Assembly: GCA_964372275.1 (NCBI GenBank)
Contig: CAYJRR010000021.1
Location: 1 to 41,944 of the forward strand
DNA length: 41,944 nt
DNA from: an uncultured bacterium
Lineage (GTDB): Bacteria; CAYJRR01
Reading direction: 5' to 3'
Part shown: one piece after another, positions 1 through 41,944 of the stretch
How the letters are laid out: the number at the start of each line of letters is the position of its first letter
How positions within the stretch are numbered: the stretch's first letter is position 1
Notes under the pieces: model-generated
Seen by the model: only the letters and a program-made list of their open reading frames with translations
Databases searched by the model: none
What the model was told of the DNA's origin: nothing
Translations under genes and position numbers: made by a program

Positions 1-2
1 AC

Positions 3-215
3 CGCGGCCGCACCGGCATCTACGAGCTGCTGGTAGTCGACGCCGACATCAAGTCCCTCATCGTCCAGCGGAGCGAGTCGGGCGTCATCGCGCGCAAGGC
101 GGTCGCCCGGGGGATGCACACCCTCCGCGACGACGGCGCGGAAAAGGTGCTGGCCGGCCTCACCACCATCGCCGAGGTCCTCCGGTCGACGCAGCTGGCG
201 ATGGTCGGGGCGTGA
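3..215 (+). CDS. gspE: Type II secretion ATPase GspE, C-terminal fragment (truncated by window edge)
   Basis: Frame 3 reads RGRTGIYELLVVD...GMHTLRDDGAEKVLAGLTTIAEVLR, the typical GspE/PilB C-terminus. Stop TGA at 213-215, directly before gspF. Confidence 0.92.
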   Translation, partial: RGRTGIYELLVVDADIKSLIVQRSESGVIARKAVARGMHTLRDDGAEKVLAGLTTIAEVLRSTQLAMVGA

Positions 216-218
216 CGC

Positions 219-1514
219 ATGGCGGTCTTCGAATACAAGGCGTTCAGCCCCGGCGGAAGGCTCGAGACCGGCATCATCGACGCCGACTCGGCCAAGTCGG
301 CGCGCGCCAAGCTACGCAAGCAGGGGGTCTTTCCGACCGAGCTGGTGGAGGAGCGGGGAGGTCGCGACGACCGACCCGGGAGCGCGCGATCCTCGGCGGC
401 CGCGCGCGCGGCGGGGGGGGAGGCCGCCCCGCGGAAGATCCGCGAGGTCGACCTTCGCAAGCTGTTCGCCCGGCGCCGGGTCTCGACCCAGGACCTGGCG
501 GTGATGACCCGGCAGCTGGCGACGCTCCTGGCGGCGGGGATCTCGATGATCGAGGCGCTCGCCGCGCAGTCGGAGCAGGTCGAGAACGAACGACTGAAGG
601 TCGCGCTCTCCGCGATCAAGGAGAAGGTCAACGAGGGCTCGGGCCTCGCCCAGGCGATGCGGGCCTACCCCGCGATCTTCGGCGATCTCTACTGCAACAT
701 GATCGCCGCCGGCGAGGCGTCGGGTTCGCTCGACATCGTGCTCAAGCGCCTGTCCGACTTCCTCGAAGCGCAGGTGCAACTGAACAACCGCCTCCTGTCG
801 GCGATGGTCTACCCGGTGATCATGACCTTCGTGGGACTGGGGGTGGTCGGCTTCCTGATGGGGTTCGTCGTCCCCAAGATCACCTCGATCTTCGCCGACA
901 TGAAGATGGCGCTGCCGCTGGTCACCCGGGTGCTGATCGGGATCTCGCGCTTCATCGCCGACTGGTGGTGGTTGCTCGGGATCTTCGCCTGCTTCGCGGC
1001 CTTCGCCGTCGGCCGTTGGAAACGGACCGAGTCGGGGCGATCGACCTGGGACCGGTGGAGCCTTCGGCTGCCGGTCTTCGGCAAGCTGCTCCAGTTGGTG
1101 GCGGTCGCGCGTTTCTCGCGCACGCTCGCGACGCTGCTCTCTTCCGGCGTGTCGCTCCTCCAGTCGCTAGTGATCGTCAAGGCGATCGTCTCCAACGTCC
1201 ACATCCAGGCGGCGATCGAGGAGACGCGGATCTCGGTGCAGGAAGGGGAGAGCATCGCCGAGCCGCTCCGGCGCTCGAAGCAGTTCCCGGCGGTGATGGT
1301 CCACATGGTGGCGGTCGGCGAGCGCTCCGGCGAGCTGGAGGGGATGCTGGAGAAGGTCGCCGACGCCTACGAGAACGAGGCGAAGACCCGGATCGACATG
1401 ATGACCTCGTTCCTGGAGCCCGTGATGATCCTGGTCATGGGGCTCGTCGTCGGGTTCATCGCCGTCTCGATCATCCTTCCGATGCTTCAGATGAACAACT
1501 TCGCCAGGGGTTAA
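219..1514 (+). CDS. gspF: Type II secretion inner-membrane platform protein GspF
   Basis: MAVFEYKA start, TRQLATLLAAG, AGEASGSL and GERSGEL repeats, three TM segments; lies between gspE and gspG. Confidence 0.95.
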   Translation: MAVFEYKAFSPGGRLETGIIDADSAKSARAKLRKQGVFPTELVEERGGRDDRPGSARSSAAARAAGGEAAPRKIREVDLRKLFARRRVSTQDLAVMTRQLATLLAAGISMIEALAAQSEQVENERLKVALSAIKEKVNEGSGLAQAMRAYPAIFGDLYCNMIAAGEASGSLDIVLKRLSDFLEAQVQLNNRLLSAMVYPVIMTFVGLGVVGFLMGFVVPKITSIFADMKMALPLVTRVLIGISRFIADWWWLLGIFACFAAFAVGRWKRTESGRSTWDRWSLRLPVFGKLLQLVAVARFSRTLATLLSSGVSLLQSLVIVKAIVSNVHIQAAIEETRISVQEGESIAEPLRRSKQFPAVMVHMVAVGERSGELEGMLEKVADAYENEAKTRIDMMTSFLEPVMILVMGLVVGFIAVSIILPMLQMNNFARG

Positions 1515-1523
1515 GGAGAACGC

Positions 1524-2003
1524 ATGAAACCGCTGTCCATCCTCGTCGAACGGCGCCTTCGCAGCGAGAAGGGGCTCACGCTGATCGAGCTGATGATCGT
1601 GCTCGCGATCCTCGGGATGCTGATCACCATCGTCGGCGTCAACGTGATCGGCAACCTGAAGGAGGCGCGCAACCAGACGGCGCAGACCCAGATCAAGTCG
1701 TTCGAGACGGCGCTCAAGCTCTACAACCGCGATTGCGGGCGCTACCCGAGCACGGCGGCGGGGCTCGGCGACCTGGTGCAGAAGCCGGCGAGCTGCTCGC
1801 GCTGGAAGAAGTACCTCGACCGGGAGACGGTGCCCGCCGATCCGTGGGGGAACGCGTACGAGTACTACCATCCCGGCGTGCACGGGCAGGAGATGGAGAT
1901 CATCTCCAAGGGGGCGGACGGGGAGCTCAACACCGCCGACGACATCGTCTCCTGGAGCACCGAGGCCGGGGGACTGGCCGGCGAGCGGAAGGAGGGGGGA
2001 TGA
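1524..2003 (+). CDS. gspG: Major pseudopilin GspG
   Basis: Prepilin cleavage motif G|LTLIELMIV, DPWGNAYEY and S-x-GADG...DDI C-terminus; SD AAGGAG upstream. Confidence 0.95.
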   Translation: MKPLSILVERRLRSEKGLTLIELMIVLAILGMLITIVGVNVIGNLKEARNQTAQTQIKSFETALKLYNRDCGRYPSTAAGLGDLVQKPASCSRWKKYLDRETVPADPWGNAYEYYHPGVHGQEMEIISKGADGELNTADDIVSWSTEAGGLAGERKEGG

Positions 2004-2410
2004 GGCGCGGCGTCCGGGGGGCGTTACTCGCCGCGTTCACCGCGGTCGCGATCGCCGTCGAAGGCGCGTCGGCGACCGGAGCCGATTGCCTCTCGGGCGG
2101 CGGGCGGGCCGCGTGTGACGCCGTCATCCTGGCGGAACCGGCGGCGGCGTCGCTGGAACGGCTGTCGGCGATCGCCGAGGCGTTGGCGCGCCACCGGTCG
2201 GCGACCGGGACCCTTCCGTCGAGCGTATTCGGACTGTCGGCGATCGCCATCGATCCGGCGCTGCTCGTCGACGCGTGGGGAAATCCGATCCGTTACGTTC
2301 GCGTCGCCGGCCCGGAGCCGGGGCTGGCGGGGGCATGGTTGATGTCCTGGGGGGCCGACGGCGCTCCGGGGGGCGAAGGGGATGAGGCCGATCTCGTACG
2401 TCTCCTCTGA
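2000..2410 (+). CDS. GspG-like C-terminal domain protein without a prepilin N-methylation motif
   Basis: ATG at 2000 overlaps the gspG stop (ATGA). The 136-aa product has a Sec-like leader (MRRGVRGALLAAFTAVAIAV) and DAWGNPIRY...SWGADGAPGGEGDEADL. Confidence 0.75.
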   Translation: MRRGVRGALLAAFTAVAIAVEGASATGADCLSGGGRAACDAVILAEPAAASLERLSAIAEALARHRSATGTLPSSVFGLSAIAIDPALLVDAWGNPIRYVRVAGPEPGLAGAWLMSWGADGAPGGEGDEADLVRLL

Positions 2411-3074
2411 TCGGGGCCTGACCCTGATCGAGATCAGCGTCGCGATCCTCCTGGTCGCGGTGCTGATCGCCGTCGCCGTTCCGGCGTTCCGCGCGGCGAC
2501 CGACGCCGACCTGCACGCGGCGGCGATCCGGATCGCCGCCGGGAACCGCGCCTGCTTCGGCGAGGCCTCGGTCAAGAACGTGACGCTCCGCATGGCCTAC
2601 GACCTCGGCGCCGGCACCTATTGGGTGGAAGGGGTCCCCGGCACCTTCCAGGTGATCCAGAAGGAGCGCGATCGGGAGGAGGTGCTGGAGGAGGAGAAGA
2701 AGAAGGAGGAAGAGGAGCAGCGGAAGAGGGAGCTCGCGGAGCGGTACGGCACCGGGGAGATGGAGGAGTCGATCGGCTCTCCCCAACCGAAGTTCGTCCC
2801 GGTGCAGATGGCCTTCCTCGAGCCGCAGCGTCTGCCGAGCGGGGTGAAGTTCGCCGGCGTACGCACGCCGCAGTTCCGGAAAGTGGTCAAGGAGGGGACG
2901 GTCTACACGCACTTCTTCCCGAACGGCTGGGCCGAGCGGACGCTGGTCTATCTCGAAGACAGCGGAGGCTCGAAGGTGACGCTGGAGATGGAGCCGCTCA
3001 CCGGACGGCTCGTGCTCCACGAAGGGGAGCTCGACTACCGCGAAATCGACCAGGAAAGGGAGCGCGGCGGATGA
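2382..3074 (+). CDS. gspH: Minor pseudopilin GspH-like
   Basis: G|LTLIEISVAILLV prepilin motif, FFPNGWAE and LEMEPLTGR C-terminal motifs; operon position. Confidence 0.8.
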   Translation: MRPISYVSSDRGLTLIEISVAILLVAVLIAVAVPAFRAATDADLHAAAIRIAAGNRACFGEASVKNVTLRMAYDLGAGTYWVEGVPGTFQVIQKERDREEVLEEEKKKEEEEQRKRELAERYGTGEMEESIGSPQPKFVPVQMAFLEPQRLPSGVKFAGVRTPQFRKVVKEGTVYTHFFPNGWAERTLVYLEDSGGSKVTLEMEPLTGRLVLHEGELDYREIDQERERGG

Positions 3075-3637
3075 GACCACCGCGAGCCACTTCGCGGCGT
3101 CCGGTGTCCCGGTCCTCCCGGGCCTCGGGCTTCTCGCTTCTCGAGGTGCTGATCGCGATGGCGGTCCTCGCCATCTCGCTGCTGATGATCCTGCGCACGC
3201 TCGACAACGGGATCCTCGTCTCGCGCTACCAGGAGACCGAGGTGATCGCCGCGACGCTCGCCCGCCACAAGATGGCGGAGCTGGAGCTCCAGTTCGAAAA
3301 GGACGGTTTCGGCGACTCGGAGAAGGAGACCTGCGGACACTTTGCCGAGGAGCTGGAGATCGACGTCGACGACTTCGACGGGTACGACTACTGCTGGACG
3401 TTGAAGAAGGTGGAGCTCCCGCTCCCGATGGAGATGCTGGGGGGAGGCGACGGCGGGGGCGAGGGGGGCGGGTTGCCGCTGCCGGGGGGGCTCGATCCGA
3501 AGGCCGCCGCCGACCAGCTTTCGCGGGCGGTCCGGGTTCTCCGGCTCACCATCCAGTGGAAGCAGGACCAGGTCCCGCAGAAGTTCGACGTCGTCACCCA
3601 CTTCGTGAACCTGTCGCAGGCGAGTGTGATCCCGTGA
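3071..3637 (+). CDS. gspI: Minor pseudopilin GspI-like
   Basis: ATG 3071 overlaps the gspH stop; G|FSLLEVLIAMAVLAI motif; operon position. Confidence 0.8.
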   Translation: MRPPRATSRRPVSRSSRASGFSLLEVLIAMAVLAISLLMILRTLDNGILVSRYQETEVIAATLARHKMAELELQFEKDGFGDSEKETCGHFAEELEIDVDDFDGYDYCWTLKKVELPLPMEMLGGGDGGGEGGGLPLPGGLDPKAAADQLSRAVRVLRLTIQWKQDQVPQKFDVVTHFVNLSQASVIP

Positions 3638-4290
3638 GGACCGACGGTTTCACGCTGTTGGAGGTGCTGGTCGCGGTCGCGATCCTGGCGCTGATCTCCG
3701 CCATGTTGTGGTACTCGTTCTCCCAGACGTTTGAGTCGATCGACCTGGTGCGCGCCGACGCCGATCTGCTGCGTCAATCGCGCCAGGTGACGAGCCGGAT
3801 CCCGCGGGAGTTGCAGTCGGCGTTCCTCCCCTTGAGCCTGTCTCCGACGGCGGGAGCGAAGTACGAGTTCGTCGGCGAGGACGAAGGGGACCTGGACAAG
3901 ATCCGGTTCGACAGCCTTTCGCACACCAAGCTCTACCAGGACGCCAACGAAAGCGACCAGTCGGAGCTCGCCTACTTCGTCGAGGACGACCCGAAGAACG
4001 CCGGTCTCTACCGTCTCATGCGCCGGGAAGATCCGGTGATCGACGACCGGCCGGAGGAGGGGGGGACGGCGCTGGTGATCGCCGAGCGGGTGAAGGTCTT
4101 CGACCTTACCTACTACGACGCCAACCGGGACGAATGGCTCGACGAGTGGGACAGCACCCGGTCCGACCAGAGCGGCCGGCTCCCCTACTCGGTGCGGATG
4201 CGGCTGACGATGGTCGCCGACGACGGCAAGGAGCGGACCTGGATCACCGCGGCCCTCGTTCGACTCGCCAAGACCCAGGAGGCGCGATGA
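3634..4290 (+). CDS. gspJ: Minor pseudopilin GspJ
   Basis: GTG 3634 overlaps the gspI stop (GTGA); G|FTLLEVLVAVAILA motif; W..EWDS...LP..VR C-terminus. Confidence 0.85.
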   Translation: MRTDGFTLLEVLVAVAILALISAMLWYSFSQTFESIDLVRADADLLRQSRQVTSRIPRELQSAFLPLSLSPTAGAKYEFVGEDEGDLDKIRFDSLSHTKLYQDANESDQSELAYFVEDDPKNAGLYRLMRREDPVIDDRPEEGGTALVIAERVKVFDLTYYDANRDEWLDEWDSTRSDQSGRLPYSVRMRLTMVADDGKERTWITAALVRLAKTQEAR

Positions 4291-5465
4291 AAAGGCTGCG
4301 ACGGAAGAGCGATCGCGGCATCGCGCTGATCGTCGTGCTGCTGGCGATCACCCTCATGGCCGCGGTGGTGGCGCAGTTCTCCTACGACGCGCACGTCGAC
4401 TACTCTCTCGCCGCCAACGAGTCGGACGAGGTTCGCGCCTACTACCTCGCACGGTCGGGGATCAACCTCTACAAGCTGATCCTCACCGCCGACCAGAAGA
4501 TCCAGGGGAACCAGGCGATCAAGGACTTCCTGGTGGCGCAGGGGTTCGGCGGGTTCGAGCTGTGGCGGATGATCCCGGCGATCGACAGCGCGATGTTGCG
4601 CTCGGTCGCATCGCCGGAGATCCCCGAGGAGGCGCGGGACGAGCTCAAGGAGCGGTTCGGCGGCATCGCCTTCGATACCCTGGGGAAGACCGACGGTTTC
4701 CTCGATTTCCAGGGGGACCTCCACGCGGAGATCGAAGACGAGGACGGCAAGATCAACGTCAACGCCATCGCCGAGGATCGGATCTCGAGCCCGCTCGACT
4801 CGGCCGTCGCGCGCGCCCTGTTCGCGACGATGCTCGACCCGAAGCTCGACCGGCTGTTCGAGGGGGAGAACGCCTACGCCGAGCGGAAGCTCGGGCGGGA
4901 AGAGGTGATCGCCAACCTGATCGATTGGATCGACGCCAACCAGCAGGGGATCGTCTCCGGGGCGGCCGAGGACTACCTCTACGCCAACTACGAGGAGCGC
5001 TACACCGCGAAGAACGCGAAGTTCGAGACGCTCGCGGAGCTGGCGATGGTCCGCGGGATCGACGACGACCTGCTCGCCGAGATCGGGAACAAGCTCACGG
5101 TCTACAGCTCCGGGAAGATCAACGTGAACACGGCGCCGCCGGAGGTGCTGGCGGCGCTGATCCTGGCCTACGCCCAACAGGCGATCCAGCCCGACGTTGC
5201 GCTGGAGATCGCCTTGAAGATCGACGCCATGCGTCAGCTGACCCCCTTTTCGAAGCCGGAGGACTTCGTGGCCTTCATGCGCGACATGGCCGGAGTGACG
5301 TTGAACGACACCGGACCCGGTGCCGTGCGCAACCGCATCGGGGTCAACAGCAAGGTCTTCACCATCCGTGCCACCGGATTCGCCGGCGAGGCGCGGGTCA
5401 CCATCACCGCGGTCGCGGACAACACCGGAACGAGCCTTCGCTGGCTCTACTGGCGGGTGGACTAA
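4287..5465 (+). CDS. gspK: Minor pseudopilin GspK
   Basis: ATGA overlap; RGIALIVVL, A.YLARSG, DEDGKINVN, LIDWID and KINVNTAPPEVL motifs. Confidence 0.92.
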   Translation: MKRLRRKSDRGIALIVVLLAITLMAAVVAQFSYDAHVDYSLAANESDEVRAYYLARSGINLYKLILTADQKIQGNQAIKDFLVAQGFGGFELWRMIPAIDSAMLRSVASPEIPEEARDELKERFGGIAFDTLGKTDGFLDFQGDLHAEIEDEDGKINVNAIAEDRISSPLDSAVARALFATMLDPKLDRLFEGENAYAERKLGREEVIANLIDWIDANQQGIVSGAAEDYLYANYEERYTAKNAKFETLAELAMVRGIDDDLLAEIGNKLTVYSSGKINVNTAPPEVLAALILAYAQQAIQPDVALEIALKIDAMRQLTPFSKPEDFVAFMRDMAGVTLNDTGPGAVRNRIGVNSKVFTIRATGFAGEARVTITAVADNTGTSLRWLYWRVD

Positions 5466-5470
5466 AAGCC

Positions 5471-7024
5471 ATGCCACAGGTCATCGGTCTGGACGTCGGG
5501 GCGAGGTCGATCAAGGCGGCGCTGTTCGAGCGCGGCTTTCGCGGGCTCGAATTTCGGGGGATGAGGCGGGTCGAGTTCGACCCGGCCGATCCCGAGGGGC
5601 TCGCCGTGGCGATGCAGCGGCTGGCGTCCGGGATCGAAGGTCTCGGAAGCGCGTCGATCGCCGCCCGCGTTCCCGGCGATCGGCTGTTGCTTCGTTTCGT
5701 CGATCTCCCCCTGACCGACGGCCGGAAGCTGGAGCAGGTGATCCCGTTCGAGCTGGAACAGCTCGTCCCGTGCGAGCTGGAGGAGATCGTCCTCGATCAC
5801 GCCGTGGTGCGGAAGACGGACGGCGGCTCGCGCGTCTTCATCGCCGCGGCGCGGCGGGGGGAGCTGAAGACCCTTCTCGACGGACTGACGGCGAAGGGGC
5901 TCGATCCGCGCTACCTGGGCCCGGGGGCGGCCGCGCTGGCGACCCTGGCGACCGCCGTGCCGGAGCTCGCCAAGGGGCGGGTGGCGCTGGTCGACGCCGG
6001 CTTCGCCCGCACCGACGTCTGCCTCCTGGACGAGGGCCGGCTCGCCTACGCGCGAACGGTCTCCGGCGGCTGGGCCGACTTCGCCGACGCCTACGTCGCG
6101 AGCGGCGGATCGGCGACGGAGCTCGCCGAACTGGAGATCGGAAGTGTCGCCGGTCCTCGCGGACTGGCCTCGAACAAGGCCGCGGAGTTCGTGGCGCGGG
6201 AGGTCGCGCGGACGCTCTGCGCGGCGGAGATCGAGGCACGGGTCCAGGCGGACCGAATCGTGCTTTTCGGCGGAATGGCGTCGACGCGCGGCTTCCGGGA
6301 GCTGCTCCAACGCACCGCCGACCTTCCGGTCGAACCGTTGAACCTCTCCGAGAACGACTGGTCGCGCGGATTGCTCGGCGGGGCGGAGGCGCTGGAGTCG
6401 GGGGCCGCCGTGGCGCTCGCCTTCCGCGCCGTCTCCGACCTCCCGGGGCCGATGGTCAACTTCCGCCGGGACGAGTTCGTCTTCCGGCGCGACGGCCGGG
6501 AGCTGTCGGGCGTCGTTGCCCGCTTCGTCGGCTGGGCGACGATCCTCTTCGTCTTCGCCGCGCTCCACTACGCCGTGAAGGAGAGGCTGTTGGCGTCCGA
6601 GAAGGCGGGTCTCGAAGCCCAGATCGCCGCCGAGGTCTCCGCGGCGTTCCCCGACGCGCCCAAGGACCGGCTGCGCACGCCGGAGACGGCGCTCTCGATC
6701 ATGCGCGGGAAGATGGACGAGTCCCGCGAGCGGCTGACCCTGCTGGGCGGCGGCGGCTCGACGGCGCTGGAGGTCCTCCGCCTGGTTTCGGCGGCCGTCC
6801 CAGAGGGCCTGAACCTCGACGTGAAGGAGTTTTCGTTCGCCGATGGGAAGGTCAAGATCGTCTGCGTCGTCGACAACTACGACGCCGGCGACAAGCTCAC
6901 CGAGGCGATCCGGCGCGACACCTCGCTCGAAAACGTCACCTCGCGCGATTCCGGGTCCGAGGCCGGAGGCCGTCGCAAGTTGACGATCGCTTTCGATCTC
7001 AAACCGGGCGAAGGAGGAGGGTAG
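5471..7024 (+). CDS. gspL: GspL (PilM-like actin-fold cytoplasmic domain, TM segment, periplasmic domain)
   Basis: IGLDVGARSIKAA and LVDAGFARTDV actin-like motifs, NFRR followed by a TM helix; position after gspK. Confidence 0.85.
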   Translation: MPQVIGLDVGARSIKAALFERGFRGLEFRGMRRVEFDPADPEGLAVAMQRLASGIEGLGSASIAARVPGDRLLLRFVDLPLTDGRKLEQVIPFELEQLVPCELEEIVLDHAVVRKTDGGSRVFIAAARRGELKTLLDGLTAKGLDPRYLGPGAAALATLATAVPELAKGRVALVDAGFARTDVCLLDEGRLAYARTVSGGWADFADAYVASGGSATELAELEIGSVAGPRGLASNKAAEFVAREVARTLCAAEIEARVQADRIVLFGGMASTRGFRELLQRTADLPVEPLNLSENDWSRGLLGGAEALESGAAVALAFRAVSDLPGPMVNFRRDEFVFRRDGRELSGVVARFVGWATILFVFAALHYAVKERLLASEKAGLEAQIAAEVSAAFPDAPKDRLRTPETALSIMRGKMDESRERLTLLGGGGSTALEVLRLVSAAVPEGLNLDVKEFSFADGKVKIVCVVDNYDAGDKLTEAIRRDTSLENVTSRDSGSEAGGRRKLTIAFDLKPGEGGG

Positions 7025-7028
7025 CTCG

Positions 7029-7700
7029 ATGGCGATCCCGAAACGACTGCGCGACGCCCTGACCCGACTCCGCGCCGCGGGTGGACGCGCCATCGGCCCC
7101 CTGCGCGCGCGCGTGGAGGCGAAGCTGGGCCCGGTCGTCGCCCGTGTCTCGAGGGCGCGGGAGCGCGGGGCCGACCTCTGGGGCCGGCTGCCGGAGCGCG
7201 ACCAGCGGATCGTCGTCTCACTGGGGGGCGCTCTCCTCGCCGCGGTCGTGCTCGGCGGCGCGTTCCTGGGGAGCAGTCACCAGCGGAAGCTCGAGAACGC
7301 CATCGGGAGCCGGACCAAGCAGCTGGAGGAGGTTCGCACGATGCGGACGGAGTATCGCGCGATGAAGGACCGGTTGGAGTCGATCGACCAGCGACTCAAG
7401 GCGTCGTCCGGCCCGCCACGCAGCTTTCTCGAGGAGAAGGCGCGGGAGTCGAGGGTCGACGGCGGCATCACCTCCATGGAGGAGAAGGCGGCGCCGCCAA
7501 ACGAGATGTTCAAGACGATCGCCATCGACGTGCGGTTGAAGAAGGTGACGCTGGCGAACGTGGCGCGGTACCTCCACCGGATCGAGACGACCGGAGTCGG
7601 GATGAGCGTCCGCACGCTCGACTTGAGCCCGAACTTCCAGGACGGCCGTTATCTCGACGCCAAGATCCAGGTCCTGGCGCTCCGACCGAAGGAGGAGTGA
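7029..7700 (+). CDS. gspM: Type II secretion protein GspM-like
   Basis: W..L.ERD.R followed by one TM helix, a coiled coil and a C-terminal domain with VRLKKVTLANVARYL; operon position. Confidence 0.75.
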   Translation: MAIPKRLRDALTRLRAAGGRAIGPLRARVEAKLGPVVARVSRARERGADLWGRLPERDQRIVVSLGGALLAAVVLGGAFLGSSHQRKLENAIGSRTKQLEEVRTMRTEYRAMKDRLESIDQRLKASSGPPRSFLEEKARESRVDGGITSMEEKAAPPNEMFKTIAIDVRLKKVTLANVARYLHRIETTGVGMSVRTLDLSPNFQDGRYLDAKIQVLALRPKEE

Positions 7701-7703
7701 CCG

Positions 7704-8624
7704 ATGGATCCGGTCGTACGGAGGCGTTGGACGGTGCGCGCGGGATACGGGTTGCTCGCGACCGTCTCCTTCGTCTACTTCCTGTTCCTCGGCTTCCCGT
7801 TCGAACGGGTCGTCAAACGCCAGCTGGCCGCCGCGGAGAAGGGATCGGGGTTCCGCGTCGAGACGGGATCGATCCGCGCCGGGTGGGACTTCAGCCTGGT
7901 CGCGACCGACGTGCGGATCTTCCCGGCGGCGCGGCGCCGGGGGGGCGAGAGCGACACTCCGGAGGAGCCGGCGCTCCGCATCGAGCGCATTGCGCTCCGT
8001 CCGAGCGTCTGGCAGCTGCTTACCCTCAAGCCGGGCGCGCGCGTCCATGCCCGGGTCTACGGTGGCCGGGTCGAAGGGACGGTGGCGCAGAGCGGCGGAC
8101 GATCGCTCGTCTCGCTCGACGTGAAGGAGGTCGAGCTCGCGAAGTACGCCCCCCTCTCGGAACGGTTCCAGCTCCACGCCTCGGGACGCATCGGCGGAAC
8201 CGTGGAACTCGACCTCGACGCCGCCGACGCCACCAAATCGACCGGGAAGATCGACCTCGCCGTGCAGGGGGCCCGGATCGACGAGTCGAACCCCTACAAC
8301 CTGCAGAAGATCCCGAAGACCGAGTTCGAGCGCGGCGGCACCGCGGTGGTGGAGATCGGAAACGGGAAGGCGACGCTGAAGGACGTCGGGTTCCACGGCG
8401 AGGAGCTCGACCTCTCCCTCGAAGGGGAGATCCTGCTGCGGAAGTCGTTCGCCAGCAGCCAATGGGCGGCCAAGGCGTCGATCCGCGCCTCCGACGCCTG
8501 GAAGGCGCAGGTGGCTCTGCTCGACACCTTTCTCGGTCCGGGGAAGGGGGGCGACGGCACCTATCGCTACAAGCTGGCCGGCCCGGTGAGCCGCCCGCGA
8601 CCGGTGCCCGACCGCAGCCGGTAG
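7704..8624 (+). CDS. gspN: Type II secretion protein GspN (deltaproteobacterial type)
   Basis: N-terminal TM segment ending FLFLGFP, beta-rich body, C-terminal L.G....P; last gene of the gsp operon. Confidence 0.8.
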   Translation: MDPVVRRRWTVRAGYGLLATVSFVYFLFLGFPFERVVKRQLAAAEKGSGFRVETGSIRAGWDFSLVATDVRIFPAARRRGGESDTPEEPALRIERIALRPSVWQLLTLKPGARVHARVYGGRVEGTVAQSGGRSLVSLDVKEVELAKYAPLSERFQLHASGRIGGTVELDLDAADATKSTGKIDLAVQGARIDESNPYNLQKIPKTEFERGGTAVVEIGNGKATLKDVGFHGEELDLSLEGEILLRKSFASSQWAAKASIRASDAWKAQVALLDTFLGPGKGGDGTYRYKLAGPVSRPRPVPDRSR

Positions 8625-8637
8625 TAGAATTTCGGAC
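8625..8637 (+). promoter_or_regulatory. Putative -10 element for a leaderless transcript of the kinase
   Basis: TAGAAT (8625-8630) lies exactly 7 nt before GTG 8638; no SD. Confidence 0.5.
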
Positions 8638-10227
8638 GTGTCGGAAGCGACGCGGTTCGGAAAGTACCTCCTCTACGAGCGGATCGCCGCCGGCGGAATG
8701 GCGGAGGTCTTCCGCGCCAAGCCGATCAGCTCGGACCGGTGGTTGGCGGTCAAGCGCATCCATCCCCAGCACCTGCAGAACGCCGACTTCGTCGCGATGT
8801 TGATCGACGAAGCCAAGATCTCGGTCCAGCTCGACCATCCGAACATCGTCCGCGTCCTCGACCTGGGCAAGGTCGACGACCACTACTTCATCGCGATGGA
8901 GTACATCGAAGGGCGCGACCTGCGGCGCGCCTTCGAGAAGGTCGCGCAGACGGGCGGCCGGTTGCCGCTGGCCGAGGGGCTGGCGGTGGTGGCGCAGGTG
9001 GTCAAGGGCCTGGCCTACGCGCACGCGCGCACCGATCCTCGGGGGCGCAACCTGGAGATCGTCCACCGCGACGTCTCTCCGCAGAACGTCCTGCTCGGCC
9101 TCGACGGCTCGGTGAAGCTGATCGACTTCGGGATCGCCAAGGCGGCGAACCGATTGGTCGAGACGCAGGTCGGGATCCTCAAGGGGAAGTACGCTTACAT
9201 GTCCCCCGAGCAGGCGGAGGCGACGGGGAACCTCGACTTCCGAAGCGACATCTTCTCCGCCGGAATCCTCCTTTACGAGTGCGTGGCGGGACGCAACCCC
9301 TTCCGCGCGCCCCTCGACATCGACACCTTGCGCAACGTGAAGGGGAACGTCCTCGTCCCTCCTCGCGAGATCGTTCCCGATCTCCCCGAGGCGGTGGAGC
9401 GGATCGTTCTTCGCGCCCTCTCGCCGGCACCCGCCGATCGGTATCCGACCGCCGGCGAGATGGCGGCGGAGATCGACGAACAACTGCACGAGGTCCACCC
9501 CGGCTACTCCCGCTCCGACCTCGCCGATTTCGTTCAGCGGTTGTTCGCCGGCGACGAGCCGGCGATCGGGCCTGCCGATCGGGAGGCGGCGGCCACGCCG
9601 GCCGAGCCGAGTCTCCGGCGTGGGCCGACGCGGTTGGATCGGCTGGAGCCGGTCGCCGGCGCGACCACCGCCGGAGTCGAGCCGCAGACGGCTGAAGGGG
9701 CCGTGTCCAACGGAATCCGCCTCCCCGATCCGACGGGTCCGGGCGTGCCCGATCTCGCGGATGTCGGCGGCGGCGACGACGGCGAGCCGGAAACGGTCGG
9801 AGAGGAGTTCCGCGCCTTCGGTCTCCGACTTCTCGAGGGGCGCCCGACGAAAGAGGACCGTCGCCTGCTCGGCGTCTTCGCACTCGCGATGGCCGGACTG
9901 GCGCTGGCGATCCTCTTCTTCGGCCGGCCGAGTCCGCCGGCGGCGACGGGGGCGGAGCTCGTCGTCGAGACCCTTCCGGCGGGGGCGGCGGTGACGATCG
10001 CCGGGCGGCAGGTCCGCGGCGTCACGCCGCTGAAGGTCCGGCTCCCGCCCGGAAAGCCGGTGAAGGTCACGCTCTCCAAGCCGGGCTACCGGACCTGGTC
10101 GGGAACGGTCGTCCCCGGGGGGAAGATCGTGCGAACGCTCCAGCCGACGCCGACGACGGCGACGCCTCCCGCGCCGGGGCCGACGACCGGTTCGGGCGCA
10201 GCGCCGCCGGCGGCGCCGGCGCGGTAG
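8638..10227 (+). CDS. Membrane Hanks-type Ser/Thr protein kinase with C-terminal PEGA domain
   Basis: GGMAEV, AVKRI, HRDVSPQN, DFGIAK and YMSPEQ motifs; TM helix LLGVFALAMAGLALAILFF; PEGA-like ETLPAGAAV...G.TP...KPGY. Confidence 0.92.
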   Translation: MSEATRFGKYLLYERIAAGGMAEVFRAKPISSDRWLAVKRIHPQHLQNADFVAMLIDEAKISVQLDHPNIVRVLDLGKVDDHYFIAMEYIEGRDLRRAFEKVAQTGGRLPLAEGLAVVAQVVKGLAYAHARTDPRGRNLEIVHRDVSPQNVLLGLDGSVKLIDFGIAKAANRLVETQVGILKGKYAYMSPEQAEATGNLDFRSDIFSAGILLYECVAGRNPFRAPLDIDTLRNVKGNVLVPPREIVPDLPEAVERIVLRALSPAPADRYPTAGEMAAEIDEQLHEVHPGYSRSDLADFVQRLFAGDEPAIGPADREAAATPAEPSLRRGPTRLDRLEPVAGATTAGVEPQTAEGAVSNGIRLPDPTGPGVPDLADVGGGDDGEPETVGEEFRAFGLRLLEGRPTKEDRRLLGVFALAMAGLALAILFFGRPSPPAATGAELVVETLPAGAAVTIAGRQVRGVTPLKVRLPPGKPVKVTLSKPGYRTWSGTVVPGGKIVRTLQPTPTTATPPAPGPTTGSGAAPPAAPAR

Positions 10228-10257
10228 CGCCCCGTCCGGCCGTCCGCCCCGACTCGT

Positions 10258-11100
10258 TCAGCCTGCGGCGAGCGCGCGGGCGAGGGCGGCGAACGCCTCG
10301 ACCGGCACGGTCTCGGCACGGCGGTTCGGCTCGATCCCGGCCCGGCGGAGCGCGTCGGCGATCCGCTCCTCGGACGCGTCGAGGTCGCGCGCACCGCGCA
10401 GCGAGTTCCAGATCGTCTTCCGGCGTTGGCCGAAGGCGGCGAAGACGACGCGTTCGAACGAGGCGGCGTCCGGGACCTCGGCCTTCGGTGTTCGGCGCAT
10501 CACCAGCCTCAACACCGCCGATTCGACCCCGGGGCGCGGATGGAAGGCACCGGGCGGAAGCTTCAACGGGACCGACGCGTCGGCCCACAGGCCGACGAGC
10601 ACCGAGAGCGCGCCGTAGGTTCGCGATCCCGGCGGGGCCGCGACGCGCTCGGCCACCTCTCGTTGCAGGGTGAAGGTGGCGTCGAGCACGTGTTCGCGTT
10701 GTTCGACCGCGCGGCGCAGAAGCGGAGACGACGCGTAGTAGGGGAGGTTGCCGGCGAGCTTCAGCCGCCTGCCGGCGCGCGCGTGGATCGGGCCCAGGTC
10801 GAGCCCGCGGGCGTCGGCGTGGACCAGCTCCAGCCGCTCACGGGTTCCGAGCTCCTGCGAAAGGACCCGCAGCATCTGCGGATCGAGCTCGACCGCGACG
10901 ACGTGCGCTCCGGCATCGAGCAGCGCGGCGGTCAGCGCGCCGAGACCGGGCCCGATCTCGACCACCCAATCGCCGGCGGCGATCTGGGCCGCGCGTACGA
11001 TCCGCTCCGCCGCCCCTCCGGGGACGAGGAAGTTCTGTCCGAGGCCCTTCCTTGCGGCCAGTCCGTACCGGGCGAGGAGCGTCTGCGGATGCGTCGCCAC
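10258..11100 (-). CDS. rsmA: 16S rRNA m6,2A1518/1519 dimethyltransferase RsmA/KsgA
   Basis: KGLGQNFL, VEIGPGLGALT, NLPYY, QREVAER, F.P.P.V.S, FGQRRKT and RRAET motifs; start assigned to GTG 11100. Confidence 0.95.
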   Translation of the reverse strand: MATHPQTLLARYGLAARKGLGQNFLVPGGAAERIVRAAQIAAGDWVVEIGPGLGALTAALLDAGAHVVAVELDPQMLRVLSQELGTRERLELVHADARGLDLGPIHARAGRRLKLAGNLPYYASSPLLRRAVEQREHVLDATFTLQREVAERVAAPPGSRTYGALSVLVGLWADASVPLKLPPGAFHPRPGVESAVLRLVMRRTPKAEVPDAASFERVVFAAFGQRRKTIWNSLRGARDLDASEERIADALRRAGIEPNRRAETVPVEAFAALARALAAG

Positions 11101-11165
11101 GCGCTTGCGTGTCCCGATCGAAATGGTTTGCCCTTCGGGCTTCCTCGGGGCCTCCCCGAAGGCCC

Positions 11166-11660
11166 CTACCCGCGCTCCAGGAGATCCTGGATCCCCGCGC
11201 GGACCCGGGCGCGCAGGTCGTCCAGCGACCCGATGCGATCCAGGTCGACCGATGCGAGGAGCTTCCGCATCCGGTTCACGTCGAGCTCCTCGTCCTCGAG
11301 CAGCCCGTTCACCTCGCACAGCACGTTGCCACGTTCGGCCACGAACTCGACGATCTGAGCCTGCTTCTTGGGGTCGAGATCGACGAAGGCGATCCCCAGA
11401 CCGGCCGGCCCGTTGACGTTCGCTTCGGTGCGCGAGCGGACCTCCCCCTTCACCAGGATCGGTTCGTCGAAACAGGCCAGCCGGAACCGCAGCAGCACGG
11501 CCTGCCCGCGCGGGAGATCGAGCGCCGTCTCGAAGAAGACGCCACCGCCCCCGACGCGCGAGATCGTCCCCGGATGGTTCTCCCCGTTGACGACCAGGGT
11601 CCCCTTCTCGCGGATCGCCGCCCGCTCGAACTGGCGCGCCTGTTTGTAGGATCCCCCCAC
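11166..11660 (-). CDS. PilZ domain-containing protein
   Basis: RQFER (RxxxR), GGVFF, GEVR and GLGIAFVDL PilZ pattern, plus a C-terminal helical extension. Confidence 0.8.
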   Translation of the reverse strand: MGGSYKQARQFERAAIREKGTLVVNGENHPGTISRVGGGGVFFETALDLPRGQAVLLRFRLACFDEPILVKGEVRSRTEANVNGPAGLGIAFVDLDPKKQAQIVEFVAERGNVLCEVNGLLEDEELDVNRMRKLLASVDLDRIGSLDDLRARVRAGIQDLLERG

Positions 11661-11672
11661 TCGAGAAAAAGC

Positions 11673-12698
11673 CTACGCCGATCCCGACACCTTGGCCAGC
11701 GGAAGCCCCGAATCGGCATTCAATCCCCAGGGATCACGCTCCCCGCGAAGACGCCGTTGGAGGCCCACGTAGCCGATCATCGCGGCATTGTCGGTACATA
11801 GCGCCGGGGAGGGGAACCGGACCTCGACCCCGGCTCGGGTCCCGCGCTCTCCGAGGAGCGACCGCAGCCGCGAATTGGCCGCCACCCCTCCGGAGACGAC
11901 CGCGCGGGAGATCCCGGTCCGCTCGAGGGCCGCCATCAGCTTTTGCGAGAGGACGTCGGCCACTGCCTCCTGCATCGAGGCGGCGAGGTCGGCCTTGCGG
12001 CGCTCGGCCTCGGCGCCGAGCTCACGCACCTTCAGCAGCACGGCCGTCTTGAGTCCGCTGAAGGAGAGGTCGAGACCCTTCCCCTCGAGCCCACGCGGGA
12101 AACGGAAGGCATCGGCGCGCCCGTCGCGCGCCAGCCGGTCGATCGCCACGCCGCCGGGGTAGGGGAGGCCGAGCACCTTTGCCGCCTTGTCGAACGCCTC
12201 CCCGGCGGCGTCGTCGACCGTGCGCCCGAGCAGCTCGTATCGGCCGAAGCCGCGCGCAAGGTAGAGATGGGAGTGACCGCCGCTGACCAGGAGCGCCACG
12301 AAGGGATAGGCCGGCGGATCCGGCTCGAGAAAGATCGCGTGCAGGTGCCCGGCGAGGTGGTTGACGCCGACGAACGGAGCCCCTAGCGCCGCCGCGTACC
12401 CCTTTGCGAAGTTGAGTCCGACGAGGAGCGCGCCGACCAGCCCCGGCCCGTTCGTCGCGCAAACACCGTCGATCGCCTCTCCGCCGGCCTCGCGCAGCGC
12501 CTGCCGCACCACCGGCACGATCGTCTCCACGTGCCGCCGGCTGGCGAGCTCCGGCACGACGCCGCCGTAGAGGTCGTGCAGGTCGATCTGGCTGGCGACG
12601 ACCGAGGAGAGGACGCGCGCCGGTCCATCCGGCGCGTCCCCCTCGACGACGGCGGCCGACGTTTCGTCGCAACTGGACTCGATGGCGAGAACGCGCAC
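11673..12698 (-). CDS. tsaD: tRNA t6A37 threonylcarbamoyltransferase TsaD
   Basis: LAIESSCDETSAAV, GGVVPELASRRH, GPGLVGAL, HLAGH, LLVSGGHS, DDAAGEAFDK, SFSGLKT and CTDNAAMIG motifs; start GTG 12698 or 12701. Confidence 0.97.
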   Translation of the reverse strand: MRVLAIESSCDETSAAVVEGDAPDGPARVLSSVVASQIDLHDLYGGVVPELASRRHVETIVPVVRQALREAGGEAIDGVCATNGPGLVGALLVGLNFAKGYAAALGAPFVGVNHLAGHLHAIFLEPDPPAYPFVALLVSGGHSHLYLARGFGRYELLGRTVDDAAGEAFDKAAKVLGLPYPGGVAIDRLARDGRADAFRFPRGLEGKGLDLSFSGLKTAVLLKVRELGAEAERRKADLAASMQEAVADVLSQKLMAALERTGISRAVVSGGVAANSRLRSLLGERGTRAGVEVRFPSPALCTDNAAMIGYVGLQRRLRGERDPWGLNADSGLPLAKVSGSA

Positions 12699-12851
12699 CA
12701 CCGGGAGCGAAGCACACGGCGGTCCGGATCGGTAGCCGGACGTGCGACCGCGCCGACTCAGCGGAGGACTTGCATGGTCGAGGACGTCCGTGGGACCGGC
12801 CGAATCCATGCGACGATCGCGACGCGCTCGAACGAATCGGCACTTGGCGCG

Positions 12852-12873
12852 ATTGATTGACGGAACAATCAAT
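12852..12873. promoter_or_regulatory. AT-rich inverted repeat, candidate transcription-factor operator
   Basis: ATTGATTG-acggaa-CAATCAAT perfect 8-bp arms in the divergent tsaD/lipoprotein spacer; it also contains ATTGA-N8-TCAAT. Confidence 0.5.
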
Positions 12874-12888
12874 GCATCGCGGCGCGTC

Positions 12889-14655
12889 ATGCCGTTCCGA
12901 CTACTCACCCTGCTGCTCGTCGTCGTCGTCACCTCGCTCGCGTGCGAGCCTTCTATCCGATTCGGGGAAACGCCGCGGGAACGAATCGAGTTCACGGAGG
13001 CGCCGCCCGGAAGCTGGTCGAGCGAGACGATGCATGCCGGGCCCGGATCGGTCGACGGCGTCTCGATCGACGTCGGTACGAACGGCGCGATGGTCGTCGC
13101 CTACGCCACGACCACCGGGTCGTGGGAGAACCGCCAGGTGTCGCTCCTGGGGGCCGTGCGCAATGGTCTGGGGAACTGGAATCGCACGCCGTTCGCCACC
13201 AGCGGCGGCGTCAACAGTGGTTTCACCCTCGGCGATGTCGCCTTCGATGGATCGGGTGCGGCGTGCCTCGGGTACACGGACTGGATGGGCCTTTCCTACC
13301 ATTCGAGCGTCTACCGCGCGTGTTTGACCGGCTCGGCGACTCTTCGAGAGACGCTGATCGTATGGACCGATGCCGGATACCAGGTCGACCATGCCTACTC
13401 GGCGGATGGGAGGCGCCACGTCGTGGTGCGCGCCGGAAGTTCCGTCGAGTACGTGCTCCCGAGCGGCGCGCGTGAAACGGTTATGGCCGGCAGCTTCAAA
13501 CGGACCGACTTGGCGATCGACGCGGCCGGGCGACCGCACGTGGTGGTGTCGGGACGACCGGTGATCGGCGGGCTGCCGACGTCGGCGCGCGAGATCTGGC
13601 ACGGCGTTCGAACAACGTCCGGTTGGAGCCTGACGCCGGTCGAGCAAAACGACCTGTGGACGCCGGAAAACGAGACCGACGACGTTTCGATTGCAATTGC
13701 TCCGGACGGATCCCCCTCGATCGCGTATCGGCGGCTCGACGCCGATGAGGTACGAGTTGCGGTGCCGGGATCGGGCGGGACGTGGATCCGAACCACGATC
13801 GATCGGGGTACGCCGGGCTACAAGGCCGGGCTCTGGGTCGGAATGCGGATCGGTTCGAGCGGACGCCGTCACGTGGCCTATTCCAAGGGTCGGAAGCTCT
13901 ACTACGCCGTCGGGACCGCCTCGGAATGGACGATCGAGCGCGCCGAGTACGACTTTCCGCAACCCGGTCCCTATGTCTACGACGTCGTGGCCTCGTTCGC
14001 GGGGGGGCTCTTCTCCTTCGACATCGACGAACAGGAGCGTCCGCATCTCGCCTTCGTGCAGCCGTCGCAGGTGATCCGCCTCTCCCGCAATGCGACGCTG
14101 GAGCCCCAGCCGACTCCGACTCCCGATACGTCCCTGCTTGCGGTCGGCGACCTCCAACCCGGGGACCTGGTCGTGACCGAATTCATGGGGGAGCCGGGCA
14201 GCCACCCCGACGCCGAATGGATCGAGATCTACAACGCCGCCGGGCGGCCGGTAAACCTGAACGGTCTCGGCATCGCCAACTTCTCGGCGGCGACCGAGCC
14301 GCCTGCCATCATCCACACGGACGTCGTCGTCGAGGCGGGCGCGTACGCGGTGATCGCCCGCGGTACGCCCGAAGCGTGGACCTCGACCGAAGTGGTACCG
14401 GACGCCTTCTGGGGGTACGGCTTGCAACTCTACGACGGGTACGACGAGGTCTACCTACGAGGCGTTCCGTGGACCGTGCTCCTGGACTGGACCGCGCTGG
14501 TCTACGTGCTCGGTCACCATTCCGACCAGCTCCGCCTCTCCCGATTGTCCGCTTCGGGAAACGACCTGGTGGCGAACTGGTGCATCGCGGCGGGGCCGTA
14601 CCTGGACGGCTACGACTACGGTTCGCCGGGCGGTCCGAACGACGGCTGCCCTTGA
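12889..14655 (+). CDS. Putative lipoprotein with beta-propeller-like repeats and C-terminal lamin-tail domain (LTD)
   Basis: Leader MPFRLLTLLLVVVVTSLA|C; repeats like LAIDAAGRPHVV and IAIAPDGSPSIAY; LTD motif LVVTEFM...EWIEIYN...LNG and terminal GSPG..N. Confidence 0.75.
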   Translation: MPFRLLTLLLVVVVTSLACEPSIRFGETPRERIEFTEAPPGSWSSETMHAGPGSVDGVSIDVGTNGAMVVAYATTTGSWENRQVSLLGAVRNGLGNWNRTPFATSGGVNSGFTLGDVAFDGSGAACLGYTDWMGLSYHSSVYRACLTGSATLRETLIVWTDAGYQVDHAYSADGRRHVVVRAGSSVEYVLPSGARETVMAGSFKRTDLAIDAAGRPHVVVSGRPVIGGLPTSAREIWHGVRTTSGWSLTPVEQNDLWTPENETDDVSIAIAPDGSPSIAYRRLDADEVRVAVPGSGGTWIRTTIDRGTPGYKAGLWVGMRIGSSGRRHVAYSKGRKLYYAVGTASEWTIERAEYDFPQPGPYVYDVVASFAGGLFSFDIDEQERPHLAFVQPSQVIRLSRNATLEPQPTPTPDTSLLAVGDLQPGDLVVTEFMGEPGSHPDAEWIEIYNAAGRPVNLNGLGIANFSAATEPPAIIHTDVVVEAGAYAVIARGTPEAWTSTEVVPDAFWGYGLQLYDGYDEVYLRGVPWTVLLDWTALVYVLGHHSDQLRLSRLSASGNDLVANWCIAAGPYLDGYDYGSPGGPNDGCP

Positions 14656-14687
14656 CGAACGGTTCGGGCCGCGCCGTTCCGCCGTGA

Positions 14688-16358
14688 CTAGGGCTTGGCG
14701 CCCGGCGCCTTCGCCGCCCGACGCTTGGCGGAGACGCCATGGTCGACCTTCGGCAGGTAGCTCGCGAAGTCGAAGCGGTCGCCGGTCTGCTCCGCCGAGT
14801 GGCAACTTCGGCAGAACGCTTCGTCGAAGGCGGACTTGAGCTTCACCTTCTTCGGACTGGCGGCGTGCGCGCGTCCGGGGCCGTGGCACGCCTCGCACTG
14901 CACGCCGGTCAGTCCGGCGATGGTGAAGGGGTCGCTCGGTCCGCCCGGCTGGCGGTAGCCGGTGGTGTGGCAGCCGACGCAGTCGAAGTCGAGTGCGTGC
15001 CGTTCGTCGACCAGCGTCTTGTAGGCGCGGGCGTGTCCGGTCTCCATCCAGCTCTTCGACTCCGACGTGTGGCAGGCCTGGCAGACGACCGCGCCGACGA
15101 ACGGACCCTCGCTCGGTCCGGGCGCGCCGTCGGGGGTCGGGACCGAGACCGGGAGCGCGCTCATCTTCTCCAGCGCCTCGGCCACCATCACCGCCACCTT
15201 CGGGTGGTCGGGCAGGTCGCGGTTCAAGTCGACCAGCCGGTTCGACAGGCGCGAGGCGTCGTCCCCATCGGCCGGGAGGTTCTTGCGCTCGATCTCGAGC
15301 TGCTCCTTGTAGAAGACGAGCTGGTCTTCGAGCATCACCTTGCGGTCCTTGTCGCCCTCCGTCTCGACCCGCTGCGAGATCTCGGTGATCCGATCCTGGT
15401 AGGTCTCGATGCGCCCCTTCACCCGCTCGACGTTGGAGAGGTCGACGATCTGCTCAAGCGCCTGCGGCATCGGTCCGCGAAGGTCGATCTCGAGGTGCCC
15501 GAGCTGCTTCCCGCGGTGACCCGACTGCACGATCCAGGTCGAGCCGGCGCGCTGCGGATCGAGGAGCTGGCTCATGGAGTGGCCGCCGACGATCAGATGG
15601 ATGCCGGCAATCTCGTTCGCGAGCCGCAGGTCCTCCTGGAGGCCGAGGTGCGTCAGGGCGATCACGAGCGAAGCGCCTTCCGCCTTGAGCGCCGCGATCT
15701 CCCGCCGGGCCGCGTCGAACGGATCGCCGATCTTGTATCGCGGATTCTCGGAGGGAAGGACCGGTGCGCCGTCCGGGCCGGTGGGGGTGAGGACGGCGAA
15801 GATCCCGACCGTGAGCCCGCCGAACCTCTTCGTCATGCGGGGCGGGAAGACGGTCTTGCCGTCGTTCCCCGTGAGGTTCGCGCAAAGCATCGGCAGCCCG
15901 CGCGCCGCGGCGAGTCCTTGCAGGAACTCGACGCCGAGCTTCAGGTCCTGGTCACCGACGGCCAGCGCGTCGATCCCCATCGCCTTGTTCGCGTCGGCGA
16001 TCAGCTCCGCCTTGAGGCGGCGCTGGGGGATCTCCTCGTCGACGAGCGGCTCCTCGGGGAAGAAGAGGTCCCCCGCGTCGACGAGCAGGAAGGCGCGCCC
16101 GGCCTTGGCCGCCTGGTGCTTCGTCTGTTCCGTGACCTGCGCTTTCCGGGCCAGACCGCCCAGCGGGTTCTTCGGTCACCCGCAGGGCTCGATCTCTCCG
16201 TTGGCGTTGTTCTGGTAGAGGACGGTCACTCCTTTGACCGGACCGCCCGCCACCCCCGACGACGCTCCCGGGGCGCCGCCGTTGGGGCGGCAGGCGGGAT
16301 GACCGACCGAAACGGCGCCGAGGAGGCCGAGGGAGAGCAGCGAATTGGAGAGTCGCAT
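14688..16358 (-). CDS. Probable selenoprotein: exported UshA-like (5'-nucleotidase/metallophosphoesterase fold, CGU motif) domain fused to a tetraheme cytochrome c (c554-like) domain
   Basis: ORFs 16176-16358 and 14688-15980 are in frame and separated only by TGA 16176-16178: GEIEPCG-U-PKNPLGGLARK...LLVDAGD...AVGDQD...CANL...ALTHLG...GGHS. Four CxxCH motifs (CQACH, CVGCH, CEACH, CRSCH). SECIS-like hairpin downstream. 556 aa with Sec61. Confidence 0.85.
16140..16178 (-). promoter_or_regulatory. UGA plus bacterial SECIS-like hairpin
   Basis: UGA CCGAAGAACCCG CUGGGC-GGUCUG-GCCCGG AAAGCG: a 6-bp stem whose G-initiated loop starts 19 nt after UGA. Confidence 0.75.
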
Positions 16359-16374
16359 GGGGGCGAGGATATCA
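16359..16374 (-). promoter_or_regulatory. Putative extended -10 promoter for a leaderless selenoprotein mRNA
   Basis: TG-A-TATCCT, then 7 nt (CGCCCCC), then ATG 16358; no SD. Confidence 0.5.
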
Positions 16375-16388
16375 CGCGCTGTTGAGAA

Positions 16389-16481
16389 GGCGTCCGGGGT
16401 CGCGGTCGCGACCGAGTCCGTTCCTGCGGCCGCGTCCGAGGGATGACCCCGGGAACGGCCGCCATCGCGACCCCGGATGCC
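16389..16481. repeat. Long imperfect inverted repeat (rod-like hairpin): terminator, REP-like element or small RNA
   Basis: 16389-16406 pairs with 16464-16481 (18 bp, 2 G-U on the + strand); inner CCGTTCCTG pairs with CGGGAACGG. Confidence 0.65.
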
Positions 16482-16509
16482 GGACCGAATCGCCGTACGA
16501 GGGTGCGCC

Positions 16510-18015
16510 TCAGCCGCCTTCGGTCGCCACGTCGGCGGTGCCGGCGCTTGTCGCCGTCGCCGGCGGGGCCTTCACCGCCGCATCCTTCAGCGCCCTCGCC
16601 GCGGCGAGGATGTCGAGCGCGACGAGGTGAACGTTCTTCGACTCCCCGGTTCGCATCCACCGGCCGCCGCCTGCCCCGGGGTTGCCCGTGGCCCCGCTTC
16701 CCGTCGCAGACCCGCCCGCCGGCGGGCCGCCGGCCCCCTGCGTCGCGCCGCCGACGACGAGCTCCATGGTCCGGTCGCCGACCTTCCACGTGGCGCGCAA
16801 GGCGGGGGCGGAAAGGCCGTAGCGCTTTTCGGCGTGGGAACCCGGTGGCACTTCGGGACCTCGCTCCTTCGAGGTCAGGAGCTTCGCCTGGCGCAGGAAG
16901 GCCGATGCTTCGGCGCTGACGACGTTCTCCGGCGCGGCGGTCGTCTTCCATGCGGCGCCCTCTCCGCGGGAGACGGCCACCGTCGAACCATCGACGGTCA
17001 GCTCGAGGGAGGTTGCCTCGTCCGCCACGAAGTCGAAGAGGTTCGAATCGCGCCATTCGTCCGCATCGGCCGCGAGGTCCTCCTCCAGCGATGCGTCGGC
17101 GACGATTCGCGTGCCGGTCGCGGCGTCGCGGTACTCGACCTCGGTCACGCCGCCCCTGGGCGCGGATTTCGGGCCGACGGCGAGGATCCGCGTCGTCCCG
17201 TCGGCGAGCCCCAACGTGATCGTCGCGCGGACGGCCTCCTTCGCGGTGCCGCCGGGCGCCGCCGAGCCGCCCCCGCCCGAGGCCGGCACGGCCTGGTCGA
17301 GGAATCGTTTGGCGCTCAACCCTTCGATCCGGGTGAGGAGACCGTTCGCCTTGCCGCGATCGCCGCGCCCGGCGAAGGGAACGGTCGCGATCCACGGCGC
17401 GGTGGCGTCGGACCGGGTCATCGAGAGCATCGCGCGGCCCGATCGCTCGATCGCGATCGACCGGACCTCGTCGCGGTCGAAGGCGAACAGGCGTTTCCGC
17501 CGCAACTCGTCGAGCCCCTTTCCGAACGCGTCGAGGTTCCACCGGCGGACGGTGAAGACCGCGGGCGTCCCGCGCGCCGAGACGTAGACGGTGTCGTTCT
17601 GCGGGAACGCCCCCCCGATCTCGAGCGTCCGTTCCTTCCCCGCCGCCCGGAAGGTGACGACCGTCGCCGGCTCCTTCAGCCCCGCGCGCTCCCGCTCCGC
17701 GTCGGTCGGCGCCTCCCATACCTTGTCGCTGGCGTGCAGCGACGACAGGGTGTTCAGCATCGGCGACACCGCGCTCTCCTCGGCCGGCAGCTCGCGCGGC
17801 TCCGTGATCGTCCAGCTCTCGCCGGTCTTCTCGAGGACGAACCGTCCCCGCGGATTCTGGATCTGGATCCGGTCGATCGCGTCGCGATCCGCCTGCACCA
17901 CGGTCCGCTCCGCCTCCTCGCGCTCCTCCTTCGTCTTCGGCTTGGCGATCAGCAGGTACGCGAGCAGTACCGCGAACAACCCCAGGGTGATCCAGGTGGA
18001 GAGAAACTTTTTCAT
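16510..18015 (-). CDS. DUF4340 domain-containing protein (membrane-anchored)
   Basis: N-terminal TM, W.ITEPRELPA, GL.EPA and YGLSAPA repeats, LRRKRLF; typical position after Gld-like ABC genes. Confidence 0.75.
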   Translation of the reverse strand: MKKFLSTWITLGLFAVLLAYLLIAKPKTKEEREEAERTVVQADRDAIDRIQIQNPRGRFVLEKTGESWTITEPRELPAEESAVSPMLNTLSSLHASDKVWEAPTDAERERAGLKEPATVVTFRAAGKERTLEIGGAFPQNDTVYVSARGTPAVFTVRRWNLDAFGKGLDELRRKRLFAFDRDEVRSIAIERSGRAMLSMTRSDATAPWIATVPFAGRGDRGKANGLLTRIEGLSAKRFLDQAVPASGGGGSAAPGGTAKEAVRATITLGLADGTTRILAVGPKSAPRGGVTEVEYRDAATGTRIVADASLEEDLAADADEWRDSNLFDFVADEATSLELTVDGSTVAVSRGEGAAWKTTAAPENVVSAEASAFLRQAKLLTSKERGPEVPPGSHAEKRYGLSAPALRATWKVGDRTMELVVGGATQGAGGPPAGGSATGSGATGNPGAGGGRWMRTGESKNVHLVALDILAAARALKDAAVKAPPATATSAGTADVATEGG

Positions 18016-18023
18016 CGGCGTCT

Positions 18024-19580
18024 CTAGCGGCGTCGTCGCCGGATCCAGATCGTCATCCCCACCCCGAAGATCCCCCCCGGCAGCACCAGCCCCGTCGACA
18101 ACAGCACCCACAGCGCTCCGCGGTCGGTCATCGTCACCGTGGTGAGCCCCGGATCTTTGGGACCGATCCCGATCTTCTCCCTGGCCCCCGCGGCCCAGTT
18201 CACGGCGTTCTTGAACAGGTCGACGTTCCCGGCGCCGCCTCCGATCGCCAGCGCCTTGAGGTTCGCGTTGGAGGCGAAGTCCGAATCTCCGATCACCACC
18301 GCGCGCGCGGTCTTCCCGCCGACCTTCTTCTCCACCGCGACCCCCAGGGTCACCGGACCGGGTCGATTTTTGGGGGAGGCGGGGTCGGCCTGACCGTCCT
18401 TGATGTCGACCACGAGGAGGCTCTCCTCGCTCGTCTCGAACAGCGGCGTGACGGTCGTGTCGCCGGCCGCGCCGGCCGCAGGCCCCTCGGTTGGCGAGGC
18501 CGGGACCTTCAACCCCATCGCCCGCGGAAGGACGACGGCCATCCCCTTGAGCTCGAGCGGATCGACGATCTCGTGTCGCTTGAAGGTCGGGATCACGGTG
18601 AGCGGCGTCTTCAGCCGCTGGCGGAAGTCGGCGGCGACGCCGGGAAGGGCCTCCACTCCGAGCCGGCCGATCAGTCCCTCGATGCCGGAGGTTCCCAGCG
18701 GCTCCGCCAGGACGACCAGCCCCTTCCCGCGCTCGACGTGGCGCAGGATCGCGTCGACCTCCGGCCCGCGGATCAGGCCTCGTGGGCCGGCGACGATCAA
18801 CACCGAGCAGTCGCCCGGGACCTCCACGGTCCCCTCCGCGCCGGCCGCAGGCCCCGGTGAGCCGGTTGCAGGCCCGTCCAGGGCGAGGCGTTCGCGGGGG
18901 GCCGCGTCGGCGGCGGAATCGAGCCGAACCGCCTTCGACTCGAGGTTCTCCGACTTGAGCAGGTCGGCGGCGATCGAATAGCCCTGGTCGGTGGCCGCCT
19001 CGATCTCGTACTCCCCGTGGCCGGCGAGGAAACAGGCGACGTTGGTCGTCCCTTCCATCAACCGCAGCAGTGCCGAATCGAACGCCTCTTCGCCGGTGAA
19101 CGCCGTCCCGCCGTGCTCGTCGTAGTTGAATCCGGTCTCGAAGATCTCCTTCGATTGGACGACGATCTTCCGGTCCCCGGAGGCGAAGACCGCGGCGCCG
19201 AGATCGCCTCCGAGCTCTTGCACCCGCAACGCGTCGGCCAGCGGGTTCACCGCTTCGTAGGTGACCTTCCCCTTCGACCGGACCTTGTACTCCTCGAGCA
19301 GGTCGCCGACACGGCTGTTCACGAACTGCGCGTCGGCCGACATCGACGGCGGCACGAGGAAGAAGGTGACACGCACCTCCCGGTCGAGGCGACCGAGGAT
19401 GTCGATCGTCTTGTCGCTGAGCGAGTAGGTCCCGGCCTTGGTCATGTCGATCCGGAACGGCCGGAACCGGTCGACGAGGACGTAGCCGACGACGGCGATC
19501 CCCGCCGCTGCGATCGTCGAAACGACGGCGTTCGCGCCGTGGACCCAGAATCGTTTCTTCGCGTGCGCCATGGTCGTCAT
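18024..19580 (-). CDS. GldG-like ABC transporter auxiliary component
   Basis: RIDMTKAGTYSLS, FLAGHGE, LIVAGP, VVIGDSDF, N.DLF.NAVNW and C-terminal TM ending WIRRRR; ATGA overlap with the permease stop. Confidence 0.85.
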   Translation of the reverse strand: MTTMAHAKKRFWVHGANAVVSTIAAAGIAVVGYVLVDRFRPFRIDMTKAGTYSLSDKTIDILGRLDREVRVTFFLVPPSMSADAQFVNSRVGDLLEEYKVRSKGKVTYEAVNPLADALRVQELGGDLGAAVFASGDRKIVVQSKEIFETGFNYDEHGGTAFTGEEAFDSALLRLMEGTTNVACFLAGHGEYEIEAATDQGYSIAADLLKSENLESKAVRLDSAADAAPRERLALDGPATGSPGPAAGAEGTVEVPGDCSVLIVAGPRGLIRGPEVDAILRHVERGKGLVVLAEPLGTSGIEGLIGRLGVEALPGVAADFRQRLKTPLTVIPTFKRHEIVDPLELKGMAVVLPRAMGLKVPASPTEGPAAGAAGDTTVTPLFETSEESLLVVDIKDGQADPASPKNRPGPVTLGVAVEKKVGGKTARAVVIGDSDFASNANLKALAIGGGAGNVDLFKNAVNWAAGAREKIGIGPKDPGLTTVTMTDRGALWVLLSTGLVLPGGIFGVGMTIWIRRRRR

Positions 19581-20286
19581 GCCCACCGCCGCGCCTCGAT
19601 CGAGCGCAGCGTCAAGAAGAGGAACAGCCCGGTGAAGGCGAGGTAGTAGAAGACGTCGACGGCGTCGACGATCCCTCGCGCGAAGTTCTCCAGGTGGGAG
19701 AGGAAGGAGACCGCCTTGACGGCGGAACCCAATCCGCTGGGCAACGCCTCGGAGAAGAAGCGGATCACCCAGAAGCCGAACAGCAGCGCATAGGCGACCA
19801 CCCCGGCGATCACCTGGCTCTGGGTGATCGACGAGGCGAACAGCCCGACCGACACGAACGCCGACGCGAGGAGCAGCATCCCGAGGTACTGGGCCACGAT
19901 CGGCCCGGTCTCCGGCTCCGAGACGCGGTAGAGGATCGCCGGGAAGACGAGCGTCACGCCGAACAGCGCCACGAACAGCGTCACCGCCCCGAAGAACTTC
20001 CCGAGGACGATCTCGTACTCGCGGACCGGCGAGGTGAGGAGCAGCTCCAGCGTGCCGCGCGCGTTCTCCTCGGCCACCAGGCGCATGGTGAGGATCGGCG
20101 TCACCGCCAGCATCAGGAAGGCGAGCAACCCCATCAGCGGCCGCATGCTGGCGTCGCGCGCCTCGTTCAGGTTGACCAGCCAGAACCACAGCGCGCACAA
20201 GGCGACGATCAACGCCCCCAGCACGTAGGCACGGGGGCTGGTGAACAGTCCCAGTGACTCCTTCTTCCAGATCGTGACCGTCTTCC

Positions 20287-20290
<4 letters not shown>
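19577..20290 (-). CDS. ABC-2 type permease, GldF-like
   Basis: KKE...F.SP.AY, LTMRLVAEE..RGTLELLLTSPV...IVLGKF, SSITQSQVIA and H..NF.RG..D motifs. Confidence 0.9.
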
Positions 20291-21236
<946 letters not shown>

Positions 21237-21240
<4 letters not shown>

Positions 21241-22082
21241 GTGGTCTGCTCCGTGGGGCTCGAAACCCGTGTCTCGGATCCGTATTCCCGGCCGCGCGGC
21301 GCCGTCTCCGCCGCGTCGATCGACGCCGGCGGGACCCCCTGGATCTCCGACAACGCGTGCAGGATCCAGTGGCGGGTCAGCGATTTCATCCGCTCCTGAT
21401 CGCGCGGGCCGTCGCCCGGCCAGATCGGCTTCCCGATCCGGACGTGGATGCGCGTGCTCGGCGCGAAAAGCCACGACCCCTTCTTGAGGAGGCGCGCCGG
21501 GCCGTCGACCGCGATCGGCACGATCGGGCGGCGGCTGTCGGACGCGAGCCGGAAGGCGCCGTCCTTGAAGGTGCGAAGCCGCCCGTCGAGGCTGCGCGTC
21601 CCTTCCGGGAAGATCATGATCGACACGCCGCGGGCGAGCCATTCGCGCGACTCCGCCATCGACCGGCGCGCGCTCTCGCGGTCTCCGCGCTTCAGGGCGA
21701 CGTAGCCGGCGAGCCACATCGCCTGGCCGATCACGGGGACCCAGAAGATCTCGCGCTTGCTGATCCACTTGAACGGGTGGCCGAGGAAGTAGAGGGCGAT
21801 GATGTCGGCCATGCTCTGGTGGTTGGCCGCCAGGACCACGCCCTCGCCGGCGGCGCGCAGGTGCTCCGCCCCTTCGACGACGATCCGGTTGAACGGGTTC
21901 ATCCGCAGGAGCGCGCGCGCCCAGACGGTGGCGAAGGCGTGGGCGACGTTTCGCCTCCGGTCGAACGGGAGGGCGAGCGCGCAGGTCGGAAGCATCGCCA
22001 CGAAGACGACCACGGTGACGACGACCGTCATCCCCCACATCCAGAGAGAACGAGCCAAGGCCATCGCTAGAAGGGCACCCAC
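21237..22082 (-). CDS. plsC: 1-acyl-sn-glycerol-3-phosphate acyltransferase (PlsC family)
   Basis: ANHQSMAD (HxxxxD), FPEGTRS, FKDGAF and PIVPIA motifs; alternative ATG start at 22064. Confidence 0.88.
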
Positions 22083-22256
22083 CGGAGGGCCGAGCGCGGC
22101 GAATGGGGCGTCATCGGGAACGCCCTAGGTACTCGACTTTCTTGACATCCGCAACGCTTGGGTGTTGTTTTTCGCGGCGGCGCTCGAAGGAAGGCTCCCA
22201 GTAGATCTCCCGATCCGGCGCGCTCGGGAAAACAGCATTCACGGAGGCAACGGTCT

Positions 22257-22637
22257 ATGAAGCGGTTCGCGGTGGCAGCATCGGTGGTTCTCGCACTGGG
22301 CACCGTCGCCCTCTCGGCCTGCGGCAACGCCGAGAAGGAGAAGGAGCTGACGGGACAGATCGAGTCCCTGAAGAAGGAAAACGAAACGTTGAGCGCCAAG
22401 GTGAAGGAGCTCGAGACGAACCTCGCGACCGTCACCAAGGAGCGGGACGACATGAAGGCCGCCGCCGAGGCGACCCCCGAGCCGACCCCCGAGCCCGCAA
22501 AGGGCGGAGCGAAGAAGCCGAAGGCCGCCGCCCCCGCGGCGACCCCCGCCGCCGCCACCGCCGCGCCGGCGGCCACGCCGGAAGAGCGCCGGAAGATCGA
22601 TCGTCCGGGCCTGAAGCAGCCCGCGAAGGTGAAGTAG
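22257..22637 (+). CDS. Small coiled-coil lipoprotein with Pro/Ala/Lys-rich tail
   Basis: SD GGAGG; MKR leader with lipobox LSA|C; heptad-rich segment; TTGACA at 22142-22147 upstream. Confidence 0.8.
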   Translation: MKRFAVAASVVLALGTVALSACGNAEKEKELTGQIESLKKENETLSAKVKELETNLATVTKERDDMKAAAEATPEPTPEPAKGGAKKPKAAAPAATPAAATAAPAATPEERRKIDRPGLKQPAKVK

Positions 22638-22652
22638 GTCTCGATCCGGTTG

Positions 22653-22693
22653 CACGCGACGGCCGGCCCGACGGGGCCGGCCGCTCGTGTTTC
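22653..22693 (+). terminator. Probable intrinsic terminator
   Basis: CGGCCGGCCC-GACG-GGGCCGGCCG perfect 10-bp stem followed by CTCGTGTTTC, just after the lipoprotein stop. Confidence 0.6.
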
Positions 22694-22843
22694 GGCCGGC
22701 CTGCGACATCGGGGTCCAGGCGGCGACGGGACGCCCGCCCCCCGCGCCCGCGGCCTCCGGCCCGCCGCGTGCCCGGCTGGACGTCCGATATTTCCATCGG
22801 CGACGGGGCCTTTTCCCGCTCGGCCGGCCGGCCGGGCGGCGCG

Positions 22844-22859
22844 TGGCACCCGGGGTGCA
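22844..22859 (+). promoter_or_regulatory. Putative sigma54 (-24/-12) promoter
   Basis: TGGCAC-CCGGG-GTGCA versus consensus TGGCAC-N5-TTGCW, with exact GG-N10-GC spacing, 54 nt before ATG 22913. Confidence 0.6.
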
Positions 22860-22912
22860 TCGGTGGAGGGTCGAGGATCCGGAAGCGCTCACGAGAGGTT
22901 GGGAGGCCGCTC

Positions 22913-23476
22913 ATGAGGATTCGCTCGGGCATCGTCCGCCGCATCGTTGCCGCCGTCGTCGGATCGGTCGTGGTCGTGTCGGCGGTCGGGCCGCGGCCGG
23001 CGCGCGCCGCCTCCGACGGCCGTCCCTCGTGGGCCGATCCGGAGCTGTTCGATCTGGCGCGAATCGCCATCTCGGCGGAGCGCCGGGCGCAGCGCAGCGA
23101 GGGATGGGGCGTACTCGCGCTCGCGGGCGGCGTCTTTTCGCTCGTCGGGATGCTTGCCACGGTGCCCTTGCCTTCGCTCTCCGTGGCGCTCGGGGTGGCG
23201 GGATTCGGACTGCTCGGCGTGAGCGCACACTCGTTCGACAACCGGAACGCCCACGTGGCCGAGGCGGCGGCGGCGCAGACCGAGCTCCTCCACGGACTCC
23301 GCGCCTTGCTCGGCAACGAAGAGGCGATCCGCGCGTACGGCCGCTACCGCCGTGCCGCGGCGAAGGCGCTCGACGAGGGCTCGAACGTCGGCCGGACCGA
23401 CGAAACGCGCCCGCCGGTCCCGGCGGCGGCTACGGTCGTTCCTCGCACCTCGGCCGGCGGCGGACACGCGCGCTGA
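22913..23476 (+). CDS. Hypothetical membrane protein
   Basis: SD GGGAGG; signal-like N-terminus ending ARA|A; two hydrophobic helices. Confidence 0.65.
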   Translation: MRIRSGIVRRIVAAVVGSVVVVSAVGPRPARAASDGRPSWADPELFDLARIAISAERRAQRSEGWGVLALAGGVFSLVGMLATVPLPSLSVALGVAGFGLLGVSAHSFDNRNAHVAEAAAAQTELLHGLRALLGNEEAIRAYGRYRRAAAKALDEGSNVGRTDETRPPVPAAATVVPRTSAGGGHAR

Positions 23477-23520
23477 CGCGCGCGGAACCCGCGGTCCGGC
23501 GGCGCCGCGGGGAGGCCGCC

Positions 23521-25329
23521 ATGGTAGGATCCCCGTCGATGGTGCGACCGTCGTCGGTAGTGGAGCTGGAGCGGCTCCTCGCCGACCGCTCCGCGAAGAT
23601 CTCCTTCCTGCAGGAGATGACCGGCGCGCTCGCCGCCGCCGACAGCCTGGGCGAGCTCCTCGACCGAACCGCGGAGATCGCGCAGGAGCACCTTCCCTAC
23701 GAGGTCTGCTCGACGCACCTGGTCGACCCGGAGAGCGGCCGGATCACCGTCGTCCTGGGGAGCGGTCCGCTGTTCGAGACGATCTCGACCACGAGCCTGA
23801 AGGTCGGCGAAGGGGTGGTCGGCTGGGTGGTGGAGAACGGCCGGATCGCCAACGTCGCCGACGTCCGCAAGGACTCGCGATACATCGCCTCCTCTTCGCG
23901 AATCTTGAGCGAGCTCGCCGTGCCGATCCCGCTTCGCGGGCGCACCGTCGGCGTTTTCAATCTGGAGTCGACGGCGGTCGGCGCCTTCACCGCCTACGAC
24001 GAGCAGATCTTCTCGATCCTCGCCGCGCAGATCGGCGCCTCGATGGAGCGCGTCGATCTCTACCGCGAGGCCCTGGAACGGGCGCGACGCCTGGCGACGC
24101 TGAACCAGATCGCGCGCGCCATCGCCGATCCGACGACGCTCGACCGGATCTTCGACGTCGTCGCCGACGAGCTGGCGCGGCGGATCCCGAACGACCGCAC
24201 CTCGCTGGCGCTCTACCTTCCGGAGTCCTCCGAGATGCAGATCGTGGGCGTGCGCGGACTGATCGGCGGCCTGGGGCCCGGAACGCGCTTCACCACCAGC
24301 CTGCCGCTTTCGAAGATGGAGGGCCCGACCTACTTCGGCCTCGCCGACGCCGACGTCGCCATCCGTCCGCGGCTGGAGGAGGTCGGGATCGCGAACTGGG
24401 TCGCCGTGCCGATCCGGCTCGACGGGGAGTTCGTGGCGCAGCTGACGCTCGCCTGGCAGGGTCCGATGCGGCTGAACGAGGGGGGCGAGGAGTTCCTCGG
24501 GGCGCTGGCCAGTCACCTCGCCGTGGTGCTGAAGAACGCGCGCCTCCACGACAAGCTCACCCTGTCGGACGAGGCGCTGGTCCGCACCCAGGGTCGGCTG
24601 ATCCAGTCCTCGAAGCTGGCGGCGGTCGGGGAACTCGCGGCGGGCGTGGCGCACGAGCTGAACAACCCGCTCACCGGGATCCTGGGCTACACGCAGTGGA
24701 TCCTGCACGAGTGGATCCGGCTGACCCAGGAAGAGCGCACGGCGGAGTCGCTGGAGGCGATGCGCGTCCGATTGCAAAAGATCGAACGGGAGGGTCTCCG
24801 CTGCAAGGAGATCGTCCAGAACCTGCTCAACTTCTCGCGTTCGCAGGACCCGACCGCGTCGGAGCCGATCGACCTGAACGCCATCGTCGAGGCGACCCTT
24901 TCGGTCACCGAACACCAGCTGCACCTGACGAACGTCCGGGTGGTGAAGGAGCTTCGGCCCGGACTTCCACCGATCGAAGGGAACGCCAATCAGCTGCAGC
25001 AGGTCTTCACCAACATCGTCATCAACGCCGCAAAGGCGATGCCGGGCGGCGGTCGCCTCGCGATCGCCACCGATTGTTCGTCGGATCGAAGACGCGTGCA
25101 CGTCGCGTTCGAGGACACCGGACTCGGCATGCCACGCTCGGTGCAGGAGCGGATCTTCGAGCCGTTCTTCACGACCCGGAAGGTCGGCGAGGGGACCGGC
25201 CTCGGGCTGTCGGTCTCCTACGGGATCGTGAAGGCCCACCGCGGCGAGATCACCGTCGCCAGCAAGGAAGGGGAGGGGTCGACCTTCACCGTCACCTTCC
25301 CCGCGATCGCCCAGCAGAATCGGGCGTGA
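23521..25329 (+). CDS. Cytoplasmic sensor histidine kinase (GAF-GAF-HisKA-HATPase_c)
   Basis: GEGVVGWV...SELAVPI GAF domain, second GAF with NARL, H-box AHELNNPL, N-box NIVINA, DTGLG, FEPFFTT and GTGLGL; SD GGGAGG. Confidence 0.93.
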   Translation: MVGSPSMVRPSSVVELERLLADRSAKISFLQEMTGALAAADSLGELLDRTAEIAQEHLPYEVCSTHLVDPESGRITVVLGSGPLFETISTTSLKVGEGVVGWVVENGRIANVADVRKDSRYIASSSRILSELAVPIPLRGRTVGVFNLESTAVGAFTAYDEQIFSILAAQIGASMERVDLYREALERARRLATLNQIARAIADPTTLDRIFDVVADELARRIPNDRTSLALYLPESSEMQIVGVRGLIGGLGPGTRFTTSLPLSKMEGPTYFGLADADVAIRPRLEEVGIANWVAVPIRLDGEFVAQLTLAWQGPMRLNEGGEEFLGALASHLAVVLKNARLHDKLTLSDEALVRTQGRLIQSSKLAAVGELAAGVAHELNNPLTGILGYTQWILHEWIRLTQEERTAESLEAMRVRLQKIEREGLRCKEIVQNLLNFSRSQDPTASEPIDLNAIVEATLSVTEHQLHLTNVRVVKELRPGLPPIEGNANQLQQVFTNIVINAAKAMPGGGRLAIATDCSSDRRRVHVAFEDTGLGMPRSVQERIFEPFFTTRKVGEGTGLGLSVSYGIVKAHRGEITVASKEGEGSTFTVTFPAIAQQNRA

Positions 25330-25401
25330 GATCCGTCACGTAGGCGGCCGCTCTCCCGGCGCTAGGATGTCTTTGTCACCGCATCGATCCCGGGAGGGGG
25401 C

Positions 25402-26601
25402 GTGCCCGGAGCCCGTCAGTTCGGCCGGTATCTCTTGGTGGAAAAGCTCGCCCAGGGCGGGATGGCGGAGATCTACCGCGCCCAAGCCCAGGGGTTCGGC
25501 GGCTTCCAGAAGCCTGTGATCGTCAAGACGATCCTCCCCTGCCTCTCCGCGGACGAGCGGTTCGTCAAGCAGTTCGTCAACGAGGCGAAGCTCTCCTCGA
25601 TGCTGTCGCACTCGAACATCGTGCAGGTGTTCGACTTCGGCCGGATCGGCGCCGACTACTTCATCGTGATGGAGTACGTCGACGGGACCGACTTGCGCTC
25701 GGTCGTCCGCGGCTGCCGCGCGAAGAACGTCTGGATGCCCGTCGACCTCGCCCTCCACGTGGCGATGCGCGTCCTCAAGGGGCTCGGGGCCGTGCACGGG
25801 CGCCGGGACGCCGCCTTGCAGCCGCTGGGGCTCGTGCACCGCGACGTCTCGCCGCAGAACGTCCTCGTCTCGCGCGTCGGCGAGGTCAAGCTGACCGATT
25901 TCGGGATCGCGCGCGCCCGCGGCGAGCGTGCCGGGGGGGAGGTCCAGGGGAACTACGGCTACATGCCTCCGGAACAGGCGACCGGCGAGCCGCTCGACGC
26001 GCGGGCCGACCTCTACGCGCTCGGGATGGTGCTCTACGAGCTGGTGACCCTGCAGAATCCGTTCGCCGACCGGGATCTCCAGGAGGTGCTCCGCCGGATC
26101 CGGGAGTCGAAGGTGGCGCCGCCGTCCCGCATCAATCCGGCCGTTCCGGCGGGGCTCGACGCGATCCTCCTCAAGGCGCTGGAGAAGGAGCCGGAATCGA
26201 GGTTCGCGACGGCAGAGGAGTTCGGCGAAGCGTTGGGCCGGCATCTTTTCCCGTTCGATGCCGACCGGCTGCAGTCCTCGCTCGCCGCCTTCCTTCCGTC
26301 GGTCGTCATCCTGCCGCCGCCGGCGGCAGCGGTCGATCCGGCGGAGCCGCCGAGGAGGATCGTCCGGGACGCGGCGAACATGGCGCGGATCCGCCTCGAC
26401 GCCGAGCCGCCGGACGTCGAGGTGTTCCTCGACGACAGCCCGATCACCGTCGGCAGTCCGGTGGAGATCCAGACCTCGGCGCGGGTCCAGCACCGCCTCC
26501 GTCTCCGGCGGGACGGATTCACCGACTTCAACACCATGTTCGTGCTCGACCCGAGCGAGGTCCGCCAGCTCCGGATCGAACTGGCGCGCGCGCGCCGGTG
26601 A
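25402..26601 (+). CDS. Hanks-type Ser/Thr protein kinase with C-terminal PEGA-like domain
   Basis: GGMAEI, IVKTI, HRDVSPQN, DFGIAR, YMPPEQ and DLYALG motifs; C-terminal EPPDVEVFLD...RDGF. Confidence 0.9.
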   Translation: MPGARQFGRYLLVEKLAQGGMAEIYRAQAQGFGGFQKPVIVKTILPCLSADERFVKQFVNEAKLSSMLSHSNIVQVFDFGRIGADYFIVMEYVDGTDLRSVVRGCRAKNVWMPVDLALHVAMRVLKGLGAVHGRRDAALQPLGLVHRDVSPQNVLVSRVGEVKLTDFGIARARGERAGGEVQGNYGYMPPEQATGEPLDARADLYALGMVLYELVTLQNPFADRDLQEVLRRIRESKVAPPSRINPAVPAGLDAILLKALEKEPESRFATAEEFGEALGRHLFPFDADRLQSSLAAFLPSVVILPPPAAAVDPAEPPRRIVRDAANMARIRLDAEPPDVEVFLDDSPITVGSPVEIQTSARVQHRLRLRRDGFTDFNTMFVLDPSEVRQLRIELARARR

Positions 26602-26626
26602 CCGTGCTACGTTCCGCTTGCGGACG

Positions 26627-28195
26627 ATGGACCTCGGGCGCCTCCTCGAGACGTCGGCGTGGGTGGTCGGCGGCATCGCCGCCTACGAGACGACGCGGTC
26701 GGTGATCGTCGGGCGGCTCCGGCAGCGGCTCGGCCGGCGCGCCGAGCGCTTCGCCTCCTCGCGCAACATCCAGCTCGACCGCTACAAGTTCGCCAGCCGC
26801 GCCTACGTGAAGAAGGAGGTCCTGAACGACGCCGAGCTTTCGTCGGCGATGGCGGAGGCGGCCGCCGCGGAGGGGCGCCCGGTGGAACGGGTGCGGGACG
26901 AGGTCGACGACTGGCTCGACGAGATCATCCCGGCCTTCAACACCCTCGCGTTCTACCGGTTCGGTTACGTCGTCGCCCACCTGCTCCTGAACTTCGTCTT
27001 CGAGGTGCTGATCGACCGCCGATCGCTGGAGCGGGCGCGGGCCCGGATCCCGGAGGGGGCGGCGGTCGTCTACGTCTTCAACCATCGTTCCAACGCCGAC
27101 TTCGTCCTCGCCTCGTATGCGCTCGCGTCGCAGATCGCGCTCTCCTACGCGGTCGGCGAATGGGCGCGCGTCTGGCCTCTGGACAGCCTGTTCCGGAGGT
27201 TCGGCGCCTACTTCGTCCGGCGCGGATTCCGGAACCCGCTCTACCACCGGGTGTTGGCGCGCTACGTCCAGCTGATCGTCAAGCGCGGCGTGACCCAGGG
27301 GATCTTCCCGGAAGGGGGCCTCACCCGCGATGGCGGGCTGCGCGAGCCGAAGCTCGGGATCCTCGAGTCGATCGCCAGCCTGAAAGGCGATCCGACGTTC
27401 CAGCGGGACGTCGTCTTCGTTCCGGTCGGGATCAACTACGACCGGGTGCTGGAGGACCGGTCGCTTGTCGCCGAGGCGAAGGGCGGGGCGGCGCTGGGGA
27501 AGGATTCGATCGGAAGTCGGCTCGCGACCGGCTGGATCGTGCTGCGCCGCCTTCCCGGCACGTTGATCGTCAACTCGTTGCGCGCGGCGGCGGGTCGCAC
27601 CGGCCGCTACGGGTACGCCGCCGTCTCCTTCGGCGCCCCGGTGTCGCTGGGAAGCTTCCTCGCGGCCCTGGGGGAGGACGTCTTCGCGCTCCCCGCCGAG
27701 GCGCGCCGCGAACGGATCCGGCGCTTCGCGGGGCTCTTGATGTCGGAGATCGGGCGGTTGGTGCCGGCGACCCCGGCGACGATCGTGGCGACCGTGATCG
27801 CGCGCTCCGGCCGTCCCGAGCTCACGTCCGGCGAGCTGCGCGTCTCGGTCGAGGAGGAGATCAAGGCCCACCGCGCCGCCGGCCGGCGGCTCGCCCAGGG
27901 CCGCGAGTTCGCCGCGGTGCACGCCGGATGGACCCGGCTGTCGGACGAGACCGACCGCCGGTCGGAGCTCTACGAGGAGGAGCGGGCGATGGTCGCCGCC
28001 GAAGAGGCCGAGCTCACGCTCCGGCTCGGGCTGGAGTTCCTCGCGCGTCGCGGCGCCGCCCGTCTCTCCGCGCATTCGCGCACCCCCGGGGGCATCCCCG
28101 GACCCCTGGCGCCGGGGGGGGAGGGTTCCGTCGTCTCGCGCGGCGACGCCGAACTCCTTCGTTTCTACGCGCGCAGCCTCGACCGATCGCTGTAG
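26627..28195 (+). CDS. Glycerol-3-phosphate acyltransferase-like protein (PlsB/PlsC superfamily)
   Basis: NHRSNAD, GAYFVRR, FPEGGLTRDG, PKLG and FVPVGINYD acyltransferase blocks. Confidence 0.85.
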   Translation: MDLGRLLETSAWVVGGIAAYETTRSVIVGRLRQRLGRRAERFASSRNIQLDRYKFASRAYVKKEVLNDAELSSAMAEAAAAEGRPVERVRDEVDDWLDEIIPAFNTLAFYRFGYVVAHLLLNFVFEVLIDRRSLERARARIPEGAAVVYVFNHRSNADFVLASYALASQIALSYAVGEWARVWPLDSLFRRFGAYFVRRGFRNPLYHRVLARYVQLIVKRGVTQGIFPEGGLTRDGGLREPKLGILESIASLKGDPTFQRDVVFVPVGINYDRVLEDRSLVAEAKGGAALGKDSIGSRLATGWIVLRRLPGTLIVNSLRAAAGRTGRYGYAAVSFGAPVSLGSFLAALGEDVFALPAEARRERIRRFAGLLMSEIGRLVPATPATIVATVIARSGRPELTSGELRVSVEEEIKAHRAAGRRLAQGREFAAVHAGWTRLSDETDRRSELYEEERAMVAAEEAELTLRLGLEFLARRGAARLSAHSRTPGGIPGPLAPGGEGSVVSRGDAELLRFYARSLDRSL

Positions 28196-28269
28196 ACGCG
28201 TCACGTCCGATCCGCGCACTGGTCCCCCGGTTCGCCGTGCTCAACGTCCGGAGCAGGCGAGGGGGAACC

Positions 28270-28626
28270 ATGGTGGACAAGGGCAAAGGCGGCATGACGG
28301 TCGAAGAGGCCGGTCGGCTCGGCGGCAAGAAGGTCGTCCAGCAGTATGGCCCCGGACACATGGCTCGCATCGGCCGAAAAGGAGGAGAAGCGAGCCCGAC
28401 GAAGTTTCGTCCGGGCGAGGCGCGGACCGCGGAGATTGCGAGCAAGGGGGGACACGCCAGCGGCGGAAACTTCGCCAACGATCCGAAGCGGGCTGCGGAG
28501 GCGGGACGAAAGGGTGGCGAAGCGCGCAGCCGCGTGCGCCGCATCACCGCGCAGCGTGAACGCGAGGAGGCCGAGGCGGGAGAGGAGCTTCCGCAGAAGG
28601 AGCCCGAGCATCCGGTGACCCACTGA
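28270..28626 (+). CDS. KGG-repeat general stress protein (YciG/GsiB-like)
   Basis: MTVEEAGRLGG, IGRKGG, IASKGG and NFANDPKRAAEAGRKGG repeats; SD GAGGGGG. Confidence 0.85.
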   Translation: MVDKGKGGMTVEEAGRLGGKKVVQQYGPGHMARIGRKGGEASPTKFRPGEARTAEIASKGGHASGGNFANDPKRAAEAGRKGGEARSRVRRITAQREREEAEAGEELPQKEPEHPVTH

Positions 28627-28775
28627 CGTTCGTGCCGTGTCCTCGCGGTGCTCCGTTTCCCGCGCACGGGTTGCGGACGGCGTGACCGCTCTGTGGGCTC
28701 CTTTGGTCTTGCACCGACGGTACGATCTCACTAGCTTTCCCCGGTCGGCGTTCCTTTGGGATCGTGGGAGAGACC

Positions 28776-29180
28776 ATGTCGGAGACGAAGCGGTATCGGG
28801 TGCTCGTGGTGGAGGACGATCGCGATCTGGCGGAGGCGGTCGTCGCCTCGCTGGAGGTCCACGGCCATGTTGCGCGCGCCGAGGTGGTGACGGCCCGCAC
28901 CCGGCTGGAGGAGGTGGTCGCCGTCGCGCGGAGCTGGCGGCCCGACGTGATCCTGCTCGACCACTGGATGCCGATCGACGGTACGGCGCTCCTCGCCGGC
29001 TTCCTCGCCGACCCGGCGGTACGCGCCGTCCCCGTGATCCTCTTCACCGGCGCCGACAACGTGCCGGTCGAGGTGCGGCGATGTGTCTTCGCCACCGTTC
29101 GCAAGCCGTTCCAGGTCGAGGGGCTGGTCAGCCTGGTCGAGAACGCCGTGGGCCTACGCGAACGATCGGCCGAGTTGTAG
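28776..29180 (+). CDS. Single-domain response regulator (CheY-like)
   Basis: VLVVEDD, PDVILLDHWMP (phospho-Asp), ILFTG and KPF motifs. Confidence 0.9.
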   Translation: MSETKRYRVLVVEDDRDLAEAVVASLEVHGHVARAEVVTARTRLEEVVAVARSWRPDVILLDHWMPIDGTALLAGFLADPAVRAVPVILFTGADNVPVEVRRCVFATVRKPFQVEGLVSLVENAVGLRERSAEL

Positions 29181-29192
29181 TCTTTCCGGCTC

Positions 29193-29564
29193 CTACTTCC
29201 GGCGGCCGTTTCCGGCGCGGGCGAGGTCCTTGGGGCGGAGACCGTACGACTGGAGCACGCTCCGGACGAGCGTTTCGGGGCGGCCGTCGAACATCCGGTC
29301 GACCAGATCGCGGACGAACATCTTCGTCGCGCGCGAGCGATCGACCTTCGCCGAATAGAGATAGCCGCGTCCCTTCGGCGCCTCGGCGTGTTTGGCGTAC
29401 CCCTTCTGCTCCAGGATGCGGAGGATCGTCAGCACCGTGTTGTAGTGGCGTTTCCCGGGAAGCCGGTCGGTGACCAGCGCGACGCTGGCGGAGCCGTTCT
29501 CCCAGAGGACCTTCATGATCTCGGTCTCGACGGGGGTGAGCAGGAGCGATCGGGTGCGTGCCAT
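29193..29564 (-). CDS. BlaI/MecI/CopY family transcriptional repressor
   Basis: LTPVETEIMKVLW, YNTVLTILRILEQKG, GRGYLY and LVDRMFDG motifs. Confidence 0.92.
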   Translation of the reverse strand: MARTRSLLLTPVETEIMKVLWENGSASVALVTDRLPGKRHYNTVLTILRILEQKGYAKHAEAPKGRGYLYSAKVDRSRATKMFVRDLVDRMFDGRPETLVRSVLQSYGLRPKDLARAGNGRRK

Positions 29565-29650
29565 GGGGTCGGGAGCATGCCACCGATCGAGGGAAGATCA
29601 ACTGGGGTCAATCCCCTAGAGTACTCATTCCTTCGTTCGGGGCGTCCGGG

Positions 29651-29732
29651 TGTCGGGGGTGGGACTCGAACCCACAAGCCTTTCGGCCCAAGATTTTAAG
29701 TCTCGTGCGTTTACCGATTTCGCCACCCCGAC
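29651..29732 (-). tRNA. tRNA-Leu (anticodon UAA), CCA not encoded
   Basis: GTCGGGG/CCCCGAC acceptor stem, D-loop GGTA, anticodon arm CGAGA-CTTAAAA-TCTTG, long variable arm GGCC-GAAA-GGCT, T-arm GTGGG-TTCGAGT-CCCAC, discriminator A. Confidence 0.96.
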
Positions 29733-29823
29733 GGCAGCGGGGACGATCTTATCACCGGCCACGAGCCCGGATCCGTGGCGCTTTACCGGGACGCCCGCCG
29801 GCGCGTATCGTTCCCGGATCGCC

Positions 29824-32232
29824 ATGACCCTCGCCGTGCGCCTTGCGCCCACCGCCGTTCGCGTCGCCTCGGCGCTCGCGCTCGCCGCGTTCGCCTCCGG
29901 CTGTGCCGGGGACCGGGGGGATCCGGCGGTCGAGCGGCTGCCTCGGGTCTGGCTCGACCTCGACACCCCGCGCACCATCGACCTCGGACGCCACGTGTCG
30001 GGCGGGACGCTCTCGGTGCGCGCCGTGGAATCGGTGGCGGCGTCGGTCGACGGCGAACGGGTGACGCTCACCCCGGCCCCGGGGTTCCTCGGGGAGGCGA
30101 CGCTCGTGGTGACGGTCGCCCGGGGCGGCTCGCGGGCGAGCGGGCTGTTGCCGGTCCGGGTCAAGGAGGGGATCCGGAGCTGCGAGACGGTGTTCCGCTA
30201 CCGCGGCGACGCGTCGTCCGTTCACCTCGCCGGCACGTTCAACGATTTCGATCCGACCGCGCTTCCTCTGGATCCCGTGGGCGACGGCCGGTTCGTGCGC
30301 TCGCTGGCGCTGCCGGCGGGGGAGGCCGCCTACAAGTTCGTCGTCGACGGCGAATGGATCCTCGATCCGGACAATCCGCTCACCGCCTTCGTCGACGGGA
30401 TCGAGAACAGTCGCGTCGTCGTCCCCGACTGCGCGAGTCCACGGCTCGACCTCGTGGAACCGGAGGTCGACGGCGCGATCGGATCGTTCCGCGCCGACGT
30501 CGTCTTCGTCGCCGGTCGCGTCGGCGGGACTGACGGAGGCCCAGCCAGGGCCGACCAGGCCCCCGCTGGACCGCCGGTGGTCACGCTCGACGGCCAGCCG
30601 TGGTCCGCCGGATGGGACGAGTCGGCGCGGGTCCTGTCGATCGACGAGCGCGACCTCGCGCCGGGCCGGCACGAGCTTCTGGTCGAGGCGACCGACCGGT
30701 CCGGCCGCGCCGCGCCGCCGGTCCGGCTGTCGTTCTGGGCCGAAGCGAAGCCGTTCGACTGGAGGGACGCCGTCGTCTACTCGGTGCTGGTCGACCGCTT
30801 CCGCAACGGCGATCCGTCCAACGACGCGCCGGTCGACGGGGTGTCGGATCCCGCGAACTACCGGGGCGGCGATTGGGCGGGGCTCCGGGCGGCCATCGAG
30901 GAGGGCTACTTCGACGAGCTCGGGGTCGACGTCTTGTGGCTGTCGCCACACGTCGACAACGCCGAGGGATCGTTCCTGGGCTCCGACGGGCGCGCCTACG
31001 CCGGTTACCATGGCTACTGGCCGGCGAGCCCGAAGGCGGTCGAATCGCGGTTCGGGTCGGCGGCCGAGCTGCGCGCGGCGATCGACGCCGCGCACGCCCG
31101 CGGGATGCGGGTCCTGCTCGACCTGGTGGTGAACCACGTGCACGAGCAGCACCCGTGGTTCGACCAGCACCCCGACTGGTTCCACGTGCCGTACGTCTGC
31201 GGATGGGAGCAGCCGATCGAGTGTTGGTTCACGCCGTTCCTCCCCGACCTCGACCTGCGCCGATCGCCGGCGCTCGATGCGCAGGTGGAGGAGGCGCTGT
31301 GGTGGCAGGCCGCGACCGGCGCCGACGGCTTCCGCGTCGACGCGGTGAAACACATGGAGCGCGTCCTCGGCCGGACGTTGCGCGCCGCGGTCGAGCCGCG
31401 CTTCGCCCCCGCCGGCGGGCGCTTCCTGCTCCTCGGGGAGACGTTCGTCGGTCGGTTCGTCGACGGCGGCGCCGACCTCTTGGCCGACCGGATCTCCCCG
31501 CGCGACTACGACGGACAGTTCGACTTTCCGCTCTACTGGGAGATCCTCCGGACGATCGGTCGCCGGGAAGGGACGCTCGCCGACCTCGACCTGGCGATCG
31601 GCGGCTCGAGGGCGGCCTACGGGCCGACGGCGGCGATGGGGACGTTCGTCGGCAACCACGACGTCCCCCGCTTCGTCTCGCATGCGAGCGGCGAGATCGA
31701 CGATCTGTACGGCGTGGGCTCGCGCGAACAGGGCTGGACCGATCCGCCGGCGCAGCCCTCGCAACCGGCCCCGTATGCGAGGCTCCGGCAGGCGTTCACG
31801 CTGCTGTTCGCGCTACCGGGGATCCCGACGATCTACTACGGCGACGAAGTGGGGCTGGCCGGCGCCGGGGACCCGGACAACCGGCGGCCGATGCCCTGGA
31901 CCGGACTCACCGCCGAACAACTCGCCACCCGCGCCCACGTCGCCCAGCTCTCCGCGGCGCGGCGCGCGTACCCGGAGCTGACCCGCGGCTCGGTCGACCG
32001 GATGTGGCTCGAGGACGACCTGCTCGTCCTGCGCCGCCGGTACGGCCGCCGCAGCGCCTTCGTCGCCGTGAACCGCGGAACGACCCCCCGCACCGTGACG
32101 GTGGACGGGACGCTGGCGTCGGGGCTTACGTTCGACGAGCTCTTCACCGATGCGACGACCGCCGCGCAAGGCGGCACCCTCGCCGTGACCGTCGCCGCCG
32201 AGGGGGCGGCCGTCTACCTGCAACGGGACTGA
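29824..32232 (+). CDS. GH13 alpha-amylase family lipoprotein with CBM48-like domain
   Basis: Lipobox ASG|C; VHLAGTFNDF...YKFVVDGEW.LDP.N carbohydrate-binding module; DRF.NGD, YHGYW, DLVVNH, DGFRVDAVKH, GE, NHD and IYYGDE GH13 regions. Confidence 0.92.
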   Translation: MTLAVRLAPTAVRVASALALAAFASGCAGDRGDPAVERLPRVWLDLDTPRTIDLGRHVSGGTLSVRAVESVAASVDGERVTLTPAPGFLGEATLVVTVARGGSRASGLLPVRVKEGIRSCETVFRYRGDASSVHLAGTFNDFDPTALPLDPVGDGRFVRSLALPAGEAAYKFVVDGEWILDPDNPLTAFVDGIENSRVVVPDCASPRLDLVEPEVDGAIGSFRADVVFVAGRVGGTDGGPARADQAPAGPPVVTLDGQPWSAGWDESARVLSIDERDLAPGRHELLVEATDRSGRAAPPVRLSFWAEAKPFDWRDAVVYSVLVDRFRNGDPSNDAPVDGVSDPANYRGGDWAGLRAAIEEGYFDELGVDVLWLSPHVDNAEGSFLGSDGRAYAGYHGYWPASPKAVESRFGSAAELRAAIDAAHARGMRVLLDLVVNHVHEQHPWFDQHPDWFHVPYVCGWEQPIECWFTPFLPDLDLRRSPALDAQVEEALWWQAATGADGFRVDAVKHMERVLGRTLRAAVEPRFAPAGGRFLLLGETFVGRFVDGGADLLADRISPRDYDGQFDFPLYWEILRTIGRREGTLADLDLAIGGSRAAYGPTAAMGTFVGNHDVPRFVSHASGEIDDLYGVGSREQGWTDPPAQPSQPAPYARLRQAFTLLFALPGIPTIYYGDEVGLAGAGDPDNRRPMPWTGLTAEQLATRAHVAQLSAARRAYPELTRGSVDRMWLEDDLLVLRRRYGRRSAFVAVNRGTTPRTVTVDGTLASGLTFDELFTDATTAAQGGTLAVTVAAEGAAVYLQRD

Positions 32233-32291
32233 CGACCGGGTTCGGTTTCGCTTCGGCTACGGCCCCGGGTTGTGCTACATGGGCCGGCTTC

Positions 32292-33902
32292 ATGATCTCC
32301 GTCAACGACGTCTCGAAAGCCTACGCCGGCAAGAAGCTGTTCGAGGAGGTGAACACCTCCTTTCCGCCGGGGCGGCGCTACGGGCTGACCGGCCCGAACG
32401 GGGCCGGCAAGTCGACGTTCATGAAGATCCTGATCGGCGAGGTCGACCCCGACACCGGCGTCGTCAGCCGGCCGGAGCGGACCGGGTACCTTCGGCAGGA
32501 CCACACCACGTTCGACGCGTGGCGCGTCGTCGACGTCGTCATCTCGGGGAACAAGCGGCTGTGGGAGGCGATGCAGGAGAAGGAGCGGATCTACGCCAAG
32601 CCGAAGATGACCGACGAGGACGGGATGCGGCTCGGAGAGCTGGAGGGGATCGTCGCCGAGGAGGACGGCTACTCCGCAGAGGCCGCCGCCGGCGAGCTCC
32701 TGAGCGGGCTCGGCATCTCCGAGAATCACCACGACGGCCTGCTATCGCAGATCCCGACCGGCTACCGGCTACGGGTGCTGCTGGCGCAGGCGCTCTTCGG
32801 CAACCCGCAGGCGCTCCTGCTCGACGAGCCGACCAACAACCTCGATCTCGACTCGATCCGCTGGTTGGAAGGGTTCCTGCACGAATACACCGGCACGCTG
32901 GTGACGATCTCCCACGACCGCCACTTCCTGAACGCCATCTGCACCCACATCGCCGACATCGACTACGAGACGATCATCACCTACGTCGGCGACTACGACG
33001 ACATGGTGATCGCCAAGAGCGAGACGCGGTCGCGGATCGAGGCGGAGAACGCGGACAAGAAGAAGAAGATCGCCCAGCTGCAGGAGTTCGTCGCCCGCTT
33101 CTCCGCCGGCACGCGGTCGAGCCAGGTCCAATCGCGCAAGAAGGCGATGGAGAAGCTGCAGCTCGCCGACCTTCGCCGCTCGAACATCGCCCGACCGTTC
33201 ATCAAGTTCGAGCAGAAGCGGCCCAGCGGGAAACAGACGCTGACGGTGGAGGGGTTGACCTTCGGCTACGACAAGCGCGAGCCGATCGTCCGCGATCTGT
33301 CGATGCTGATCACCCGCGGCGAGAAGGTGGCGATCATCGGCTCCAACGGCATCGGCAAGACGACGCTGGCCAACCTGTTGGTCGGGACGCAGAAGCCGGA
33401 CGCCGGGAAGATCGTCTGGGGCCACGAGGCGTCGGTCGGCTACTTCCCGCAGGACCACGACCACCTGATCCCCAAGGACAACACCTGCGTCGGCTACCTG
33501 AACGACATCGACCCCAAGGCCGGCAACGAGGTCACGCGCGGGCTCCTCGGCCGGATGCTCTTCTCGGGCGAGGAGGGCTCGAAGCCGACCAAGGCCCTCT
33601 CCGGCGGCGAGAAGGTGCGGCTGCTGATGGCGAGGTTCATGCTCGAGCAGAACAACGTCCTCGTCCTGGACGAGCCGACGAACCACCTCGACCTGGAGTC
33701 GATCAGCGCGTTGACCGACGGGCTCAAGAGCTATCCGGGCACGGCGTTGTTCATCACCCACGACCGGAACATGATCACCGAGGTGGCGACGCGGATCGTG
33801 GCGATGACCCCCGCCGGGATCGTCGACTTCGGCGGAACCTACGAAGAGTACCTCCTCAAGCACGCCCCGCCCGCTCCCGCCGCCGCCAAGCGCCGCGGCT
33901 AG
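32292..33902 (+). CDS. ABC-F family ATP-binding protein (YbiT-like)
   Basis: Two ABC cassettes (GPNGAGKST and GSNGIGKTT, LLDEPTN twice, SHDR/THDR), no TM; RVLLAQALF and HIADIDY resemble YbiT. Confidence 0.93.
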   Translation: MISVNDVSKAYAGKKLFEEVNTSFPPGRRYGLTGPNGAGKSTFMKILIGEVDPDTGVVSRPERTGYLRQDHTTFDAWRVVDVVISGNKRLWEAMQEKERIYAKPKMTDEDGMRLGELEGIVAEEDGYSAEAAAGELLSGLGISENHHDGLLSQIPTGYRLRVLLAQALFGNPQALLLDEPTNNLDLDSIRWLEGFLHEYTGTLVTISHDRHFLNAICTHIADIDYETIITYVGDYDDMVIAKSETRSRIEAENADKKKKIAQLQEFVARFSAGTRSSQVQSRKKAMEKLQLADLRRSNIARPFIKFEQKRPSGKQTLTVEGLTFGYDKREPIVRDLSMLITRGEKVAIIGSNGIGKTTLANLLVGTQKPDAGKIVWGHEASVGYFPQDHDHLIPKDNTCVGYLNDIDPKAGNEVTRGLLGRMLFSGEEGSKPTKALSGGEKVRLLMARFMLEQNNVLVLDEPTNHLDLESISALTDGLKSYPGTALFITHDRNMITEVATRIVAMTPAGIVDFGGTYEEYLLKHAPPAPAAAKRRG

Positions 33903-36748
33903 AAGACGAACTTCACTGCGGGGACGGCGACGGCGGGGTGGAGGTCTCCGGCGATGGCGCGCGCGACCTGCTCCACGACGGGGCGTGGCAGCTGAGAGAC
34001 GGCGTCGAGCACCGGCTCGGCCTTGGGGCGGAAGTCGGGGTGGTTCAGGAGCAGGGCGAGGAGCGCGGCGAAGACCGGCGGCTGCGCGGTGCGCGGTCCG
34101 ACGTCACCGGTCGCCGTCGACTCGGCACGGGTCCGGTAAAGCTCCACCGCGCCGCGAACGTCGTCGCAGGCGGCGAGGGCGTAGAACGCCGACGGGGTGA
34201 CGACGCCGTCGGCCCCGCGGCCCGTTCCCCAGGCGACGACCTCGCGGCAGGCATCCCCCCCCTTGAGCGCCAGCGCCAGCACGCCGACCTCGCGTGCCGC
34301 GGCGGCCTTCTCGGCGAGCAGCGAGCGCGCCGCGACGCGGCCGGCCTCCCCCGCCGCCGCGAGCGCGCCGGGGAGGGCGGCGTCGCGCTGCGGGCCCGCG
34401 GCCGATCCGTCGGCGCGGGACGCCTCGACGAGCACCGGGATCGCATCGACATCGCCGGAGCGCGCCAGCGCCTCCGCCGCCGGGACAGCGTCCGGACCGC
34501 GGTCCCGCGCGATCTCGCGGAACCGTGGGAGGGCGTCGGCCGGAACGCCGCCGACTGTCGCGAGATAGGCGAGTGCCGTGTCGGCGTCGGCCGCCCTGGC
34601 GAGGACCCGCTCCGACGCCGTCGCCGCGGCCGCCGCATTCCCGAGACGCAACAGCGCCGCGAGCGCTTCGATGCGGTCGGCGTCGGACGTGGCGAGCCCG
34701 GCCAGCGCCGGCGCGGCGGTGTCGACGCCGCGAGCCGCGATCAACCGCGCGATCGCCTTCCGGAGATCGGGTCCGGCCGTGGGCAGTTCGCCTCCCAGGC
34801 CGGCGATCTGTTCGTCGGAGAGCCGCCGCGCCGCCAGCTCGAGCGCCACCACCCGGTCCCGCTCGTCGCCTTTGGCCGTCGCGATTCGGATCAGAGTGGC
34901 GCGCGAGCCGGCGGAGACCGACAGCGCGCGGAGCAGTCCGTCGCGCAGCGCACGGTTCTTCTCCTTCGCGAGCAGGCGTTCCAACGCCGGACCCGCGGTG
35001 GGGCCCAACTCCGGCGACCACGCCTCGAGCGCCACTCGCTTCTGGTCGTCGGGGAGCCCGGACCACGCTCGCTCGATCGCCGCAGGCGCCGACGGATCGC
35101 GATGGACCACCAGGGCCAGCGCCCCTACCCGACGGATCTTCGCGTCGGCCGACTGGGCGAGCGACCGGAGCGGCCCACGCGCGTCCGCGGGCAGCGGCGG
35201 GAGGCCGCGCACGTCGGGGAGGTCGAGCAGGATCGCGCGCGCCGCCAGGACGCGCGTCCTCTCCTTCGCCGTCGTCTCCTTCACCACCGCCGCCAGCGTG
35301 CTCACCGTCTCGGGAAGCCGCTGAGCCAAGAGGCCGGCGGCGAGTTCGGCCACCGCCGGATCGGCGTCGGACAGCCGCTTGCGCAGGAGGGGCAGGGCGG
35401 CGGGGGTCCATCGGTTGCGCGTCAGCACCACCAGCGCCGACGCCCGAACCGGCGGGGCGGGGTCGTTCGTCGCCGCCGCCAGCTCCGCGTCGAAGCCGGT
35501 GACCGCCGGGCTCCGCAGCACCGCCACCGCCGCGTTTCGAACCTCCTGGGAGGGGTCTTTCAGCGCCGCCGCGAGCCGGTCGCGGGTCGCCGGCCAGCCC
35601 GTCGCGAGGAAGGTCGCGAAGACCGGCCCGTCGAGCGTCCGCGCGGCGACGGCGTCGCGCAACAACGGCGCGGAGGCGGCGGTGTCGGCGGTGAGGCGCT
35701 CCCAGAGTTGGTCGGTGTTTCGCCGGGCGCGCGTCGCCGCCAACGCGCCGACCACCTCCGCGAGGGGGGCGCCCTGCGGAGCCGCCGCGATCCGCTCGAG
35801 GCGGCGCTTGTCGTCCCAACTCATCCCCGGCGGCGGCGGCGCGGCGTTGAACCGCGCGCGCACCGCACCTGCTCGGTCGATCCGCCACGCCTCGCCGTCG
35901 AGGTCGGCGAGCCAGGCGCCGTCGACGGTGAGCGCGAACCCTGCGACGGGCGGGATCGGCGAGCCGTCCCCCAGTCGCTCCAGGCGCGACAAGCGCTTGA
36001 GGGTGGCGTCGTATCGCTGGAGGGCGACCGTCTGCCGATCGGGATCTTCCGGCGGTGGCAGCTCGAGCACCCACAGCTCGGTTCCGTCGGGCGAGAATCG
36101 CACGGCGGCCGGAACGTTGTCGGGACGTGCGTCGGAGACCGCGGCCGTCTCCGAGATCCGGCGCCCGTTCGCGTCGTAGAGCCAGAGCCGATCGGTTTGC
36201 GCCCCGAGGACGGCGAAGCGACCGTCGGTGGCGACGTCGAAGTCGGCGGCCGGACCGGCTCCGCGATCGGCGAGCGGCACGACGCGAGGCGCCCCCACGG
36301 GCGGGATCCGCAGCACCTTCGTGCCGTCGAGGGTGATCGTCGCCAGCTCGCCGTCGGGCGCGGCGCGGACCAGCGGGCTCACCGCGCGCGGATCGAACCC
36401 AGGGAGGTCGGCGAGGCGGATCGTCGACACCGGATTCGACTCGCCGAGGACGAAAAGCCGCCCGCTTTCCGGCTCGATGCAGACCGGCCGACCGGCGACG
36501 TCGACGTCGGCGACCTGCACGAACCGGCCGCCCGGGATCGGGAACGAACGGCCGGGGGCCCCCGTGAGGTCGAGCTCGTGGATCACCGCCGGTTCGCCGG
36601 GGGCCGGCGAGACGAAGAGGGCGCCGTCCGGCCCGGCGGCGATCCCCGAGAGCGCCGGCTTCGGCGGAGACGCAATCTCGGTACCCGCTGTCGTGCCCGG
36701 GCTACCCGCGAGGACGATCGGAGCGAGGAGGAGGACGAAACGTGGCAT
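33899..36748 (-). CDS. Exported protein with N-terminal beta-propeller-like region and HEAT-repeat C-terminal region
   Basis: Signal-like N-terminus; GIAAGPDG, FDVATDG and VRFSPDG blades; LKDPSQEVRNAA, NDPAPPVRASA and LSDADPAVAELAA HEAT-like repeats. Confidence 0.7.
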   Translation of the reverse strand: MPRFVLLLAPIVLAGSPGTTAGTEIASPPKPALSGIAAGPDGALFVSPAPGEPAVIHELDLTGAPGRSFPIPGGRFVQVADVDVAGRPVCIEPESGRLFVLGESNPVSTIRLADLPGFDPRAVSPLVRAAPDGELATITLDGTKVLRIPPVGAPRVVPLADRGAGPAADFDVATDGRFAVLGAQTDRLWLYDANGRRISETAAVSDARPDNVPAAVRFSPDGTELWVLELPPPEDPDRQTVALQRYDATLKRLSRLERLGDGSPIPPVAGFALTVDGAWLADLDGEAWRIDRAGAVRARFNAAPPPPGMSWDDKRRLERIAAAPQGAPLAEVVGALAATRARRNTDQLWERLTADTAASAPLLRDAVAARTLDGPVFATFLATGWPATRDRLAAALKDPSQEVRNAAVAVLRSPAVTGFDAELAAATNDPAPPVRASALVVLTRNRWTPAALPLLRKRLSDADPAVAELAAGLLAQRLPETVSTLAAVVKETTAKERTRVLAARAILLDLPDVRGLPPLPADARGPLRSLAQSADAKIRRVGALALVVHRDPSAPAAIERAWSGLPDDQKRVALEAWSPELGPTAGPALERLLAKEKNRALRDGLLRALSVSAGSRATLIRIATAKGDERDRVVALELAARRLSDEQIAGLGGELPTAGPDLRKAIARLIAARGVDTAAPALAGLATSDADRIEALAALLRLGNAAAAATASERVLARAADADTALAYLATVGGVPADALPRFREIARDRGPDAVPAAEALARSGDVDAIPVLVEASRADGSAAGPQRDAALPGALAAAGEAGRVAARSLLAEKAAAAREVGVLALALKGGDACREVVAWGTGRGADGVVTPSAFYALAACDDVRGAVELYRTRAESTATGDVGPRTAQPPVFAALLALLLNHPDFRPKAEPVLDAVSQLPRPVVEQVARAIAGDLHPAVAVPAVKFVF

Positions 36749-36829
36749 CGCTTTTCCCGCGCGCCCCTATACCATCCGGAGGGACGCGAGGAGAAGGAGC
36801 GACGAACGACCGCGTCGAAAGGGCCCACG

Positions 36830-37519
36830 ATGGAGATGCTGTCCGAGAACGACCGGGTCGAGGTGAAGAAGATCCTCGACGGCGAGCTGTCCGGCGAGGT
36901 CCGGGTGACGCTCTATACCCGCCGCTCCGGGATCGACGCCCCCGGATTCCCCGTCTGCCGGAGTTGTCCCGAGACCGAGCAGCTCCTGACCGAGGTCGCC
37001 GCGCTCCACGAGAAGATCCGGCTGACGGTGATCGACGTCTCGGAGGACGCGGAGGCGGCGCGGACGGAGGGGATCGAGGGGAGCTATCCGGTCCTCGTCT
37101 TCCAGGGGGCGTCGGTGAAGGGGAGACTGCGCTACCTCGGCCTTCCCGCCGGCTACGAGTTCCGCACGCTCCTCGACGCGCTGATCGCCGTCTCGAGAGG
37201 GGAGAGCGGCCTCTCGCCCGCCTCGAGGGACGAGCTCGCGAAGGTGACCTCGCCGACGTTGATCCAGGTCTACGTCACGCCGGGGTGACCCTATTGCCCC
37301 GCGTCGGCCGGTCTGGCCTACTCGATGGCGATGGAGAACGAGCGCGTCACCGCCGAGGTGATCGAAGCGACCGAGTTTCCCCAGCGCGCACGCGCGCACG
37401 GCGTGCGAGGGGTGCCGAAGACGGTGATCAACGACGGCGCCGCCGAATTCGTCGGCGCGCTTCCCGAACGGGCGCAGATCGAGGCGGTCCTCAAGGCCGC
37501 CGGAGCGGACGGAACGTGA
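36830..37519 (+). CDS. Probable selenoprotein: protein disulfide oxidoreductase (AhpF-NTD/glutaredoxin-like, two thioredoxin folds) with CxxC and UxxC
   Basis: CRSC...RYLGLPAGYEF..LL...VYVTPG-[TGA 37286-37288]-PYCP...VIEATEFP...VRGVPKTVIN...FVGALP. The TGA sits where the first Cys of the conserved CPYC lies; SECIS-like hairpin follows. 229 aa with Sec153. Confidence 0.88.
37286..37327 (+). promoter_or_regulatory. UGA plus bacterial SECIS-like hairpin
   Basis: UGA CCCUAUUGCCCCGCGUC GGCC-GGUCU-GGCC UACUCGAUG; the loop starts 22 nt after UGA. Confidence 0.7.
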
Positions 37520-37535
37520 TACCGGAGGGTGGCCG

Positions 37536-38114
37536 ATGATCCGACTCGTCACGCTGGTGACGGCGCTGCTGTCACTCCCGTTACCGGTCGCCGCCGACGA
37601 GCCGGCGCCGCCCTCCACGGCCGCGGCTCCGCGCGGGGGCGGACAGGTCGTCTCGATCAGTCCGATCGCATGGTTGGTGGAGCAGTACGGCCTCGAATAC
37701 GAACGGAGGATCTCCCCCCGTCTCGCCTGGACGGTGGAGGCGGGATACGCCGGGATTCGCCATGACGAGACGGCCGAGGTGTCGATCACCGGTCGGGTCC
37801 TCTTCGCGGCGGTCGGTGTTCGTCGCTTCTTCTTTCGAGAGGCGCCGGGCGGCCTCTACCTCTCGGGCCGGGTCGGCGTGCCGTATGCGGAGATCGAGTC
37901 GAGCGACGGGGTGGAGGCCTCCGGAGCGGGGATCGCGCTGATCGCGACGACCGGATGGTCGTGGGCTTTTCGTCACGTGGTACTGCGTCTGGGCTTGGGC
38001 GGCAGCGTCGCGCGGGTGACGGCCATCGCCACCGACGACGACGGAAACCGCGTGGAAAGGACCGATCAAACGACCGCCCCGGTGCTCGACGCGACGCTCG
38101 GTTGGCGCTTCTAG
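37536..38114 (+). CDS. Putative small outer-membrane beta-barrel protein (DUF3575-like)
   Basis: Signal peptide; amphipathic strands (GLEYERRI, GVRRFF, GLYLSGR); C-terminal LGWRF barrel signature; SD GGAGG. Confidence 0.7.
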   Translation: MIRLVTLVTALLSLPLPVAADEPAPPSTAAAPRGGGQVVSISPIAWLVEQYGLEYERRISPRLAWTVEAGYAGIRHDETAEVSITGRVLFAAVGVRRFFFREAPGGLYLSGRVGVPYAEIESSDGVEASGAGIALIATTGWSWAFRHVVLRLGLGGSVARVTAIATDDDGNRVERTDQTTAPVLDATLGWRF

Positions 38115-38117
38115 GTC

Positions 38118-39605
38118 CTACCGACCGCGTTCCGATCGGGCGAGGCCACGCCGGCGCGGGCGCGCGATCGCGAATCCGGCGAGCGCCAGGGCGATCGTGA
38201 GAAGGTCGTGCCGCGCCGCGGCGCCGACGCGGCAACCGCCCTCGTCCTTGTGCCCGCTGGGACCGTCGTCGTCTCCGTCGTCGTCGTCGTCGGCCGCGTC
38301 GTCGTCGTCATCGCCCGTTCCGCCACCGGTCCCCTCGCAGACCCCGGCGGTGCACCTGTCGCCGGTCGTCGAGGCGTCGCCGTCATCGCAGGCCAGATCC
38401 TCCCGCAGCCGCACGCAGGTTCCGTCGATCTGACAGACCTCGCAGCTCGTCGGGGTGCCGGGGTCGAAGATCTCGCCGCTGGAGAGGTAGGTCGAGGAGC
38501 TGGTCGAGCCTTGGCGACCGCCGGCGATCACCGCTCGTCCGTCGTCGAGCAGCGCCATCCCGGCGTCGTAGCGTGCATTCGTCATCGACGCCGTCGTCGT
38601 CCAGCTGTTCGCGACCGGGTCGTAGAGCTCGGCGCTCGACAACGCCGCGTCGTTCGACAGTCCGCCGGCAATCAGGACCTTTCCAGTCGGCAGCAGGATC
38701 ATGCTCGCCGCCGCCCGGCCCGCGTTGAGGCTGTCGGCGGAGGCGACAGAGTTGTTGGCCGGATTGAAGATCTCGCAAGTATCGACAGAGGCCCCGGTGC
38801 AGCCCGGGCCGCAGGCTCCGCAATAGAGGATCCGGCCGTCGGGCAGCCGCGCTCCGACGTGGGCAATCCGGGTCATCGCCACCATGTCCGGGCCGTCGGA
38901 GAACAGTCCGGTGCCGGGATCGAACCTGTCGATCTTCCGCGGCCCCGGAGGGGCGTCATCGCCGCCGCCGATCTGTATCACCTTGCCGTCGGGGAGCCGT
39001 GCCGCCACCTGGCCGACGCGGGGACTCAGCATCGTGTCGGCGACCGGGGTGAAGATGTCGTCGTCCGGATCGTAGATCTCGGCGCTGTTCAAGGTCACCG
39101 CATTGGCGGCCTGACCGCCGGCGATCAGCACGCGGCCGTCGGCGAGCCGGGTCGCGCTCGGCGAAAAGCGCGCCGTGTTCAGCGTGCCGGCGGTCGTCCA
39201 GGTGCGCGTCGCCGGCCGCCAGCGCTCCGCGCTGGTGAAGGCGGTGTTGGTCGTGGGGCCGGTCTTCTGACCACCGCCGGCGGCCAGGATCCCGCCGTCG
39301 GCGAGGGAGACCAGCCCCATCATGCTGCGCGCCGTCCCCATCGAGGTCCCCGCGACGAAGGTCGCGCCGTCGAACAGGTCGAGCTCGGCACGGAGTGCCG
39401 GTCCGACGCCGCCGACGATGGCGATCTGACCTCCGGTGACGGCGATCGCGCGCAGCTCGGTGGTGAACAGGCCGCGCGCCGCGCCCAAGGAGCCCGATGC
39501 CGCCGTCCATCCCGCCACCGCGTCGTCCCGCCTCGCGACCGGTTCGGCCGTGGGCGGTGCGCACGCGGCGAGGGCGGTCAGGACCAGCCACGATCGTCCG
39601 CGCAT
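38118..39605 (-). CDS. Kelch-repeat (galactose oxidase-like propeller) surface protein with MYXO-CTERM-type tail
   Basis: Leader MRGRSWLVLTALAA|C; repeats AR....T.L.DG.VL.AGG...AE.YDP; Cys-rich CDDGDA..TGDRC..GVC, Asp-rich linker, then GGC-hydrophobic-RRR. Confidence 0.85.
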   Translation of the reverse strand: MRGRSWLVLTALAACAPPTAEPVARRDDAVAGWTAASGSLGAARGLFTTELRAIAVTGGQIAIVGGVGPALRAELDLFDGATFVAGTSMGTARSMMGLVSLADGGILAAGGGQKTGPTTNTAFTSAERWRPATRTWTTAGTLNTARFSPSATRLADGRVLIAGGQAANAVTLNSAEIYDPDDDIFTPVADTMLSPRVGQVAARLPDGKVIQIGGGDDAPPGPRKIDRFDPGTGLFSDGPDMVAMTRIAHVGARLPDGRILYCGACGPGCTGASVDTCEIFNPANNSVASADSLNAGRAAASMILLPTGKVLIAGGLSNDAALSSAELYDPVANSWTTTASMTNARYDAGMALLDDGRAVIAGGRQGSTSSSTYLSSGEIFDPGTPTSCEVCQIDGTCVRLREDLACDDGDASTTGDRCTAGVCEGTGGGTGDDDDDAADDDDDGDDDGPSGHKDEGGCRVGAAARHDLLTIALALAGFAIARPRRRGLARSERGR

Positions 39606-39618
39606 TCCACGGATTGTA
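39606..39618 (-). promoter_or_regulatory. Putative -10 element for a leaderless transcript of the Kelch gene
   Basis: TACAAT (39618-39613) lies exactly 7 nt before ATG 39605; no SD. Confidence 0.55.
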
Positions 39619-39687
39619 CGCCGGGTCCGGGCAACCGATGTCCCGATGCCCCGGACAGTATCCACCGCCGGCCGGCGCTCCGCGCCG

Positions 39688-39711
39688 GATATTGAATGAG
39701 TAGTCAATATC
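39688..39711. promoter_or_regulatory. AT-rich inverted repeat, candidate operator
   Basis: GATATTGA-ATGAGTAG-TCAATATC perfect 8-bp arms in a divergent intergenic region. Confidence 0.55.
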
Positions 39712-39729
39712 TTTCCGTGCCGGCCCCGT

Positions 39730-39745
39730 TGGAACGGGGATTGCT
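39730..39745 (+). promoter_or_regulatory. Putative sigma54 (-24/-12) promoter
   Basis: TGGAAC-GGGGA-TTGCT with GG-N10-GC spacing, 46 nt before ATG 39791. Confidence 0.6.
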
Positions 39746-39790
39746 CGGCGGGCCGGCCGAATCCAAACACTCTCGTCGAAGGAGCCCACC

Positions 39791-40543
39791 ATGCGCCGCC
39801 AAGCCCGCCGTATTCTCTTCTCGATGTTGCCGACGATTGCGCTCTTCGTCGCCGCGGCCGAAGCCGGAGCGACTCCGTCGGAGCCTCGGGCGGTCTACGT
39901 CTTCGGCAACGGCGCGCCGGCCGGACCGGGCGCGCGCGGCTGGTCGTTCGGGGACTCGGTCCTGTTGCGCCGCGTCGATCTGACGGCGATGAAACTGACG
40001 CCGGGGGAGGAGGCGCGTGTGTTGTCGACCCTGGCGCGGGGCGCATGGGCCCGCGGCCGGTTCGAGAGCGAGATCGTCGGCGGCAAGGCCGTCACCATCC
40101 TCCGGGTGCAGGCGATCGACGAGACCGAGCCTCCGTACACGCCGGGCAACGTCTATCGGCCCGGCCAGCCCCTTCCGGTCCCCGCCTTCTACGTGCGGCG
40201 GAACGAGGCGTGCCCGTCCTGGGAGGATTGCCCCCCGTGGAGGATGGCCTGGGGCGGCTGGTACCGCGCGCCGGACGTGAGCGGACTCGGACTCTCGCCG
40301 AGTGCGGAGCTCGAGCTGCTGCGGCAGCTCGCCGACGGACGCTTCTGGGCGGTCGGCGAACCGATCCCCGCCGCCGACGGCTCGCGCGCGCAGGACTTCC
40401 GGATCGATGCCGTCCTGCGTTCGCGGTCGCTCGACACCGTCGCCTACCAGAGCCCCGGGTTCGCCGGCGCCCGCCATGCGCGCACCCAGGCGGCGACCTC
40501 GGCACCGGTGTCGTCGCCGGCGGGCGCGGGACAGCGGCGATAG
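39791..40543 (+). CDS. Hypothetical secreted protein with internal duplication
   Basis: SD AAGGAG; signal peptide ending AEA; two similar segments; Cys pair CPSWEDC. Confidence 0.7.
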   Translation: MRRQARRILFSMLPTIALFVAAAEAGATPSEPRAVYVFGNGAPAGPGARGWSFGDSVLLRRVDLTAMKLTPGEEARVLSTLARGAWARGRFESEIVGGKAVTILRVQAIDETEPPYTPGNVYRPGQPLPVPAFYVRRNEACPSWEDCPPWRMAWGGWYRAPDVSGLGLSPSAELELLRQLADGRFWAVGEPIPAADGSRAQDFRIDAVLRSRSLDTVAYQSPGFAGARHARTQAATSAPVSSPAGAGQRR

Positions 40544-40549
40544 CGCCGT

Positions 40550-41926
40550 TCAACGGCCGGTCGCCTCTCCGGCCCGTGGCGCCAGCGACGTCACGACCGA
40601 GAGCACGAGCAACGTCGCCGCAAGGTCGTAGTAGTTCGCGTGCGCCTGCTTCGCCACCACGAACGCGGAGAGCAGGACGAACGCCATCCCCGCCAGCACC
40701 CGCGAGAGGTCGCGTCGCCCGCGATCGACCCATCCGCGAAGGCCGACCGCTGCAAGCGCGGCGAGCGGTGCCGCGGCGGCGACGATCGACGGCAACTCGG
40801 CGCCGTGTCGGTCGTGGAGCCAGGAGGCGAACGTCAGCGCGTCGTACCGCGGCGGCCAGCGGACGAGCACGCCGATGACGTCGTCCCAGAGGGCGCCCGC
40901 GTCGGCGATGGCGAACGGAACGAGCGTCGCCATCCCGGTGGCGGCGGCGATCGCCAGGTGACGCAGACGGGCGCCCGGAAACAGGACGATCAACGGGGCC
41001 ACCGCCACCAAGTACTGCTTGGACGTGACGGCGAGACCGAAGATCGCGGCGGCGGCATCGAGGCGCCCCCTCCGCCACACGGCCACGCTCACCGCCAGGA
41101 GCGCCATCGCGAACGGCTCGTTGTACGACTGCTCCAACTGGTAGATCCCGGTCGGGCGCAGGGCGAACCAGGCGAGGAGGAGCAGCGCGCAGCGCCACGC
41201 GAGGCCCCGGGCGGGGACCGCGAGAACGGCCACCGCGGCCTGGCCCACCAGCAGCGCGGCGAGAAGGGCGTATCGGACGTCGCCGACGAGCCGGCCGGGG
41301 AGCGTGAGCAGCAGGGGGAGCGGCGTGTACGGATAGTAGGTCACCGTCTTTCCGGGCGGCCACGCGTCCGGAAGGATTGCCGCGTAGGGGTTTTTCCCGT
41401 GAAGCAGCGCTTCGGCCGCCCCCTGCTGCATCGTCCAGACGTCGATGATCGGCGACGGCGAGACGCGGACGACCGAGATCCCCGCGAAGAGGAACGCCGC
41501 GCCGAGCACGACCGCCGCGACCGCCATCGCCCGGCGGTCCGTGCGTGCCTCGCGGAGGAGCGTCGCGGCGACCACGGCGCCGGCCCCCGAAAGCAGCAGG
41601 GGCGTCAGCTCGGGCAGCAGCGGCCGCGTGAGATAGAGCCCGGCCGGAAAGACCAGCGGCGCCAGGGCGGCGAGGGCGACCGCCAGCGTCATCATCATCG
41701 CCAACGCCGGCGGCGGTTCCATCCCGCTCGCCTCCGCCGCCGGGCCGGAACTCGGTTCATCGTGCGCCGCCGGCAGGAGCGCGGCGATCCCCGCCATCGC
41801 CGCCGCCGCGACCACGAGCCATACCACCCACTCCCGGCCCTCGACGTAATGGCCGTGGGAGACCTGGAGCGCTGCGCCGATCGTGGCGGCCGCGGCGAAG
41901 GCAAGAGGCCCCCGAGCCCGCGCCAT
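40550..41926 (-). CDS. Polytopic membrane protein, GT-C/GT87-like glycosyltransferase
   Basis: Many TM helices; IDV...A...LLHGKNPY, YPYTP, DVRY, NEP and KQY motifs. Confidence 0.65.
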   Translation of the reverse strand: MARARGPLAFAAAATIGAALQVSHGHYVEGREWVVWLVVAAAAMAGIAALLPAAHDEPSSGPAAEASGMEPPPALAMMMTLAVALAALAPLVFPAGLYLTRPLLPELTPLLLSGAGAVVAATLLREARTDRRAMAVAAVVLGAAFLFAGISVVRVSPSPIIDVWTMQQGAAEALLHGKNPYAAILPDAWPPGKTVTYYPYTPLPLLLTLPGRLVGDVRYALLAALLVGQAAVAVLAVPARGLAWRCALLLLAWFALRPTGIYQLEQSYNEPFAMALLAVSVAVWRRGRLDAAAAIFGLAVTSKQYLVAVAPLIVLFPGARLRHLAIAAATGMATLVPFAIADAGALWDDVIGVLVRWPPRYDALTFASWLHDRHGAELPSIVAAAAPLAALAAVGLRGWVDRGRRDLSRVLAGMAFVLLSAFVVAKQAHANYYDLAATLLVLSVVTSLAPRAGEATGR

Positions 41927-41944
41927 CCTCGAGGGCGACTCGGT

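Follow-up and report, generated by a model that had tools for sequence, protein, structure and literature searches.

A UGA-containing gene for a predicted UshA-like selenoprotein with a tetrahaem cytochrome domain, catalogued as a truncated cytochrome

The window, by which we mean the whole 41,944-nucleotide stretch of DNA analysed here, holds on its minus strand two adjoining open reading frames with a TGA between them. The question is whether these are two genes, one broken gene, or a single gene in which the TGA is read as selenocysteine, and what such a protein would do. The first frame (60 aa, 16176-16358) ends in ...GEIEPCG and the second (430 aa, 14688-15980) carries four CxxCH motifs. 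The earlier note on this DNA had described the first as running on past the TGA into the second, and the ORF list and the read-through translation bear this out. A single frame of 556 codons followed by TAG is obtained (MRLSNSLL...EPCG-U-PKNPLGGLARK...DAGD..., with TGA given as U), in which codon 61, in the context EPCG-U-PKNPLGG, is the sole in-frame TGA and M1 (16358) is the earliest in-frame start past the upstream stop. The placement of the gene at 14688 to 16358 in that note was right. Very probably the whole is best explained by one exported UshA-like PCGU selenoprotein of 556 residues, whose UGA would be decoded as selenocysteine and whose Cys-Gly-Sec (CGU) motif is predicted to be a redox centre coupled to haems. 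Features of the gene are listed in Table 1.

Table 1. Features of the gene and its predicted product, in positions of the window.
Feature	Position	Strand	Basis
Complete predicted selenoprotein gene, NF041198 UshA_like_PCGU member, 556 codons + TAG	14688..16358	-	frame and profile match
Predicted N-terminal export signal region, residues 1-28	16275..16358	-	hydrophobic core LLSLGLLGAVSV; pLDDT <50
Predicted UGA selenocysteine codon 61, motif E57-P58-C59-G60-U61	16176..16178	-	homologue column and contigs
SECIS-like hairpin, +16 to +33 from the U of UGA	16146..16163	-	folding, 6/6 pairs, covariation
Degenerate 5'-nucleotidase/SoxB-type metallophosphoesterase domain, residues 40-300, carries CGU	15459..16241	-	profile, fold, alignment
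Charged helical hairpin between the two domains, residues 310-359	15282..15431	-	AlphaFold2 model
Cytochrome c554-like tetrahaem domain, residues 417-531	14766..15110	-	PF13435, PDB profiles 6i5b and 1bvb
CxxCH motif 1, C426/C429/H430	15069..15083	-	invariant 92/92
CxxCH motif 2, C460/C463/H464	14967..14981	-	invariant 92/92
CxxCH motif 3, C488/C491/H492	14883..14897	-	invariant 92/92
CxxCH motif 4, C516/C519/H520	14799..14813	-	invariant 92/92

An open frame over a TGA is unremarkable at 70% GC. The read-through goes beyond chance here because homology crosses the TGA. Residues 40-531 match positions 20-518 of the 519 of the profile NF041198 (UshA_like_PCGU) with 354.7 bits, the cut-off being 275, and a six-frame search with the same profile, in which the match includes '1 TGA', reaches 346.8 bits. 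Furthermore, the stretch from the TGA to M127, where the next start could be, contains G67, R71 and G96, which are invariant in the family. Frame, profile match and these invariants together point to one 556-residue protein, as had been proposed. The protein is a divergent member of an already catalogued selenoprotein family and not a new kind.

Public annotation has treated the locus as two genes, a 60-aa ORF and a 430-aa cytochrome starting from the ATG at 15980 (M127). The entry in the protein collection (P0003) is this very 430-aa product, a truncation that the earlier note had foreseen, and the nearest metagenome proteins, 52-59% identical to the window protein, are likewise called at 445-502 aa. 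Nevertheless, we hold two genes to be highly improbable, since residues 62-126 offer no start codon yet carry the three invariants, the NF041198 match spans the TGA, and M127 falls midway through the phosphoesterase fold of the model. The M127 product would also lack a signal peptide; attachment of c-type haem is periplasmic and hence requires one. In the predicted signal region, the H-P-A in front of Cys23 does not make a canonical lipobox; many homologues show L-x-[GA]-C in the alignment around this Cys.

The column of codon 61 was then followed through the family. It is Cys in 26/26 full-length homologues, among which C59, G60 and C61 are invariant, and C-G-C is found in 62/62 alignment rows covering the motif region. 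At the DNA level, 80 species loci have 57 TGC, 12 TGT and 11 TGA, and 80 metagenome loci have 47 TGA, 11 TGC and 4 TGT, with 18 not aligned. Whether this TGA aligns to Cys in orthologues, a question raised earlier, is thereby answered by every homologue examined, all of them having Cys or TGA. The source genome also encodes the machinery on which selenocysteine insertion depends: profile searches found selA (483 bits), selB (321/347 bits), selD (349 bits, itself containing one TGA) and tRNA-Sec (70.5 bits), each of which passes its cut-off, and ARAGORN reports a tRNA-SeC with anticodon tca.

An error of sequencing or assembly at the TGA could be suspected in a genome that is a 225-contig MAG, and the earlier note had allowed for a misread TGC or TGG. 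This is scarcely credible, as independently assembled contigs from 3 public runs of 2 studies (one run may be the source sample) have the same three bases, assembled contigs rather than raw reads being compared; one record shows 0 differences over 345 nt spanning the TGA. Variant contigs differ at 16173, 16188, 16197, 16203 and 16230 and keep the TGA, and all five differences are synonymous third positions, in codons 62, 57, 54, 52 and 43, which flank it. The same variants bear on a recent pseudogene, in which a nonsense mutation of a Cys form, TGC to TGA, would leave only the 60-residue peptide. That takes one base change, and 69/80 species loci have TGC or TGT. We consider it very improbable all the same, for the TGA recurs in 11/80 species loci and 47/62 aligned metagenome loci, the diverged variant retains it while its differences on either side are all synonymous, the 495 codons downstream are intact with every family invariant kept, and the locus has a hairpin and the genome a complete Sec machinery. 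Comparison across loci and contigs makes it close to certain that the gene is correctly identified and that its TGA is a genuine selenocysteine codon, which SelA, SelB, SelD and tRNA-Sec of the source genome would decode.

The hairpin downstream of the UGA, with GGU of its loop at the distance seen in fdhF, would direct this decoding. It has the stem CUGGGC/GCCCGG and the loop GGUCUG at +22 to +27 (16152-16157), and all six pairs form in the window when pairing is counted in a fixed register relative to the UGA. Among 52 distinct Sec forms, pairing occupies 89.7% of the cells, compared with 81.3 +/- 1.1 in shuffled sets, and 0/500 shuffles reach the observed value; these forms are related, many of them coming from one clade, so that the shuffle test overstates the support. 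Four of the six pairs change on both sides among the 52 forms, and controls in slid registers reach at most 53% paired. In 38 Cys forms, counted in the same register, 1-5 of 6 positions are paired, mostly 2-4, and the codon at +22 to +24 is GGC in 20/38 of them versus 5/52 Sec forms. With just the 8 closest-type Sec forms the covariation is not significant (83.3% vs 79.2%, reached by 49/500 shuffles). Part of the conservation is protein-coding, because the hairpin falls in codons of the conserved peptide LGGLA(R/K). The search for a bacterial SECIS suggested earlier returned a hairpin that covaries among Sec forms but no Rfam counterpart: with the E limit set to 10, Rfam yielded no SECIS family over 16050-16250, the only matches being microRNAs and snoRNAs attributable to chance.

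The N-terminal domain that carries the CGU motif is recognisably a phosphoesterase fold. It matches profiles of 5'-nucleotidases (E about 1e-30) and of SoxB (E about 1e-23), and in the AlphaFold2 model (mean pLDDT 90.4, pTM 0.87) it resembles 5'-nucleotidases such as 1oie over 288 columns with an rmsd of 2.9. Aligned to the Thermus 5'-nucleotidase 2z1a, the DxH motif becomes N51-A52-N53 and GNH(D/E) becomes G135-D136-Q137-D138, so that other residues stand in for the catalytic His and for the ligands of DxH; D94-A-G-D97, H237 (in THLG) and G258-G259-H260-S261 are kept. The pattern of lost and kept motifs described in the earlier note (NNAN, GDQD, DAGD, H, GGHS) is the one found in this alignment. 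The loss extends through the family. The Asp position of DxH is D in 21/62 and its His position is H in 9/62; the Asn position of GNH (n=92) has E 36, D 21, P 15, A 10, S 4 and V 2, Asn being absent from these six commonest residues, and the His position is variable. Equivalog models are far from being reached: UshA NF007109 scores 36.3 bits (cut-off 600), SoxB TIGR04486, the next-best named NCBIfam match, scores 70.3 (cut-off 550), and one further model scores 45.8 (cut-off 140) over residues 44-139 only.

Two helices (310-333 and 337-359, pLDDT above 90) form a charged hairpin N-terminal of the haem domain in the AlphaFold2 model. It corresponds to the coiled-coil insertion pointed out earlier, but is present in most homologues of the alignment and is not peculiar to this protein. 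The C-terminal domain matches PF13435 over residues 425-493 (53.5 bits, threshold 20.8) and the PDB profiles 6i5b (E 1.6e-32) and c554 (E 2.4e-22). Its attachment had been taken for a special fusion, which did not hold up: the 519-position NF041198 profile includes the haem domain, and the "fusion" is the normal architecture of the family because all four CxxCH motifs are invariant in 92/92 members.

From these comparisons, the exported protein would consist of a 5'-nucleotidase-fold domain that lacks the catalytic His as well as most of the metal ligands and bears an invariant Cys-Gly-Cys/Sec, and a following c554-like four-haem domain. We infer a periplasmic redox enzyme rather than a phosphoesterase because this loss of the His and of most ligands is family-wide and stands alongside the invariant CGC/CGU. 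The CGU pair could be its reactive centre, most simply as a couple of thiol/selenol and selenenylsulfide, and electrons may pass between this centre and the chain of haems. Of the functions that the sequence suggests, we find a Cys-Gly-Sec redox centre with coupling to haems the most likely, though as a mechanism we give it somewhat less than an even chance.

That the protein is still a phosphoesterase or a SoxB-like hydrolase, with accessory haems, is suggested by the profile and fold matches of its N-domain. We regard this as very unlikely in view of the equivalog scores, the replacement of the DxH and GNH catalytic residues, which the family does not conserve either, and the haem domain standing in place of the C-terminal substrate-binding domain of 5'-nucleotidases.

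A less unlikely alternative, although still a doubtful one, is that the CGU motif does not act as a free redox couple, but serves as a ligand, either to a metal in the remodelled dimetal pocket or, at the sixth position, to one of the haems. Sec is a metal ligand in formate dehydrogenase and [NiFeSe] hydrogenase. D94, D97, D136, H237 and H260 are kept near the old metal site of the window protein, and a residual site may persist there, to judge from D94/D97, H237 and H260. For the four haems, moreover, H442 and H498 are the only invariant non-motif His of the haem domain (92/92 rows), and among its Met, Lys and Tyr only Y534 is conserved at 70% or more. Against this, the old-site residues are not conserved in the family (D97 46/86, H237 43/92, H260 39/92), and a missing distal His need not mean a Cys or Sec ligand, since one haem of cytochrome c554 is five-coordinate.

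Improbable, but of wider consequence, is an unrecognised class of periplasmic selenoenzymes in which the CGU loop of a gutted phosphoesterase fold would sit against a haem as a relay or as a ligand. If this were true, selenium substrate chemistry would be wired directly into a four-haem wire. The relay would be a selenenylsulfide; as a ligand, Cys or Sec would fill the sixth position on one of the two haems for which no distal His is invariant. To our knowledge, no His/Sec-ligated or Sec-gated c-type haem has been described.

At least 551 relatives of the protein are found among species-representative genomes. Most of them are from Myxococcota, the cultured genera Sorangium and Nannocystis among them, and the one position alternates between Sec and Cys; Sorangium cellulosum and Nannocystis have Cys forms. 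Among species-level loci the nearest (L054) has 38% identity to the window protein, and a scan of metagenome DNA found no locus above about 37% full-length identity, one (L194) reaching 55% on a single segment only. No genome compared shares the phylum label of the source genome, and a search among relatives and genomes of the phylum returned no close kin.

Gene context provides no clue to a substrate, as no neighbour occurs in more than 21 of the 81 family loci whose neighbourhoods were clustered. The shared neighbours scanned in a Polyangia locus (L058) are the housekeeping RimM, TrmD, L19 and UPF0102, plus a TPR-repeat protein. In the window, an upstream GldG-like ABC cluster with DUF4340 and a downstream lamin-tail-domain protein, TsaD and KsgA give no functional lead. 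Scans found no promoter-like site at the gene and one terminator-like site, at chance level and inside the gene.

The family has been in print since 2008, in agreement with the earlier note, which had called UshA-like CxU/CxC proteins a recognised selenoprotein family: the available text of the GOS selenoproteome paper gives it as 'COG0737, UshA-like' with the motif CxU (PMC2398784), and that of two reviews names 'UshA-like protein, NF041198, CxU' (PMC13188914, PMC9312934). The haem domain and a function are not mentioned in the available text of these three papers. Our literature search found neither the function nor the haem fusion described in the text available, although the supplement of PMC2398784 might show the haem domain in its alignments, and no 75Se labelling, haem stain or activity is reported for any family member in the available text of the literature searched. 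PMC10454023 does not mention cytochromes or selenocysteine, and 'UshA' occurs in PMC9040806 only as the first name of an author.

The practical outcome is an annotation fix. In public catalogues this gene, and apparently its closest relatives too, are held as N-terminally truncated "cytochromes" of 430-502 aa without a signal peptide, which hides a predicted selenoprotein. A protein that pairs a Cys-x-Sec motif with four haems also deserves a first biochemical study; the case for it rests on the whole family, of which the window offers one more divergent example.

Compared with known systems, the protein shares with the NF041198 family the PCGU motif behind the first beta strand, the degenerate 5'-nucleotidase domain, the four CxxCH motifs and the alternation of Sec and Cys at the same column, and differs in its motif I, which reads N-A-N. 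Its hairpin resembles the E. coli fdhF SECIS in having GGUCUG at +22 to +27 atop a stem, and these include G23 and U24, positions with a role in the SECIS. Its 6-bp stem has no bulged U and closes a loop of six bases, whereas fdhF, compared by eye, has a GGUC tetraloop on a longer stem. With UshA and other 5'-nucleotidases (1ush, 1oie, 2z1a; human CD73) it has in common the fold of the N-domain and the DAGD and GGH motifs, but other residues stand at the catalytic and metal positions of DxH and GNH(D/E), and a haem domain takes the place of the C-terminal nucleotide-binding domain. SoxB (TIGR04486; 2wdc, 4uwq) has the same superfamily fold and is periplasmic, in a haem-containing redox pathway. 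It has a dimanganese site, whose ligand positions are not conserved in the NF041198 family, and no sox genes adjoin the window gene. Finally, the C-terminal domain with its four CxxCH motifs is like cytochrome c554 of Nitrosomonas (PF13435, 1bvb, 1ft5) and the multihaem protein 6i5b, from which it differs in score (51.2 bits against the cut-off of 400 of the equivalog NF043010) and in being fused behind a phosphoesterase-fold domain.

Two open reading frames on the minus strand appear in the ORF listing of the window, one of 60 aa (16176-16358) ending in ...NNANGEIEPCG and one of 430 aa (14688-15980) with four CxxCH motifs, which the earlier note had joined across a TGA. Translation from 16358 to 14688 with the TGA read through gives indeed a single frame of 556 residues, in which the TGA at codon 61 (16176-16178) is the sole internal stop and TAG closes the gene. 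The earliest start possible downstream of the preceding in-frame stop is the ATG at 16358. Since the window has 70% G+C (69% in the gene), the open frame alone carries little weight and the case stands on homology.

The read-through protein matches NF041198 (NCBIfam, "UshA_like_PCGU, UshA-like (seleno)protein"), reaching 354.7 bits where the curated cut-off is 275. The match covers profile positions 20-518 of 519 (residues 40-531), so that the haem domain, the phosphoesterase-like domain and the TGA all fall within the profile. When the entire genome was searched in six frames with this profile, the same site came up (346.8 bits, "1 TGA" inside), and Pfam recognized the haem part only (PF13435, Cytochrome_C554, residues 425-493, 53.5 bits). 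Scores fell far under the cut-offs for UshA (36.3 bits against 600), SoxB (70.3 against 550) and NF049981, a second UshA-like selenoprotein family (45.8 against 140). The earlier observation is confirmed and its interpretation supported, but the gene joins a selenoprotein family already known, as a divergent new member, and does not represent a new kind.

The TGA was expected to align with Cys in CGC orthologs, and this is what we found. C59, G60 and the codon-61 column are invariant in the alignment, the latter being Cys in all 26 full-length homologues (27-37% identity). At least 551 relatives exist in species-representative genomes, and the best 80 of them carry TGC (57), TGT (12) or TGA (11) at this codon and no other. 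Among 80 metagenome loci, a set in which the scan patterns favoured one clade, 47 carry TGA, 11 TGC and 4 TGT; the other 18 are fragments without the N-terminus. All 20 closest database homologues (P0004-P0023, 52-59% identity) have only 446-502 aa and cover 79-84% of the query, P0024 (44% identity) displays the same short pattern, and the CGC region is absent from 30 rows of the 92-row family alignment. These short homologues would be in keeping with gene callers consistently cutting Sec forms short. Two NF041198-like frames with one in-frame TGA each, which look like paralogous Sec forms, were also found in the unrelated genome G035 (G035:C1:199225-200448 and G035:C20:59371-60624).

An assembly error, or a fresh nonsense mutation, could also place a TGA here. 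However, positions 16176-16178 are unchanged in Logan contigs from three runs of two studies, one record matching over 345 nt with 0 differences; these are assembled contigs and not raw reads, and one run is possibly the source sample. Run X1 also contains more divergent contigs, from a variant population, that keep the TGA but have changes at 16173, 16188, 16197, 16203 and 16230. These five changes are all synonymous, at third positions of codons 62, 57, 54, 52 and 43, as is seen when purifying selection acts on a frame that continues through the TGA. At contig level, therefore, TGC or TGG misread as TGA is not borne out.

The Sec machinery that the reading calls for is present in the genome (G000, a 4.6-Mb MAG of 225 contigs, 94.6% complete, 70% GC, with the window as contig C21), with selA (483 bits), selB (321 bits; 347 when its C-terminal piece is included), selD (349 bits) and tRNA-Sec (70.5 bits) each above cut-off; ARAGORN calls the same tRNA tRNA-SeC with anticodon tca. 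One in-frame TGA lies within selD (G000:C2:59103-60026, locus L010), which makes it a second selenoprotein gene of this genome. By sequence comparison, this is one exported protein in which UGA is decoded as Sec. No comparison genome shares a phylum label with G000, the 'phylum' search returning G000 alone, and all 40 listed relatives are 'same domain' only; the lineage may be poorly sampled. The best hits, and genes of the window such as a Ser/Thr kinase with PEGA domain and the lamin-tail-domain protein, have a Myxococcota-like character.

The AlphaFold2 model, for which the 92-row alignment served as input, reaches a mean pLDDT of 90.4 and a pTM of 0.87, with pLDDT values below 50 at residues 1-28 and 554-556 only. 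Foldseek matched residues 40 to about 300 to 5'-nucleotidase N-domains (E about 1e-20; 1oie, 288 columns, rmsd 2.9), and a profile search against PDB sequences returned 2z1a (E 8e-32) and SoxB (E 2e-23). The mixture of degenerate and retained metallophosphoesterase motifs described before holds in the alignment to 2z1a, as listed in the table.

Neighbouring genes (window coordinates) and phosphoesterase motifs (residues) of the selenoprotein
Feature	Position	Strand	Remark
ABC ATPase	20287-22038	(-)	upstream, same strand
GldG-like ABC_transp_aux/DUF7088 protein	18024-20306	(-)	upstream, same strand
DUF4340 protein	16510-18111	(-)	upstream, same strand
637-aa protein, C-terminal lamin tail domain PF00932	12742-14655	(+)	downstream, convergent
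DxH	N51-A-N53		replaced (alignment to 2z1a)
GD	D94-A-G-D97		kept (alignment to 2z1a)
GNH(D/E)	G135-D-Q-D138		replaced (alignment to 2z1a)
Motif IV His	H237		kept (alignment to 2z1a)
GGHSH	GGH260-S-M		changed (alignment to 2z1a)

Across family rows, position 51 is D in 21/62 and position 53 is H in 9/62; D97 is found in 46/86, H237 in 43/92 and H260 in 39/92, and position 136 is E, D, P or A. The conserved residues are C-G-C (62/62), G67, G96, G142, D138 (85/92) and N161 (83/89). Judged from these rows, the former metal-ligand positions are without conservation, and the phosphoesterase fold has lost its catalytic apparatus family-wide. Residual hydrolase activity is an unlikely alternative, given the missing catalytic residues. 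The charged insertion noted ahead of the haem domain is modelled as a helical hairpin (helices 310-333 and 337-359), but is no peculiarity of this protein, being common to most homologues.

In a profile search against the PDB, the haem region (417-531) was matched to cytochrome c554 (1bvb, E 2e-22) and, at a lower E-value, to the multihaem protein 6i5b (E 2e-32). Four CxxCH motifs, H442 and H498 are invariant in 92/92 rows, and these two are the only invariant non-motif His, candidate distal ligands for four haems. The CGC/CGU motif and the tetrahaem module are both invariant in the family. In other selenoprotein families, Sec in place of the second Cys in a CxC motif typically goes with nucleophilic or redox catalysis. 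Here, the CGU pair would be the reactive centre, to or from which the haems may pass electrons. Alternatively, the CGU pair might ligate haem or bind a metal in the old pocket.

Such an electron-transfer role is fitted by a gene that adjoins the UshA-like gene, in divergent orientation, at two Sec-form loci (L055:2557-4788(-) and L057:2580-4862(-)). It encodes a multihaem cytochrome (about 750 aa) whose N-terminal region is of NapC/NirT type and which also has c7/MtrC-like domains, a possible electron-transfer partner at these two loci only. ORFs alike in size and position occur at L123 and L132. In the window, the GldG-type ABC cluster (16510-22038, minus strand) is separated from the selenoprotein gene by 151 nt, a linkage unconserved at the other loci compared. 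The stop codons of the lamin-tail-domain and selenoprotein genes lie about 30 nt apart, followed downstream by TsaD and KsgA; TsaD is likewise downstream at the closest locus (L054, a Sec form, 38% identity). No neighbour is conserved in more than 21 of 81 loci, and the shared neighbours scanned at Polyangia locus L058 are housekeeping RimM, TrmD, L19 and UPF0102 with a TPR-repeat protein.

The family is known in the literature as "COG0737, UshA-like" with a CxU motif; the GOS data contained 76 of its sequences in Sec form together with 92 Cys homologues, and the same study names it as one of a small number of major families in which no Cys-based redox motif was recognised (PMC2398784). It is listed as "UshA-like protein" under COG0737 in a 2022 review (PMC9312934) and under NF041198 in a 2026 review (PMC13188914). 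The available portions of these three sources mention neither a haem domain nor a function, and a literature search of main texts found no functional study. The present gene is of value as an annotation correction and a further example of the UshA-like family, which still merits a first biochemical study.

Downstream of the UGA, CUGGGC-GGUCUG-GCCCGG from +16 (counted from the U of UGA) can form a 6-bp stem with a 6-nt loop in the mRNA; an Rfam search around it matched no family. The 8 most similar Sec forms taken alone showed no significant covariation: 83.3% of cells paired, the shuffles gave 79.2%, and 49/500 of them reached the observed value. In 52 distinct Sec forms, which are related sequences with the hairpin overlapping codons of the conserved peptide LGGLA(R/K), 89.7% of cells pair in the same register against 81.3 +/- 1.1 shuffled (0/500 shuffles as high) and at most 53% in slid registers. 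Both sides vary in 4/6 pairs, e.g. 18-31 as UA, GC and CG. The 38 Cys forms pair at 1-5 of 6 positions, mostly 2-4. Codon +22 to +24 is GGC in 20/38 Cys forms against 5/52 Sec forms, in which GGU is commonest (34/52). Folding of four Sec forms from Blastocatellia (L086, L113) and Krumholzibacteriia (L110, L121) gives instead another hairpin, longer (8-11 bp) and with its GGC loop at about +32, which may be a second SECIS solution inside one protein family; a compensatory change distinguishes L086 from L113 (GCUGGCAC/GUGUCGGC against ACUGGCAC/GUGUCAGU). In the fdhF loop, G23 and U24 contact SelB. The E. coli fdhF gene (NC_000913.3) carries the identical GGUCUG at +22 to +27 past its own UGA, as in the window.
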